Assembly: GCA_945888515.1 (NCBI GenBank) | Contig: CAMDAD010000010.1 | Location: 39,608-103,607, forward strand | DNA length: 64,000 nt | Source: Akkermansia muciniphila | Lineage (GTDB): Bacteria > Verrucomicrobiota > Verrucomicrobiia > Verrucomicrobiales > Akkermansiaceae | Direction of reading: 5' to 3' | Part shown: one piece after another, positions 1 through 64,000 of the stretch | Position numbering within the stretch: position 1 is the first letter of the stretch | Layout: each line of letters starts with the position of its first letter | The notes under the pieces: generated by a model | The model's input: the letters and a program-made list of their open reading frames with translations, nothing else | Database searches by the model: none | What the model was told of the DNA's origin: nothing | Translations under genes and position numbers: made by a program

Positions 1-1
1 G

Positions 2-58
2 CAAGAAGTTCCCTACATCAGGCTCAAGGAATTGCTGGAAAAGCAGGGGCAGAAGTTA
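2..58 (+). CDS. 3' end of a gene that starts upstream of the window (partial)
   Basis: Frame 2 is open from the window edge and reads QEVPYIRLKELLEKQGQKL, then TGA at 56-58. Too short to identify. Confidence 0.25.
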
Positions 59-275
59 TGAAAGTTCACTCGTAGCAAAGTGGCGTCTGGCGACTCTTCA
101 TGCGCACTATGGATGGGAGAAATCGAATCGCAAAATCTCGCCTCCCAGCACAAGCGTTCAAAAAAAGCCTATGAAAAAAGCCGATGTTGCTCTTGCGGAT
201 ACCCGTTGTTATGTTCTCCCTGTCATCAGCAGCACCATTGATGGTTGCCGCTTTCTTTCTCCTTTGTGCAAGTGA

Positions 276-1244
276 TTGACTTTATCTCGACATACAACCA
301 TGCGCCAATCAGTTCCCCAATGGCTTGTCCCATTTGCCATTCTTTGTGTTGTATTGCTGGGGTATTTTGCAAAACAAAAGAAACCGACTGTGGATTACAC
401 CGAAGCGCCAAGCCTCGCAAGCTTTGCGGGGACTGATCCTTCGCGACTGCTTGTGAGACCATTCCGGGCGGGCGATGGTCAAGTGGCACTGGCTTTGGAC
501 GGGGGCGAGTTGCCGATACTGGGAGGTGAAGTGCCGCATCTCGTGTGGGGCAAGAATCATCTGCGCACACTTCATCTTGTGTGGATTCATGATTGGACCG
601 ATGCCAATTGTCGCACGACCCTACAGAAATTGCAGTCGCTATACGAATCCGAGGAGGCCGATGCGTTGCCGGCCTTAAAGCTCCACCTGGCCCCGGTTTT
701 TTCCCATCCGCAGGGTGAGGCCGTTCATCGTGCGATGCTCCAAGTGAAGTCCCGCGCCCGAACCCGCGACCTTTATCAGACCCTTGCACAAGAAATCAGC
801 AATGGATCCCTCGCAGTTGATCCGGATGCCATTCGCAACCGCTGCGAGGAAATCGAACCAGAGCTCCTTGTCGATTGGGAAACTCCGCTGGAATGGTTGC
901 AAAGCGACATGGAAAAAGTATTTGCGATGGCTCAAGCGCAGTTTGCCCGCAACTCGGCAGTCATGGGACAAGACCACGTGAATCAACTGACCTCCATGAT
1001 CGCTGTGTTACCCCCGACGGCAGGTCAGCAAGAGATGATAGATTTTTTGCAGCAGGCGAATCAAGGTCAGCGCCTGTGGCTTCTCGAACTTCCGCTTCCT
1101 CTGCCTGGCATGCCAGCGGTCACTTGCACCTGCAAAGACCCCGCTCATGTCCATGCCTCCGCCATGGCCAGAAGCATGCAGTTGCGCACGGTGCCCGCTG
1201 AAGGTGCTCTCTCTGCTCCCTCCACTGATCCAGATTCACCCTAA
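276..1244 (+). CDS. hypothetical membrane-anchored protein, possibly a thioredoxin/DsbA-like fold without CXXC
   Basis: 322-aa ORF with an N-terminal hydrophobic helix (WLVPFAILCVVLLGYF). The segment HLVWIHDWTDANCRTT resembles the DsbA active-site region but has a single Cys. Alternative ATG at 300. Confidence 0.6.
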   Translation: MTLSRHTTMRQSVPQWLVPFAILCVVLLGYFAKQKKPTVDYTEAPSLASFAGTDPSRLLVRPFRAGDGQVALALDGGELPILGGEVPHLVWGKNHLRTLHLVWIHDWTDANCRTTLQKLQSLYESEEADALPALKLHLAPVFSHPQGEAVHRAMLQVKSRARTRDLYQTLAQEISNGSLAVDPDAIRNRCEEIEPELLVDWETPLEWLQSDMEKVFAMAQAQFARNSAVMGQDHVNQLTSMIAVLPPTAGQQEMIDFLQQANQGQRLWLLELPLPLPGMPAVTCTCKDPAHVHASAMARSMQLRTVPAEGALSAPSTDPDSP

Positions 1245-1381
1245 CACGTTGGCTTAATTTATCGCGAAAATGTTTTGATTAAACGGCAAAAGCTGTTAGC
1301 ATGACTCGTTCTCTGCCACGGCGAAGAAAAACTTTCGATTCGCAACTCCTGCGACACAAAAACCACACATCCCGGTAACCC

Positions 1382-4300
1382 ATGAAGCTGATTGCGGCAT
1401 TGATTTCCCTGTTGGTTCTCGTCCCTCGTGTTTCAGAGGCGCAGACCACGATCAATGCTGTCTATTTCGGACAAACGCATGTGCTGAAGGCCAGTGATAC
1501 GTATTTCGGCCTAGTGGGCAATCGCGAGGCTCTGATCAAAGCGCATGTGATCAATCCCGCCGCACCCGCATCGCCCGCGGTCAGTGCGACGCTCTCACTG
1601 GGTGGTCAGACACTCGTCGTTCCGCTCACAGGTCCAGCGACGCTGCCTGCTTCGATTCCTGATGGGCCTGGTGTCGTCCAGCACTCGTTCGCCAACACCT
1701 TCACCGGTTATATTCCCGCCGCATGGGTGAAAACGGGCTTGCAGGTCACAGTCACCGCTGGATCGGCCAGTATTAGGATTACGGACATGAAGGTAGGTGC
1801 TCCGAGCAAGGTTCTCATGACCATGCTGGACATCCATTATTTTTCGCAGACTACTGGCAATTATCCAAATGGCACATTCGATGAGATCGAGGCGAAATGG
1901 CCGGTGGCAGATCTTGAAATTCGCCGCCGATCCAATGTCGTATTTCCAGAACTGGTAATTCCTCCGCGTGGTGGAGCACCTGCTGCCCGCGTCAAGTCGA
2001 GAGCGGACTACACAGCCCAGACTGGTCTTCCATTTGACGGCGAGCAGGCTGCGGCCCTGGAGTGGAATGCTGCGTTGAAGCGAGCCGCAGGTCGATCTGG
2101 TGGCTGGAGCCTTTATTATCTCAATATTTACAACGCAAATGCCGGTGGACAGGCCGGCGGCTTCGCGGGTGTGGGAAATGGCACCTCCGTCGGCATCCTG
2201 CACCATGAACTGGGCCATGCACTATCTCTTCCGCACTGGGGCGACAGCGCAGCCTATCCTTACAAAGGAGCAATGCATGGGATCTCGGCGCCATCAATTT
2301 ACAATGCCACTCACGCAGGTCCTGCATGGGCTTTCGACCTTCGAAATAAGGCTTTCATCCCCTGCAAAACGCAATCTGGTAATACGGGAGGCAACACGGT
2401 AGGCACTTACAAAGCAGATCCCATGCAAGGAGGTGGGACCGGATGGCAGGAGCCTGCTTATCTCATGAATCATTTCTCGGATTACTCGGTGAATCAAATG
2501 CGCAGCTACCTGCACAGTCACATGGTCGTGTGGAACCCGGCATTAAATAGCTACGCTAGATGGAACCAGGCCGCCGGCGACTACACCACCACGCTGACAA
2601 ACAACGGTGTGCAATTCCCAACCACCCGGGACGTCCAAGTGATCAGTATCATGGCTACGATGTCTGGTGCCAAACCGGATGTTACCATGGTTTACCCTCC
2701 CATCGGACCCTACACCTCTGGGCTCATCAGGCTCTTTGATGCTACGGTCTCCGCCGATCGGTCGGCGGCCAATTCGCTCTTCAATCTTTCTAACAACTGC
2801 GACTACAGTGCAAGAGTGCTGCAGAATGGCGTGACTAAGACCTACATCATCCCAGCGTCATCCTTGACATCCGCCGACCCCTTGAATGCGAACAGCATAG
2901 AAACCGAGGCGATTAACCTGCCTGCCTCTGCGGGCACCGTGACTAAGATTGAACTGCTCTCCACTCCCAACGTCGAGGACGTTGGCCTGCCGACCAATCC
3001 CTCAATACTTTATACATGGTCGGCATTCGCACCGGAGGTGGCCGCCTTCGAAATCGCGCCTCTTGCCTATAGCACATCGACCATTTCGATGAGAGCCGTT
3101 GAAGGGCAGCTTGCCCCCGGCTTCACCGGTCCGGTGGAATACCGATTTACGGAAACTACGGGCAACCCCGGTGCCAGTTCTAGTGGATGGCAAGCCAGCA
3201 GGACTTATACCGACTCCGGCCTTCAAGCTGGCACTGCTTATTCCTACAGGGTTGAAATGCGAGCTGGATCCCTAACTGCCGCGCCCTCGGTGGTGATGTC
3301 TGCCACCACCTCCAACGCGCCGGCTAAACAAAGTGTGGTTGTGAACTCCACCCAGCAGTTCAATTTGCAAAGCGGTAGTGGTTTGAAAGGTGTCACGGGA
3401 CTGGGCACCTTCAATGCGAGTGGAGCCGACAAGCTCGTAGTGGTGATTTCCACAGAGGACGCTAACAACGCAGGCACTGGATTGGTCTATGAGGTCCGCT
3501 ACAATGGCAAAGTCATGACGGAGGCCATTCAGGAAAACGCGGGCGGTAATACCGGCACAGCCGCGATTTTCTTCCTTGATAATCCCGGGTCAATTGGTAG
3601 CGGCACGATCCAAGTATCGGCCGAGAATCCTAACGGCGGTATCGGTTGTGCTTACGCATTGTCCCATACCATGGCGGGGTTTGGCAGTTCCAATAGAAGA
3701 ACAGGTAGCACGGCTAATTCGGTGAACATCACTACGATAGGCGACGGCTCAGTCGTCATCGCAGTGATCGATAACGCCGGTAAGCCAAACAACTCTGGAA
3801 CTCCGACAGTCAATACGCCACTGATTCAAGCTAGTACAGGCTCCTGGGGTAGCCAGTGGGGCGGACATGCTTCGGGCTACCAAGCGGTCATCTCGCCCAC
3901 TACCCTCACGCTGGCCTTTACCACAAGCACGGGAACGGATTACTCGATCAATATCGCCGCTGTTGAGTTTCCAGCGCGGCCTCCATCACCGAACCGATGG
4001 ATCCAAACGGCGGGCGGAACACGAAACTGGACGGAATCGACAAACTGGGACGACGGCATCGTTCCCAGTCCAGCGTCTGGCACGACGATGGACTTTAGCA
4101 CGGTCAATATTGGTGCTAATACTACCGTGAATCTGGGGGCAGACCGCGCTGCGCAACTCTGGAAATTCGGTGATACCTCAGGCACACAGCGCTGGATTGT
4201 CAGCGCTGGAAATACACTCACGCTGGCTGGCATTACGCCCGGATTTCAGGTCAACAACGCAACCACTCAGATCGATAGCATCATCGCTGGCACGGCAGGC

Positions 4301-7300
4301 TTATCGAAAACTGGTGAGGGAAATCTCACTCTCACTGGCGCTAATTCCTACACTGGCGCTACTACCATCAACGGCGGCGTCTTGCAAATTGGCAACGCTG
4401 GAACGACTGGCTCACTCGCCGTCGCCAGTTCGATCACCAATCATTCCTCAATCGTCTTCAATCGCAGCAACACCATCACCCAAGGAACTGACTTCGCTAC
4501 GGTGATCGCGGGCACAGGAACGCTCACCAAGAGTGGCGCAGGCAATCTCATCCTCAGTGGTTCTAACACCTACACGGGCACTACCACCATTTCTGCTGGC
4601 ACACTGCAACTGGGCAACGGAGGCACATCGGGAACGCTTTCTCCTTCTAGTGCCATTATCAATCATGCTGCTCTTGTGTTTGACCGTAGCAATGGAGTGA
4701 TCCAAGGTGTGGGTTTTGCTGATGCGATTTCCGGCACTGGTTCCCTCACCAATGACGGCACTGGCTCCCTCACACTCAATAGCGCCAATACCTACAGTGG
4801 CCTTACCACCGTCAATGCTTCTGCTCTTAAAGTCCTCCACGCGAACGCCCTAGGCACCACAGCCGCGGGCACTGTTGTGAACGGTAGTGGATCGGCAACT
4901 GCGTCCAACGCGCGCCTCGATCTCGAAGGCGGCATCACGATCACTGGGGAATTCCTCACGCTGAGTGGCGCGGGTAATTTCTTCGGTGCCTTGAGCAGCA
5001 CAAGCGGAAGCAATGTATGGGCGGGAAATGTCACCATCGCATCGGCCGGAACGCGTCTTGGTGCGACCACGGGGAATACGCTCACGATCAGTGGCGTCAT
5101 CGATAGTGGCGCGCTGGATACTGGACTTATCATACGCACACAGGATCTCGCTTCTCCTGTGATCCTCTCTGGTGCGAATACCTATCTCGGGGATACCACC
5201 GTTTTGGTCGGGAAACTTCAGCTGAGTGGAGGAAACAACCGATTGCCTATCATGACAAAATTGGTATTGGGCAGCAGTGGCACCAATCCCGATGCTGAAA
5301 TCGATCTAAACGGAAGAAGTCAGGAGGTGGCAGGATTGGCTCTGATTAGCACCGCTACTCCATCTAAAAATTCGATTAATAATTCTAGCACCACTGCCGC
5401 AGCGCTCACCGTGAATGCTACCTCGCCTTCTACCTTTGCCAGCACCCTGAAAGGAAACCTCGCCCTTGTAAAAACCGGTTCCGATTCTTTGACGCTTTCC
5501 GGAGGCATGACCTATAGCGGGAACACTACAGTCGGCGCAGGGACTCTGGTCATTTCCGCTGGCAATCCCTCTATAGCGGGTGGTCTTTTTTTTGGTTCGG
5601 CAAATGCGAGCAGTGATCTCGGTAATCTCAATCTAACTACTTCCAGTGCTACCTTCGCTGGTTCTGCTCTGGTGCGAACAAACAATGCTTTAGCCAACAG
5701 CATCTTGATTGGTCATTCCAGAACTTTGACCATCGATGGTGGGCTAACTCTCGGCTATGATGCTGCAGGAGGTTCGGGTGAGACTCACTCTGGCCTCACA
5801 GTTGCCGGCGCGGGCACGATGGTTGTCAACGGCGAGAACATCAATATCAGTGTCAATCAAGCTGCGATCAATCAAGCTTATTGGAGTAGGGGAACGCTCG
5901 ATGTGAGTGATCTTGCTGCGTTTAGCACCAACGTCACAAACTTCCATATTGGCGTGGGTAATCAATCGCAAGGTCCTGGCGATGTGCTTTTGTCCAACGT
6001 TGCTAATACCATTCTCGCGACCACGCTCCAAGTGGGCAATACGGGTGCCAATAACGGACGGGGCACCAGCAAGCTGATCCTCGGCACCGGCACGAACCGC
6101 TTACAGGCTGATACCATCTACATTGGCCGCAACAAAGGCTCGGGCCCTGGCCTTGTTGCCTTCGCTTCCCAAGCCGCTGGCAGCCCCGGTACAGTCATCA
6201 TTGCCAATAGAGCAGGCAATGGCAGATCCAACCTCGAAATCGCCAATCAGCTGAGCAACGGCACGGCAGCGGGTGCCATCGGAACCCTTGACCTCAGAGG
6301 ACACGTCGCCTCGGTTACTGCTGGAAATGTCATCCTCGCAGCTTCCTCCGCCGCATTTAGCACAGGCAGTCCTCACGGCGTCCTTTCCTTCGATGCTGGC
6401 ACCTTCGATGTCAACACGCTGAACATGGCGATCAAATCCGGTGCGAGCACCGGCACGGCTAATGCCACTCTGAATGTCGGCGGCGGTACCTTTACCGTAA
6501 ACACCACCTTCACACTCGGTTCCCATGCCAATGGGGGGGCCGCTGTGGCGACTCTCAACATCACCGGTGGCACTTTTGTCTCGCATCCGGATATCACTAA
6601 AACGGGTAGTACTTCTACAAGTGCGACGATTAACCTCGATGGCCCAGTCGCCACGACCACGCTTGACATGACCGGTAATGCCATAGGCACATCCGCACAG
6701 CCCATCACTCTCAACGCGAGACAGGGCACGCTGAGAAACCTCGCATCGATCAACGGCAGCGCTGGGTTGACGAAGAGCTCTGCAGGCACGGTGATACTCC
6801 GAGGCTCGAACACATATTCTGGACCTACGATCATCCAAGCCGGAACGCTCGCCTTGGGCGAAAACAATGCGCTTCCGGGCACCTCAATCACTTTGGCTGA
6901 TGCCACGCTCGATGCCGCCACATTCACTGATGCCGTCGGCACACTTGAAGTCACGGGCAATGCTAGCATCCATCTCGGAACGGGCGCCGCGCTCACTTTT
7001 TCCGATAGCAGCGCCATTCCCTGGACTGGCACGCTCACGATCTCCGGCACCTTCGTTTCAGGTTCTTCGATTCGTTTCGGCACTTCCGATAGCGGCCTCA
7101 CCGCTGAGCAGTTGTCCCGCATCATCAAGCCGGGAGGAGGTTCACTGGCATTGGACTCTAGTGGTTTCCTTGTTGATGCACCTGTCAGTGCCTACAGCGC
7201 TTGGGCCAGCACCCACGCGCCCAACAGTACGCACGGCGAGGATGAAGACAACGATGGCGTTTGCAACGCCGTGGAATTCGTATTGGGCGGTAGTGTGTTG

Positions 7301-7594
7301 CGCAATGATATCGCCTTACTTCCCACCATGTCCCATTCCGGTGGAAACATCCTCTTCAGCTTCAAAAGAATTCAAACCTCGATCAACCCTTCCACGTCGG
7401 TCAGCATTCAAGTCGGTACGGCACTGCACTCTTGGCCTGGTAATTATTTAGTGGGAGAGGACACGGCCAGTTCTTCTGCAGGAGTGACGGTTCAAAAAGG
7501 CCAGCCTATTGGGTTCGACACGGTAACGCTAAGCATTCCGCGATCTCCCGATCGTCAAAAATTCCTCCGCCTTAACGTAACCATTGCGCCGTGA
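1382..7594 (+). CDS. giant secreted protein: M66-like HExxH zinc metallopeptidase domain + FN3 + autotransporter-associated beta-strand repeats + Tsp3-like C-terminal module
   Basis: Signal peptide MKLIAALISLLVLVPRVSEAQ. HHELGH at 2201-2218, followed by LPHWGD...YPYKG. FN3-like GTAYSYRVEMRAG. More than 10 repeats of the type TKSGAGNLILSGSNTYTGTTTISAGTLQLGN. DEDNDGVCNAVEF near the C terminus. No beta-barrel translocator is evident. Confidence 0.9.
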   Translation: MKLIAALISLLVLVPRVSEAQTTINAVYFGQTHVLKASDTYFGLVGNREALIKAHVINPAAPASPAVSATLSLGGQTLVVPLTGPATLPASIPDGPGVVQHSFANTFTGYIPAAWVKTGLQVTVTAGSASIRITDMKVGAPSKVLMTMLDIHYFSQTTGNYPNGTFDEIEAKWPVADLEIRRRSNVVFPELVIPPRGGAPAARVKSRADYTAQTGLPFDGEQAAALEWNAALKRAAGRSGGWSLYYLNIYNANAGGQAGGFAGVGNGTSVGILHHELGHALSLPHWGDSAAYPYKGAMHGISAPSIYNATHAGPAWAFDLRNKAFIPCKTQSGNTGGNTVGTYKADPMQGGGTGWQEPAYLMNHFSDYSVNQMRSYLHSHMVVWNPALNSYARWNQAAGDYTTTLTNNGVQFPTTRDVQVISIMATMSGAKPDVTMVYPPIGPYTSGLIRLFDATVSADRSAANSLFNLSNNCDYSARVLQNGVTKTYIIPASSLTSADPLNANSIETEAINLPASAGTVTKIELLSTPNVEDVGLPTNPSILYTWSAFAPEVAAFEIAPLAYSTSTISMRAVEGQLAPGFTGPVEYRFTETTGNPGASSSGWQASRTYTDSGLQAGTAYSYRVEMRAGSLTAAPSVVMSATTSNAPAKQSVVVNSTQQFNLQSGSGLKGVTGLGTFNASGADKLVVVISTEDANNAGTGLVYEVRYNGKVMTEAIQENAGGNTGTAAIFFLDNPGSIGSGTIQVSAENPNGGIGCAYALSHTMAGFGSSNRRTGSTANSVNITTIGDGSVVIAVIDNAGKPNNSGTPTVNTPLIQASTGSWGSQWGGHASGYQAVISPTTLTLAFTTSTGTDYSINIAAVEFPARPPSPNRWIQTAGGTRNWTESTNWDDGIVPSPASGTTMDFSTVNIGANTTVNLGADRAAQLWKFGDTSGTQRWIVSAGNTLTLAGITPGFQVNNATTQIDSIIAGTAGLSKTGEGNLTLTGANSYTGATTINGGVLQIGNAGTTGSLAVASSITNHSSIVFNRSNTITQGTDFATVIAGTGTLTKSGAGNLILSGSNTYTGTTTISAGTLQLGNGGTSGTLSPSSAIINHAALVFDRSNGVIQGVGFADAISGTGSLTNDGTGSLTLNSANTYSGLTTVNASALKVLHANALGTTAAGTVVNGSGSATASNARLDLEGGITITGEFLTLSGAGNFFGALSSTSGSNVWAGNVTIASAGTRLGATTGNTLTISGVIDSGALDTGLIIRTQDLASPVILSGANTYLGDTTVLVGKLQLSGGNNRLPIMTKLVLGSSGTNPDAEIDLNGRSQEVAGLALISTATPSKNSINNSSTTAAALTVNATSPSTFASTLKGNLALVKTGSDSLTLSGGMTYSGNTTVGAGTLVISAGNPSIAGGLFFGSANASSDLGNLNLTTSSATFAGSALVRTNNALANSILIGHSRTLTIDGGLTLGYDAAGGSGETHSGLTVAGAGTMVVNGENINISVNQAAINQAYWSRGTLDVSDLAAFSTNVTNFHIGVGNQSQGPGDVLLSNVANTILATTLQVGNTGANNGRGTSKLILGTGTNRLQADTIYIGRNKGSGPGLVAFASQAAGSPGTVIIANRAGNGRSNLEIANQLSNGTAAGAIGTLDLRGHVASVTAGNVILAASSAAFSTGSPHGVLSFDAGTFDVNTLNMAIKSGASTGTANATLNVGGGTFTVNTTFTLGSHANGGAAVATLNITGGTFVSHPDITKTGSTSTSATINLDGPVATTTLDMTGNAIGTSAQPITLNARQGTLRNLASINGSAGLTKSSAGTVILRGSNTYSGPTIIQAGTLALGENNALPGTSITLADATLDAATFTDAVGTLEVTGNASIHLGTGAALTFSDSSAIPWTGTLTISGTFVSGSSIRFGTSDSGLTAEQLSRIIKPGGGSLALDSSGFLVDAPVSAYSAWASTHAPNSTHGEDEDNDGVCNAVEFVLGGSVLRNDIALLPTMSHSGGNILFSFKRIQTSINPSTSVSIQVGTALHSWPGNYLVGEDTASSSAGVTVQKGQPIGFDTVTLSIPRSPDRQKFLRLNVTIAP

Positions 7595-7737
7595 TTTTCT
7601 CAATGACACGCCCATCAGTCTCTCCATGGGCAGGCGAACTGCTGCTCTTTGCAGAGGCAAGATCGGACGGAAAAATTTGTATCGCCTGAGATTTTGTGAT
7701 GTTCTGAGCGAGCGAATGAGCATCGGTGCGGAGGTCA

Positions 7738-8760
7738 TCATGTGGTTTCAAGGCCCCAGTCCATTTGCTGGGCGATCGCGTGTTGAATCGCCTCGTTGAC
7801 TTTGTTTTCTGCTGTTTCCATGCCGACGCGGAGCGCGTTTTGGATGGCAAGAGCGCTGGAGGAACCATGGGCAATGATGACGACGCCATTCACGCCTAAC
7901 AAAGGGCTGCCGCCGTAGCTTTCGTAGGAAGACTTGGCTTTCAGAGCTTTGAAAGCTCCTTTTGCCATCGTTGCACCGATCGCACGCAGAGGATTGGCGG
8001 TGAGTTCCTGTTTGAGCCATTTGCTCATGGCTTTCGCGGTGGCTTCGCAGGATTTAAGGACGATGTTGCCGACGAATCCATCGCACAGCACGACATGGAG
8101 TGGCTTCTCAAAAAGATCGTGGCCCTCGACGTTTCCTATGAAATGAATGCCATGCGTTTTCTTGAGGAGGTCGAAGGTTTCCTTGGTGAAGGTGGTGCCT
8201 TTTTCGTCTTCTTCGCCGTTGGACATGAGGCCGACCAACGGGTCCGCCACGCCTAACACATGTTTGGCGAATGCAGTGCCCATGATGGCGTAACCAATGA
8301 GGTGATGCGGCTTGGCTTCGGGGTTAGCCCCCGCATCGAGGATGTTGCAAACGCCATGTTCATTCGGAAGCGGGGACGCGATGCCTGCGCGATTGATGCC
8401 TTCGATGAGACGCAGTTTGATCGTGGCTGAGGCCACACAAGCTCCCGTATTTCCCGCGGAAATGAATGCATCGGCATCGCCAGTTTTGACGAGCTCGATG
8501 GCGATATTGATAGAGGATTTTTTTTTGCGTCGCACGGAAAGGGCTCCGGGCTCCGCCATGGTGATCACTTCCGATGCATGAACGATGGTGATGCGATCAC
8601 TTTCAAGCTCATGTTTCTTACACTCGGCCTCAAGAGTGGGACCATCACCGACGAGGAAGATTTTTTGTATTTTCGGATAGAGGGCAAGTGCCTGTTTCGC
8701 TCCGAGGATATTGACTGTGGGAGCGTGGTCGCCTCCCATGGCATCGAGTGCGAGTTTCAT
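7738..8760 (-). CDS. plsX: phosphate acyltransferase PlsX
   Basis: MKLALDAMGGDHAP, SAGNTGA, LDAGAN, CDGFVGNIVLK and GVNGVVIIAHGSS are collinear with E. coli PlsX. Confidence 0.95.
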   Translation of the reverse strand: MKLALDAMGGDHAPTVNILGAKQALALYPKIQKIFLVGDGPTLEAECKKHELESDRITIVHASEVITMAEPGALSVRRKKKSSINIAIELVKTGDADAFISAGNTGACVASATIKLRLIEGINRAGIASPLPNEHGVCNILDAGANPEAKPHHLIGYAIMGTAFAKHVLGVADPLVGLMSNGEEDEKGTTFTKETFDLLKKTHGIHFIGNVEGHDLFEKPLHVVLCDGFVGNIVLKSCEATAKAMSKWLKQELTANPLRAIGATMAKGAFKALKAKSSYESYGGSPLLGVNGVVIIAHGSSSALAIQNALRVGMETAENKVNEAIQHAIAQQMDWGLETT

Positions 8761-8768
8761 AAGGTATG

Positions 8769-10022
8769 TCAGATCAGGCCGTCTTTGCGGGCTTGTTTCC
8801 AGTAGGCATATTCACTGCGGTTGAAATCGATGTATTCTGGGGACAGGTCGCTGGTATACATCGTGTAATTCGCTTCTCCTTGGTTGAGCTGGATTTCCAC
8901 GGTGAATTCTGGCTTTGCTGCAATGGCGCGGAGCTCGTCCATGGCGGTGGTTGCTTGTAGTCCGCCGATACAGGCAGCCTTGCCGTTGAGGAAAATATCC
9001 ACAAGCTCCTCGCGGATGCGGGCGCGAGAGTAGCCGACAGCGTGTATGATACGCCCCCAGTTCGGATCGCCTCCATTCCAAGAGGATTTGACGAGAGCAG
9101 ATTTGCTAACGGCTTCAGCGACCTTTTTCGCATCGAGATAAGTGCGTGCGCCCTTGACCTCTACGGTGACAAATTTCGTGACGCGCTCGCCATCGCGCAC
9201 TACGGCTTTCGCGAGTTCGAGCATGACCGACTTCATCCCTGCACGGAAGAGCTTGCAGGCGCTCGAATTGCGGCGGATCACGGGCATGCCGGATTTACCG
9301 TTTGCGAGAACAAGCACGGTGTCGTTAGTGCTCATGTCGCCATCGATGGTAATGCGATTGAAAGACTCCTCTACGACCTCCAGCGTGCATTTGCGCAGGC
9401 AGTCTGAGGTGATATGGGCATCGGTCGTGATAAAGCAGAGCATGGTCGCCATGCTTGGGCTGATCATGCCTGCTCCCTTGACGCAGCCGCCGATGCGTAC
9501 TTTGTGTCCATCGATATCAAAAGAGATCGCAAATTCTTTCGCATGGGTGTCCGAGGTGATGATGGCGGCGGCGACTTCTGATCCGTTTTTTGGACCGAGT
9601 TTCTGGACGAGTTCGGGGATGCGAGTTTCGATGCGTGACATGGGCATGGGCAGCCCGATGACACCCGTGGAGCAAACCCCGATTTCAGAGGTATTGAGAC
9701 CGAGTTCTTGGGCGGTGGCGGAGCATATCGCTTTCGCATCGCGGATGCCGACGACGCCGGTGCAGGCATTGGCATTGCCGGAATTTGCAATGATCGCGCG
9801 TAGTTCTCCGCGTCGTAGGTGTGCCTGAGAGAGCTTGACGGGAGCTGCCTTGACGCGATTCGTAGTAAATGTTCCAGCAGAAACGCATGGCGTTTCAGAG
9901 AGAATGAGGGCGAGATCGAGACGATCGGCGTCTGGATTTTTGATCCCACAGGAAACAGCTGAGGTGAGAAATCCGTGCGGTGCACCAACGCCGCCTTTGA
10001 TTTTGGTGAATTGTGAATCCAT
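8769..10022 (-). CDS. argJ: bifunctional glutamate N-acetyltransferase / amino-acid acetyltransferase ArgJ
   Basis: Typical ArgJ N terminus GGVGAPHGFLTSAVSCGIK. Self-cleavage region ATMLCFITTDA. Length is 417 aa. Confidence 0.95.
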   Translation of the reverse strand: MDSQFTKIKGGVGAPHGFLTSAVSCGIKNPDADRLDLALILSETPCVSAGTFTTNRVKAAPVKLSQAHLRRGELRAIIANSGNANACTGVVGIRDAKAICSATAQELGLNTSEIGVCSTGVIGLPMPMSRIETRIPELVQKLGPKNGSEVAAAIITSDTHAKEFAISFDIDGHKVRIGGCVKGAGMISPSMATMLCFITTDAHITSDCLRKCTLEVVEESFNRITIDGDMSTNDTVLVLANGKSGMPVIRRNSSACKLFRAGMKSVMLELAKAVVRDGERVTKFVTVEVKGARTYLDAKKVAEAVSKSALVKSSWNGGDPNWGRIIHAVGYSRARIREELVDIFLNGKAACIGGLQATTAMDELRAIAAKPEFTVEIQLNQGEANYTMYTSDLSPEYIDFNRSEYAYWKQARKDGLI

Positions 10023-10051
10023 GTGAGGTAAGCGCGATGTTAAACTTCAGA

Positions 10052-11095
10052 TCATACGGATTGCAATCCCGCTTTTTCATCGAGACCAAAAATCAAATTG
10101 AATGCCTGCACGGCCTGTCCGCCGGCTCCTTTGATCACATTATCTTCCGCACTGGTAAGAATGAGACGATGGGTGCGCGTGTCGAGGTGCCAACCGATGT
10201 CGATGAAATTCGTCCGCGTGACATTTTTAGTGTCGGCACAAATGCCCGCGCCGAGAAGACGGACGAAGGGCTTTCCTGCATAGGCGGTTTCTAACGTCGT
10301 ACCGATCTGATCGAGAGTAACGCCTTCTCGTATGGAGGAGGTGATGCTGCTGTGGATGCCTGTATTGACCGGAACGATGTGCGGAATAAAAGTGATACGC
10401 ACCATCTCATCGGCAGCGAGTGACAACTCCTGCTCGATCTCCGCCAGATGTCTGTGCTTTGGCAGTCCGTAGGCTCGTAGGCTCTCATTACACTCGCAAA
10501 AAAGATAGGCTGTGTCCGCTTTTTTCCCCGCACCACTGACTCCACTCATAGAGTTCGCGATGATGCTGTGAGGATCGATGAGCTTCGCGCGGAGCAGCGG
10601 AATCAGCGGCAGTAGAATGCTCGTAGGGTAGCAACCGGGAGCGGCGATGAGCGAAGCGGTGGCGATTTCTTTTTCATACATTTCCGCTAGTCCATAGACG
10701 GAGCTTTTGAGCAACTCCGGCGAGGGGTGCGGGTGCTGATAGAATTCCTCATAAATCGCGGGATCGTGAATGCGGAAGTCCGCGCTTAGGTCAATCACTT
10801 TGATCCCCCTCGCAAGCAGTGCGGTGGCAATTCCGGCTGCGACGCCATGGGGCAGAGCGAGGAAAGCAATTTGCGCTCCGGTGGCGGCGATGGCATCGGC
10901 ATCGGGCTCTATGAACGCAAGTTCTGTCCCGGGCATACTGCGGTAGCGAGGGAATAGCGATGAGATGGTTTTGCCTGCTTCCTGCCGCGATGTGACGGCA
11001 CAAAGATCCACGTGAGGATGTTGTAAAAGCAAGCGCAACAACTCACTCCCTGTGTATCCGCTTGCTCCGACGATCGCTGTTTTGATGCGCTGCAT
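10052..11095 (-). CDS. argC: N-acetyl-gamma-glutamyl-phosphate reductase ArgC
   Basis: IVGASGYTGSELLRLLLQHP and the catalytic-Cys motif APGCYPTS. The track ORF starts at a TTG (11131). The ATG at 11095 gives the canonical MQRIKTAIVGASGYTG N terminus. Confidence 0.93.
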   Translation of the reverse strand: MQRIKTAIVGASGYTGSELLRLLLQHPHVDLCAVTSRQEAGKTISSLFPRYRSMPGTELAFIEPDADAIAATGAQIAFLALPHGVAAGIATALLARGIKVIDLSADFRIHDPAIYEEFYQHPHPSPELLKSSVYGLAEMYEKEIATASLIAAPGCYPTSILLPLIPLLRAKLIDPHSIIANSMSGVSGAGKKADTAYLFCECNESLRAYGLPKHRHLAEIEQELSLAADEMVRITFIPHIVPVNTGIHSSITSSIREGVTLDQIGTTLETAYAGKPFVRLLGAGICADTKNVTRTNFIDIGWHLDTRTHRLILTSAEDNVIKGAGGQAVQAFNLIFGLDEKAGLQSV

Positions 11096-11223
11096 GTCGC
11101 GCTTTTTGGCAGAAAACGGTATGGTTGCCAATGAGCAATTCTGCCATTGCTAGCGTATCATGGTTTCGTGGTGGCATTTGCTTTGTCCTTGTCGGTCGTG
11201 CGCTTTTTGGATAAACGTTTGTC

Positions 11224-12978
11224 GTGCCGTGGTCTGATACACAGGTAAATCTTGAGGATCGGGAAGCTTGGTCGCGGCGACTGGTGTGGGTGGCTTCGTG
11301 TTGCGGGATCTTCGCTTTAGCCACCTTAGTGTGGGAAATTGGTTGGCCAGTTTCTGCGTTGACTCTCACGCGCATTCGCGCAGTGACCTGGGGAATGGTG
11401 ATTATCGCGGCACTGGTGGAGTTAGCACTCAATCTGCTTGAGCGCAAAAAGGAGCATTTGCGGCGTGGAATGATATTGTTGGCACTGCCTGTTATCGCGG
11501 GGTTGCAGATGGTATTTGGGGAAAGGTTGTGGCCAGTTCTCGATGCCGTATTTCCTCGATCATCGGTGCCGTATGTGGCGATGGGAGTGGTGCAATTCAA
11601 TCTGATCTTGCCTACCGCTGTCCGAATGATCCGCTTGATGCGAGATCAGCGGTGGTTCAATCGCATGCCGCCAGGTTTGATCGGTGTGATGAGTTTTGCG
11701 CTCATGATCATGATAGGCACGGGACTGCTAATGACTCCGAACGCATCTCACCACGGACTGCGCGCAGTGGATGCTCTTTTCATGAGCACAAGTGCCGTGT
11801 GCGTTACCGGTTTATCGACCGTGAATGTGGAAACTCAGTTGACGTTCACGGGGCAGGCGATTCTGTTAGTCTTGATTCAAATCGGTGGATTAGGAGTCAT
11901 GACGCTCACCTATTTTCTGGCCTTGATCGCAGGGCAGGGGATCAATTTGCGCGACCGCGTGGCACTGCGCGATTTGCTCAGTGAGGACAATCTGGGGCGG
12001 GTCGGCAATTTCGTTTGGCACATTGTAGGCGCCACTTTGCTGATCGAAGTGATCGGAGTGTTGTGCTTGCATCATTTCTGGGAATCGAGTCACCAAAGCT
12101 CTGGTCGACTCTGGTGGGACTGTGTGTTTCATGGTATTTCGGCGTTTTGTAATGCGGGTTTTTCGACTTACGGCGATGGTTTGATGCATGCGTCGCTCAA
12201 AGACAATACCGCGGTGCACAGCGTGTTGATGCTGCTGATTGTGCTCGGTGGTTTTGGTTTTGCCTTACTGACAGAACTCTCTCGCTACACCACGGCATGG
12301 ATACGACTCAGGATGACAAAAGAAAGGCGACAACTGCCGCGCCTGAGTGTTCACTGTCGATTAGCGTCTGCTACGACACTATGGTTGCTGGCACTCGGTA
12401 TGCTGGGATACTGGTGTAGCGGCCTTGGCCCATGGGAGTCGCTTTTTAATTCAGTAAGCACCCGCACAGCGGGCTTCAACATTTCGTTATTTGGTGAACA
12501 CGGGACCTCTGCCTTGGTGATCTCATGTGTGCTGATGGCTATCGGTGGCAATCCCGGCGGGACGGCTGGAGGAATCAAGACGACCACCCTAGCGATCATT
12601 GTGTTGGAAATGAAACGCATTTTGATCGGACAGCGGGACCTACAGTTGTGGGATCGCAGAGCTTCGCGAGATGCGGTGGAACGTAGCCTAGCGACGTTGG
12701 CGCTCTGTTTGATCTGGATTGCTGCGGCCACCTATTTCGTCGGCATGTTCAACCCGCTTGCTTCCAGTGCCGATGTCGTATTCGAGTGCGTGAGTGCCTT
12801 TGGCACGGTGGGCTTGACCAGAGGGCTCACCGGAGTGCTGGCGGATCCCTCTAAGATTGTTATCACTTTGACCATGTTTGCCGGCCGTATCGGGATTCTG
12901 ACCTTTGCCATGAGTTTGATGGGTTCGAAGAAAACCTCCAAGATCCGCCTACCAGAAACACGCGTGCCGCTGGGCTAA
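11224..12978 (+). CDS. trkH: TrkH/KtrB-family potassium transporter with an N-terminal ~145-aa membrane extension
   Basis: Four pore-loop motifs: VTGLSTVN, NAGFSTYG, RTAGFNIS and TVGLTRG. GTG start. Hydrophobic N-terminal extension precedes the canonical core. Confidence 0.9.
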   Translation: MPWSDTQVNLEDREAWSRRLVWVASCCGIFALATLVWEIGWPVSALTLTRIRAVTWGMVIIAALVELALNLLERKKEHLRRGMILLALPVIAGLQMVFGERLWPVLDAVFPRSSVPYVAMGVVQFNLILPTAVRMIRLMRDQRWFNRMPPGLIGVMSFALMIMIGTGLLMTPNASHHGLRAVDALFMSTSAVCVTGLSTVNVETQLTFTGQAILLVLIQIGGLGVMTLTYFLALIAGQGINLRDRVALRDLLSEDNLGRVGNFVWHIVGATLLIEVIGVLCLHHFWESSHQSSGRLWWDCVFHGISAFCNAGFSTYGDGLMHASLKDNTAVHSVLMLLIVLGGFGFALLTELSRYTTAWIRLRMTKERRQLPRLSVHCRLASATTLWLLALGMLGYWCSGLGPWESLFNSVSTRTAGFNISLFGEHGTSALVISCVLMAIGGNPGGTAGGIKTTTLAIIVLEMKRILIGQRDLQLWDRRASRDAVERSLATLALCLIWIAAATYFVGMFNPLASSADVVFECVSAFGTVGLTRGLTGVLADPSKIVITLTMFAGRIGILTFAMSLMGSKKTSKIRLPETRVPLG

Positions 12979-13010
12979 CAGAAAAATCGATCACTTACCA
13001 TTATACGACC

Positions 13011-13685
13011 ATGAATTTTGTTATTTTAGGATTGGGTGCCTTCGGGACCAGCATCGCCCGCGAGTTGGCGCAGTCGGGCCATCAGGTGATGGTGATTGAC
13101 AATGAGGAAAGCCATCTTGATGCGGTCAAGGAAATGGTGACACTGGCGGTGCAGGGTGATGCAACGGATCGAGAAGTTCTGTTAGAGTTGGGTGTGGCCA
13201 CGGCTGATGCGGCGATTGTCGCGGTAGGTGAAAACTTCGAGGCTAGTCTGATGATGACCGCGCATTTGAAATCCATCGGCGTCAAGCGCATCTACACACG
13301 GGTGTTTCACGAAGTACAAGAGCATCTGCTCGACTTGATGGGTGTGAGCGGTAAAATTCGTGTCGAGGCATTGGCGGCGGAGATGTTTGCACGGCATTTG
13401 TCGAACCGTGCCTTTTTGCGTCATTTTGTGGTGGATTCCACGCATGCCGTCGTAGAACTGATGTGTCCAGCATTTCTGGTGGGCAGGACACTCAAAGAAT
13501 CCGAACTGCGCGGCAAGCACAGCCTCAACCTCGTGACAGTGCGCCGCGCGGATTCGCGAGACGTATTGCCCGATGACGTGCCCGTCATCGGCGGTCTGCC
13601 AGGCCCGGATTTTATCTTCCAAGAGGGTGACCGGTTGGTGGTCTATGGGCTGGAGCTTGATATCCAGAAATTTACTGATCACTGA
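13011..13685 (+). CDS. trkA: TrkA/KtrA-type potassium uptake regulatory (RCK/NAD-binding) protein
   Basis: Rossmann motif ILGLGAFGTSIARELAQSGHQVMVID. 224 aa, immediately downstream of trkH. Confidence 0.85.
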   Translation: MNFVILGLGAFGTSIARELAQSGHQVMVIDNEESHLDAVKEMVTLAVQGDATDREVLLELGVATADAAIVAVGENFEASLMMTAHLKSIGVKRIYTRVFHEVQEHLLDLMGVSGKIRVEALAAEMFARHLSNRAFLRHFVVDSTHAVVELMCPAFLVGRTLKESELRGKHSLNLVTVRRADSRDVLPDDVPVIGGLPGPDFIFQEGDRLVVYGLELDIQKFTDH

Positions 13686-13796
13686 GTGGCTCATGCGCTG
13701 GAGTGAAAAAAGGAACTAGGATGATGGAGCATCCGCGAAGAGTTACGGAACACAATTCAATGAGAAACGCGCAACATAAGCCGCGTATGACTGTAG

Positions 13797-14741
13797 ATGA
13801 TCCGTTTCCTTACGCTTTTCTTTTTATGCGATTTTTTCTTCGCTTTGTTGCATGCTGAGCAAACTGGCCCAGCACGGCGTGTGTTATGCGCGGATGATTC
13901 GAAAAAAATTCTTGCGATGGTCGACGCCAAGGGTTCGATCGAGTGGCAGTATCTCGTGGGTCCCATCCACGGGGCGCAAGTGCTTCCTAATGGGAACTTG
14001 CTATTTCAAGTCAACTGGACGCGGGTGATCGAGGTGAGGCCGGACGAAAGAAAACAGATCGTTTGGGAATACGATGCGCGAAAGCACGGCAAGAACCCGA
14101 AGCGTCCCGTGGAAATTCACGCGTTTCAGCGTTTGGAGAATGGCGACACGATGATTGCAGAGTCGGGCACTTGCCGGATTTTGGAAATTTCTCCCACAGG
14201 CGAAATCAATAAGGAAATACCGATGAAGGTCAGCACTCCTAGCGTGCATAGTGATACTCGGCAGGTGATCAAGCTTCCGAACGGTCACTACCTCGCGGCC
14301 CATGAGCGCGATGGCTGTGTGCGCGAGTATGATGAAAAAGGCGTCGTCGTTTGGGATTATGCCGTGCCCTTGTTTGATCGGAAGCCCGTCGGCGGTCACG
14401 GTGTAGATGCCTACGGAAATGCGGTTTTTGGTGTGCAGCGTCTCCCTAACGGAAATACTCTGATGGGCTGCGGAAACGGACATCGTGTGTTAGAGGTAAC
14501 TCCTGGCAAGGAAATCGTCTGGAAATTGGAAGCGGGTGATTTGCCTGGCATCGAACTGGCATGGATCTGCGGCGTGAAACGTTTGGCCAATGGCAATACG
14601 ATCTTTGTGAACTGCCACGCTGGTCAAAAGAATCCGCAAATGATCGAGGTGGATTCTCAGAAAAAAGTCGTATGGACGATGAAAGACTTCGTGCATTTCG
14701 GCAACTCGATGCCGGTGGGACTCGTGTTGGAGGAAAACTAA
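13797..14741 (+). CDS. secreted hypothetical protein, beta-propeller-like repeats
   Basis: Hydrophobic N terminus. Five spaced L-x-NG-x-x-L blade-like motifs: LPNGNLLFQ, LENGDTMIAE, LPNGHYLAAH, LPNGNTLMGC and LANGNTIFVNC. Confidence 0.7.
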   Translation: MIRFLTLFFLCDFFFALLHAEQTGPARRVLCADDSKKILAMVDAKGSIEWQYLVGPIHGAQVLPNGNLLFQVNWTRVIEVRPDERKQIVWEYDARKHGKNPKRPVEIHAFQRLENGDTMIAESGTCRILEISPTGEINKEIPMKVSTPSVHSDTRQVIKLPNGHYLAAHERDGCVREYDEKGVVVWDYAVPLFDRKPVGGHGVDAYGNAVFGVQRLPNGNTLMGCGNGHRVLEVTPGKEIVWKLEAGDLPGIELAWICGVKRLANGNTIFVNCHAGQKNPQMIEVDSQKKVVWTMKDFVHFGNSMPVGLVLEEN

Positions 14742-14826
14742 AAGTCAGCTCTTCATCGGATCACTGAAATCGCACACACTCCTCAGGCTTCGATCCGCTT
14801 CTTACGCATGATCCTTCTAGCATCGC

Positions 14827-15888
14827 TCATGGCATGGACTCCACGACTGTGATGTAGGTGTGGATGTGCTCTTTGTGGCTCTGGCGGATCGCAATGCGAA
14901 TGTTTTGCAGAGCTTCTCGGCGTTTTTGATCAGAGAGTGAACGACGGATTTCGTCAGCGCATTCTTCGATCGTGCGCGGCTTCGCGCTCTTTCGATCGAG
15001 CACCTCGGCTAAGTGCCAACCGAGCTTACTGCGGAAAACGGTTGCTTGATTTTTCTGCATAGCAAACAAAGGCTCGGTGACATCCGCAGGCAAACGATCT
15101 TTGCGAATCCAGCCAAGTTGTCCGCCTGCCGTTTTGCTTCGCTCGTCCTCGCTGCTTTCTTTTGCCAACTGCTCGAAGGTTTTTTCTTTTTTCTGATAGA
15201 CCGCCAGGGCCTGCTCGGCCAGTGCTTTCACCGCTTCGCTGTCTTTGTCGAGCGTCGCCCAGAACACATGCCGCACTTGAATCATTTCCGGAACGGTAAG
15301 TGCTGCTTGGTGTTTTTGATAGAAATCGCGGACCTCCTCGTCGCTCACTTCGAGAAGAGGTTGCAATTGGCGATCAAGATACTTTTCCATCTCGATGATC
15401 GCGGCGAGTCGCAAACGCAATTCTTCTTCTGTGGAAATTCCCTGCGCTTTCATCGATTGCTCCATGTCTTCGCGTGAGACAAAGCGTGCGAGCAATTGCT
15501 TGATCCGCTCGCTGATTTCCTCCTCACTGGCGCGGGCCGCATCTTTATTGGCAGCGATCTTCGAGCGAATCAACTGGTGATCCGTGAGTTCAACTAGCAC
15601 TGCCTTGCGCACCAAGGTCCGTTGCTCTGGCGTGGTATCCTGCCATGATTTTCCTTCTAACCAGAGACGTTCGCGCGCGGCACGATCAACCTGCGATGTC
15701 GTGATGGGACGCCCGAGAACCATCGCTGCGATTCCATTTTTTTTGGCTTCTTCAATGAACTCGGGGCTGTCGGATTTGCGTCGATTGATCGCCTTACGCA
15801 GTGGTCCAGCGAATCCATACAAGTCGAGCGCCACATAAAGAAGCACGCCACAATACACAAGTAGTCTTGCGGTGAAGGATATTTTCAT
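14827..15888 (-). CDS. SurA/PrsA-like peptidyl-prolyl isomerase (parvulin domain), membrane anchored
   Basis: N-terminal TM helix, long helical chaperone-like region, then a parvulin-type segment GGQLGWIRKDRLPADVTEPLFAM...GWHLAEV. Confidence 0.8.
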   Translation of the reverse strand: MKISFTARLLVYCGVLLYVALDLYGFAGPLRKAINRRKSDSPEFIEEAKKNGIAAMVLGRPITTSQVDRAARERLWLEGKSWQDTTPEQRTLVRKAVLVELTDHQLIRSKIAANKDAARASEEEISERIKQLLARFVSREDMEQSMKAQGISTEEELRLRLAAIIEMEKYLDRQLQPLLEVSDEEVRDFYQKHQAALTVPEMIQVRHVFWATLDKDSEAVKALAEQALAVYQKKEKTFEQLAKESSEDERSKTAGGQLGWIRKDRLPADVTEPLFAMQKNQATVFRSKLGWHLAEVLDRKSAKPRTIEECADEIRRSLSDQKRREALQNIRIAIRQSHKEHIHTYITVVESMP

Positions 15889-16628
15889 GGATGAGAGGAA
15901 CGGGTGAGATAGTTTAGTTGAGCGGGATCGGCTACCTTGTGGACAGAATCTGATACAACTACGCTAGCACCCATGGGGACATCATGGCGAATAAAAAACA
16001 TCGAACTGTGTATCGTATGTCGGGCTGAAAGATGTATTTCTTCTCCACCGGTGATGTCGAGTAGTTCCGCAACCCGTCCCACTACCACACCGCCGCCGGG
16101 GAGTATGGTAATGCGCCCCCGTGCTTGCGCGACGAGATGCGTTAAGGTGTCGAGCCCCTTCCACACATCGGCTTCGCCACCACTGGTGAGCACTCGCGGG
16201 ATGCCGAGAGAAATGAGCGTCTCAAGCGAGTGGCTGAGGTTTGGCGTGAGATCGAAGGCACGGTGAAAAGTCACATCCAGACCCGCGGCGATATCCCGTA
16301 ATAGTTGCGTGCGTTGCGTATCGATCTCACCCGATGCCAGCAAGCAGCCGAAGACCACGCCATCAGCACCGTTCTCCCGGGCGGCACTGATGTCAGCTTT
16401 CATTATGTCGATTTCTTCGTCTGAGTAAAGAAAGTCGCCGCATCTTGGTCGAATCATCATCATGATTTTTCCGGAAAAAGCCTTGCGTGCAGATTGTAAA
16501 AATCCGATCGATGGCGTCAGTCCTCCCTCACTCAGGGCCGCGCAAAGTTCGATGCGATCGACGCCATGTTTGGCACAGACAAGGACGGAGTCCAGTCGAT
16601 CCACACAGATTTCGATGATGGGTTTCAT
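15885..16628 (-). CDS. cutC: copper homeostasis protein CutC
   Basis: IEICVDRLDSVLVCAKHGVDRIELCAALSEGGLTPS is the typical CutC N terminus. 247 aa. Confidence 0.9.
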   Translation of the reverse strand: MKPIIEICVDRLDSVLVCAKHGVDRIELCAALSEGGLTPSIGFLQSARKAFSGKIMMMIRPRCGDFLYSDEEIDIMKADISAARENGADGVVFGCLLASGEIDTQRTQLLRDIAAGLDVTFHRAFDLTPNLSHSLETLISLGIPRVLTSGGEADVWKGLDTLTHLVAQARGRITILPGGGVVVGRVAELLDITGGEEIHLSARHTIHSSMFFIRHDVPMGASVVVSDSVHKVADPAQLNYLTRSSHP

Positions 16629-17836
16629 GCGGGATCAACGGTGAAGCGGTGAACGACTTTGTCATCCATCGTCGACATGGTGATAGTGAGATTTTTTTCA
16701 TTTGCCACAAAATGCGTTATGGTAGCGCGTTCCAGTTGCGGGCCACCGCCCACTAATTGTGCGATGGGCCGTTCAGGTGTTACGGGAAGATGCGCAGGTT
16801 GGTGAGTGTGTCCCGAGACCACGAGTTGGATGCCTGCTTTTTTGAGAATGTCTTGCCACGCATCACGACAGGGTTTGTGACAGTTGTAGTATTCCCGATT
16901 CGGATCATCTTGCGTCCACCAAAGAGGAATATGGCAAAATAGCAATTTGAAGGGAGCGCTGTGGAACCAAGGTTTCTCGACGACCGATGCGAGCCACTTG
17001 GTTTGCCGCGCGCGCATGGCATCGAAGTTGACCATCCCTTGGAATACGGGATGATGATCGGGCTTGTCCTCACCTGTATCCATCGTCAAGCAGGCGACAG
17101 GACCAGAGCGGAAGGCGTGGGTAAAATCAGCGCCAGGTGAGTGAGTGAATTTCTCGACCAATCGGGCAGCGGGTCCGCGAACATCGTGATTACCGCGCAG
17201 GTAGGCGAGGGGATAGGTTGTCGCGATGGGTAAGCCGGCGGGGCAGATGTATTGGTTCGCCATTTTTTCGGCAGCATAGACGTCATTCGTCTGATCGCCA
17301 TTCCAGAGTAAAAAATCTGGTTTGATCTTCCGTGTTTTTTCCTGCAGAGCTTCGAGTGTTTTCGCATTCTCATGCGTATCATTCCACATGATAAATTGCG
17401 TTGTTTTTTTCGATGGATCAAGACAGTTCACCATATACTCCTGCGATGTCACAAGCGGGCCGCGCTGGATTTTGTAGGCGCTTTGATAAGTGACAGAAAA
17501 CACGGTGACGCGATAACGGAGCTTAGCCCCCGAGGGGATCTGCGGCAGGAAAAACTTCAGTGTGTGCGTTTCATATGCGACCATCCCTTGGTGCTCGGGC
17601 AGAACTTTTTGCCATTCGCCGTCATTGACGGAAATTTCCGCGTATCCGCTGGCGGGGATGATTAGCGCCTGCAGAATGGCCAAGTTGGTAGGATCCGGTC
17701 CGGCAAGGAGAGGCTCGCCCTGGGCAACTGCACCTGTGAAGCGATCGCTGGGCGCTGCGGGAATCGCATTGCTGAGCGATGGATGGGCGAGTCCTCCAGC
17801 CAGAAGCGTACCTGTGAGAAAGTTGCGTCGTTTCAT
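16625..17836 (-). CDS. Tat-signal metallophosphoesterase (purple-acid-phosphatase-like)
   Basis: MKRRNFLTGTLLAGGLA. Metallophosphoesterase motifs WNDTHEN, NGDQTND, RGNHD and SGHTH. Confidence 0.85.
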   Translation of the reverse strand: MKRRNFLTGTLLAGGLAHPSLSNAIPAAPSDRFTGAVAQGEPLLAGPDPTNLAILQALIIPASGYAEISVNDGEWQKVLPEHQGMVAYETHTLKFFLPQIPSGAKLRYRVTVFSVTYQSAYKIQRGPLVTSQEYMVNCLDPSKKTTQFIMWNDTHENAKTLEALQEKTRKIKPDFLLWNGDQTNDVYAAEKMANQYICPAGLPIATTYPLAYLRGNHDVRGPAARLVEKFTHSPGADFTHAFRSGPVACLTMDTGEDKPDHHPVFQGMVNFDAMRARQTKWLASVVEKPWFHSAPFKLLFCHIPLWWTQDDPNREYYNCHKPCRDAWQDILKKAGIQLVVSGHTHQPAHLPVTPERPIAQLVGGGPQLERATITHFVANEKNLTITMSTMDDKVVHRFTVDPA

Positions 17837-17853
17837 TAGCTTGAATAGTGTTT

Positions 17854-18783
17854 TTATGATGATTTACGCACGAGATTGCGTTCGCCCAACACACTGAGGC
17901 CCTTCGGTATGATTTTTTGACGCAGCGCAAACTGACGAACGGCATGTCGCTGGATATGCAATGCCGCTTCTTCGACGTCATCAGTGAAAAAGATGAGATC
18001 TGGATCTTCGGGGCTGATCATACCCTCGTCGACCATTCGATAAATCATTTCCATCAGCGGCGCCCAATACTCCTTGCCCATCAATACGATAGGAAAGTTT
18101 CTGACTTTACCGGTCTGGATCAATGTCATGGTCTCAAACATTTCATCCAGCGTGCCTGCTCCACCGGGCATGACAACAAAGGCGTAGGAGTATTTTACCA
18201 GCACAGTTTTACGCGTGAAAAAGTAGCGCATGGTAACCTCGCGATCGACGTAGGGATTCCCGTGTTGTTCGAAGGGCAACTGGATATTCACGCCCACGCT
18301 GCGCCCACCGGCTTCGAAAGCGCCGCGATTTCCCGCTTCCATGATACCCGGTCCACCACCGGTCATCACGGTGAACCCCATCTTTGCCATTCGCGCGCCC
18401 ATGGCACGAGCCATTTCGTAATAGGTAGTTCCCTCAGGAGTCCGAGCGGAACCAAAAATGGTCACGCAGGGGCCTACGAAATGCAGGACTCGGAACGCGC
18501 GGATGAAATCGAGCGAGACTTTGAATAGTGTTCCTAAGTCCGAGACTCGCGAGCGGGGGCCGGAGAGAAACGACCGATCGGGTAGCTCCAACTCATAGCG
18601 CATTTGCTCATCAATCGCTTTTTGGTCCACCGCTAGATCGGGTGATACGTGGGGGCAGTCGGGACAATCTGGTGCACTCATCGGGAGTAGAATAGCAGCA
18701 ATGGAATCAAATACCAAATCGAAATGACAATGGAAGTGTCGCGCGACTTTCCCTATTGCTTTATCGAGTGCAAGGGGCGCCAT
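17854..18783 (-). CDS. LOG/TIGR00730-family Rossmann-fold nucleotide hydrolase
   Basis: VTIFGSAR, GGGPGIMEAGNRGA and PGGAGTLDE motifs. The track ORF begins at a TTG (18843). In-frame ATGs lie at 18783 and 18681, so the start is uncertain. Confidence 0.85.
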   Translation of the reverse strand: MAPLALDKAIGKVARHFHCHFDLVFDSIAAILLPMSAPDCPDCPHVSPDLAVDQKAIDEQMRYELELPDRSFLSGPRSRVSDLGTLFKVSLDFIRAFRVLHFVGPCVTIFGSARTPEGTTYYEMARAMGARMAKMGFTVMTGGGPGIMEAGNRGAFEAGGRSVGVNIQLPFEQHGNPYVDREVTMRYFFTRKTVLVKYSYAFVVMPGGAGTLDEMFETMTLIQTGKVRNFPIVLMGKEYWAPLMEMIYRMVDEGMISPEDPDLIFFTDDVEEAALHIQRHAVRQFALRQKIIPKGLSVLGERNLVRKSS

Positions 18784-18882
18784 GTCTTCGCATGCAAGCC
18801 AGGGAGCCTCATCGGATCCCAAAAAAGACAGAACTAGGCACAAAAGTGTTCATACTTGGTGCCTACACCCCGTCATTCCTCG

Positions 18883-18919
18883 AAAAGGAAAAAGCCGCTA
18901 ACCCTTGAAGGTTAACGGC
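18883..18919 (-). terminator. Rho-independent terminator downstream of tRNA-fMet (hairpin also readable on the + strand)
   Basis: 10-bp stem 18894-18903 / 18910-18919 (GCCGTTAACC..GGTTAGCGGC on the minus strand, one G-U pair) with a 6-nt loop. It is followed on the minus strand by TTTTTCCTTTT. Confidence 0.55.
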
Positions 18920-18925
18920 TTTTAT

Positions 18926-19002
<77 letters not shown>

Positions 19003-19033
19003 ATTGGTAGTGCGCCTTGCGGCGCGGGGGCGA

Positions 19034-19062
19034 ACGCTAACCCTCTCCTTATGACTTGGCAA
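19034..19062 (-). promoter_or_regulatory. putative sigma-70 promoter of tRNA-fMet
   Basis: Minus strand reads TTGCCA-N17-TAGCGT. The same CTTGCCA -35 element precedes tRNA-Leu. The ~25-nt leader contains a GCGCC-GCAA-GGCGC hairpin (19012-19025). Confidence 0.3.
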
Positions 19063-19142
19063 GATCTTTTTGTGATTTTTTGATGGGCGCGCATTGAGCC
19101 AAATAAAGCTGACCTGAGTGGCCATAAGCCGAAAAAATTTTC

Positions 19143-19325
19143 ATGGCAGAAAATACAGCGTCAAAGACACCACAAAACCCACTCGCCAAAGTTTTCTTTG
19201 CTCCCCTCGAGTTAGCCTACTTCAACAGCCTCAAGCCGCACGGCTGCCCCGTCATCAGCGAAATGCGACTACCCGCCCACCTCATCGCCCGCCTAATCCA
19301 AATGGGGAGAATGAAATCGACTTAA
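19143..19325 (+). CDS. possible small ORF (60 aa) in a long intergenic gap
   Basis: ATG-initiated. The central part has C-rich third codon positions and a non-repetitive sequence (KVFFAPLELAYFNSLKPHGCPVISEMRLPAHLIARL). I see no recognisable family and no clear RBS. Confidence 0.2.
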   Translation: MAENTASKTPQNPLAKVFFAPLELAYFNSLKPHGCPVISEMRLPAHLIARLIQMGRMKST

Positions 19326-19587
19326 CTTTCTACCATCATCAATTTTTATCGAAACTGTCTCCGAAAATCCGCTCCGTGCATTCCGATCGCGGATCGACGA
19401 GCTCTTGAATACAGTTTTTCGCCTGCGCTACGTGCTTGGTGTTGCGCTCATGGGCGGCAGGGATTCCTGTGATGTTCGAGAATAGTCTCGGCGGACGATA
19501 CCGATATTTTTTCAATACTTGAGCGTGAGATGATGCTCGCGACAGAGAAATTTTATTTTTGCCATATTATGTATTTACAAATACGAT

Positions 19588-22500
19588 ATGAATCGTTACT
19601 TTTCATCTGCGTTTCCTATGAATTTCGGTCAATCACACCATGAAAACAGAGGCTTTACCTTGATCATTACGATCAGCTTGCTGGTTTTGTTGACATTGAT
19701 AGCGATCGGGGTGCTCAGCCTTTCGACGGTCACGCTGCGCATCGGAAGCAGAGAGCAGGGGCAGGCGATGGCCCGTGCGAACGCTCGCATGTCTCTGATG
19801 ATCGCGATTGGTGAATTGCAGAAAGAACTGGGTCCTGATCGTAGAGTGAATTGTCAGGCAGGGATCGATTCCAGCGTTGTCGCCGAGCAACGCCAGTGGG
19901 TGGGCGTATACGATGCGTGGGCCGCCAATGAAATGGCTCGCCCGGATCCCGCGGCGCGATTCCGACGCTATCTGGTCTCGGGCGATGTCAATACGCTAAG
20001 AAGACGTGATGCGGCGAAGACGACACTGCCGGGCAAGGGGATTAACATCGTGGGTAATGCAAGCACAGCACTCCAGCGCAGAGTCAGAGTCGGCTTATTG
20101 CCTATCGCAAATGCTTCGGGAAATTTCGGATGGTGGATAGGGGACGAGAATGCCAAAGCGAAGATCAATGCCGGGCGTGATATGCCTGCAGCCGTGACCA
20201 ATGAGCTCCTCGCTTTGGAGTCCGCTCAATCGGCGCCGGGGGTGGGTTTTCGGATCCTAGGGGAATTGCAGGGCATCAATAGCGCAGGTCGTGCCTCATG
20301 GGATATGGGGGATGCATTGCGTGGTAAATGCGTTTCGCTATCCTCAGCGGAGCTACTGCCCGGTGCGAATGGAGACCTTACTGTGTATGATCACGATCTA
20401 ACAACGAGCAGTTATGGCTTGCTGACGGATGTGCGCAATGGCGGACTCAAGCGAGATTTATCACTTTATCTTGAACAGCCATACTCTGGCCGCCTGCGGC
20501 AGCCTTTGTATACAGTGAACAGCAACTCTGCAGTGAATTTCAGTCCTGATGGAGCGAATGCAGCGGCCCTGAATGAGTTCACGGGTATCACGATGGAGGA
20601 GTTGTGGATTTACTATAACTTATACAAAGACGTTTCCTACAATCGACCCACCAGCAGTAACGATAGTGTGGGGCGACGTCCTGCGGGATTTCCTACGTTA
20701 GTCTCCGGAAATAGCCGCGAAGCCGTGGTGGCGGATCGATTTTATCCCTACAAGCGTCGTGTGTATTCGCAGGTGAAATACATGCTTTCGCTCGCGGCAC
20801 TGCCCAGCGCCACGCAGGCGAGTCGCTTTGATCTAAGGATTGCGATCGATCCTGTGGTTGTGCTCTGGAATCCTTACAATGTCGCGCTCGAGTATCAAAC
20901 AGGCGGTTTCACTACCGTCGGTTTTTCTGGGCTACCCTATGTAGCTGATTTCCAGACACCGGCTGGCACGGTGAGCGTTCCGTTTTCGCAGTTCTTCCCT
21001 AACGGCAACGTGAATCTCATTCCCGCTAATATCGGAAGAGATCAGCCGATTATTTTGCAACCTGGAGAGAGTCGCGTATTTTCTCGTGTCGAGGGTCAAG
21101 GCGATTCACTCTCCAGCGGTTGGCGCTACACAGAGGGCATCCTCATCAATCACGCCAATTTCCCCAAAAATCTGGATGCGAACGCTGCAGTGAGACTTAC
21201 CCTCAGACCCGATTCTGGGGGCTATGTCAATTACCTCACTTTCTGGTTCGGCTTACGCAGCCAAACTCCCGCCTTGCAGTCGGGCACATACATTCTGCGT
21301 GGAGATCGTCTGGCATCAGCTCTTCCTACCGTCGCCACTCCGCAGACCATTACGGTATATAATATCGTCGCGGACAGGAAGATCCCGCACATGCTCATCA
21401 GTCAGAACATGCGCACGGAAAATGATACGACGTCACCATCCAAAACATGGCTCTGGAGCAATCCATCGATTATCTTCCGTCAGGCGGCCGATAGCACGAC
21501 GGTCGCCAAGCTATCGCACCAGATGGAATTGTTTGTGACCCCTGTCAACTCTTGGGAAAATCCCTATGTTCAGATCACACCGGGAAACCAGGCATACTGG
21601 GGCGGTGGGACGCGGGCTGACTTTGGAGTGCCGTTTTTCACGATGCGTGGCGTTCCACTTACTCCGTTGAAATCGATAGCATCCTTCCAGCATTCCTGCG
21701 CGAATGGGATGAGGCGACAATGGAAAGATAGCTCAGTGAGCATTCCTGGTGGCAGCTTTCCTGCCAACGCAGAGGGATTGGATGGGCATCGCTATCTCTT
21801 CCCCATGGGATCGAAGTTGATCGGGAATTCTTTTGCTCATCCCTTGATTCCAGCTTCTGCCACGCGCGGCCAGAGCATGATCCCTGACGATCAAGCGTCG
21901 CCTCCCGTAGCGACATCGGAGACTTTGGCGGACCATTCATATCTTGCCAACGCGGCACTCTGGGATAGTTGGTATTTCTCGACGATGGCGCCGCAAACAG
22001 TCCATCCGTATCGTGCTAATACACGCAATTTGCAGCGGGTGTTCGATGACTTTTTCCCCGTCTCATCGGCTACTTCATACGTGCCTCTGCCCACAGTGCG
22101 GTTCAGTCCCTATCGACAAGCAAACGAGACGGTATTGCGCGCGCTGATTCGCAATGGCACTCCGGAGGCTCTCGCGTACCAGCGTTTGTCATCGTTTCTT
22201 CTTGTGGATGGCGCGTTCAATGTGAATTCAACATCGGTCACCGCGTGGAAGATGATTCTGGGAAGTTTGCGCGGACACTCGACGACACGCATGAGCCCGA
22301 CAGCGGGTGGACTGACAGTGGTGAGCAGTTCCGCAGGCTCTACTCCTATCAATGGACTGGGCAGTGCAACGGGAGTCGCTACCACGCCCAACGCGAATGT
22401 TGCCGAGCCCTCGCAATGGACTGGCTATCGTAATCTTGATGATCAAGAAATCGATCTGTTGGCCAATCGTCTGGTAGAGCAGATTCGGTTGCGTGGACCT

Positions 22501-22977
22501 TTTCTCAGCTTATCGGATTTCGTCAATCGCAGACCCGGTCCGCAGCCGGAACTCGCACGGCAGGGTGCGCTGCAAGCGGCGATTGAAAACGCGGAAATCA
22601 ATGGCGCTCTCGACAAAGGAGCGCGTGCACTTGGTAGCATGGCTGGTGCTCCTTTCCCTGAGGCGGGAAGGGGATCAAAAGCTGCCGGCATTCCTGGCTA
22701 TATGACACAGGCGGATATCCTTACTGCATTGGGTCCCGTGTTGCAGCCGCGTGCCGATACTTTTACGATCCGCGCCTACGGCAATGCCACGGATGCTAAC
22801 GGTAATGTGGTCGCGGAAGCATGGTGTGAGGCTCAGGTGCAGCGCGTGCCGGAGTATATCAACTCCGTCGATGCTCCACAGCTGCGCGATGCCAATCTCA
22901 CTTCTCCTTTGAATCGTGTTTTCGGCAGAAAATTCTTCATTGCCAGCTACCGTTGGCTCACTCGCAATGAGGTCTGA
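19588..22977 (+). CDS. giant GspK/PilX-like pseudopilin, resembling Verru_Chthon cassette protein A
   Basis: Prepilin-like N terminus ...HENRG/FTLIITISLLVLLTLIAIGVLSL without Glu5, as in GspK/PilX. GspK-like FNVNSTSVTAWKMILGSL and GPFLSLSDFVNRR. C-terminal RADTFTIRAYG...AWCEAQVQRVPEY. The family name is from memory of TIGR02600-type proteins, not a search. Confidence 0.8.
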   Translation: MNRYFSSAFPMNFGQSHHENRGFTLIITISLLVLLTLIAIGVLSLSTVTLRIGSREQGQAMARANARMSLMIAIGELQKELGPDRRVNCQAGIDSSVVAEQRQWVGVYDAWAANEMARPDPAARFRRYLVSGDVNTLRRRDAAKTTLPGKGINIVGNASTALQRRVRVGLLPIANASGNFGWWIGDENAKAKINAGRDMPAAVTNELLALESAQSAPGVGFRILGELQGINSAGRASWDMGDALRGKCVSLSSAELLPGANGDLTVYDHDLTTSSYGLLTDVRNGGLKRDLSLYLEQPYSGRLRQPLYTVNSNSAVNFSPDGANAAALNEFTGITMEELWIYYNLYKDVSYNRPTSSNDSVGRRPAGFPTLVSGNSREAVVADRFYPYKRRVYSQVKYMLSLAALPSATQASRFDLRIAIDPVVVLWNPYNVALEYQTGGFTTVGFSGLPYVADFQTPAGTVSVPFSQFFPNGNVNLIPANIGRDQPIILQPGESRVFSRVEGQGDSLSSGWRYTEGILINHANFPKNLDANAAVRLTLRPDSGGYVNYLTFWFGLRSQTPALQSGTYILRGDRLASALPTVATPQTITVYNIVADRKIPHMLISQNMRTENDTTSPSKTWLWSNPSIIFRQAADSTTVAKLSHQMELFVTPVNSWENPYVQITPGNQAYWGGGTRADFGVPFFTMRGVPLTPLKSIASFQHSCANGMRRQWKDSSVSIPGGSFPANAEGLDGHRYLFPMGSKLIGNSFAHPLIPASATRGQSMIPDDQASPPVATSETLADHSYLANAALWDSWYFSTMAPQTVHPYRANTRNLQRVFDDFFPVSSATSYVPLPTVRFSPYRQANETVLRALIRNGTPEALAYQRLSSFLLVDGAFNVNSTSVTAWKMILGSLRGHSTTRMSPTAGGLTVVSSSAGSTPINGLGSATGVATTPNANVAEPSQWTGYRNLDDQEIDLLANRLVEQIRLRGPFLSLSDFVNRRPGPQPELARQGALQAAIENAEINGALDKGARALGSMAGAPFPEAGRGSKAAGIPGYMTQADILTALGPVLQPRADTFTIRAYGNATDANGNVVAEAWCEAQVQRVPEYINSVDAPQLRDANLTSPLNRVFGRKFFIASYRWLTRNEV

Positions 22978-23016
22978 ACTCGCTTCTTCTCACCCCATCA
23001 CTTTTTTGATCCAAAC

Positions 23017-23727
23017 ATGAATTTCCGATTATTGATTAGATTACTCACAGTGCTGTGTGTTCTCAGCTCGCACTCCTTTGCGCAGGAAACGCCGACGGAT
23101 AAAAAAGAAGCGCGTATCATGATGCGGATCATTTGCAGTCAACCGGTGGAGGGATCTGAGGAACTCAAAGTTGCGCAGGGCGATGCTGTTTTGCAGGATC
23201 TTACAGTCGTTCCTTCTCTGGTCACTGATCCCATGGAAGTGGAGCGTGGCGCCTTGTCTTTGGCGAAATTTACGGGAACTGGTAAGGAGATGGCACTCAA
23301 TCCTGTCGTTAAAGTAGTCATACCAGAAACAGGCACGCGTTTTGTCCTCGCCATTTTCCCGTCGCCCAATGCCACACCGTTAGCACCGTATCGCCATCTT
23401 TTGATTCGCACCGATCACTTGCGCTTCAATACTTCCGATTTGTATCTGTATAATCTTACCGCTGTGCCCGTGGCTGGATTGTTGGGAAAGAGTAAATTCC
23501 AAATCGCACCTACGCAATCGACCATCCTGACACCCACTCCGGAACTAGCGAGCGAGCGCATGTATCAAGCACAGTTTTTCTATCAACGCGATGGCGAAGC
23601 GCATATTTTTAATGACACCCGCTGGCCGCTTGCCAGTAGCGCTCGTGTCTATCTGTTTTTCATTCCTGATCCTGCCCGGCAATCCATCGGCTACGTTTCC
23701 TTCCGCGAATACAGCCCATTTCCCTGA
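23017..23727 (+). CDS. secreted hypothetical protein
   Basis: Signal peptide MNFRLLIRLLTVLCVLSSHSFAQE. 236 aa, 40 nt downstream of the giant pseudopilin gene. No family recognised. Confidence 0.7.
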   Translation: MNFRLLIRLLTVLCVLSSHSFAQETPTDKKEARIMMRIICSQPVEGSEELKVAQGDAVLQDLTVVPSLVTDPMEVERGALSLAKFTGTGKEMALNPVVKVVIPETGTRFVLAIFPSPNATPLAPYRHLLIRTDHLRFNTSDLYLYNLTAVPVAGLLGKSKFQIAPTQSTILTPTPELASERMYQAQFFYQRDGEAHIFNDTRWPLASSARVYLFFIPDPARQSIGYVSFREYSPFP

Positions 23728-23736
23728 AGTGAAACA

Positions 23737-24507
23737 TCACACGGACAAAATCCATCCCTCGATTTGCGCCACCGCCTTTTCCTCTTCCGTGAGTGTCGTT
23801 TGGAAATGCCCGATCAAGGAACCATGTGTGTCGGACTCGCGGATCCAGCGAGCTATGCTGTAGGCATCGTGTTGATCGGGTGTGCGATTGCCACGTGGGT
23901 AGCCACGACTCCATAGGGAGGGATAGGCTTCGAGAACGACGGATTTTTCCGCTGCAGGTATCCATCCATCGAAGGGCCAACAATGGAGCATATCGCCGAG
24001 TTCATCGCGTAAAAACTTTAGCCAGGGTAGGCCAGCAAAGGTGGACTTCGCCACGCTACCAGGCACGTCAAAGTGAAAAACGGACTTCGCGCTTCTGCTG
24101 CGTTTTTCTGTCATGCGCCGCCATCGGCTACTCCCGCCGCGTGCCGCACCATGGCCGCGCTCATGCCGTCTGATTTCATCCACGGTTCCGACATGCGCGG
24201 GCCAGTGGTGGCAGAAGTCGTCGAGAAAATGTTCCCAATCATGCGGTAGCCCATGAACGTGAAAGTAATCGAGCGGAAAGGAAAAACCGTGATCGATGCC
24301 CAAGATCGTCGGTGGACCATCGCGTAGTTGCTCGACCAACCACTCCGCCACACCACGGCGGCTCCAGTATTTTTTTTGACCCAGTGGCAAGATTTCTTCA
24401 GGCTCTTCCTCCGGTGTCGCAGCGTAGATGCGTAAACCTGTTAGATGGTTTTCGGGTGACTGTGCGCCAGAGTAGTCGATACCGATATAGCGGGAAAAGT
24501 AGGGCAT
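23737..24507 (-). CDS. hypothetical protein with two G-I-D motifs, coupled to the photolyase-family gene
   Basis: The track ORF overlaps the upstream gene. The ATG at 24507 (MPYFSRYIGIDYSGAQ) lies 13 nt after the photolyase stop. Motifs YIGIDYSG and ILGIDHGFSFP. 256 aa. Confidence 0.7.
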   Translation of the reverse strand: MPYFSRYIGIDYSGAQSPENHLTGLRIYAATPEEEPEEILPLGQKKYWSRRGVAEWLVEQLRDGPPTILGIDHGFSFPLDYFHVHGLPHDWEHFLDDFCHHWPAHVGTVDEIRRHERGHGAARGGSSRWRRMTEKRSRSAKSVFHFDVPGSVAKSTFAGLPWLKFLRDELGDMLHCWPFDGWIPAAEKSVVLEAYPSLWSRGYPRGNRTPDQHDAYSIARWIRESDTHGSLIGHFQTTLTEEEKAVAQIEGWILSV

Positions 24508-24520
24508 GAGGAGAGGGGTT

Positions 24521-26029
24521 TTATCGCCACTGACGACTGCTTTTCTTGCGGCTGCCATGTTTTTGTTGGATACGGCGGGCTTCTTTTTTGCTGTCATCGC
24601 GCTGGCGCAGGTGATGTAATTTTTCTTGTGCGTGGCGGTAGGCGGTGGGGTGATCGACGATGGGATACGGGTAGTCACGTCCGATCACGCATCCGCAAAA
24701 TTGCTGTTCCAACCCGGGCATGTTCCTAGGCTCGGCGAGAAAAGAATCGGGCACTTGCGCCAATTCCGGTAGCCACTGGCGAATGAAAATTCCCTGCGGG
24801 TCCTGATCGAGCAGTTGCTTGGTCGGCGAATAAACGCGCAGGGTGTTGATGCCCGTGGTGCCAGATTGCATTTGGCACTGGCTCCAGTGAATGCCTGGTT
24901 CATAATCAAGAAACATCCTCGCGAGGTGTAAGCCTGGCTCACGCCAATGCAGCCACAAATGGTAACTGGCGAAGCTCATGACCATGGCTCGCATACGGAA
25001 GTTCAGCCACCCCGTCGCAGTCAAGGCACGCATGCAGGCATCGATCATCGGATACCCCGTGCGGCCTTGTTTCCAGGCTTCGAGACGTTCGGCATCGATC
25101 TCTGTTTCCTCACGCAATCCATCACAGGAGCGGGAAAAATTGCGATACTCGATGGCGGGCTCGTCCTCCAGTTTTTGCATGAAATGACAATGCCAGCGCA
25201 AGCGGCTTTGGAAGGACTTGATCGATGACATCCAGCGGGCGTCAATGCGTTGACCTAACGATTTTTTTTCTAACAAATCACGACGTCGGTCCATCGCCGC
25301 GTGCAGACATTGTCGTATGCTCAGCGCCCCCCAGGTGAGATACGGTGACACTCGACTGCACGCATCCCAGGCTGTGACGGGACTGGACATTTCCTTTGTG
25401 TAGCCGACGCCGCGATCCAGCAAAAACGACGCCAGCGTCGCGTGGCCTTGCGCGCTACCACCGCGCTGTCGCATAGCCTCGCTCCGATCTAGCGTTAGAC
25501 CGAAGTCCATTGCTGTGCAGATCTTTTCACTCCTCAGATCACAGACGACACCCTGTAAGTCCGCAGGCGCTTGGCGTGGGGAGGGGGACATGCGTTGCAG
25601 CCATCGCTCAGCCCAGCCATCGCGGTGTGTTAGCCTGCGCACCACTCCCGTCTGCGCATATTCCTGCCAATGCACACCTCTCTGCCGCGCCCACTCGATG
25701 ACCTCTAGGTCTCGCCGATAGCTGATTGCATGGCCCGTTTCTTGATGGCTGTGCAGATGACTAAAATGGGTTTGCTGCCACAGTTCCTCGAACACCTTCA
25801 CGGCATCACCACGTCGACGCAGCAAGCGCACGCCATAACCCATCAAATCCGCCTCGAGCTCGGCGAGGCATTCATTGGCAAATCCCAGATGCCGAGCATC
25901 GAAATCCTTCGCGCCGATCACCTCATCCTCATAGATCCACAATCCCAGCACAGGCCCAAGCCGTGCCGCTGCGGTCAGTGCCGCATGATCAAGCAAACGC
26001 AAATCTTTTTTGAACCAGACAACTTCCAT
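24521..26029 (-). CDS. cryptochrome/photolyase-family flavoprotein
   Basis: N-terminal photolyase alpha/beta domain MEVVWFKKDLRLLDHAAL. C-terminal FAD-binding region GWLNFRMRAMVMSF...LDYEPGIHWSQ. The track ORF starts at a GTG (26095). The ATG at 26029 gives the canonical N terminus. Confidence 0.88.
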   Translation of the reverse strand: MEVVWFKKDLRLLDHAALTAAARLGPVLGLWIYEDEVIGAKDFDARHLGFANECLAELEADLMGYGVRLLRRRGDAVKVFEELWQQTHFSHLHSHQETGHAISYRRDLEVIEWARQRGVHWQEYAQTGVVRRLTHRDGWAERWLQRMSPSPRQAPADLQGVVCDLRSEKICTAMDFGLTLDRSEAMRQRGGSAQGHATLASFLLDRGVGYTKEMSSPVTAWDACSRVSPYLTWGALSIRQCLHAAMDRRRDLLEKKSLGQRIDARWMSSIKSFQSRLRWHCHFMQKLEDEPAIEYRNFSRSCDGLREETEIDAERLEAWKQGRTGYPMIDACMRALTATGWLNFRMRAMVMSFASYHLWLHWREPGLHLARMFLDYEPGIHWSQCQMQSGTTGINTLRVYSPTKQLLDQDPQGIFIRQWLPELAQVPDSFLAEPRNMPGLEQQFCGCVIGRDYPYPIVDHPTAYRHAQEKLHHLRQRDDSKKEARRIQQKHGSRKKSSRQWR

Positions 26030-26416
26030 GTGGCACTCAGTAAGATGCGTTGCAATGCGCAAGTTGCAACTGAAAGGTGAGCGCATGGTGAGCACGACAT
26101 GATTCCCTCACTTTAGGAATTGGCATACAATTCCCGAATGTCTGACAAAAAACGACGAGACGAGTATCCAGGTCGATTTCCACGAGGGATTTGAGTCTCT
26201 CAAGACGCTGGGAGATCGACGCCAAGAGCACCATCCGCGCCATTACTTAGACCGTTTCTCAAAAGTCCGTTGGTGATCAAAGCGTTTTTGGTGTGCAAAC
26301 CATTCGGGAGGAAAGTTTTACTTGGTGGCACAGTTCGCAACTCCGAGTTTGGTCGCCTATCAGAGATTTCCCGCCTCCGCACTTGCGCGACGGCGAGGGG
26401 CTCGCTACAAAGGGGC

Positions 26417-27562
26417 GTGGCCGCGAAAAAATCTCAGATTCGTTCCAACATCCATGTCGTCGTCGGAACGGATGAGGGCATGGTGCGTGAGCAGGCGCTT
26501 GCGCTCTGGCGCGAGCTGACCGGCGGCGCGGATGAGGGTTTCAATCACGAGGTGGTGGAGGGCAATGCGCTCAAGGTGGACGATGTCTTTCGCATCGTGG
26601 CGGAGTTGTTACAGTCCCTGATGACCTATTCGATGTTCGGCGGTGATAAGGTTGTGTGGCTGCGCAACGCGACCTTTTTCGGCAGTGACCGCACCTCCGA
26701 TTCCGAAAGCGTGCTGAACGAGGTCATTTCACTCACCCAGCAGCTCGAAAAAGGCCTGCCCGATGGCGTGGCGTTGATCATCAGTGCCAATAAGATCGAT
26801 AAGCGGCGTGCGTTTTGGAAATTTCTGGAAAAAAATGCCAGCGTGCAGGTGCATGACCGCATCGACATGAGCCAAGAAGGCTGGCAATACCAGGTGGCGG
26901 CGCTGGTGATGGATAAGTCCCGCGCGGTGGGCTTGCAGTTTGAGTCGGACGCGCTGGAGCTCTTCATCAACCTCGCCGGCGAGGCCACGCAGCAGATCGT
27001 CAATGAGCTGGAAAAACTGCACTTGTATTTGGGCGACCGCACGCTTGTCACCATCGATGACGTGCGTGCGATGGTGCCGCTCAGCCGCGAGGGGGTGATT
27101 TTTGAGACGGGTCGAGCCTTGCAAGCGGGGAATGCCGCGCGCGCGATCGAACTCATCAACGAGCAGATGGAAATGGGAGAATCCGCGGTGGCGATCATCC
27201 GCGCCTCGATTATCCCGACCGTGCGCAATCTTTTCATGGCCCGCATTGTGCTGGATCTGACCAAGTCATCGGGCCGGACCTACAATGAATTTCAGACGGC
27301 TGTGAACCGGCTGACTGCCGATAAAAAAGCCTGGCTTCCGCAGAAAAAATCGGGCGATGGTGTGAACATCTATCCCTTGTTTTTATCGGCGGTTGGGGCG
27401 CATTCGTTCACTCTCGAAAATTTGGAAAAAATCATGCACGCCGCAGCGCGTGCGGACAAGATGCTGGTGACCACCGGACTGGACGACCGCATGATTCTGC
27501 ATCGGCTCGTCACCGAGATCGCCACTCTCTCGAACCCTGTCCGCGCCAGTCGCGCGCGCTGA
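26417..27562 (+). CDS. holA: DNA polymerase III delta subunit (HolA)
   Basis: N-terminal IHVVVGTDEGMVREQAL resembles the HolA vYLLyGee..l start. The C-terminal domain AGNAARAIELINEQMEMGESAVAIIRASI resembles the delta C domain. The track ORF starts at a TTG (26270), and an in-frame GTG at 26417 is more plausible. The call rests on pattern only. Confidence 0.7.
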   Translation: MAAKKSQIRSNIHVVVGTDEGMVREQALALWRELTGGADEGFNHEVVEGNALKVDDVFRIVAELLQSLMTYSMFGGDKVVWLRNATFFGSDRTSDSESVLNEVISLTQQLEKGLPDGVALIISANKIDKRRAFWKFLEKNASVQVHDRIDMSQEGWQYQVAALVMDKSRAVGLQFESDALELFINLAGEATQQIVNELEKLHLYLGDRTLVTIDDVRAMVPLSREGVIFETGRALQAGNAARAIELINEQMEMGESAVAIIRASIIPTVRNLFMARIVLDLTKSSGRTYNEFQTAVNRLTADKKAWLPQKKSGDGVNIYPLFLSAVGAHSFTLENLEKIMHAAARADKMLVTTGLDDRMILHRLVTEIATLSNPVRASRAR

Positions 27563-27564
27563 TC

Positions 27565-27924
27565 ATGAAAAGCATCGTCACACTCCTGCTCATCGGAGCC
27601 GCTGCGGGATTGCTCGGCGCGCTCTGCGGCATAGGCGGTGGCATCGTGATGGTGCCAGCGTTCACCTTGGCACTGGGAATGGATCAAAAAAATGCTGTGG
27701 CCACCTCGATGGCGGCTGTGGTGGTGACAGCCCTCGTTGCCACTGCGAACAATATGCGCACGGAACGCTTGATCGATTGGAAAGTCGTCATGCTTGTCGC
27801 TCTCAGCGCGGCCGTCTTTTCGTGGTTCGGCAGTGACTGGATGAAGCAATTATCGAGTCCCGTGCTGACAAAAATTTTCGCCGTTGTGATGATCCTTGTC
27901 GGACTGCGCATGCTGTGGAGGTGA
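27565..27924 (+). CDS. half-size TSUP (TauE/SafE) family membrane protein
   Basis: LLGALCGIGGGIVMVPAF motif. About 4 hydrophobic helices in 119 aa. The ATG is 2 nt after the holA stop. Confidence 0.75.
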   Translation: MKSIVTLLLIGAAAGLLGALCGIGGGIVMVPAFTLALGMDQKNAVATSMAAVVVTALVATANNMRTERLIDWKVVMLVALSAAVFSWFGSDWMKQLSSPVLTKIFAVVMILVGLRMLWR

Positions 27925-28095
27925 GGGCTGTAGTTCGTGCTCTGAAGAATGTCGCCCACCACTTTCTGTTGCGCTCGAAAAAATTTCACCGTTTGAAAAA
28001 AAGAATGATCCTTTTTGCTGAGAATTCTCGTATCCGTGGATCAGAGGGCGACACATGATCAGACACCGCGCTCTTCCCCTTCACTCTACCTACCT

Positions 28096-31000
28096 ATGAA
28101 AGCACTCTTCCAAGTCCTCTCCTCCCTACTTTCCGCGATCGCAATGGTCGTGGGTGCCCTTATCGGAACGTGGCAGCCACCCAATTGGTTGCGCTGGATC
28201 AGCGGAAAAATCCTGATCATCCTCGCGAAGCGCCCGCGCACTTGGGCGGGGCTGGGCGTGACCGCTGTGGCGATCTTTTTCGGCGTGCAGCAGTGGCAGA
28301 AATGGTGGGACATGCATCGCCCGCAAGAGCGACAGTTGGTAGTTCTGCGCGAACTGGGCGTCACTGTCACGCCCCCGCCCGTGACGGTATGGAAAGACGG
28401 AAAACCGACCTTTGGCTCGTTGACAGTGGTGTTTAGCGATGCTGCCGCGCCCTTGGAGAAAATCAAACAAATCGTCACCGATGTCGTCGTGATTCAGCCC
28501 GATACGCTGGGTTCGTGGACTTGGACGAATGATCGCACGCTCGAGTTCGCCCCGCAGCAGGAGTGGCTGGCAGGTCAGGAATATTCCCTTGCGTTGCAGC
28601 CCGCGGCCTTTCCCGCGGAGGTGAAACTCACGACGCCCAAGCCGACCTTCCGCACGGCCGCGCTGCAAGTCAACGTGGTGAGCTATCAGTTTTACACCCA
28701 GCCCGATCAACCCGACATCCATGAACTCACTGCGACCCTGCGCGGCAACTATGCTCTCACGCAAGAGGCCCTGCAGGCGCAGGTGCGTCTGCAGTCTCTG
28801 GCGGAGAAACCAGAAGCCTTCGGCGGAGCCGCGCCCACTTACACGCTGAAAGCCAGCACGTCGCCGAACGAATGGTATTTCCGCAGCGCCCGTGTGCAGG
28901 TGCCGAGTCGGGCGGAAGAGGTAAAACTAACCATCGCCCAGGGCCTGCGCGCTGTGAGTGGTGGCGAAGCACTGGCCGCCGATGTAGTGGCAAAAGCCGT
29001 GGTGCCCGATAAATTTTCGGCGCTGAAAATCACCGCCGCTGAGCCGAAGGTGATCAAGAACGAACAGGGCGAGCCGAAGCAGTTTCTGACCATGGCCACC
29101 AGCCTGGGTGTCTCGCCGCTGGAGCTGAACAAACGAGTGCATCTCTGGCGTCTGAGTCCTGAGGATGATGATGATTTACGCTCTGGTCGCAAAACGGAAA
29201 ACGGCGTGACCACTGAAATTCTGGCGCGCGCGACTAAGATTCCGTTAGAGCGAGTGCAGCAGGGGGAAGAGTCGCCGTATCCGAAAACGCATGGCTATCA
29301 GTTTTTCTCGCCCATGCCCGGGCGCTTGTTCCTGCGCGTCGATTCCGAATTGCCCGCTCTGGGTGGGTTCGTGCTGGCAGAGGAATACCGGGATTTGTTT
29401 TCCGTGCCCCCTTATCCGATGGAGCTCGAGTGGACAGGCAAGGGCATGGTGCTGGCCTTGCAAGGGGAAAAAACCATTCAGTTCAAATCGCGGGGAGTTG
29501 ATTTTATCAAACTGACCTGCGGGCGTGTGCGTGCGAGTGAGGTCAATCACATGATCACGCAAAATGACTATGGCGATTTTTCGAATCCCGATCTCGATGG
29601 CGGCTTCAGCAAGGATAACCTCGTTCGCAGTCAGACCTTCATCGTGCGTGTGGAGAAAAAAAACAACTGGGACGCATGTTTCACGGCGTTCGATCTAGGA
29701 AAAGCCATGGCGAACGCGGACCCGAGCGATATCGAACCCTCACGCGGCTTGTTTTTTGTAGAGGCGGAGGCCGTTATTCCTTCACTACCGAGCGAAAAAG
29801 ATACCTCTGTCTATTCCCGCATCGATGAGCCAGAAGATGCGTATTATTATGAAGACGATAGCGATGGCTACCGCGAAATCGATTCCGACGGAGCGCAAAA
29901 AAATCTTGTCAACGCAAACGGTTCCACGTCCCAAGCAAGCGAATGGTTTTCTGATGTAAAGCCCGGTGGAGTCGTCCATTGGGTGAGTCGTGATTTACTT
30001 AGCAAGCGTTTTATTATGCTCACCGATCTTGGGCTTCTAGTTAAGACCAATGCCGATGTGAGCCGCGATGTGTTTGTGATGTCGCTCAGCGAACAAAAAC
30101 CCGTTTCTGGTGCCATTGTCGCGATGATTTCCCGCAATGGTAGCACACTGGCCGAGTCGGTCACCGACGCCATGGGGCGTGCTTCATTACCCAAGCCTAA
30201 GGTCACGGCAAAGGAGCAACAGGCAGTGGCTCTGGTGGTGCGACGCGGCACTGATCTTTCTTTCATCCCGCTGCGGCCCGGACAGTTGCCGGCCATCGAT
30301 TATTCCCGTTACGACGTTGACGGCATACTGCAATCTCGTGCGCAGGCGGTGGAAGCGCACATCTTTACTGAGCGCGGCGTTTATCGTCCGGGCGATACCG
30401 TCCATTTTGCCGCGATTGTGAAACGTCGTGATTGGCAATCCGTCATTGAGGGATTACCAGTGCGCGCCAGTTTGCGCGATAGCGAGGGCAATGAGGTCGC
30501 GACAAAAAATTTCAAGTTGCCTGCCGATGGCTTAATTGATGGCGATCTTGTGACGTCCGAGAATCATCCCACGGGGGTGTATGAACTTTGCCTGTGGGTG
30601 CTCAATCGCGATGAAACGACGGTGCAGTTTCTGTTAGGTCGTATTGCGCTACGAGTCGAGGATTTTCGCCCAGATCGCATGAAGATCAAAGTGGCATTCG
30701 ATCCCGCGCTGCCCAAGGGTTGGGTCAAGCCCACTGAACTGAGTGCCAATATTTCGTTAGAAAATTTGTTTGGCGCGCCAGCAGGGGAACGACGGATCAC
30801 TGGCCAGATGGTCTTGCAGCCTGCCAATTTCCGCTTTGATTCTTGGCCAGATTATCAGTTCTACAATCATACCTCCGGAACGTCCTACTCGATTGCTGGG
30901 AAAAAGATCGCACTCGGGGAAGTGAAGACTTCGGTAGAAGGCAATGCGCAAATGGCACTTGGTTTGCAAAATCTCGACAAGGTCAACCTGAGCGTCTCGT

Positions 31001-34000
31001 TGCAACTTGAAGGATTCGAAAGCGATGGCGGATTCGGCGTTCGCGATTCGCGCAGTTTCCTAGTATCGCCTTGGGACTACGTGGTGGGATTCGATGCCGA
31101 TTGCCAGTTGGACTACCTTGGCAAAGACACCGCCGGGAAAGTGAAATTCGTCGCTCTGGATCAGAACTTGCAGCCCAAAGCGGTGCAAGGATTGCGCTAC
31201 AAGCTGAGTGAAATGCGCTACGTTTCGGTGCTGCGACAGGAAGAGAATGGCAGTATGAGCTATGAATCGCAGCAACGTCAGGTGCTTGTGCGCGAGGAGA
31301 AAAAAGTGAACTGGGAGGCGGCACCCACTGAGTTGACGATCGATACTAGCAAAGTAGGAAATTTCACTTGGCAGGTGCTCAATGACAAGGACGAGGTCAT
31401 TTGCCAGTTCTCTTATCGAGTGGTAGGCAAGGGCCAAGAGGACCGCAGTCTGGAACGCGAAGCGGAACTGGGTCTGACGGTGGCACAGAAGTCGGTGAAA
31501 GCGGGCGGCGAGGTGGAGGTATCGATCGTGGCACCCTATGCCGGCGCTGGACTGATCACTCTGGAGCGGGAGAAAGTATTGTATGCGCAGTGGTTCACTG
31601 CCGATACCACTGCCACGGTGCAGCGCATCACCATCCCCGATGGTCTGGAAGGAACGGTTTATTGCAACGTGTCGTTCGTGCGTTCGTTGGACTCACCAGA
31701 CGTGCTGATGTCGCCATTGAGTTATGCGACGCAGCCACTGCGCATCGAGCCGGAAACAAGGCAACTGGCCGTAGAGCTGACGGCACCGAAAATCGTGAAG
31801 CCAGGCGATACTTTGAAGCTGCAGTATCGCACCGATCATCCTTCGCGCATCGTGGTCTATGCGGTGGATGAAGGCATTCACCAGATCACGCAATACAAAC
31901 GCCCTCAGCCGCTGGATTTCTTTTTCCGCAAGCAGGCGCTGGAAGTGCGCACGCAGCAGTGGTTCGATCTCTTGCTGCCCGAGTATCGTTTTCTCAAGCA
32001 AAATGCTGCCTTTGGTGGTGGTGCGGAAGGCATGCCGCCACTGACGATGACGCTCAATCCGTTCAAACGTAAACGCGATGCTCCTGTCGTGTGGTGGTCG
32101 GGCATTCAGAGCGCCGGGCCGGAGAGCAAGGAGCTGACTTACACTGTGCCGGATTATTTCGCAGGCACTCTCACACTCATGGCGGTGGCTGTAAATGAGA
32201 ACCGTGCTGGCTCGGCGCAAGCATCATCACTGGTGCGCTCGCCGCTGGTGCTAACGACTAATGCTCCTACGACGGTGACACCGGGCGATGAATTTACTTT
32301 TTCGGTCACGGTCACGAATCTGTTAGAGTCGGAAGGTCCTGCGGACGTGAGCTTGCGATTGGAGCCATCGGCTTCGTTGCAGGTGGTGGGTGAGGGGAAA
32401 GCTACGGTGGTTGTGGAGAAATCGCGCGAGGTGACGCATCGCTTTCGCCTGAAAGCGCTCGATTCGTTAGGCTCGGCGAGCATCAAATGCTACGCGGCGG
32501 CGGGTAGTGAAACGTCCGTGCGCACCGAGACGCTGAGTTTGCGCCCAGCGACTCCTTTCCGCACGCAGGTGAGAAGTGCCTACATTCGCACGAAGGACCA
32601 TGAGCAGGAAGTGACGCGCAGTTTGTATGAAGCCTATCGCCGCTGTGAAGTCGTGGCATCGCCCTTGCCGGTAGTCCTCGCCCTGGGCATGAAGGATTAT
32701 ATGTCGAGTTATCCGTATGATTGCACAGAGCAACTGACCAGTCGCGGCCTGACTATGATATCATATCGAGCAATGAAAGCTCTGCCGCAGCAAGAGGAAA
32801 GAACGGCGCAGTCCATCCATTCGATCATTGGACAGTTGCAAAGCCGACAGAGCTCTACGGGCGGCTTCGGTTACTGGCAGGGTAGCACGCGGGAGAGTGA
32901 TGACTTTCTGAATGCTTATGTCGCACATTTTCTGTTAGAAGCGAAAGAAGCTGGCTTTGCGATACCGCAGACGATGATCAATCGAACAAACAACAAATTG
33001 CGCGCGATCTGCCAGTCGGGCGAAGTGAACAGTCTCGGGCTCGCCGATCGCAAGGCTTACGCGATTTATTTGCTAACCCGACAGGGCGAACGTCCGAATG
33101 GCTTGTTGTCCCTGCGTGAGTCGCTCGACCGCAGCTTCGCGGATCAGTGGCAAACGCGCCTGTGTGGTAGTTTTTTGGCTTCGAGTTATGCCTTGCAGCA
33201 AAAGCCGGAAGAAGCCGAGAAAATTGTCAAAACGTGGAAGCTCGCCAAAGCTGTCGATTACAAAAACGGTGAGGATTATTGGTCACAGGTCGAGGTGGAC
33301 TCGTTGCTATCCTTCGCGATGCGTGCCCGCCATTTTCCCGATGCGGTGAAAAACTATGGCTATGCCGATTGGCAGAAGCTCTATGGTGTGTTATGGCAGC
33401 AGCGCTACAATACCATCACGGCATCTTGTGCGACCTTGGGCATGCGCGAGTTTGCCAAGGTGGTCGAGGCGAATGCGTTCCACTTCGAGATCGATGCCCT
33501 GCCTCGTGATGGCTCCGCCGCGCTGTCTTTGGTCAAGAGCGATGAGATTTTCGCGAAGGCCTCGTTTGCCGATGCGATGAAGTCGTTGAAATTCCGACTG
33601 GAGCAAAAAGAGGGTGATCAGGGGCTGTTCTATCAGGTGGTGGAAGAAGGTTATGATCGTGAGGCAACGACCAAGGTGCAAAAAGACGGTATTGAGGTCT
33701 ATCGGGAGATCACGACGATGGATGGCAAACCGATCGAGTCGCTGCCCGTGGGCGAGGCCATGAAAGTGACTTTGCGCATCCGCAATATCAGCAACATTCC
33801 GTTAGGTGATCTGGTGATGATTGATTTGCTGCCCGGTGGCTTCTCTCTGGAACCCGGCGTGATGAGTCCAGGTATCGGCACATTGCCGGGCACGGATCGT
33901 GTCGATCTGCGCGAGGACCGCAATTTATTTTTCTTCGGATTGCAAGGAGCAAAGGAGTTGACCGTCGAATACTCCTTGCGCGCCACCTGCGCTGGTGAGT

Positions 34001-34095
34001 TTGTCGTTCCTCCATTGTTTGCGGAATCGATGTATGACCGCGGTGTCAATGGTGTCGGTCTCGGTCGACGTATCAAAGTCACCTCACGCGAGTGA
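28096..34095 (+). CDS. bacterial alpha-2-macroglobulin family protein with thioester
   Basis: Thioester motif YPYDCTEQ (TGC ACA GAG CAA at 32722-32733). About 2000 aa. Followed by pbpC as in the YfhM-PbpC pairing. The ATG at 28096 gives a hydrophobic N terminus MKALFQVLSSLLSAIAMVVGAL. Confidence 0.93.
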   Translation: MKALFQVLSSLLSAIAMVVGALIGTWQPPNWLRWISGKILIILAKRPRTWAGLGVTAVAIFFGVQQWQKWWDMHRPQERQLVVLRELGVTVTPPPVTVWKDGKPTFGSLTVVFSDAAAPLEKIKQIVTDVVVIQPDTLGSWTWTNDRTLEFAPQQEWLAGQEYSLALQPAAFPAEVKLTTPKPTFRTAALQVNVVSYQFYTQPDQPDIHELTATLRGNYALTQEALQAQVRLQSLAEKPEAFGGAAPTYTLKASTSPNEWYFRSARVQVPSRAEEVKLTIAQGLRAVSGGEALAADVVAKAVVPDKFSALKITAAEPKVIKNEQGEPKQFLTMATSLGVSPLELNKRVHLWRLSPEDDDDLRSGRKTENGVTTEILARATKIPLERVQQGEESPYPKTHGYQFFSPMPGRLFLRVDSELPALGGFVLAEEYRDLFSVPPYPMELEWTGKGMVLALQGEKTIQFKSRGVDFIKLTCGRVRASEVNHMITQNDYGDFSNPDLDGGFSKDNLVRSQTFIVRVEKKNNWDACFTAFDLGKAMANADPSDIEPSRGLFFVEAEAVIPSLPSEKDTSVYSRIDEPEDAYYYEDDSDGYREIDSDGAQKNLVNANGSTSQASEWFSDVKPGGVVHWVSRDLLSKRFIMLTDLGLLVKTNADVSRDVFVMSLSEQKPVSGAIVAMISRNGSTLAESVTDAMGRASLPKPKVTAKEQQAVALVVRRGTDLSFIPLRPGQLPAIDYSRYDVDGILQSRAQAVEAHIFTERGVYRPGDTVHFAAIVKRRDWQSVIEGLPVRASLRDSEGNEVATKNFKLPADGLIDGDLVTSENHPTGVYELCLWVLNRDETTVQFLLGRIALRVEDFRPDRMKIKVAFDPALPKGWVKPTELSANISLENLFGAPAGERRITGQMVLQPANFRFDSWPDYQFYNHTSGTSYSIAGKKIALGEVKTSVEGNAQMALGLQNLDKVNLSVSLQLEGFESDGGFGVRDSRSFLVSPWDYVVGFDADCQLDYLGKDTAGKVKFVALDQNLQPKAVQGLRYKLSEMRYVSVLRQEENGSMSYESQQRQVLVREEKKVNWEAAPTELTIDTSKVGNFTWQVLNDKDEVICQFSYRVVGKGQEDRSLEREAELGLTVAQKSVKAGGEVEVSIVAPYAGAGLITLEREKVLYAQWFTADTTATVQRITIPDGLEGTVYCNVSFVRSLDSPDVLMSPLSYATQPLRIEPETRQLAVELTAPKIVKPGDTLKLQYRTDHPSRIVVYAVDEGIHQITQYKRPQPLDFFFRKQALEVRTQQWFDLLLPEYRFLKQNAAFGGGAEGMPPLTMTLNPFKRKRDAPVVWWSGIQSAGPESKELTYTVPDYFAGTLTLMAVAVNENRAGSAQASSLVRSPLVLTTNAPTTVTPGDEFTFSVTVTNLLESEGPADVSLRLEPSASLQVVGEGKATVVVEKSREVTHRFRLKALDSLGSASIKCYAAAGSETSVRTETLSLRPATPFRTQVRSAYIRTKDHEQEVTRSLYEAYRRCEVVASPLPVVLALGMKDYMSSYPYDCTEQLTSRGLTMISYRAMKALPQQEERTAQSIHSIIGQLQSRQSSTGGFGYWQGSTRESDDFLNAYVAHFLLEAKEAGFAIPQTMINRTNNKLRAICQSGEVNSLGLADRKAYAIYLLTRQGERPNGLLSLRESLDRSFADQWQTRLCGSFLASSYALQQKPEEAEKIVKTWKLAKAVDYKNGEDYWSQVEVDSLLSFAMRARHFPDAVKNYGYADWQKLYGVLWQQRYNTITASCATLGMREFAKVVEANAFHFEIDALPRDGSAALSLVKSDEIFAKASFADAMKSLKFRLEQKEGDQGLFYQVVEEGYDREATTKVQKDGIEVYREITTMDGKPIESLPVGEAMKVTLRIRNISNIPLGDLVMIDLLPGGFSLEPGVMSPGIGTLPGTDRVDLREDRNLFFFGLQGAKELTVEYSLRATCAGEFVVPPLFAESMYDRGVNGVGLGRRIKVTSRE

Positions 34096-36350
34096 AATCC
34101 AAGTTCCAGCGAATCTTCCGAGTAGGCATGATCGCCAGCAGCATCGTGTTGCTACTGGTTGGAGTTCTGTGGTTGACGATTCCACGCTGTGAGCTTTATC
34201 GGGAAGAGTTGACTTGGTCACCGCTGCTTCGCGATCGCGAGGGAAAGGTGCTGCATTTGGGACTGGCGAAGGATGAACGCTACCGCATCCGCGTGCCGCT
34301 TTCAGATGTTTCACCGAACATGATCAAGGCGACCTTGGCATTCGAGGATGAACATTATTTTTCCCATCCCGGGGTGAATCCATTGTCCATGCTGCGCGCT
34401 TTGCTCGGACGAATCCAGGGTGTAGCGCGTGGCGGTGGTTCTACTATTACGATGCAATACGCGCGTTTGCGGTTCGCTCTATCGACACGCTCGATCACTG
34501 GAAAATTCCAGCAAATGCTTTGCGCGGTTCAGTTGGAAAAATACTACACCAAGGAGCAAATTCTCGAAGCTTATCTGAACACCGCGCCCTATGGAGGCAA
34601 TGTGGAAGGTGTGGCAGCGGCCAGCCTGCGTTGGTGCGGGCAGGAGTGCCGCGATCTGGCCGTAGCGGAATCGGTGGCACTGGTGATGCTGCCCCAGCGT
34701 CCCGCCCTGCGCCGTCCGCGGCCGGGTGTGGAAGAGTCGCTTGGCACTCTCGCTACACGCAAGCGCTTGTTGCAAAAGCTTGGCCAAGCGGATGAACTGC
34801 TGGCGGAATACCGGTGGGAGAAGATTCCCGTGCCGCGCGAAGTGCCTCATCTGGCGCGTCGATGGCGCGGAGAGGCAGTTGTTTCGACCATCGATCGCAG
34901 GATGCAGAGTGTGGTGGAGCAGACCGTGCGCGATTATTTGCTGCGCGTGTCGGAAAAAGGCGTCAACAATGCTGCTGTGATGATTGTTGACGCACCGACG
35001 CGGCAGGTGCGCGCCTATGTGGGTTCAGCCGATTTTTTTCAAGAGCAGATCGAGGGTCAGATCGATCTCTGCTGCGCCAAGCGCTCGCCGGGTTCTCTCT
35101 ACAAACCGTTTCTCTATGGCCTAGCGATCGAGCAAGGATTGCTTCACCCGAATACGCTTGTGGCGGATGCGCCTATGCGCTTTCGCGATTACAATCCGGA
35201 AAATTACGAACGCGATTTTCTGGGTCCCGTGAAGGCGGGCGAGGCACTTCATCGCAGTCGCAATCTCCCAGCAATTGCACTGATGAGGCGCGTGAAGGGT
35301 CATGGACTCTACCACTATCTTACGCAGGCCGGTTTGCATTTCGAACATCGCCCCGACCACTACGGACTCGCGCTCGCACTGGGAGCTGCCTCCGCCACCC
35401 CGCAGGAAATGGCGATGCTGTATGCCTCTCTCGCTGATGATGGACTGCCACGGCCGCTCGTTTATGAGTTAGGAAAAGAACCGTCGTCGATATCACAAAC
35501 TCCTGCCTTTAGTGAAGGCACACGCTGGTTGATCCGGCACATGCTCGTGGATCCTCCGCAAGGAGATCCTTTTCAGGTGCCCACCGTTTCCTTCAAGACT
35601 GGCACCTCGCAGGGATTTCGTGATGCTTGGGCGATTGGTATGAGCGGGTGCTCGGTGATCGTGGTATGGGTGGGCCACACCGATGCCCGCTCCCATCCGG
35701 CGCTGGAAGGCCGCGCCATGGCGGCTCCGCTGCTGAATGAATTGTTCCGTCGCACGGGCCTTTCCGCGCCTTTGCCAGCACCGCCGCAGAGTGTGAAAAA
35801 AGTGGAGCTTTGCGCGGTTTCGGGTATGATTCCCTGTGAACATTGCCGTCACCGCAGCAGTGGGTGGTTTCTTGCTGGCGTGTCGCCTATCGTGCCCTGC
35901 GATATGCATCGCTTGGTGTGGATCGACCAACGCACCGGACTCCGCGTCGCCCCGCGCGATGACGACTCTAACGTAAAACCCCAGATCTGCGAATTTTGGA
36001 CACCGGAATTTTTGGAACTCTTCCGCCTCGCAGGCCTTCCTCGTCGGTCGATTCCTGAGAGCGCAGAGGTCATAGCGCAGTCGAACGAAGCTCCGCAAAT
36101 CCTTACACCGATGCCTGACCATCTCTATCAGATCGCGAACGGGCCGCAGTCGGGCCTCATCTGCAAAGCCAAGGCCGCGGCAGGTGTGAGTCGATTGTTT
36201 TGGTTCGGCAATGGCGAGTTTCTCGGCTCCAGCAAGCCGAGCGAGGCCTTTATATGGCAAGAAGCGGATGGAAGAAATGAAATCCACGTCATGGACGACC
36301 GCGGCATGTCCGCCACCGTGCGCGTGACGGTGGAGCGACAATCGCCGTGA
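34092..36350 (+). CDS. pbpC: penicillin-binding protein 1C (PbpC)
   Basis: GT51 motif EDEHYFSHPGVNP, transpeptidase SxxK (SLYK) and a C-terminal PbpC-type domain. The GTG start overlaps the A2M stop (GTGA). Alternative ATG at 34128. Confidence 0.93.
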   Translation: MKSKFQRIFRVGMIASSIVLLLVGVLWLTIPRCELYREELTWSPLLRDREGKVLHLGLAKDERYRIRVPLSDVSPNMIKATLAFEDEHYFSHPGVNPLSMLRALLGRIQGVARGGGSTITMQYARLRFALSTRSITGKFQQMLCAVQLEKYYTKEQILEAYLNTAPYGGNVEGVAAASLRWCGQECRDLAVAESVALVMLPQRPALRRPRPGVEESLGTLATRKRLLQKLGQADELLAEYRWEKIPVPREVPHLARRWRGEAVVSTIDRRMQSVVEQTVRDYLLRVSEKGVNNAAVMIVDAPTRQVRAYVGSADFFQEQIEGQIDLCCAKRSPGSLYKPFLYGLAIEQGLLHPNTLVADAPMRFRDYNPENYERDFLGPVKAGEALHRSRNLPAIALMRRVKGHGLYHYLTQAGLHFEHRPDHYGLALALGAASATPQEMAMLYASLADDGLPRPLVYELGKEPSSISQTPAFSEGTRWLIRHMLVDPPQGDPFQVPTVSFKTGTSQGFRDAWAIGMSGCSVIVVWVGHTDARSHPALEGRAMAAPLLNELFRRTGLSAPLPAPPQSVKKVELCAVSGMIPCEHCRHRSSGWFLAGVSPIVPCDMHRLVWIDQRTGLRVAPRDDDSNVKPQICEFWTPEFLELFRLAGLPRRSIPESAEVIAQSNEAPQILTPMPDHLYQIANGPQSGLICKAKAAAGVSRLFWFGNGEFLGSSKPSEAFIWQEADGRNEIHVMDDRGMSATVRVTVERQSP

Positions 36351-36474
36351 TTTACGGCGCAGGACGGCGTTGTCCTATCGCAAAAAACCTAAAGCAACGA
36401 TGTCATTCTGCTATTGCGATATCACCTGTTCTTCGACAAGTTGAGTCTGTTGAGGCAGGGGAAATGGCTGACTT

Positions 36475-37107
36475 TTACAATTCTTCTGCGAGAGACTCGC
36501 GAAGGTTGGCACGAGCACGAAACAGCAGGCTTTTTACCGATGACACACTGGTGCCCAGAGCGGAAGCAATTTCTTCGTAGTCGAGGCTCTCGAAGGTGCG
36601 CAGCACCACTGCCAGGCGCTGCTGCTCGGGCAAGGCGGCGATGGCACGATCGATGGTGCGGTGACGTTCGCTTTTTTCCAGCCGCTCGGCGGGTTGGAGG
36701 GCTTCATCGGCGCGATTCAGTGCCGGATGAGTGGCCTCTTGTGCGTCGTAGGAAACTTCTTTTTTCCGACCGCGACGCCGACTCTCATTAAAGACCATAT
36801 TCCTCATGATGGTAAAAAGATATGTCGTGAATTTCGCATCATGCGTCCACTTCGGGGCCGTTTGCCAAATTTTAACAAAAACCATCTGCGCGATGTCCTC
36901 TGCTTCGGTCGCATCATTGAGCATGCGCGCCACGGTGCCCACCACCGACTGTTGGTGACGCTGTATCAATTGCCGAAATGCTTGTTCATCACCTTGGGCC
37001 GTCGCACGCATCAGTGCGACGTCGATGGCATCTTCGGCATCGACGCCATCGGCTGAGGAACGAGGATGTTCAGGGGTGAATCCAGGCATGGAGAGGGCGG
37101 CCCTCAT
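36475..37107 (-). CDS. ECF-type RNA polymerase sigma-70 factor
   Basis: Region 2 EDIAQMVFVKIWQ...FTTYLFTIMRNMVFN and region 4 LPEQQRLAVVLRTFESLDYEEIASALGTSVSSVKSLLFRAR. ATGs at 37107 and 37089. Confidence 0.88.
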   Translation of the reverse strand: MRAALSMPGFTPEHPRSSADGVDAEDAIDVALMRATAQGDEQAFRQLIQRHQQSVVGTVARMLNDATEAEDIAQMVFVKIWQTAPKWTHDAKFTTYLFTIMRNMVFNESRRRGRKKEVSYDAQEATHPALNRADEALQPAERLEKSERHRTIDRAIAALPEQQRLAVVLRTFESLDYEEIASALGTSVSSVKSLLFRARANLRESLAEEL

Positions 37108-37198
37108 GGTCTTGTAGAATGAACCGCAAGGAAAGGGATAAGTTGCGAAAAAAATGGCTTGGTGCGCTATCTCTTCCCTCATAGAATGGCTCTGCCAT

Positions 37199-38980
37199 AT
37201 GCCACGCATTCATGTTTTGCCCGACATCCTCGCCAGCCAAGTGGCTGCTGGTGAAGTCGTGGAACGTCCTGCGAGTGTGGTAAAGGAGTTGGTCGAGAAT
37301 TCGCTTGATGCTGGATCTAACGAAATTTTAGTGGAAATCGAGCGCGGCGGCGTTGCGCTGATTCGCATCACCGATGACGGCTGCGGCATGGAGCGCGAAG
37401 ATGCCTTGCTTTCGTTAGAACGTCATGCCACCAGCAAGCTGCGGACCAGTAGCGATCTTCACAACATTAGCACGCTTGGGTTTCGTGGTGAAGCGATCCC
37501 CAGTATCGCCAGCGTATCCCGCTTCCGACTCGTCACGCGCGAGCGGGAGTCGATCGATGGGACGGAGATCCAGGTGAACGGTGGGAAAATCGCCGATGTT
37601 CGTGCTGCTGGCTGCGCACCGGGCACCATGATTGAAATCAAACAGCTTTTTTACAACATCCCCGCGCGGCGGAAATTTCTCAAAGCCGAGAATACCGAGG
37701 CCTCGCATGTGGAGCATGAAGTGCGACTCCACGCGTTGTCCGCGCCATCGGTGCGTTTCCGCTACCGTCGCGATGCGCATGAGGTATTGGAATTGCCTGC
37801 GGTGCCGCGCAAAAGCGATCGGTTGCGCCATTTGTTAGGTGTGGAAAGTGCGCGCGAACTGATCGAAATTCCCTTGCATCACGGCAATGGATTTTCCGTG
37901 GAAGGCTTTCTTTTACCCGCCACGCACGCGCGGAAAGGTCGCAAGCATCAGTGCGTATTTTTGAATGGACGTCCCATAGAGGAAGTGGCGATTGCACGAG
38001 GTCTGAGTGAGGGATTCAAGGGTGGGTTGATGGAGGGGTTGCATCCCGCCGCTTGGTTGTGGATCGAAATGGATGCTGGGTTGGTCGATGTCAATGTCCA
38101 TCCCGCCAAACGCGAAGTGCGCTTTCACCGCAGTCATGAATTACGTGAGGGCATTACCTCTGCAGTCGCTCATGCGCTGCAACAACAACAACGCCGCAGC
38201 AGTGCGGCGACGGCGGACGAAATCCAACCGAGACAAGGGCAGGTGCGGTCGTTTTTTCCCTCTTCAGAGGTCCTCGCAAACCCACTACCATCCGCGCCGG
38301 TGGCGCATCCTGCCATCGCTGTTCCTGCGTGGATGCCGCGGGCTTTGCAACAGGAAATCCCATTGCCGCAAGAGCCGTCCGTGCGACCTGCACAAACGCA
38401 AGAGATGCGTGGTGCGGCTTCTTTCCGCTGGATCGGGCTGTTGCACCAGCGCTTCGCCTTGTTAGAGAGTCATGATGGATTGGTATTATTCGATCCCCGA
38501 GCTGCGCGTGAACGCATCGTCTATGAGCGAATGTTGCAGGTGCAGAACCACGGCATCGAGAGCCAAGGTTTACTCGTTCCGATGTTGATCGATCTGGATC
38601 CGCGCGAAATGGATGCGGTGCTCCACAATCAGGATGGGTTCGCGCAGGCCGGGCTCGAGTTGGGGGATTTTGGCGGTGGCACGTTGCAAATCCGCAGCCT
38701 GCCAGCGTTTCTCCATCTCACCGACCCGCTGGCGTTCATACACGAAGTGGTGGATGATCTGCTGTCTGGTGGCTCAGGTGGTGCGAAGCTTGCTTATGAC
38801 AAACTGGCTCGTTGTCTGGCGCGTCGCGCAGGCCTTCAGGAAACCATCACCGCTGAGCGCGTCAAGGAGTTGTTAGATCAGGTTTTTGACTGCGATCTGC
38901 CGTATTGCGCAGCAGATGGAAGACCAACACTGAGCGAGTTTTCACTGCGGGAGTTGGAGCGACGGATGGGAAATCGTTAG
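37199..38980 (+). CDS. mutL: DNA mismatch repair protein MutL
   Basis: MPRIHVLPDILASQVAAGEVVERPASVVKELVENSLDAG, plus DDGCGM and GFRGEAIPSIAS (GHKL ATPase motifs). Confidence 0.95.
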   Translation: MPRIHVLPDILASQVAAGEVVERPASVVKELVENSLDAGSNEILVEIERGGVALIRITDDGCGMEREDALLSLERHATSKLRTSSDLHNISTLGFRGEAIPSIASVSRFRLVTRERESIDGTEIQVNGGKIADVRAAGCAPGTMIEIKQLFYNIPARRKFLKAENTEASHVEHEVRLHALSAPSVRFRYRRDAHEVLELPAVPRKSDRLRHLLGVESARELIEIPLHHGNGFSVEGFLLPATHARKGRKHQCVFLNGRPIEEVAIARGLSEGFKGGLMEGLHPAAWLWIEMDAGLVDVNVHPAKREVRFHRSHELREGITSAVAHALQQQQRRSSAATADEIQPRQGQVRSFFPSSEVLANPLPSAPVAHPAIAVPAWMPRALQQEIPLPQEPSVRPAQTQEMRGAASFRWIGLLHQRFALLESHDGLVLFDPRAARERIVYERMLQVQNHGIESQGLLVPMLIDLDPREMDAVLHNQDGFAQAGLELGDFGGGTLQIRSLPAFLHLTDPLAFIHEVVDDLLSGGSGGAKLAYDKLARCLARRAGLQETITAERVKELLDQVFDCDLPYCAADGRPTLSEFSLRELERRMGNR

Positions 38981-38984
38981 GAAA

Positions 38985-39560
38985 TCAAAGCCGTGGAATC
39001 ACCAACGAACGACCGATGGCCAGTTTCGTATCGCGCATGCCGTTGGCGCGCTGGATGGAACTGACGCTGGAGCGATAGCGCAGGGCCAAGGCGGATAGCG
39101 TATCGCCCTTTTTCACTACCACGCGAGTGCTACTCGGTTTGGTGGCAACGGCTTTGGTCTTGTTGCTGGTTTTTGCCACTGATGTTGTGCTTTTCGGTGT
39201 GGTGCTCGACTTCACCGTGGTCTTGGGAGGAGTAACGCTTTTTTTCAAGCTTGCGACTTCTACCTGACGCGATGAGGTGGAGGTGCTGATGGGCGTTACA
39301 TTGCTGGGAGGACTGTCGTTCGATGCCAGCAATTCGGAGGAGAGATCTTCGACGGGAGAAGAATCTTTGAAACTTGATCGGCGATTCCATTTCGACGGAT
39401 TATCTGCCCAAGCCTCAACATAGTTCCCCCGGCTGTCAAAGGGCCCATAACCCGTATCCGCAACTCCACCACCGGTGGAGTTGCACGATGACATGATGCC
39501 TACAGCGAAAATCGAACCAAAGAGTGACAGAAATGAGAGAGAGAAAAAAGGAAGTTTCAT
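38985..39560 (-). CDS. LysM domain lipoprotein
   Basis: Lipobox-like MKLPFFSLSFLSLFGSIFAVGIMSSC. Ser/Thr-rich linker. C-terminal LysM domain VVVKKGDTLSALALRYRSSVSSIQRANGM...LVIP. Confidence 0.85.
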   Translation of the reverse strand: MKLPFFSLSFLSLFGSIFAVGIMSSCNSTGGGVADTGYGPFDSRGNYVEAWADNPSKWNRRSSFKDSSPVEDLSSELLASNDSPPSNVTPISTSTSSRQVEVASLKKSVTPPKTTVKSSTTPKSTTSVAKTSNKTKAVATKPSSTRVVVKKGDTLSALALRYRSSVSSIQRANGMRDTKLAIGRSLVIPRL

Positions 39561-39701
39561 ACAAAAAACGGGTAAGTGTTTGAGCGTAAGAATGAACACA
39601 GTGACTTTTCGCATTGCTGTGTCTGCTGTCGAGCGAAAAATTACGGAAAAGTTTGCTAATTTCCTGTTAGGCAGGCTTTCGCATCAGGTGCTAAGCGCAA
39701 A

Positions 39702-39899
39702 TTACATGAATTTTGAGCCAAGCAATCGCGTTACCATACCAAACAAATCACCAGTTTCTCCCGCGAGTAATTTCTCCACCATAGCCCGATCCACCCCTGG
39801 GACTTTCGACTGAACAAAGTCACCTATCGTGTGAATCACCTGATCCACCATCTCTGGCGTGAGACCGAGCGCCATCAGTTTCTGTTTGAGCTCGTCCAT
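39702..39899 (-). CDS. small hypothetical protein (65 aa)
   Basis: MDELKQKLMALGLTPEMVDQVIHTIGDFVQSKVPGV... The upstream part of the track ORF (to 39962) runs into the tRNA-Leu gene, so the ATG at 39899 is used. Confidence 0.45.
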   Translation of the reverse strand: MDELKQKLMALGLTPEMVDQVIHTIGDFVQSKVPGVDRAMVEKLLAGETGDLFGMVTRLLGSKFM

Positions 39900-39923
39900 G
39901 TTGCGATGTTGTTGTGTGATAAG

Positions 39924-40005
39924 TACCGGGAACAGGACTCGAACCTGCACAGATGAATCCACTTGAACCTAAACCAAGCGCGTCTACCAATTCCGCCATC
40001 CCGGC
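39924..40005 (-). tRNA. tRNA-Leu (anticodon TAG), long variable arm, CCA not encoded
   Basis: The reverse complement is GCCGGGATGGCGGAATTGGTAGACGCGCTTGGTTTAGGTTCAAGTGGATTCATCTGTGCAGGTTCGAGTCCTGTTCCCGGTA. Anticodon stem CTTGG/TCAAG, loop TTTAGGT, T arm GCAGG-TTCGAGT-CCTGT. Confidence 0.9.
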
Positions 40006-40015
40006 GCGGGCGCGC

Positions 40016-40044
40016 ACTATGCGCTTGTGAAGTGGAAATGGCAA
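40016..40044 (-). promoter_or_regulatory. putative sigma-70 promoter of tRNA-Leu
   Basis: Minus strand reads TTGCCA-N17-CATAGT, ending about 10 nt before the mature 5' end. It shares the CTTGCCA -35 element with the tRNA-fMet promoter. Confidence 0.35.
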
Positions 40045-40118
40045 GCATGGAATCAGAAAAATGATTTCTTCTCGGTCGTGATTGAATAAATCAAGAATCA
40101 CCGCGTCACACGATTGAG

Positions 40119-41030
40119 ATGAAAAAAAACCTCTTGATTGGTTCTGCTCTGCTTTGCGCCTTGCTGAGCTCCTGCTACACGGATTCGTATTATAGCGGAG
40201 GCTCTGTGAGTCACGGTGTGAGCTCGTTCGGCAGTGCTTATCGCACATCATTTTTCGTCAGCACAGGGGATCCACGCTGGTCTTACGATCCGTATCTTTT
40301 TTGCTACTACGATCGCTATCGCTCGTGTTATTATGATCCCTATCTTTTTGGTTACTATCCGGTTGGCTATCGACCGATGCCGGTTCGCGGTTGTCCGCAT
40401 CCCTATAACTGGTCAGGTTACGGTGCGTGCCCTCCGCCGCAGCAGATACGATCCACCACGCTGAGACGCTACGATCAACGCATCAGCAATTATCAAGCCG
40501 CGAACTATCACTGGGCGCGCCGAGTAGATAGCACGGGTTCTCCCTCCTGGCTGAATTCATCACAGCGCAGCCAACTGCAAGATCGTGCGAGCCAGCCTCA
40601 AGCGCTTCCACCTCAGCAAACGACGCCTTCTTGGATGAATGGAGGCCTCCGACCAACGAGTCGCAGCAGTGGCTTTCACACCAGCCCTCCTCCATTTGGA
40701 CAGACTGATGTTTCTTCCGAAAGTCGGAGTCGATCTTTGCGCAGTGCCTCGCAGTTCTCTAACCCAGCGACCCCAGCGATCGAACCTCGCCCTGCGCGCG
40801 GCGGTATGTTCGATGGACTCAGCCGCAGCACGGGCACGCGCCCCCAGGCTGATGCTCCCTCCGCGCAGTTAGAACGAACTCCTGCACCGCGCAGTGCCCC
40901 AGAGGCGCCCTCGCGTTCGACTCCACGGAATGATTCTCCGGAGACGACTGATGGCGCAAATGGCAATTCATCGCTGGGCGGCGGTGCTTCGGGTAGCTCG
41001 GGTGGGGGATTGCGACGTTTTCAGCGTTAA
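40119..41030 (+). CDS. lipoprotein with a Tyr-rich duplicated motif and a disordered Ser/Pro/Arg-rich tail
   Basis: Lipobox MKKNLLIGSALLCALLSSC. YDPYLF(C/G)YY occurs twice. The C-terminal half is low complexity. Confidence 0.7.
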   Translation: MKKNLLIGSALLCALLSSCYTDSYYSGGSVSHGVSSFGSAYRTSFFVSTGDPRWSYDPYLFCYYDRYRSCYYDPYLFGYYPVGYRPMPVRGCPHPYNWSGYGACPPPQQIRSTTLRRYDQRISNYQAANYHWARRVDSTGSPSWLNSSQRSQLQDRASQPQALPPQQTTPSWMNGGLRPTSRSSGFHTSPPPFGQTDVSSESRSRSLRSASQFSNPATPAIEPRPARGGMFDGLSRSTGTRPQADAPSAQLERTPAPRSAPEAPSRSTPRNDSPETTDGANGNSSLGGGASGSSGGGLRRFQR

Positions 41031-41163
41031 TTTTCCGAGCCCATCTTCGAATCAACCATGCTCCGCCGTGGCTCGTGTTGCGCAAGCCATAGGACGTGCG
41101 GATGGGAAAATGTCTTGCCGATTCCACTTGCCTCTCGAGGTGTAGCGGTTAGTCTGCTGACGC

Positions 41164-42153
41164 ATGCAACGGATTATCGATGTTTTTACGAATGACAGCG
41201 CAGCGTCATCACGCACTTTTTCTGTGAAGAAATTGTTCTATGTTCCGCTGTTCTTTCTTCTCTTAGTCGGGGGATTCAGTTCCTTCTATACAGTCAACAC
41301 GGAATCGGTTGCCGTGGTTCAACGCTTCGGTCGGTTCCAAAAAATCACACCTCCGGGACTGCATTTCAAACTACCATTTTCCGTGGACCGCGTCACAATC
41401 GTGCCTACCTTGCGTCAGTTAAAATTGGAATTTGGCTTCGCCACACGCGGCGCTACCAATGAATACCAAGGCAGCCAGCAGTCAGAAATGGAGCGTAATA
41501 TGGTCACGGGTGATCTCAATGCGTCCGAGGTCGAGTGGGTCGTGCAATACGGCATTTCCGATCCGGCACAGTATTTGTTCCATGTGCACGAACCCGAGGC
41601 CACGCTGCGTGATATTTCCGAGAGCTCGATGAATGAAGTCGTGGGCGACCGCACCATTGACGAAGTCCTCACGTATGGTCGCAGTGAAATCGAAATCGAC
41701 TGCTTGAAAAAACTACAAACGACCATGGAACAATTCAACATGGGAATCCGCGTTGAGCAGATTCAGTTGAAAAACGTTCATCCGCCGCGTGCCGTCCAAA
41801 ATTCTTTCGATGAGGTCAATCGCGCCCAACAGGAACGAGAAGAGCGCATTAATATCGCGAACGGTGAGCGAAACAAGGTCATCCCCAAGGCCAGCGGACT
41901 GGCCCAACAAATGATTTCTGCTGCTGAAGGTTACGCGCTGCAGCGCACGAACGAAGCTCAGGGCGATGTCGCTCGTTTCAATCAATTGCTGGTGCAGTAT
42001 GAAAAAGCGCCGCTGGTGACCAAACAACGGCTTTACCTCGAGACCATGAACACGGTGCTGCCGAAAATGGGTAGCAAAGTCATCATCGATGAAGACGCCA
42101 AGCAGTTTCTTCCTCTCATGAACCTGCAAGCATCTCCCACTCCCAAACGCTAA
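41164..42153 (+). CDS. hflK: FtsH protease modulator HflK (SPFH/band-7)
   Basis: N-terminal TM helix, SPFH domain (VVQRFGRFQKITPPGLHFKLPF) and a coiled-coil C terminus. Followed by hflC. Confidence 0.88.
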   Translation: MQRIIDVFTNDSAASSRTFSVKKLFYVPLFFLLLVGGFSSFYTVNTESVAVVQRFGRFQKITPPGLHFKLPFSVDRVTIVPTLRQLKLEFGFATRGATNEYQGSQQSEMERNMVTGDLNASEVEWVVQYGISDPAQYLFHVHEPEATLRDISESSMNEVVGDRTIDEVLTYGRSEIEIDCLKKLQTTMEQFNMGIRVEQIQLKNVHPPRAVQNSFDEVNRAQQEREERINIANGERNKVIPKASGLAQQMISAAEGYALQRTNEAQGDVARFNQLLVQYEKAPLVTKQRLYLETMNTVLPKMGSKVIIDEDAKQFLPLMNLQASPTPKR

Positions 42154-42158
42154 CTGTT

Positions 42159-43163
42159 ATGAAAAAACTTTCCTTTCCCGCCTTTGTTTTTCTCGGCTTC
42201 ATCGCAGTAGTCGTTGTCTCGAGCAGTGCCTACGTGATCGATGAGACCGAACAGGTCATCATCACGGAGTTCGGCAAACCAGTCGGCAATCCCATCAATA
42301 GCGATCCAAACGACAAAGAAGCTGGCCTGCATTTCAAAAAACCGTTCATCCAGACCGTCAATCGCATCGAAAAACGCGTGATGGAATGGGATGGCCCGCC
42401 TACAGAAATGCCCACGCGCGACAAGCTCTACATCACCGTCGATAACTTCGCCCGCTGGCGCATCGCCGATCCGAAAAAATACTTCGAAAGCTTGCGCGAC
42501 ACTCGCACTGCCCTCTCTCGGTTGGATGACGCCATCGGCGGTGCCACGCGCAGCATCATCGCCAAACACGATCTGATCGAAGTGATCCGCACTGACAAAG
42601 CACGGATTGCCACACTGCCGGATGATCTGGTGGAAACGGGTATTCCTGCGACACTGCCAAGCATCCGCTACGGTCGTCAAACTCTCGATCAGGAGATCCT
42701 CGCTAGTGCCAAAGACAAGGCGAAATTGTGGGGCATCGAGCTCATCGACGTGCGCTTCAAACGCATCAACTACAAGGCTGGGGTCATCGACAAGATCTAC
42801 GACCGCATGCGCACCGAGCGCCAACAGATCGCTTCGAAATACATTTCCGAAGGCGAGGGTGAGGCGGCGAAGATCAAGGGCAGGACCGAAAAGGAGCTGC
42901 TGCAAATCCAATCGGAAGCCTATCGCAAGGAGCAGGAAATCAAAGGCAAGGCCGATGCCGAGGCCACACAGATTTATGCCACTGCCTACAACAGCAGCGC
43001 GAAGGCACCGGATTTCTATCAGTTCCTCAAAACGCTCGATACGTATGAAAAAACGATTGATCGTGAAACCACTGCCATTTTCACCACGGACAGCGATCTG
43101 TTTCGCTTGCTGAAGAGCGTGGAAAAGGAAGCCGCTGCGGAACCGGCCGCGCCTACGCCATGA
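42159..43163 (+). CDS. hflC: FtsH protease modulator HflC (SPFH/band-7)
   Basis: N-terminal TM helix, then SPFH domain (VIITEFGKPVG...GLHFKKPFIQTV). 5 nt after hflK. Confidence 0.88.
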   Translation: MKKLSFPAFVFLGFIAVVVVSSSAYVIDETEQVIITEFGKPVGNPINSDPNDKEAGLHFKKPFIQTVNRIEKRVMEWDGPPTEMPTRDKLYITVDNFARWRIADPKKYFESLRDTRTALSRLDDAIGGATRSIIAKHDLIEVIRTDKARIATLPDDLVETGIPATLPSIRYGRQTLDQEILASAKDKAKLWGIELIDVRFKRINYKAGVIDKIYDRMRTERQQIASKYISEGEGEAAKIKGRTEKELLQIQSEAYRKEQEIKGKADAEATQIYATAYNSSAKAPDFYQFLKTLDTYEKTIDRETTAIFTTDSDLFRLLKSVEKEAAAEPAAPTP

Positions 43164-43695
43164 TTGCGCGCGCGATTTGCGCGCGCACCTCAACGCCGCA
43201 CATCCGCTCGACAAGGACGAGCCCGAAGTCTAGCGCCGTGCCAGCGCCTTGGGAAGTGATGAGTGTGCCATCGATCACCACCCTTTCGTTCTTCTGCGCC
43301 GCCGCCAGCTCCATCCAGCAACTGTCGTGACAGGTGAACTGTTTGCCCCCTAACAATCCGGCATCCTGCAATAACAAAGGCGCGGCACAGATCGCGGCAA
43401 GTGGCTTTCCACTTTGTCCATAAGCGCGCAGAAAACCTAACAGATCCTGCCGCTCCCGCAAAGCCATCACTCCTGGACCGCCCGGCAGCACCAACAGATC
43501 CACATCGGTGGCATCGACCTCCGAGAAGCTCTGATCGCACTGCACCACAAAGCCACCACGCGTGCTCACGAGTCGCGTCTCTTCCATAGAAGCAAAACTC
43601 ACTGCCAACCCCGCTCGGCGCAGCAAATCCGCCGGTGCGATGAGTTCCAATTCCTCCACCCCGTGACCGAAGACAAACAACACGTTATTTTGCAT
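43153..43695 (-). CDS. DJ-1/PfpI family protein
   Basis: VLPGGPG and the nucleophile elbow AAICAAP. The ATG at 43695 (MQNNVLFVFGHG) is preferred over the longer track ORF. Confidence 0.85.
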   Translation of the reverse strand: MQNNVLFVFGHGVEELELIAPADLLRRAGLAVSFASMEETRLVSTRGGFVVQCDQSFSEVDATDVDLLVLPGGPGVMALRERQDLLGFLRAYGQSGKPLAAICAAPLLLQDAGLLGGKQFTCHDSCWMELAAAQKNERVVIDGTLITSQGAGTALDFGLVLVERMCGVEVRAQIARAIMA

Positions 43696-43780
43696 GGCAC
43701 AGCCATAGACTGGGTTGCGAAATCTTTCCAATCGCAATCTTGCATTCCGCGCGGAAATCCGCTAAGTTTTCCCTTCCCCG

Positions 43781-45028
43781 ATGAGCACCGCCGCTGATTT
43801 CGCCCACTATGTTCTGCCGACCTACGGTCGTTTCCCGCTTGTACCCGTCAAGGGTCAGGGCTCGTATCTATGGGATGATCAGGGCAAACGCTACCTTGAT
43901 TTCTGCACGGGCATCGCCGTTTGCTCGATCGGTCACTGCCATCCATCTCTCACCTCCGCGATCCAGGAACAGTGTGCGACATTGATGCACTGCTCGAATC
44001 TCTATCAAATCCCGCAACAAGCAGAGTTGGCGCGCGTGATCGTGGAAACCCACGTGAAGCTCCCCGGCAAAGTCTTTTTCTCCAATTCCGGTGCTGAGGC
44101 TAACGACGGGCTGATTAAAACTGCGCGTCGTTTTGGCCATGCGAAACCACAGCCGAATGGTGAGGCACGCTACGAGGTAATCACCTTTACCCAATCTTTT
44201 CACGGTCGCACGCTCGGCTCCATGGCCGCCACGGCGCAGAAAAAAATCCACGAAGGCTTCGATCCGCTTCTCCCCGGTTTTCGCTACTGCCCTTTCAACG
44301 ATCTCGCCGCTCTGGAGGCAGCCATTTCTCCCATCACCGCCGCGATTCTGTTAGAGCCAGTGCAGGGTGAAGGCGGCGTAAATGTGGCGGATCCCGCCTT
44401 CGTTCGCGGTGCTGCAGCATTAGCAAAAAAACACGACTTACTCTTGTTTTTCGATGAGGTGCAAGCAGGCTTCGGTCGATGTGGTCAGGCGATGGCATGG
44501 CGCGCGCTGTGCCCCGAAATCGAGCCCGATGGCATTTCCTGGGCCAAGGGCATGGGCGGTGGTTTTCCCATCGGCTCCTTCTGGATTTCTGATCGCCTGA
44601 TCGATGGAGAAAAACCTCTTAGTTCGCTGATGAGCCCGGGCTCGCACGGATCGACCTACGGTGGCAATCCACTCGCTTGTGCGGCTTCGCTCGCGGTGCT
44701 GGATGTCATCGAGCGCGAACAACTCGGCGCTCACGCTCTCGCGATGGAAGCGCACATTCGCGCGCAATTCGCGACTTGGAATCTCCCCGCCCTCACCGGC
44801 CTGCGCGGAATGGGCTTGTTGTTGGGCTTCACCTTGGATGCCTCGTTCATTCCGGCGGTGGAAGGAAAAACTCCTGCTCAGGTGATCGTCGCGCAACTCA
44901 TGGAGCACGGACTTCTCACCGTCCCTGCCGGCCCCGACGTCGTGCGTTTCTTGCCACCACTCACCGTCAGCCGCGAGGAAATCGATGAGGCGCTGCGCAT
45001 CCTCCATCAAACCGTCATTTCTCTCTAA
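43781..45028 (+). CDS. argD: acetylornithine aminotransferase ArgD
   Basis: Class-III aminotransferase: SNSGAEANDG, FDEVQAGFGRCG and WAKGMGGGFP. Directly upstream of argF. Confidence 0.9.
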   Translation: MSTAADFAHYVLPTYGRFPLVPVKGQGSYLWDDQGKRYLDFCTGIAVCSIGHCHPSLTSAIQEQCATLMHCSNLYQIPQQAELARVIVETHVKLPGKVFFSNSGAEANDGLIKTARRFGHAKPQPNGEARYEVITFTQSFHGRTLGSMAATAQKKIHEGFDPLLPGFRYCPFNDLAALEAAISPITAAILLEPVQGEGGVNVADPAFVRGAAALAKKHDLLLFFDEVQAGFGRCGQAMAWRALCPEIEPDGISWAKGMGGGFPIGSFWISDRLIDGEKPLSSLMSPGSHGSTYGGNPLACAASLAVLDVIEREQLGAHALAMEAHIRAQFATWNLPALTGLRGMGLLLGFTLDASFIPAVEGKTPAQVIVAQLMEHGLLTVPAGPDVVRFLPPLTVSREEIDEALRILHQTVISL

Positions 45029-45032
45029 CACC

Positions 45033-45929
45033 ATGCAACACCTGCTTTCTATCGAAGACCTGGACGCCGCGACCATCGAGCACCTGCTCGCCGATGCCAC
45101 GCGCCTCAAGGCGCAGCGCGGTTCCCACGAGAAAGCTCTGGCGGGCCAGACTTGGGCGATGATTTTCACTAAGTCCTCCACCCGCACCCGCGTGTCCTTC
45201 GAGGTCGGCATCCGCGAGCTCGGCGGCTTCCCGATGTTTCTCTCGAAAAACGACATCCAACTCGGCCGCGGCGAACCCATCCAAGACACCGCCCGCGTGC
45301 TCGGTCGCATGGTTCACGGCATCGTCATCCGCACCTTCGATCAAAAGGATGTTGTCGATTTTGCCGAGCTCTCCGGCATCCCCGTGATCAATGCGCTCAC
45401 AGATGAAGAACACCCCTGCCAGATCCTCGCCGATCTGCTCACTGTGCAGGAATTCCTCGGTGGGTGGACGGGTAAAAAAATCGCCTTCATCGGCGATGGC
45501 TTTTCCAACATGACTGTCTCGTGGATGTGGGCGGCGAAACACCTCGGCTTTGCTCTTGCCGTTGCCTGCCCCGCCGACTACGCACCGAGCGCCGCGTTTC
45601 TGGAAAAACTCAACGCCCCCAACGTCACTATCACGCACGATCCCGTTGTCGCTGCCCAAGACGCGCACGTCATCAATACCGATGTCTGGCTCTCGATGGG
45701 GCAGGAGGATCAAAAAGAAAAGGAACTCGCCTTCGGCCCCTTTCAAGTGAATGCCGCATTGCTCGCTCACTCGGCACCCGGTCACATCGTCCTCCATTGC
45801 CTACCCGCCTATCGCGGCAAAGAGATCACCGAGGAAGTGTTAGAGCATCACGCCAGCGTCATCTTCCAACAAGCCGAAAACCGCCTCCATGCGCAAAAGG
45901 CTGTGCTGGTGGCCATTGCACAGAAATGA
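45033..45929 (+). CDS. argF: ornithine carbamoyltransferase ArgF
   Basis: FTKSSTRTRVSFE, HPCQILAD, DVWLSMG and HCLPAYRG motifs. ATG at 45033 (MQHLLSIEDL). Confidence 0.95.
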   Translation: MQHLLSIEDLDAATIEHLLADATRLKAQRGSHEKALAGQTWAMIFTKSSTRTRVSFEVGIRELGGFPMFLSKNDIQLGRGEPIQDTARVLGRMVHGIVIRTFDQKDVVDFAELSGIPVINALTDEEHPCQILADLLTVQEFLGGWTGKKIAFIGDGFSNMTVSWMWAAKHLGFALAVACPADYAPSAAFLEKLNAPNVTITHDPVVAAQDAHVINTDVWLSMGQEDQKEKELAFGPFQVNAALLAHSAPGHIVLHCLPAYRGKEITEEVLEHHASVIFQQAENRLHAQKAVLVAIAQK

Positions 45930-46151
45930 CGGGGAGCACACGCGTTCCCGCGTGTATTGCAGCTCGCCCTCGCGCTGCGACGGATCGAGCCACCACTCAT
46001 GCAGTTTTCCCCTCATCGCCGCTCTGAAAAGGAAGCACTTGCCGCTTACGTCTGGATGCTGTCTTGCGATCCGATCAAATCTGGAATTACTTCGTTTCTT
46101 TTTCGAACATTTTCTGTAACAAAGCCTGAGATCTTTGGAGAAGCTACCTGA

Positions 46152-46682
46152 ATGCTGACGACGGAACAACAGGAACACTTCACCCAACTGTGGACGGAAG
46201 CGCAGTCCACGGTAGCTTGTTTTGTGCACACCAGCATTCGCGACCGTGGGCAAGCCGAGGATCTGCTGCAGGAAATCGCGATGACGTTGCTGCGGAAATT
46301 TACCACCTATGACACATCGATGCCCTTCTTGCCATGGGCCATGGGAGTTGCAAAATTTGCGATTCTCGGCAGCAAGAGGGACTACGCGAGATCGCGGTTG
46401 GTATTCGATGAGGCATTGCTAGAACGCATCTCTCAAACGATTCTCGAAGTGGCTCCCACGCAGCGAGACGAAGAGGCGTTTCTCGATGTCTGCCTCGCGA
46501 AGCTCGCACCCAAAGCGCGCTACATCGTGCGGTTGCGTTACTACGATTCTCTCGATGCGAACGAGATGGCCCGAGTGCTGGGCACCACGGAAGGTGCGAT
46601 CCGAGTGAGCTTGCTGCGCATTCGCGAGCAATTGCGCAAGTGCATCCAGAACCAAACCCAACGAGCCAGGAGTTATCCATGA
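46152..46682 (+). CDS. ECF sigma factor (Rhodopirellula/Verrucomicrobium-type)
   Basis: 176 aa. Region 2 AEDLLQEIAMTLLRKF and region 4 ARYIVRLRYYDSLDANEMARVLGTTEGAIRVSLLRIR. The stop overlaps the next start (ATGA). Confidence 0.88.
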   Translation: MLTTEQQEHFTQLWTEAQSTVACFVHTSIRDRGQAEDLLQEIAMTLLRKFTTYDTSMPFLPWAMGVAKFAILGSKRDYARSRLVFDEALLERISQTILEVAPTQRDEEAFLDVCLAKLAPKARYIVRLRYYDSLDANEMARVLGTTEGAIRVSLLRIREQLRKCIQNQTQRARSYP

Positions 46683-47974
46683 AGCGCTTTGATGATCTGA
46701 TTTCCCGTTACTACGAAAATGGCCTAAACGAAAGTGAGTGTGGCGAACTTCGTGAGTTGCTTGACGGCGATGACCGATTGCTGCGCGCCTTTGTCAGTAG
46801 GGGAATCGAAGAAGAACAACTCAGAACTGCCATCCGCCGCAGTGTGGTGCTAGAGGACTCGGACACATGTGTTAGAGAGCGAGGGCGATTCTCACGCGGA
46901 CGCATTGCATGGCTTACCGCCGCAGCATTGATCGCGATTTTTGTGACGACATGGATCGTTTCGACGCGCGGCGTTGTCGTAGATGTGATCGCCGCACACG
47001 ACGTCAAAGTCGCGGATGGCAGCATGACTCCCGCCGTGGGTAGTCGGGGGCGAATACGCGACCTTGCCATTGATGCGGGCCTACTCCACTTGCGTTTGCC
47101 CAATGGTGTTACCATCGAGTTACTAGCCCCCGCACAACTTCGATTTCTAGATCCGCTGCATGTTCAGATGGTTTCGGGAAAAGCGACGGTTGATGTCGGT
47201 CATCAGGGCAAGGGATTCATCTTGGATGCCCCCCAGACCCGCGTGGTGGATCTTGGCACTCGGTTTGGCGTGGATGCCTCCAGCGCGGATTCTACCGGCG
47301 TCGTGGTCATTGAAGGTAGTGTGGAGCTGCATTCGAAGGAGGGGAAAGTCAATCATCTCGCCGAGGGCGAGGGCGTGGTGGTCAATACCTCCGGCATCAT
47401 CGATAAACTTGACCAAGTGCGTTTCAATCCTCGCACTGGGCAGTGGAGTACTGGCGCACTGGATGACGGCAGTTCGTTGATTCGCTCGGTTCGCAACAAT
47501 CAAAAGGACCAATCCGTTTATCACATCGTCGCGGGTGGTCTGGTCGAGTCTGTGCCAGCGCATCACAATCGCAACGCCCGCTGGGTGAGCTTACCCGAAA
47601 AGCCGATTCCCTCGTGGCTACTCGGTGCGGATCTCGTGTTGCCAGCACATTCTCACCGCGATCGGAAGGATCTTCGTGTGACCGTCACGGTCGCGCCGGC
47701 CACAGCACTCTTCGTTTTCCAGCGCAGAAACCAGGCTCCTGCGCCGTGGCTCGTGGATGGTTTTGTTCGCACGGGTGAGATGATCGGCAAAGTCAGTATT
47801 GAAAAAGACCGAGAGAACAAGCCGGTATCTTTCGATATTTGGCGCCGTGATATGCCGCAGGGTGGCGAAGTCATACTCGGACCCGCGGCACAGAACGGAG
47901 CCATTGATGCCAGCACCATTCTGTATGGAATCGCCGCATTGCCCGTGGATGCAGTTCCTCGTTGGCATCATTGA
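46679..47974 (+). CDS. FecR-like anti-sigma factor
   Basis: Anti-sigma N-terminal helix MKRFDDLISRYYENGLNESECGELRELL, one TM helix (IAWLTAAALIAIFVTTWIV) and the FecR motif VVDLGTRFGV. Confidence 0.8.
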   Translation: MKRFDDLISRYYENGLNESECGELRELLDGDDRLLRAFVSRGIEEEQLRTAIRRSVVLEDSDTCVRERGRFSRGRIAWLTAAALIAIFVTTWIVSTRGVVVDVIAAHDVKVADGSMTPAVGSRGRIRDLAIDAGLLHLRLPNGVTIELLAPAQLRFLDPLHVQMVSGKATVDVGHQGKGFILDAPQTRVVDLGTRFGVDASSADSTGVVVIEGSVELHSKEGKVNHLAEGEGVVVNTSGIIDKLDQVRFNPRTGQWSTGALDDGSSLIRSVRNNQKDQSVYHIVAGGLVESVPAHHNRNARWVSLPEKPIPSWLLGADLVLPAHSHRDRKDLRVTVTVAPATALFVFQRRNQAPAPWLVDGFVRTGEMIGKVSIEKDRENKPVSFDIWRRDMPQGGEVILGPAAQNGAIDASTILYGIAALPVDAVPRWHH

Positions 47975-48011
47975 AAAAAATGGTAAGTTTGATGGATCGC
48001 TCGAAGCCCAC

Positions 48012-51000
48012 ATGAAAACATCTCGCAGTCACCGTTTTTTTGCTCCCTACTTGTGGGTGCTGGCCTGCATTGCCCAGAGCGCGGTATCCCTCGCTGCGGA
48101 CTTCTACGTCGATCCTGTTTCCGGAAACAATGCGAACAATGGCACGTCTCCCGCCACCGCGTTCAAGACCATAGAGAAAGCGCGTAATGCGGTGCGTTTG
48201 ATCAATACAAGCATGACGGAGGACATCACCGTCCATCTGCGCGGAGGCATCCACCGCCTTGCCGCGACGCTGACGCTCGGGCCATCGGATTCAGGAAGGA
48301 ATGGCTTCAAGGTGGTGTATCAGAATTACGGAAGCGAAGTCCCCGTCATCAGCGGCGGCCTGAATCTCTCAGGCGGTTGGGTGCTTCATGATGCAGTAAA
48401 GAATATCTACAAGAAGACTGGGGTCACGAACCAGTTTCGACAGTTGACCGTAAATGCCTCCTCGACCATCAGGGCGAGAACGCCGAATCAAACCAATCCG
48501 GACACACTCGGCCCGTATCTCACCATGATCGGAATCGACGCCGCGGCTCAAGAGGCGATCGTCCCGCGGGCACCCATCGAAGGCTGGAGGAGTGTCGCCG
48601 GTCTCGCCAACGTGGAAGTGGTCATGCACCCGCATTGGTATCAATACCGCGGGAGAGTCGACGACCGCCCAGCCGCAGAAGGCGGCTCCTACCAAAATGC
48701 TACCCAAGTCCGTTTCAAATTCCAATCGCCGGAGAACGGTTCGATTTTTGGGAAAGGTGACAGTTTCTGGGATAGCGCCACCTATCCCGTGCCTTACTTT
48801 GTCGAGAACTCGATCGATTTTCTCGATGCTGAGGGCGAGTGGTTCCTTGATACCGCCGCCGCAACTCTCTACTACAAACCGCGCCCGGGTGAATACATGC
48901 CCACCGCCACCGTCGAAGCGCCGGTGCTGGAAAGGCTGATCCAGATATCCGGCACCTCCTCCAGCATCAGCAACAAGGTGCGCGATGTCTGCTTCGAAGG
49001 GATCACCTTCACCCAGACCGGCTGGAATGGCCCCAGCACCAAAGGTTCCGCCATGACCCAGGGTGCTAGGGAGCTGGTCCAACCCTTTGCGAAGCATGGA
49101 GCGATCACGGCGCAGTTTGCCGACAATATCGATATCGCATTCTGCCAGTTCCGTTTCCTCGGCTTCAGTGCCATTTCCTATGTCAAGGGAGTTACGGGCG
49201 GCTCCATCCGCAACTGCGATTTCCGTTGGCTCTCCGGGAATGGCATCGTGATTCATGACGATGGCACTAAGAACCCGTCCGAGGGTGATGCTTGCCAGAA
49301 CATCCGGATCGTCAACAACGGCATCACCCGCTTCGGCCAGCAATACAGTAATGGGATCGGCATCGTCTCTTATTTCGTGAAACGCATGCTCATCGCGGAC
49401 AATGAAATCTCTTACGGCCCCTATATGGGCACCCAGACGGGAGGGCAGACCGGTGGTCACGAGGAAGCGGGCATGAAGGACAACATCCTAAGAAACAATT
49501 ACGTCCATCACGTGATGCAGTTTCACGACGACGGCGCGGCGTTTTACACACTGGCCCGCCAGCAAGGGACGCATGTCGTGGACAACTGGGCGGATACGAT
49601 TCAGTGGGCCGAGCTCACAGGTGCTTATCCAGTGGCTGGGATCTATGCGGATAACTACTCGGAATTCATCACCTACGAGCGAAACGCCAATGTGAACTGC
49701 TCCAGGGCTATCAACCAGAATACCGGCGGTGGAGTGCGGAACATTCGGTTGATTTCCAATGTCACCACGGCGGACGCGACCATCACTGATTATGCGGGCC
49801 GCAAGACGAGCTATGTCATGCCGACCAAGATCGAGGCCGAGAACATGACGACCACCGGAGGAACCACCGAGTCAGGAGTATCAGCATACTCCAATGATGC
49901 GGGGCGCACTTTCAGCGCGGCCGGAAATCTCAGCACTACCTTCGCCGGTGCGGCCGGAACCTACAACATTCACACGGCTTATGTCACTGGGGACAGCGCC
50001 GCGGCGAGTTATGTGCTGCGCCGCAACGGAACGAATATCGATTCGTGGAGCGCAGAACTGACCCCGGCCGGCACAGGACTTCAAATCCGCCATCGGATCG
50101 AGCGGGCGGTCACTCTGGCACCCGGGGATGTGATCCGGCTCGATGTCACTCCCGTTTCCGGGACTCCAGCCAAGGTCGATTACGTGGAAATCTATAGCCG
50201 ACAACTCGCAACGCCCCTTGCGCCCGAAAGCCTGACGGCGACTTCTGCTTCCGCCACGAAAATCGCACTGGCTTGGGAGGGTTGGACGGGGGGAGATACA
50301 TCGGCAACGTATGACATCTTCCGGGCGACTACTCAAGCTGGTCCGTTTACCAGCATTGCCACGGGAGTCAACGGCACGACCTGGATGGACTCGCACTTGG
50401 TCCAAGGCACTGCGTATTTCTATAAGGTCAGGATGACCACGGCCGAGGGGACGAGCCCAGACAGCGCGACCGTGAGCGCCACACCGCAACCGTCTGCTAA
50501 CATAGCCACGCTCGAATCTAGCGCCGATGCCTTTGTCCGGGCAGGCACTCATGCCACAACCAACTTCGGCACGGTGGATACACTCGTCGTAAAGAATTCC
50601 GCCGCCGCCGACACCCAACGGAAGTCATACATCCGCTTCGATCTAACTGGGCAAAACATACACTCTACGCCGAACGCCTCCCTGCAGTTCATGGTCGCGA
50701 GTGCTTGGGCTGATTCGACGCCATGGCTGGTCTATGGATTGAAAAACGCGGACGCAGGGGAATCCTGGGGCGAGAGCACGATCACGTGGAACAACGCACC
50801 GGCCAACACTACAAGCTCAGGAGACGGACTCGGTGGCAGCCGGGTGACGCTGCTCGGCACACTTGCCACCACCGGACCTCAGCCATTGGGGCAGGTGCTG
50901 GAGTTACAGTCCGCAGCCCTTGATGCCTTCCTTTTGGCGGATACCGATGATAAGGTAACATTCATTCTGACCCGCGCCAGCACCCTAGCTGGCAACTCCA

Positions 51001-52412
51001 TCGTGGCATCGAAAGAACACGCTACCATCGCCGCTCCGGCCTTGGAATTTGATAAGGTCGTGCTGGGCACCAACGGCACTATCGAAGTCTCCGGTAGCAC
51101 CCAGCGCTATCAAGAGACAGATTCGCTGACCAATACCATTTCTAGCTTCAACGTGCCTGATGGTGCCAACCGCAAGCTGGTGCTGATGGCCAGTTGGGAA
51201 CAACCAGGTCCGGCTAGTATCAGCGCGACTTGGAAAGGAACCCAGAATTTCACGACGGCGGTGAAATCCGCAACCGGCAGAAATGCGACGATCCTCTATC
51301 TTGATGACCCGGCCCCGGGCGCGGGAAACATTGTCGTGACCTTCGCTGCGGCCACCCAGTCACGAGTCGGGGTGCTGAGTTTGGCTGGCGTCGCGCCTGG
51401 TGTGGCAAGAACCTCGACCTCCACCGGCTTTTCCGGTAGCTTGATCGTCCCGGTAAATCAGAGCTTGGTGATCGGCGGTTACACATCTAACAACTTACCC
51501 ACCATCACCGGTCCCTTCACCAGCACCCTCTATAGCGGTGATTCCGGTTCGTCTGCGGGCAACGCGGGCTACCGGATGGTGGCAACGGCGGGCTTGGCCA
51601 ATTACACTTGGACGGTCAGTGCTCCGTCGTCCGACAACAACGCTTTGGCAGCCTTCGTGCCTGTCGTTGCCGCTCCAGTCATTACCACCATCAGCCCGGC
51701 GGACAATGTCACCGGTGTGCTTGTCGATGCCAACCTCGTCGCAAACTTCAGCGAGCCGGTCGTCTACGGAACCGGCACGATCACGCTCAGGAGAAGCTCC
51801 GACCACAGCACGGTTGAGAGCTTTGATGTGGCTTCTTCGCCGAGACTCGACTTCAGCGGCCAGAGTCTAACTATTGATCCGACCAACAACCTGGACTGGG
51901 CAACGGGTTACCATCTCCAGATCGACTCTACCGCGATCCTTGACACCTCGGGCGATGATGCCTTCGCAGGCATTTCCAGCACTACGGCATGGAACTTCAC
52001 CACCGTCGTTCCCACCTTCTCCACTTGGATCTCCAGCTTTGGCCTCGCTGTTGCCGACCGCGATCTCGCCGATGACCCTGATGGCGACGGAATCGACAAC
52101 GGCGTGGAAAACTTCTTCGGCACTCACCCCGGCACCTTCACGCAAGGGCTGATTGCGGGGAGCAAGAGCGGAAATACATTCACTTTCACCCACCCACAGA
52201 ACGCCGCTCTGGCCACCGATCTCACCGCGAGCTACCGCTGGTCCACCGATCTCGCCACCTTCCACCTCGGCGGTGCCACCAGTGGCGGAACCACCGTGAA
52301 TTTCACCACCCAATCGAACACACCCGCCTCTGGCTTCACCCGGGTCACCGCCACCGCCACTGGGACGCTTCCCGCCCGTCTGTTTGTTGATGTAAGGGTG
52401 ACGGGACCTTGA
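48012..52412 (+). CDS. giant secreted right-handed beta-helix protein with CBM6-like, FN3, DNRLRE-like and Ig-like domains and a Tsp3-like C-terminal module
   Basis: Signal peptide MKTSRSHRFFAPYLWVLACIAQSAVSLAADF. Beta-helix repeats (IRNCDFRWLSGNGIVIHDD, NIRIVNNGIT). CBM-like IEAENMTTTGG...VDYVEIY. FN3 GTAYFYKVRMTT. ADAFVRAGTHATTNFG...SYIRFDL. DDPDGDGIDNGVENFFG. Confidence 0.88.
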   Translation: MKTSRSHRFFAPYLWVLACIAQSAVSLAADFYVDPVSGNNANNGTSPATAFKTIEKARNAVRLINTSMTEDITVHLRGGIHRLAATLTLGPSDSGRNGFKVVYQNYGSEVPVISGGLNLSGGWVLHDAVKNIYKKTGVTNQFRQLTVNASSTIRARTPNQTNPDTLGPYLTMIGIDAAAQEAIVPRAPIEGWRSVAGLANVEVVMHPHWYQYRGRVDDRPAAEGGSYQNATQVRFKFQSPENGSIFGKGDSFWDSATYPVPYFVENSIDFLDAEGEWFLDTAAATLYYKPRPGEYMPTATVEAPVLERLIQISGTSSSISNKVRDVCFEGITFTQTGWNGPSTKGSAMTQGARELVQPFAKHGAITAQFADNIDIAFCQFRFLGFSAISYVKGVTGGSIRNCDFRWLSGNGIVIHDDGTKNPSEGDACQNIRIVNNGITRFGQQYSNGIGIVSYFVKRMLIADNEISYGPYMGTQTGGQTGGHEEAGMKDNILRNNYVHHVMQFHDDGAAFYTLARQQGTHVVDNWADTIQWAELTGAYPVAGIYADNYSEFITYERNANVNCSRAINQNTGGGVRNIRLISNVTTADATITDYAGRKTSYVMPTKIEAENMTTTGGTTESGVSAYSNDAGRTFSAAGNLSTTFAGAAGTYNIHTAYVTGDSAAASYVLRRNGTNIDSWSAELTPAGTGLQIRHRIERAVTLAPGDVIRLDVTPVSGTPAKVDYVEIYSRQLATPLAPESLTATSASATKIALAWEGWTGGDTSATYDIFRATTQAGPFTSIATGVNGTTWMDSHLVQGTAYFYKVRMTTAEGTSPDSATVSATPQPSANIATLESSADAFVRAGTHATTNFGTVDTLVVKNSAAADTQRKSYIRFDLTGQNIHSTPNASLQFMVASAWADSTPWLVYGLKNADAGESWGESTITWNNAPANTTSSGDGLGGSRVTLLGTLATTGPQPLGQVLELQSAALDAFLLADTDDKVTFILTRASTLAGNSIVASKEHATIAAPALEFDKVVLGTNGTIEVSGSTQRYQETDSLTNTISSFNVPDGANRKLVLMASWEQPGPASISATWKGTQNFTTAVKSATGRNATILYLDDPAPGAGNIVVTFAAATQSRVGVLSLAGVAPGVARTSTSTGFSGSLIVPVNQSLVIGGYTSNNLPTITGPFTSTLYSGDSGSSAGNAGYRMVATAGLANYTWTVSAPSSDNNALAAFVPVVAAPVITTISPADNVTGVLVDANLVANFSEPVVYGTGTITLRRSSDHSTVESFDVASSPRLDFSGQSLTIDPTNNLDWATGYHLQIDSTAILDTSGDDAFAGISSTTAWNFTTVVPTFSTWISSFGLAVADRDLADDPDGDGIDNGVENFFGTHPGTFTQGLIAGSKSGNTFTFTHPQNAALATDLTASYRWSTDLATFHLGGATSGGTTVNFTTQSNTPASGFTRVTATATGTLPARLFVDVRVTGP

Positions 52413-52446
52413 ACGTTCATTCCAGTAATCACACTACCACCAGATC

Positions 52447-53811
52447 ATGCATCTCAAACATCTCATCCTCACCCTGATCCTGCTCGCCACCGCCACTGGT
52501 GCCGAGCGGCCTAACATTTTGTTCATCGCCATCGATGACCTCCGCCCCGAGCTCGGATGTTACGGAGCCCCGCAGGTCAAAACACCGCATATCGATCAAC
52601 TCGCCGCCGACGGCATGCGCTTCGACCGCGCCTATTGCCAGGTGCCGATCTGCATGGGCTCGCGCGCGTCGCTCATGACTGGGATGCTGCCCACCGCCAA
52701 ACGCTTCGTGGGAAATTGCCGCATGGACGTGGATGTGCCCACCGCCGCGACCTTGCCGGAGGTGTTTCGCAAAGCGGGCTACACCACTCTTTCTAACGGA
52801 AAAATCTATCACAATCAGGAAGACGCGGCGGACCGAAGCTGGAGCGAAGCGCCGTGGATGACTCGCGACAACATGCGCAGCTTCGACCCGGAGACCAAGC
52901 GTCGGCTTTCCAAAACCAAACAGCGCGGCCGCATCTACGAATTCCCCAATGTGGCCGACGATGTTTATCCCGATGGCGAAATCGCACAAAAAACCATCAA
53001 GGATCTCCAGCGACTCAAGCTCGAAGGAAAACCATTTTTCCTCGCCTGTGGATTTTTCAAACCGCACATGCCTTTCTATGCGCCGAAAAAATACTGGGAT
53101 CTTTACCCGCGCGATGCCATCCAACTCGCCCCCAACCGCCAACGCCCAGCCAAGGCGCCCGAGCAACTCGAAGGCAGCAATGAGTTCCGCAGTTACCACC
53201 TCGCGGACATGGATCCAAACTCGGACGAGTTCCACCGCATCATGCGCCACGGCTACCTCGCCTGCACCAGCTATACCGATCAACTCACCGGCGATGTGCT
53301 CGCGGAACTCGATCGACTCGGCCTTGCGGAAAACACCATCATCGTGCTCTGGGGTGACCACGGCTGGCACCTCGGCGAGCACAATTTCTGGGGCAAACAC
53401 AACACCATGCACCTCGCCATTCGCGTGCCGCTCATCGTGAAAGTCCCCGGTAAAAAACCGGGTGTCTCCGCAAGCCTCGTCGAGACCGCCGACCTCTTCC
53501 CCAGCCTCTGTGCGCTCGCCGGCATCGCCACACCCGCGACCGTGCAGGGCCGCGATTTCACCGCACTACTCGATGACCCTAACAAAAAAATCCACGAAGC
53601 CGCCTACAGCCGTTTCCTGAATGCCGATGCCGTCATCACCGATCGCTTTAGCTACACCAGCTACGACAACGGCAAAGCCCACATGCTCTACGATCTCACC
53701 AAAGACCCGCAGGAAAACAAAAACATCGCCGACGATCCCAAGCATACGGAAACCGTCGCCACGATGAAAAAACTGCTCAAGAAACGCATGGAGCAAGCGA
53801 AGAAGTCGTGA
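52447..53811 (+). CDS. sulfatase (iduronate-2-sulfatase-like) with a non-canonical C-M-G-S-R maturation motif
   Basis: Signal peptide. NILFIAIDDLRPELGCYG. Active-site segment CQVPICMGSRASLMTG (TGC ATG GGC TCG CGC at 52651-52665). WGDHGWHLGEH. Confidence 0.9.
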   Translation: MHLKHLILTLILLATATGAERPNILFIAIDDLRPELGCYGAPQVKTPHIDQLAADGMRFDRAYCQVPICMGSRASLMTGMLPTAKRFVGNCRMDVDVPTAATLPEVFRKAGYTTLSNGKIYHNQEDAADRSWSEAPWMTRDNMRSFDPETKRRLSKTKQRGRIYEFPNVADDVYPDGEIAQKTIKDLQRLKLEGKPFFLACGFFKPHMPFYAPKKYWDLYPRDAIQLAPNRQRPAKAPEQLEGSNEFRSYHLADMDPNSDEFHRIMRHGYLACTSYTDQLTGDVLAELDRLGLAENTIIVLWGDHGWHLGEHNFWGKHNTMHLAIRVPLIVKVPGKKPGVSASLVETADLFPSLCALAGIATPATVQGRDFTALLDDPNKKIHEAAYSRFLNADAVITDRFSYTSYDNGKAHMLYDLTKDPQENKNIADDPKHTETVATMKKLLKKRMEQAKKS

Positions 53812-54006
53812 GTCTCATGAGTGCCGATCACTCACTGCGACGACCTCAAGCGCCCCTTGGAAGGCGGACATCAGGAAAGCAGAAGAACGCATTTCTAACG
53901 AATTAGAGGGCGAATTGCTGGCGCATTGGTTCTTCCCTTATTCTGCGAGTCATACAGGCAATTCCCTCTTGATTCTCCCTTTGCCCCTCTCTAGCATTCG
54001 CCCGCC

Positions 54007-55335
54007 ATGGCTGCTTCTACTTCAATTCTTCCGGATCAACTGCACGAATACCCGAAACTCGATGTCATCGACGGAGCTGGCAGCGGATCGGATTCGATTC
54101 TCGATGATTGCCTCAACCAAAACGACGGCGTGCTGCAGCTTCTGCACCGCTATGCCGGCCGCACCTTTTGCACGCCGGGCAAGCGCCTGCGTCTCGATGC
54201 GAAATCCTACTACCCGGACTACATGGGGGGAACCGGTCTCGATGAAGTCTGGATGTGCTGCACCGTGCCCATCGTGACGGGCGTCGTTGATACCCGCACG
54301 GGTAAAGCGCCTTTCCGTGAAGGGGAAGCGCACGTCCTCACGCCCAGCGGGCAAGTGATTTCCCTACAGGATTTGATCGAGGCCGATCCGGTGGCAGTCA
54401 TGGGAGAAAAAGTCACGGAATTTTCGAAATCCTTGTTCGGCAAGGCCACCTGGCCGATTGTATCGAAGAAGTTCGACAACCTGAACCCCATCCCTCACCA
54501 TCTTCATTGGGCGAAGTGGGAAGTGTACGACATCAATTCTTTCGACAACCCTGGCGTCAGTCCGTCGCACTATCATACCACGGCCATGGGGCTTTATCCC
54601 TTCGTGACGAAGGACCAGTTCCTCGCCTGCATGAAGAGCTGGGGACAGGGTGCCTACAACGGCGTCAGGCACTTGTCGCCGCACACGATGATGCACATTG
54701 ATAACGGCTTCGTGATGCCCAATGGAGTGCTGCACTCTCCCACGGATCTTTGCACGCACGAGCTGCACGTCACGATGGACGAGCATTTCCTCGCCGAGGA
54801 TCTGACACTGGATGGACGGATCGGCGCGGCGGATGCGTTTTATGCCTGCCGCGAAGAAGACTACCCGAAAGCCCGTCACGAAGACTGGGAATTCCTCGTG
54901 GACACCTTCGATTTCAAAGCCAATCAGGACCCAGACTTCGTCCAAAAATACTCACGCCCGGCCCTCACCGCCGAGGAATTTTCCGGCGAAGGCGTGGAAG
55001 CCAAGTGGATCGTGTACGGTGAGATCCTCGGCGATCAAAAGTGCTCGATTCTCCGCCTTACCATCGCACCCGGAGCCAAGACGAATTTCCGCCCGGAGAG
55101 TCCGACCTTATTCCACACGAACCGTGGCCGCGGCCGCGTTGGCAAGCTTGCGGTGCAATACAACCAGGACATGAAGCTGGGCGAAATCTATGCCGAGATC
55201 GGATTCATCACCCAAGCCGCACTCAACCGTGGCGGGGTGGAAATCGAAAACACCGGAAGTGAACCGCTCGTATTGACCTTCGACTTCCCACAACACGCGC
55301 ATTCCAACATTCCCGGTGTTGTCGTTGCAGGCTAA
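54007..55335 (+). CDS. hypothetical cytoplasmic protein, possibly a cupin/phosphomannose-isomerase-like fold
   Basis: 442 aa with no signal peptide. His-rich segments (IPHHLHWAKWEV, NGVLHSPTDLCTHELHV). C-terminal beta-rich segment KCSILRLTIAPGAKTNF...GRGRVG. The fold call is by pattern only. Confidence 0.75.
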   Translation: MAASTSILPDQLHEYPKLDVIDGAGSGSDSILDDCLNQNDGVLQLLHRYAGRTFCTPGKRLRLDAKSYYPDYMGGTGLDEVWMCCTVPIVTGVVDTRTGKAPFREGEAHVLTPSGQVISLQDLIEADPVAVMGEKVTEFSKSLFGKATWPIVSKKFDNLNPIPHHLHWAKWEVYDINSFDNPGVSPSHYHTTAMGLYPFVTKDQFLACMKSWGQGAYNGVRHLSPHTMMHIDNGFVMPNGVLHSPTDLCTHELHVTMDEHFLAEDLTLDGRIGAADAFYACREEDYPKARHEDWEFLVDTFDFKANQDPDFVQKYSRPALTAEEFSGEGVEAKWIVYGEILGDQKCSILRLTIAPGAKTNFRPESPTLFHTNRGRGRVGKLAVQYNQDMKLGEIYAEIGFITQAALNRGGVEIENTGSEPLVLTFDFPQHAHSNIPGVVVAG

Positions 55336-55366
55336 TCGTTTGAATGACTTTGGGTGGCAAGGGGGG

Positions 55367-56818
55367 TCATTTCTTCCCTTTTCCTTTCGGCTTATTGCCC
55401 GCAGCTCCATTCATGAGATCGGGTAGGGGCAGGTAGTCGAAATCGAGAATCATCTTCTCCGCCAGGGCAAGGCGTAGCGATCGCTCCACTGCCGCCAACT
55501 CGGGCTTGCCGCTGAGATTGTTCAGCTCCGAGGGATCGGCATCGAGGTCATAGAGCTCATACACGGGACGCGGGGAGGTGAAATACGTCGCGACCAATCC
55601 TGCGGAAAGTTTCCCCTGTTCCTTGGCTTGCCTCATCTGATACCATGCCCCCCCTCCGGTGGAATCCACCGGCGCGTAGGGAAGCCACGGCGTGCAGTTG
55701 TAGATCAGCTTGTGGTGATCGCTCCGAACAGCGCGGGAGAGGTCGTAGCCGCTGTTTGACATCCCTAACGCAACGGGCGCACTGCCGTGCGGACCGCGTT
55801 CGAGAAAGACGTGTTTGCGCGGCTGCTGCGTTTCGCCTTTCAGCAATGGCAGGAAACTTACTCCGCTCATTTTTGGAATGGAAGCCACTCCGGCGGCGGC
55901 GAGAAGGGTCGGCGCTAGGTCCTCACCGCTGAGTAGTGCTCGCGATTCCGTGCCGGGTTTCACGACTCCCGGCCAGCGCACGAGACAAGGCACGTTGCAG
56001 CCGGGGTCATACAGCGAGCCTTTGCCATGTGGAAGGGCGGCACCGTTGTCGCCGATGAAAACAATCACCGTCGAATCGAACAGGCCGCGTTTTTTCAATA
56101 CCTCTAAGACACCCGCGAGAGTGTGATCCAGGCGGTTGACCTCGGCACAGTAGTCCGCCAACTGCGCCCGCACACCCGGCAGGTCGGGCCAGTGGGCGGG
56201 CAATTGCAATGTCGCGGGATCAGGACGGTAGTCGGCGGGAGCGCTCCACTCATGGTGGGGATCGCTGAAATTCGCCCACATGAAAAAGGGCTTCTCCGCT
56301 GGCTTCTGATCAAGAAATGTCTCCAATTGCGACGCCACTGCGTTATCGGCGCAGACATTGAGAAAATCCACTCGCTGTGCAAAGGTCTTGAGTTTGTGTT
56401 GATCAAAAAGCGCATTCATCTCTTTGCTGGCGACTTTCGTGGAGCCATCGAGATGGTAACTGCGACCGCAAATGCCGGTGAAATATCCCGCCTGCGATCG
56501 CAGCAACTCGGGGAACGTAATCTCGTCCCTAGCCAGTGGTGCCGAAAACCGGGTGATGCGCGCCGCCACCGGCGAACGCCCCGTCAATAGCGAGGCGCGG
56601 GAGGGCACGCACTGCGGCGCAGTGGTGAAAAACCGATGGAACTTCATGCCCTCGGCGGCGATACGATCCAGCGTGGGGGTCTTGACGTTCTTATCACCAT
56701 AACAACTCAGAAACGGATAGCTGTGGTCGTCACTAAGGAGGAAAAGCATGTTCGGCTTGGCCGCGAAAGACGAACTCGCGAGGGTGAGTGACGAGAGGAA
56801 GAGGAAAAGGATTTTCAT
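55367..56818 (-). CDS. arylsulfatase-family sulfatase
   Basis: Signal peptide MKILFLFLSSLTLASSSFA. NMLFLLSDDHSYP. Canonical APQCVPSRASLLTGR. ATG at 56818. Confidence 0.9.
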   Translation of the reverse strand: MKILFLFLSSLTLASSSFAAKPNMLFLLSDDHSYPFLSCYGDKNVKTPTLDRIAAEGMKFHRFFTTAPQCVPSRASLLTGRSPVAARITRFSAPLARDEITFPELLRSQAGYFTGICGRSYHLDGSTKVASKEMNALFDQHKLKTFAQRVDFLNVCADNAVASQLETFLDQKPAEKPFFMWANFSDPHHEWSAPADYRPDPATLQLPAHWPDLPGVRAQLADYCAEVNRLDHTLAGVLEVLKKRGLFDSTVIVFIGDNGAALPHGKGSLYDPGCNVPCLVRWPGVVKPGTESRALLSGEDLAPTLLAAAGVASIPKMSGVSFLPLLKGETQQPRKHVFLERGPHGSAPVALGMSNSGYDLSRAVRSDHHKLIYNCTPWLPYAPVDSTGGGAWYQMRQAKEQGKLSAGLVATYFTSPRPVYELYDLDADPSELNNLSGKPELAAVERSLRLALAEKMILDFDYLPLPDLMNGAAGNKPKGKGKK

Positions 56819-57095
56819 GGAACCAACTATGAGATATGGCAAAGCTATGTCCATCCTTTTTGTCTACGCGTTTTCCGACCTGAGTGAGGGAATCCCGCAC
56901 TCCATCACCGCCAGTGGCACGGTGCTGGATCGATTGTTTGTTGATGACTTGGTGACGCAACCGTAAATACCAGGCACCCCTGTCAGGCAGGAAGGGGACG
57001 ATTCTCAGTAAAAAAAGCATCGGACGCTCGCCTCATGCTGCAATCAGCTGCCGCGACTACGACTCCGAGGATCAAACACCGACCCACTGCTCTCT

Positions 57096-57521
57096 TCAGG
57101 ACTTTTTGTGCAAGACCTCGACTTTCACGGGGACGACGCCGCGCGAGTAGAACCCGAGGCGCTCGGCGCAGCCTACGGTCACATCGATGATGCGGCCTTT
57201 GGTGTAGGGGCCGCGGTCGGTGATGCGCACGATTTCTGATTTTCCATTGTCGAGATTGGTCACGCGGACATGGGTTCCCATGGGCAGGGTTTTGTGAGCG
57301 GCTGTGGCCGCTGCATTAGAGAGCCGCTCCCCACTGGCGGTGCGTGTGCCTGCATTGGTTTTGACAGAATACCATGATGCCTTGCCATGTTGGACCGTGC
57401 GGACGTTCCATTTTTCCCGGGTGCTCGAGTTCTTTGAGGCAATGCCGCCCTCAGAAGCGCAAGAATCCAGCACAGCCAGAGAGAGCAGTGCGGTGAGCCA
57501 GTAAGTGGTGGTGTGGTTCAT
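57096..57521 (-). CDS. rlpA: RlpA-family septal ring lytic transglycosylase (DPBB domain) lipoprotein
   Basis: GKASWYSVKTNAGTRTASGERL...AAHKTLPMGTHVRVTNLDNGKSEIVRITDRGPY. Confidence 0.85.
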   Translation of the reverse strand: MNHTTTYWLTALLSLAVLDSCASEGGIASKNSSTREKWNVRTVQHGKASWYSVKTNAGTRTASGERLSNAAATAAHKTLPMGTHVRVTNLDNGKSEIVRITDRGPYTKGRIIDVTVGCAERLGFYSRGVVPVKVEVLHKKS

Positions 57522-57673
57522 GTCGATCCCTTCCTAGAGCATGATTTTGGGTAGTGCAAGCGATTTTCCGCATTTTATGACAGGATCCGACCCTTCCCCG
57601 CACGCGGCCAAGCTCCAGACTGTGCCTGAAATCAGAAATTCTCCGCCTTGCTCCCAGTGGATGCCGTTTCGCG

Positions 57674-59050
57674 CTACCGTTTGCCGAAGCCGCGCATGAT
57701 GTTGCCGAGGTCGCCCATGTTTTCGGCGCCGCCGGACATGGCTTTCATCATATTTTTCATCTTGTGCGGGGAGCGCATCATCTCGCGCATCTGGCCGAAC
57801 TGCTTGAGCAGGTCGTTCACTTCTTTCAGCGTGGTGCCGGAGCCGCTGGCGATGCGTTTGCGGCGGGTGCCGCGTATGATTTCCGGGCGACGTCGCTCGT
57901 CCTTGGTCATGCTGAGCACGATCGCCTCGGTGCGCTTCATTTTTTTGCCATCAAAGGCGTTCGCGGGCAGTTGTTTTTTGATTTTGCTAAAACCGGGGAG
58001 CAGACCAAGCAAGCCTTCGAGCGGACCCATGTTCTGGATCATTTTCATTTGATCGAGGAAATCGGTGAAGTCGAACTTGCCCTCGGCCATGCGTTGGGCG
58101 CTGCGCATGGCATCGGCCTCGTTGATCTTATCGGCCACTTGCTCAACCATGCCGACGATGTCGCCCATGCCGAGAATGCGGTCCGCCATGCGGGTGGGGT
58201 GAAATTCACCGAGCTGATCGAGTTTTTCCCCTTCGCCGATGTATTTGATCGGCTTGCCAGTGACGGCGCGCATGGAGAGGGCGGCACCGCCACGGGCATC
58301 GCCATCGAGCTTGGTGAGGATGATGCCGGTGAGGCCGACGGCGTCATTGAAGTGGGTGGCCACGGAAACGGCTTGCTGGCCGGCGGCGGAGTCGGCGACG
58401 AGAAGGGTTTCTTTCGGTGCGAGAAAGGTGTGCAGTTTTTTGAGCTCGGCGATGAGGTTGTCGTCGAGCTCCTGGCGACCAGCGGTGTCGAAGATGATGA
58501 CGCTGTGGTCCTGGGTTTGTGCCCAAGCCAGCGCGTCCTTGGCGACTTTGACGAGGTCGGTCTCGGTGGCGGACGGGGTGTAGCAGGGGACTTCCGCTTG
58601 TTTTGCCAAAAGTGCGAGCTGTTCGATGGCGGCGGGGCGGTAGAGGTCGATCGCGACCAGCACGGGGCGGCGACCTTCTTTTTTCAGGCGATAGGCGAGT
58701 TTCGCCGCGGTGGTGGTTTTACCAGCGCCATTCAGTCCGCAAAGCAGGATGCGCGCGGGCGGATTGAGGTCGAGCGGGGCATTGTCGCCACCGAGGAGGG
58801 CGGCGAGTTCATCGTGGAAAATCTTGACGATTTGCTCGCCGGGTTTGATCGATTTGAGCACATCCAAGCCCAAGGCTTTTTCCTTGATGCGGTTGATAAA
58901 ATCACGGGCAACGGAAAATTCCACGTCGGCCTCGAGCAGGGCGAGCCGGATTTCGCGCAGAGCATCGCTGATGTTCGATTCGGAAATTTTCCCGACGCCG
59001 CGCAGGTTGCGGAAGGTTTTGTCGAGGGAGTCGGCGAGTGATTGGAACAT
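57674..59050 (-). CDS. ffh: signal recognition particle protein Ffh
   Basis: GLNGAGKTTTAAKLA, DTAGR and TKLDGDARGGAALS. Met-rich M domain at the C terminus. Confidence 0.97.
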   Translation of the reverse strand: MFQSLADSLDKTFRNLRGVGKISESNISDALREIRLALLEADVEFSVARDFINRIKEKALGLDVLKSIKPGEQIVKIFHDELAALLGGDNAPLDLNPPARILLCGLNGAGKTTTAAKLAYRLKKEGRRPVLVAIDLYRPAAIEQLALLAKQAEVPCYTPSATETDLVKVAKDALAWAQTQDHSVIIFDTAGRQELDDNLIAELKKLHTFLAPKETLLVADSAAGQQAVSVATHFNDAVGLTGIILTKLDGDARGGAALSMRAVTGKPIKYIGEGEKLDQLGEFHPTRMADRILGMGDIVGMVEQVADKINEADAMRSAQRMAEGKFDFTDFLDQMKMIQNMGPLEGLLGLLPGFSKIKKQLPANAFDGKKMKRTEAIVLSMTKDERRRPEIIRGTRRKRIASGSGTTLKEVNDLLKQFGQMREMMRSPHKMKNMMKAMSGGAENMGDLGNIMRGFGKR

Positions 59051-59083
59051 GTTGAAAAGTGTTGAGTGAGCAGGGGAGATGGA

Positions 59084-59839
59084 TCAGTGCTTGATGACGT
59101 CGCGGAGGACTTGGATGGCGTGTTTGGTGGGGACGGGGCGGCCTTGGGTGGTGGCGAGGCCGGAGAGGTGCATGAGGCAGGACATGTCGCCGCTGATGAG
59201 GAGATCGGGCTCTTGTTCGAGGATGTGGTCGAGCTTGAGCGTGCCCATTTTTCCGGAAATGTGCGGGAAGGTGACGGAGAAAGTGCCGCCGAAGCCGCAG
59301 CACTGCTCACTTTGGCCGAAGGGGAGTAGGGTGATGTTGCCGATGGAGGAGAGCAGCGTGCGGGTGGATTCGCCCGAGCATGTCCCGCGCGAGTGGCAGG
59401 AGCGGTGGAAGGCGATTTTGGTGGGCGTGGGCAGGCTGCCGGGCCAGGTGGTGATGCCGAGCCCGTGCACGAGGTAGTCCATGATCTCCCAGGTGCGGTT
59501 GGCGAGGGAATCGATGGAGGCATCGGGGCATTCCTCGAATTGCAGTTTGTTGCCGTGGAAATTCATAGCGGCGCAGGAACCGGAGGGGACGATCACGGGC
59601 AGATCGCCGGAGAACACCGAGGCGGTGTGAAGGGCGACTTTGCGCGAGGCATTCCAGTCGCCAGAATTGAAGGCAGGCTGTCCGCAGCAAGTTTGGTTGT
59701 CGGGGAAAACGACTTCCACACCAAGATGCTCCAGCACTTCCACGGTGGCCTTGGCTACGTCATCGAAGAAGGCATCGCAAAGGCAGGTGCCCATGAGCAG
59801 AACTTTTTTTCCAGCGGGTCGTGTGGTGGTGGTGGCCAT
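59084..59839 (-). CDS. (Fe-S)-binding CCG-domain protein, LutA/YkgE-like
   Basis: Two cysteine-rich CCG motifs (QTCCGQPAFNSG and EQCCGFGGTF). 251 aa. No lutB/lutC is adjacent. Confidence 0.8.
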   Translation of the reverse strand: MATTTTRPAGKKVLLMGTCLCDAFFDDVAKATVEVLEHLGVEVVFPDNQTCCGQPAFNSGDWNASRKVALHTASVFSGDLPVIVPSGSCAAMNFHGNKLQFEECPDASIDSLANRTWEIMDYLVHGLGITTWPGSLPTPTKIAFHRSCHSRGTCSGESTRTLLSSIGNITLLPFGQSEQCCGFGGTFSVTFPHISGKMGTLKLDHILEQEPDLLISGDMSCLMHLSGLATTQGRPVPTKHAIQVLRDVIKH

Positions 59840-59872
59840 GCGCGGGGAGCATCGTCGGGTTTTGACGGAAAT

Positions 59873-60586
59873 TCAATCAGCGATTCCGTCAACGCTGCGT
59901 TTTTTGCGCATCAGCGGCACGGTCAGCAGCACAAAGAGCAGCAGAGCGATGACTTCGAAGGCGAAAATGTAGTAGGGCCAGGGCCCAAGGTGATCGATGA
60001 GGCTGGGATTCGGTGGCGGGTGGGCGACAAAGCCGAAGTTGGTGCCCAGCGCCGCATTGACGATCGCCGCGAAGAGAAGATAGAGATTCACACAGAAAAA
60101 CGCCCGCAGCGGGCTCGTCCACCACGGATGCCGTGGCCGCCATCCATCGCAGATCGGCAGAAACAGCGCCGCGCCGACGATGGCAAAGTGATGCAGGAAA
60201 AACGAAAAAAAGGTGAGGTGCGGATACGAGTAGGTCAGCGCAGGCGTGATCAGTGCCTGCAGCGTGGCCGCCAGTCCCCAGTAGTAGGTCAGGGTCTGCG
60301 CCCAGTGCTTTCGTGTGAGCAGGGCATAGCCTGCGAGAAAGGCGGCGATGTCGCAGAGATGGAAGGGCAGGATGTTGTCCAGATCCAGTGCATGCTGGCA
60401 GGTGCTCCACGCATACTGAGAATAGCCGTAGGCGCTGAGGCAGAAAAACGCCAATACCGCGCGGGCCAGCGGTTGCGCGATGGCAGGCGAGCGCCTCGCT
60501 CCGATCAATAGAATCGCCAGCAAAGCAAATCCCAGCCCCACCGAGATCAGGTGAGTGGACGAGAAAACGACAAAGCGGGCAGGCAT
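59873..60586 (-). CDS. integral membrane protein (YwaF/TIGR02206-like)
   Basis: Multiple TM helices and an LPFHLCDIAAF motif. The ATG at 60586 (MPARFVVFSSTHLISVG) is preferred. The track ORF begins at a TTG (60667). Confidence 0.7.
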   Translation of the reverse strand: MPARFVVFSSTHLISVGLGFALLAILLIGARRSPAIAQPLARAVLAFFCLSAYGYSQYAWSTCQHALDLDNILPFHLCDIAAFLAGYALLTRKHWAQTLTYYWGLAATLQALITPALTYSYPHLTFFSFFLHHFAIVGAALFLPICDGWRPRHPWWTSPLRAFFCVNLYLLFAAIVNAALGTNFGFVAHPPPNPSLIDHLGPWPYYIFAFEVIALLLFVLLTVPLMRKKRSVDGIAD

Positions 60587-61078
60587 GCGACAGTTGTAGC
60601 AAGTGTCGATCTCTGAGCGAGAAAAAATCACACCAGCCTCAGCCGCCCAGAGTCCCATCAGAGACAACTCACCCCCACCGCAAGATCCCTAAGGCCGAGG
60701 CATGGATTTATCTTTTTGGAAAGATTCGTTGATTTTATCGATTCAATGGATTTTTTATAGTGATCATAGCAGAATAATCGAACAGGCTTGTTACCAATTT
60801 TTTCTTGCGTGCGTATCTGATTTCGTTACACTAGTAACGTGTTTGATACAAAAGCTCTCACTTTGGCGAAAGACGGATCTGTGCGCGTGCGCTTGGATCT
60901 CAGGAGGCCCGTGATCCTAAGACAGAATCACATAGGTAAGCTCCCGCGTGTGTCTGCCAAAAATCAAGCTGATGGCGCAGGGTCGAGCCTGTCAATTGCG
61001 CTCCGTTCGTCAGCGCGGAAACAGTCGTGTAATCACTCATAAAAGGATTAATCCATCGACCTCTTTTTTAGAATAATC

Positions 61079-62626
61079 ATGAAAAACAAAAAAATCTCCC
61101 CCGTCATGCACCACAACACACGACAGGATCAAGACTTGCGCGATCACGCTCAGTGGAGCGCAAGGTTACTGAAATTTCTGCCTTCGGGTCTGGCAAAGCT
61201 AGCCTTGTGCTTAGGAGTTGGACTGTTGTTATCCGTTCCTGCGATGGCCCAAGCGCCCGTGGTCTCGAATGTGCTGGCTCAACAACGCTCGGGAACGAAA
61301 CTGGTGGATATCACGTATGATGTGACGGCTGTTACGCCCGAGGTGTCGATCTCACTGCGGATTTCAAACGATGGGGGTGCGAGCTACAACATCCCTGCCA
61401 CGACATTGTCCGGTGCTGTGGGGGCCAATGTGACAATAGGAACCGGAAAAGTGATCACGTGGAATGCGGGTGTGGATTGGAACGGCAATTACAATACAGG
61501 CATGCGATTCGAGGTGACGGCGGATGACGGTGTGATACCACCCACCATCACGACACAACCAGCAACGCAGACAATAGCCAGCGGCAGCACGGCGAACCTG
61601 ACGGTGACTGCGAGCGGATCGGTTCCACTGACGTATCAATGGTATCAGGGATCTGTTGGTACGACGACCACACCAGTAGGGACGAATTCAGCTTCATTCA
61701 CGACGCCCGCTCTGACGGCCACGACGACCTACTGGGTTCGGGTGAGTAATTCGGCGGGAAATGTGAACTCCACTCTTGCCACGGTGACGGTGGCCAGCAT
61801 CCCGGCGGATCTTGCGCTCATTCCAGCGGGAACCTTCACGATGGGCCGAACCAGTGGCGATACAGATAGCGATGCTCCCTCCGTTTCGGTGACGGTGAGT
61901 GCCTTTTACATGGGGAAGAACGAGGTGACGAAGGCCTTGTGGGACGAGGTGCGGACCTGGGCGGCGGCGAATGGCTACTCGGATCTGGCCACTGGCGCTG
62001 GTAAGGCGAGCAATCATCCCGTGCAGGCCGTGAGTTGGTGGGATGTGATCAAGTGGTGCAATGCCAGAAGTCAGAAAGAAGGATTAACGCCTTGTTACAC
62101 GGTGAGTGGATCGGTGATGAAAACAGGAACCACAGCGCCGACAGTAAATTGGACTGCCAATGGCTATCGTCTTCCTACTGAAGCAGAGTGGGAGAAAGCA
62201 GCACGCGGTGGCGTGAGTGGTAAGCGTTTCCCTTGGGGCACAGATACGATCAGTCATACTCAGGCGAATTTTTACAACGTAAACGGTGAATCTTATCAAA
62301 CAGGAACGACTGGCTACCACCCGACTTACGCGACGGGCGCGACGCCCTACACCTCGCCTGTGGGTGCCTTTACAGCGAATGGTTATGGACTGAATGACAT
62401 GGCGGGAAATGTGTGGGAGTGGTGTTGGGATTGGTATGGGGCGTCGACGTATGTGAATGGATCGACGAATCCACGGGGTGCTGCTTCGGGCACGATCCGG
62501 GTGGGCCGGGGCGGCAGCTGGTTCGACTACGCGTTCAGCTGCCGCGCCGCGGTCCGCTACTACTACGACCCGACGGGCCGGGACTACCACATCGGGTTCC
62601 GCATGGCCCGCAGTTCAGTCCCCTAG
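61079..62626 (+). CDS. secreted Ig-repeat protein with a C-terminal FGE-sulfatase/C-type-lectin-fold domain (non-catalytic), candidate DGR target
   Basis: N-terminal hydrophobic anchor. Ig-like repeat PPTITTQPATQTIASGSTANLTVTASG...YQWYQG. FGE-family motifs HPVQAVSWWDVIKWCNA, GYRLPTEAEWEKAARGG, NVWEWCWDWY and RGGSW...IGFR. It lacks the paired catalytic cysteines of true FGE. Confidence 0.9.
   Translation: MKNKKISPVMHHNTRQDQDLRDHAQWSARLLKFLPSGLAKLALCLGVGLLLSVPAMAQAPVVSNVLAQQRSGTKLVDITYDVTAVTPEVSISLRISNDGGASYNIPATTLSGAVGANVTIGTGKVITWNAGVDWNGNYNTGMRFEVTADDGVIPPTITTQPATQTIASGSTANLTVTASGSVPLTYQWYQGSVGTTTTPVGTNSASFTTPALTATTTYWVRVSNSAGNVNSTLATVTVASIPADLALIPAGTFTMGRTSGDTDSDAPSVSVTVSAFYMGKNEVTKALWDEVRTWAAANGYSDLATGAGKASNHPVQAVSWWDVIKWCNARSQKEGLTPCYTVSGSVMKTGTTAPTVNWTANGYRLPTEAEWEKAARGGVSGKRFPWGTDTISHTQANFYNVNGESYQTGTTGYHPTYATGATPYTSPVGAFTANGYGLNDMAGNVWEWCWDWYGASTYVNGSTNPRGAASGTIRVGRGGSWFDYAFSCRAAVRYYYDPTGRDYHIGFRMARSSVP
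62497..62610 (+). other. candidate DGR variable region (VR) at the gene's 3' end
   Basis: Fourteen interspersed codons between 62522 and 62590 are all NNC, at positions that are Asn (AAC) in typical FGE-type template repeats. Scaffold codons in between are conserved. The boundaries are approximate. Confidence 0.5.
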
Positions 62627-62710
62627 CACAGCAGGAAGCGGAGCGAACGGAACGGAGTAGCTAAGCGAGGGACGAGCGCAGGCAACGGAGTGAAGGGAGC
62701 GGAGAGGTTG

Positions 62711-62815
62711 GAAGTATGAAGTATGAAGTATGAAGTATGAAGTATGAAGTATGAAGTATGAAGTATGAAGTATGAAGTATGAAGTATGAAGTATGAAGTA
62801 TGAAGTATGAAGTAT
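62711..62815. repeat. perfect heptanucleotide microsatellite (GAAGTAT)x15
   Basis: Direct reading shows 105 nt of uninterrupted GAAGTAT units. They are intergenic, lying between the FGE-fold gene stop (62626) and a hairpin at 62839. Confidence 0.98.
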
Positions 62816-62838
62816 GATGTGATGAAAACCGAGTTGGT

Positions 62839-62870
62839 GCAGGGGCGTAGCCCCTGCTGGAGAATTTTTT
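62839..62870 (+). terminator. hairpin plus T-tract, possible terminator of the FGE-fold gene transcript
   Basis: GCAGGGGC-GTA-GCCCCTGC (8-bp perfect stem, 62839-62857), then TGGAGAA and TTTTTT (62865-62870). The 7-nt spacer makes it atypical. Confidence 0.4.
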
Positions 62871-62892
62871 AAGAAACTGAGTTTATTGATCG

Positions 62893-63108
62893 ATGCCATT
62901 TGAATTCATACAAATTCCTGCCAATGGGCAGGGAAGTGCGAAGGATGAGTTAAACAAACTCCTCCGGAGCGGGCGCATCGCGTCGGTGAAGAAGGAAGAG
63001 ATTCGTAGCAATATTCATCGCCCTCCCATACTCAGCAACCCCATCATCTCTCGTCTTTTTGGTCCCTATCTTAAGAGTCACAACATCTCGCCACCAATTT
63101 TCATTTGA
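62893..63108 (+). CDS. small ORF (71 aa), possibly a truncated or decayed gene
   Basis: The ATG-initiated MPFEFIQIPANGQGSAKDELNKLLRSGRIASVKKE looks protein-like. The remainder (RSNIHRPPILSNPIISRLFGPYLKSHNISPPIFI) looks like read-through of non-coding DNA. AT-rich context. Confidence 0.25.
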   Translation: MPFEFIQIPANGQGSAKDELNKLLRSGRIASVKKEEIRSNIHRPPILSNPIISRLFGPYLKSHNISPPIFI

Positions 63109-63128
63109 TTTCTACCACGCTCTTACTC

Positions 63129-63962
63129 ATGAAAACGTTCTCTTTTCTACGATGCTTCCTTTTGACGCTTCTTGCGTCGCATCCGCTCAGTGCCCTCACA
63201 GGTTCTGGTGTAAGCGGCGCGACCACCGTGGATACCCGTTTTGTCCTTACCATTACACCCTCAAACAAGGGGGGCGTCTCAGGTGCAGGGCCCTATCTGG
63301 GGCAAGCTAACGCAACCCTTACTGCCACGCCACAACCTGGCTGTTTTTTCACCGCATGGACGGGAGACCTTACTGGCACACAAAATCCCGCTACGCTGCT
63401 GATGGATGGCGATAAAACCGTCGGTGCGACATTCGTAGAAGACACTAGCGATCCCGACGGTGATGGACTGACGAATTACCAAGAAATCGCGCTCACGCAG
63501 ACCAATCCGCTGCTATCAGATTCCAACGGCAATGGCATCAACGACGCACTGGAGGACACGGATAACGATGGCATTTCCAACCTCCGCGAAGTGACCGAAC
63601 TTAAGACTGATCCTTTGCGAGTCGACACGGATGCTGATGGATTGAGCGACACCTACGAACTGGTCTATAAGGGAAGCGTAGCTGCAAGCCAGCCGCGCAT
63701 CGGGGATAGGCTGCGCTTTGAACTGCGCGAACTCGTCCCGCAGGGCACGCTGAAGTTGGTGGGAACTTTGCCCACGGGCCTCACCTTTAACGCCCTTACC
63801 GGAGTGCTGGAAGGCAAACTCACTGGTAGGGTTGGCGCGGTGAACTTATCGATCCAAGTATTGAATGGCAGAACCGTCCTGCGCACCATTCCCTTTAGCT
63901 TCACGGTATCGGCATTCCCTGCGGGCCTCATCGGAACGTGGCAGTCTTGCTGGAAGATGTGA
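63129..63962 (+). CDS. secreted protein with an InlB-B-repeat-like domain, thrombospondin type-3 (calcium-binding) repeats and a putative Ig domain
   Basis: Signal peptide MKTFSFLRCFLLTLLASHPLSA. GGVSGAGPYLGQANATLTATPQPGCFFTAWTGD. DPDGDGLTNYQE, DSNGNGINDALEDTDNDGISNLRE and DTDADGLSDTYE. LPTGLTFNALTGVLEGKLTG. The stop at 63960-63962 may be premature (see findings). Confidence 0.8.
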   Translation: MKTFSFLRCFLLTLLASHPLSALTGSGVSGATTVDTRFVLTITPSNKGGVSGAGPYLGQANATLTATPQPGCFFTAWTGDLTGTQNPATLLMDGDKTVGATFVEDTSDPDGDGLTNYQEIALTQTNPLLSDSNGNGINDALEDTDNDGISNLREVTELKTDPLRVDTDADGLSDTYELVYKGSVAASQPRIGDRLRFELRELVPQGTLKLVGTLPTGLTFNALTGVLEGKLTGRVGAVNLSIQVLNGRTVLRTIPFSFTVSAFPAGLIGTWQSCWKM

Positions 63963-64000
63963 CTGGCAGCCCACAAGGACTCATCACCACCACCATTAGC

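Follow-up and report, generated by a model that had tools for sequence, protein, structure and literature searches.

A DGR variable region without a neighbouring cassette in Verrucomicrobiota, probably rewritten in trans

At the 3′ end of an FGE-fold gene of Akkermansia muciniphila, an initial annotation recognized the signature of a DGR variable region (VR) and saw no template repeat (TR) or reverse transcriptase (RT) anywhere in the window, by which we mean the whole stretch of 64,000 nucleotides that was analysed. The locus therefore raises two questions: whether this segment is a VR at all and, if it is, which cassette wrote it. Three answers to the second question had been offered, namely that the gene is a remote target of a DGR elsewhere, that it marks the edge of a cassette continuing past position 64000, or that its VR is a fossil. 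The features on which our answers draw are collected in Table 1.

Table 1. Features of the target gene and of the region downstream of it, in window positions.
Feature	Position	Strand	Remarks
DGR target gene, 515 aa	61079..62626	+	Intact ORF; Pfam PF19081 and PF03781
Ig-like domain (Ig_7/Ig_3), aa 155-239	61541..61795	+	Pfam PF19081/PF13927
FGE-sulfatase (C-type-lectin-like) domain, aa 244-511	61808..62611	+	Pfam PF03781, E = 6.7e-51
Variable region (VR), 127 nt	62486..62612	+	Homologous to the template repeat of the DGR family
VR-specific 3′ boundary (IMH-like)	62613..62621	+	VR CAGTTCAGTCC versus TR CAGCTCAGACC
Purine-rich non-coding element 3′ of the stop codon	62640..62700	+	Conserved downstream of every VR of the DGR family
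Heptanucleotide array (GAAGTAT) x 16.4, 3′ UTR	62711..62826	+	
GC hairpin (GCAGGGGC-GTA-GCCCCTGC), then 7 nt, then T6	62839..62870	+	Conserved in all loci
5′ stub of HRDC accessory gene, first 35 codons	62893..62997	+	tblastn E = 3e-17
Deletion scar/filler, ~115 nt	62998..63112	+	L002 and L017 have homologous filler
Downstream surface-protein gene (Flg_new_2, TSP3, He_PIG)	63129..63962	+	Syntenic flank common to L002, L003 and L017; outside the DGR

The codon pattern that had drawn attention to the segment is real. The 14 codons listed between 62522 and 62590 are correctly placed and all have C as their third base, and the contrast with the GAT, TAT, TAT, AAT and AAT codons upstream is present in the sequence. 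The C-ending had been described as local rather than as a general bias, and this was borne out by 34 long ORFs elsewhere in the window, in which the C-ending fraction is 0.56 for F, 0.34 for D, 0.47 for Y, 0.53 for H and 0.46 for N. In the target gene itself, all 12 F, D, Y, H and N codons of the VR end in C and none in T, whereas the numbers outside the VR are 32 for C and 48 for T (Fisher p = 6e-5). An origin of the NNC codons in codon bias is thus ruled out by both window-wide and within-gene codon usage. Additionally, none of the 42 codons of 62486-62611 has A or T in third position, whereas GC3 elsewhere in the gene is 0.59 (p about 2e-10); no other run of this kind in the target gene is as long. 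The list of 14 codons was correct but too short, as the VR begins at 62486 and not at 62522; diversified codons also lie at 62495-62497 (ATC), 62504-62506 (GGC) and 62579-62581 (CGG, where the TR has CAG).

A TR with which this segment can be compared is found in L003, a 4.5-kb freshwater contig that carries a syntenic orthologous target with 87% aa identity. The flanks of L003 match the window on both sides, at 60513-62729 and 63113-63549, with 89-91% nucleotide identity, and between the target and the downstream gene L003 contains a 155-aa HRDC gene (PF00570), a 453-aa RT and a TR. The RT has an RVT_1 domain (PF00078), a YMDD motif and an IGSLTSQ motif, the last of which we take to be typical of DGR RTs. 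The TR, at 3765-3900 of the contig, is AAC-rich and reads ...GGSWNNNAINCRAANRNNNNPTNQNNNIGFRMAR. When window 62486-62612 was aligned with this TR, which comes from the orthologous locus of a related organism and not from the window genome, the alignment was ungapped, and 21 of the 38 TR adenines were substituted, compared with 0 of the 89 other positions (hypergeometric p = 6e-14). The substitutions at TR adenines were A>T at ten sites, A>G at ten and A>C at one. An alignment artefact is unlikely to lie behind this adenine-only pattern, given that no gap occurs over 127 nt. The degenerate pattern for VR and TR, with A allowed at N positions, reads TGGNNCNNCNNCGCGNNCNNCTGCCGCGCCGCGNNCCGC... The template codons postulated beneath the 14 listed codons are AAC in 13 cases in the L003 TR, the remaining one being ATC, and the three further diversified codons stand over two AAC codons and the CAG.

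Other members of the DGR family point in the same direction. Among the five TRs compared, there are 3-9 non-A differences, and these variants are lineage-specific. Each VR tracks the TR of its own lineage, and the VR of the window agrees best with the L003-type TR, at 95 of 96 non-A sites, compared with 86-93 for the others. Across nine loci, the 3′ boundary reads CAGTTCAGTCC in nearly all VRs and CAGCTCAGACC in all TRs; single-base variants of the VR form occur in L017, whose VR is decayed, and in L020. Because the ungapped match to the L003 TR shows adenine-only differences and is joined to a directional 3′ boundary, window 62486-62612 is a genuine DGR variable region. The initial reading of the segment as a VR is therefore upheld, with all 21 of 21 mismatches to the family TR falling on TR adenines.

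The protein that carries the VR has an N-terminal hydrophobic leader (...LLLSVPAMA/QAP, recognized by eye), followed by a region without a Pfam match, the Ig-like domain and the FGE-sulfatase domain. That the VR forms the C-terminal end of a protein with the FGE/C-type-lectin fold, as first proposed, is supported by the extent of the Pfam domain and by the structural match to Treponema denticola TvpA; in the PDB, the FGE-sulfatase domain matches human and bacterial FGE as well as TvpA (2Y3C, E = 5e-26). Divergences from the orthologues at the three codon positions are 0.10, 0.08 and 0.30, a pattern that indicates purifying selection on the target gene. The protein has thousands of homologues in Verrucomicrobiota, which are hypervariable in the flagged columns RGGSW-xxx-A-xx-CR-xA-x-R-xxxx-P... 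An identical protein is encoded on a 180,801-bp metagenomic contig (ENA ERZ27280300); only two contigs carry the identical protein, and the databases hold one allele of the target gene.

The target shares its fold and Pfam domain with the SUMF1/FGE family, in which, however, the first of the two catalytic Cys residues stands at a position that is DGR-diversified in the target. The active-site Cys pair of FGE (LCH...YC motif) is not preserved in the target: in alignments to bacterial and human FGE, the first Cys aligns with the D of FDY, and this D is encoded by a DGR-variable codon that specifies N in the TR. The target gene is preceded, at a distance of 6-10 kb, by two sulfatase genes. A genuine FGE that matures these neighbouring sulfatases was considered and is ruled out, since the position of the first catalytic Cys is occupied by a DGR-variable residue. 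The target is thus not a catalytic FGE but probably a binding scaffold like TvpA, and "formylglycine-generating enzyme" would be the wrong name for the gene at 61079-62626. By analogy with TvpA, the target would be a secreted or surface binding protein with Ig-like and C-type-lectin-fold (FGE-like) domains and a putative role in ligand binding at the cell surface. The same analogy suggests that the C-type-lectin fold is displayed outside the cell and that its ligand-binding face is made up of the variable residues; in the current VR allele, aromatic and acidic residues are abundant (FDY, YYYD, DYH).

The absence of a TR and an RT from the 64 kb, as first reported, was confirmed by blastn, an adenine-tolerant scan and tblastn, but the accompanying statement that no accessory-like ORF is present is not entirely accurate. 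Directly downstream of the target gene lie an accessory-gene stub and a deletion scar that the initial annotation had overlooked. The stub encodes MPFEFIQIPANGQGSAKDELNKLLRSGRIASVKKE, in which 33 of 35 residues are identical to the N-terminus of the L003 accessory protein, and this N-terminus is conserved in five intact cassettes from different genomic contexts. An annotated 71-aa ORF at 62893-63108 consists of the stub followed by unrelated sequence. A complete Avd/HRDC accessory gene is absent beside the target, where only the 35 codons are found. The filler that follows the stub takes the place of L003 2402-4103, that is, of approximately 1.7 kb comprising the rest of the HRDC gene, the RT, the TR and a structured post-TR spacer.

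This junction is not peculiar to the window. L002, a 109-kb contig whose target shows 85% aa identity, has the same stub, the same breakpoint and a homologous filler, and so do L017 to L019, which come from three JGI samples and show about 80% aa identity. The filler identities among the window, L002 and L017 are 76%, 69% and 62%, values that resemble those of neutral sequence. Because the junction is common to diverged lineages and its filler has diverged neutrally, the sequences indicate that the cassette-less state is old and inherited, the local cassette having been lost before these lineages split. By sequence identity, L003, with its cassette, is nested among cassette-less lineages; its history may be either a regain of the cassette or a long-lived presence/absence polymorphism. 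Accessory stubs of 66, 49 and 29 codons were found at other loci (L020 and L021), and all that was recovered from the sibling sample ERZ27315199 was a cassette with an internal deletion, from a different organism (L022). Cassette decay is thus frequent in this DGR family, which raises the prior expectation of orphaned targets.

The proposal that the target gene is the edge of a cassette continuing past position 64000 was refuted for the next 8.6 kb, as L001, which extends to the window-equivalent position 72626, contains no RT, HRDC gene or TR there. RT and TR are therefore absent from -61 kb to +10 kb around the VR. In the window and L001, no TR was found by blastn with a word size of 7, and the best non-self score of the adenine-tolerant sliding comparison, 90/131 with 47 exact matches, is at the level of noise; tblastn revealed no RT in either sequence. 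None of the RT clusters among the best 120 homologues (at least 49% identity) lies on a contig of 180,801 bp, and the closest RT/HRDC relatives that were traced all come from samples other than ERZ27280300. The VR of the window was not found in the GTDB representatives by a degenerate pattern scan, which places its genome outside that set, and a GTDB scan with N at all TR-adenine sites returned only a single contig, from a Luteolibacter MAG and identical in sequence to L004, with both a VR and a TR. Scans of JGI metagenomes found neither the cassette-less junction nor an exact L003-type TR. A scan of viral contigs gave no match and hence no sign of phage carriage.

The time at which the VR was last rewritten can be estimated from its third codon positions. 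Among the window, L002 and L003, the part of the FGE domain that immediately precedes the VR shows a third-codon divergence of 0.29-0.32, compared with a change at 1 of 42 non-A third positions in the VR itself (p = 1e-5). The 95% bounds date the last homing into the VR of the window to approximately the most recent 40-45% of the time elapsed since its lineage split from L002 and L003. Since the third-position divergence of the VRs is far below that of the sequence upstream, the VRs of cassette-less lineages were re-templated long after the lineages split, and hence after the shared loss of the cassette. The VR of L017, which has the same cassette-less junction, carries the changes TGG>TAT, TGC>TGT and GCG>GCC together with a 3-nt insertion, all identical in three samples. 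To judge from these changes, it is a visibly decayed VR that can serve as a fossil control. In the P0098 VR of L021, NNC codons have become NNT, as is seen in a drifting sequence. A fossil VR in the strict sense is accordingly disfavoured for the window, whose VR shows no L017-type decay despite the ancient shared loss of the cassette, and the proposal of a remote target of a DGR elsewhere gains from a VR that is pristine despite that old local loss. Homing in trans is what we infer from a VR that is an adenine-only derivative of the family TR although the local cassette was lost long ago, and we likewise infer that a donor cassette exists at present. We estimate at about 0.7 the probability that the VR is a remote target of an HRDC-type DGR acting in trans, which is either still being serviced or was very recently orphaned. 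Variation among samples is visible in a related DGR (RT P0137), in which VRs differ although the RTs are identical. For the gene of the window, the databases contain a single VR allele, so that any ongoing diversification of it is putative.

The strongest competitor is a true fossil, in which the cassette that last wrote the VR, whether local or remote, has since gone from the genome and the VR survives as frozen coding sequence, too young to have drifted. We regard this as less likely, but as a serious alternative. In favour of such a fossil are the absence of RT and TR from 72.6 kb, the fact that no close RT/HRDC homologue could be traced to sample ERZ27280300, the frequency of decayed cassettes and of decayed VRs in related lineages, and the identity of the protein on both of the only two contigs that carry it. 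On the other hand, the absence of any change at 89 non-A positions and at 42 third positions implies a recent last homing, and the failure to find a donor is weak evidence, since contigs with DGRs are poorly assembled, most of them measuring 1-8 kb. Moreover, as the cassette-less junction is older than the split from L002 and L003, a trans-acting cassette would have been needed after the local loss even for a VR that is now frozen.

In a further reading, the local cassette disappeared recently and independently in this lineage, the VR was last written in cis, and the window resembles L002 and L017 in its junction by chance or through recombination. In favour of this, the relative with the most similar flanks, L003, does keep a cassette at the same locus. 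However, three lineages share the same breakpoint and a homologous filler of approximately 115 nt, and this filler has diverged by 24-38%, as neutral sites do, which argues against a recent transfer and makes a recent local loss very improbable. The chance that no DGR was ever involved, the gene encoding an ordinary enzyme of the FGE family whose NNC codons and GC-rich stretch stem from codon bias or from the composition of the region, is smaller still and can practically be neglected. Such an enzyme would suit the two sulfatase genes upstream and the fact that the best PDB scores are against true FGEs, but it is contradicted by codon usage without a C bias, by TR mismatches that all fall on adenines (p = 6e-14), by the accessory-gene stub that adjoins the gene and by a variable residue in place of the first catalytic Cys.

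Overall, for the favoured reading, a remote target rewritten in trans, we provide a putative mechanism. Members of this DGR family have the Treponema-type order of target, HRDC accessory gene, RT and TR. RNA from the TR is reverse-transcribed with adenine-specific misincorporation, and the mutagenised cDNA overwrites the VR, with the VR-specific 3′ boundary setting the direction of the transfer. In the lineage of the window, the local cassette was lost long ago, leaving the 35 accessory codons and the scar of approximately 115 nt, and a cassette located elsewhere in the genome would afterwards have rewritten the VR in trans.

The non-coding sequence 3′ of the VR may contribute to such a process. 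The purine-rich stretch at 62640-62700 may be a cis element, and a possible long-range pairing between it and the 3′ end of the VR received weak support from covariation. In an Rfam search 3′ of the VR, no match was convincing; a single sub-threshold match at 62955-62996 scored 19.6 bits (gathering 64.5) with an E value of 0.51. The fold z-score (+1.4) gave no stable fold downstream of the VR. At the site of the heptamer array, relatives have other heptamer arrays or none. The hairpin and T6 at 62839-62870 are likely, by their sequence, to form the terminator of the target gene; a simple terminator scan missed the hairpin because of the offset of its T-run. In cassette-less lineages, the conservation of the stub and the promoter region greatly exceeds that of neutral sequence, with one block of 62 nt identical between the window and L002, and many loci have accessory stubs, with lengths of 29-66 codons. 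We speculate that the VR, the 60-nt element, the terminator and the accessory stub might form a selected, portable target module rather than debris, an idea that we regard as rather doubtful. If it were true, the cis signals would enable a single remote DGR of the HRDC type to rewrite many targets, and the module would also offer a homology landing pad for re-insertion of a cassette beside the target, as has apparently happened in L003.

Everything in these data fits a Treponema-type (Architecture C) DGR with FGE-fold and remote targets, a kind that is already known. The DGR of Treponema denticola (TvpA), of the HRDC-type "Architecture C", resembles the family of the window in its FGE-fold target, in an accessory HRDC protein rather than Avd, and in an AAC-rich TR. 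One cassette in T. denticola is thought to diversify several non-adjacent targets (PMC5758913), and both HRDC-type cassettes with FGE targets and remote targets at distances above 100 kb have been documented (PMC5758913, Wu et al. 2018). In contrast to T. denticola, the host here belongs to Verrucomicrobiota, its nearest named relative being a Luteolibacter sp. MAG, and the target has N-terminal Ig-like domains; the window has no cassette in reach and a truncated accessory stub, which is the trace of either a former cassette or a module copied from one. The DGR of Bordetella phage BPP-1 (Mtd/Avd/Brt), the mechanistic prototype, shares with the window the adenine-specific transfer from TR to VR and a VR in a C-terminal C-type-lectin fold, and its IMH and IMH* are analogous to the VR-specific 3′ boundary and its TR counterpart. 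However, the system described here is chromosomal rather than phage-borne, its accessory protein is HRDC and not Avd, and a conserved purine-rich element of approximately 60 nt takes the place of a short GC hairpin right after the boundary. Remote targets of cyanobacterial and other non-phage DGRs (PMC5758913; PMC7517822) resemble the VR of the window in lying far from the RT, in being recognizable only by A-to-N differences from the TR and in the common use of FGE-type domains, but in those cases TR and target are in the same assembled genome, whereas here the TR is that of the orthologous locus of another organism. What is less usual is the preserved record of stub and scar across diverged lineages, in which one VR has decayed and one is pristine.

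Metagenomic surveys of DGRs count only RT-adjacent VRs (PMC8144416), so remote targets such as the VR of the window are missed. The purity of the third positions of the NNC codons can be used as a freshness clock for orphan VRs. The locus provides a clean, datable case, with a loss common to three diverged lineages, one of which has a decayed VR and another, the window, a pristine one. We therefore argue that homing in trans can maintain a target for a long time after the loss of the cassette that belonged to it.

At the locus of the window, corresponding to 60513-63549, an intact HRDC-RT-TR cassette was found in only one relative, the freshwater locus L003 (1-4540). By sequence identity, L003 is nested among three cassette-less lineages (the window, L002 and L017) that share one common deletion junction, which implies either that the cassette was re-inserted at the stub of the HRDC accessory gene or that its presence and absence have persisted as a long-lived polymorphism. 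Even where the cassette is missing, the sequence around the start of the stub does not appear to drift freely. A 62-nt block is 100% identical in the window and L002, despite a divergence of ~25-30% at neutral sites of the pair, and this suggests that the accessory-stub and promoter region is constrained without the cassette. Judging from truncated HRDC reading frames beside other FGE-type targets and from an HRDC-RT fusion on a further contig (see the table), decay of the cassette with 5′ accessory stubs left behind is recurrent in this DGR family.

Coordinates of features at the window's locus and at related loci
Feature	Position	Description
Two sulfatase genes	window 52447-53811, 55367-56749	6-10 kb upstream of the FGE-fold target
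Purine-rich non-coding element, ~60 nt	window ~62640-62700	3′ of the target stop codon; ..CGGAACGGAGTAGC.AAGCGAGGGACGAGCGCAGGCAACGGAGTGAAGGG
Heptamer array, (GAAGTAT) x 16.4, perfect	window 62711-62826	target 3′ UTR
62-nt identical block	window 62872-62933	sequence just 5′ of the start codon, accessory-stub start and hairpin CCTGCC-AATG-GGCAGG
Truncated HRDC accessory stubs, 66, 49 and 29 codons	L020 2320-2631; L021 9629-9775, 13145-13231	adjoin other FGE-type targets
Fusion of HRDC aa 1-122 with a short piece of the RT and with the post-TR spacer	L022 148-627	one contig

The purine-rich element is kept 3′ of the stop codon for every VR in the family, including the decayed VR of L017. RNAalifold paired it with the 3′ end of the VR through 19 pairs, with a compensatory change in 1 pair only, and the stability of this fold was no better than that of shuffles. 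An Rfam search of the region 3′ of the VR gave no convincing match, and the single sub-threshold match lay elsewhere, at 62955-62996. Across cassettes, ~180 nt 3′ of the TR are kept (L003 3900-4085 and the equivalents in L004, L008, L010 and L013) and contain several hairpins, apparently with compensatory changes; within the DGR RNA, this sequence presumably forms the structured spacer. The RT ORFs of these cassettes, as called, run through the TR in another frame. At the spot of the heptamer array, L021 carries (GAAGGAT)n and L020 (GAATGAT)n, and L002 and L003 have a short ATGA-rich stretch only, a pattern that marks the array as a recurrent, fast-evolving microsatellite.

With the sulfatase genes upstream, the DGR target could be wrongly annotated as an enzyme that matures sulfatases; its active-site cysteine pair is incomplete. 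Downstream, the Flg_new_2/TSP3/He_PIG gene (63129-63962) has its stop after 277 aa, and the next call is a separate gene of 364 aa (L001 12860-13954, on the extended contig). The L002 homologue is one 1496-aa protein, FGE-sulfatase domain included, and in the window this gene may have been disrupted or rearranged.

An identical RT (P0137) is encoded at L013 2439, L014 3395, L015 314 and L016 47, on four contigs that differ in their sample or MAG of origin. The three distinct VR alleles on these contigs differ at TR-adenine sites only, which is direct evidence for the activity in nature of a sister DGR from the window's family.
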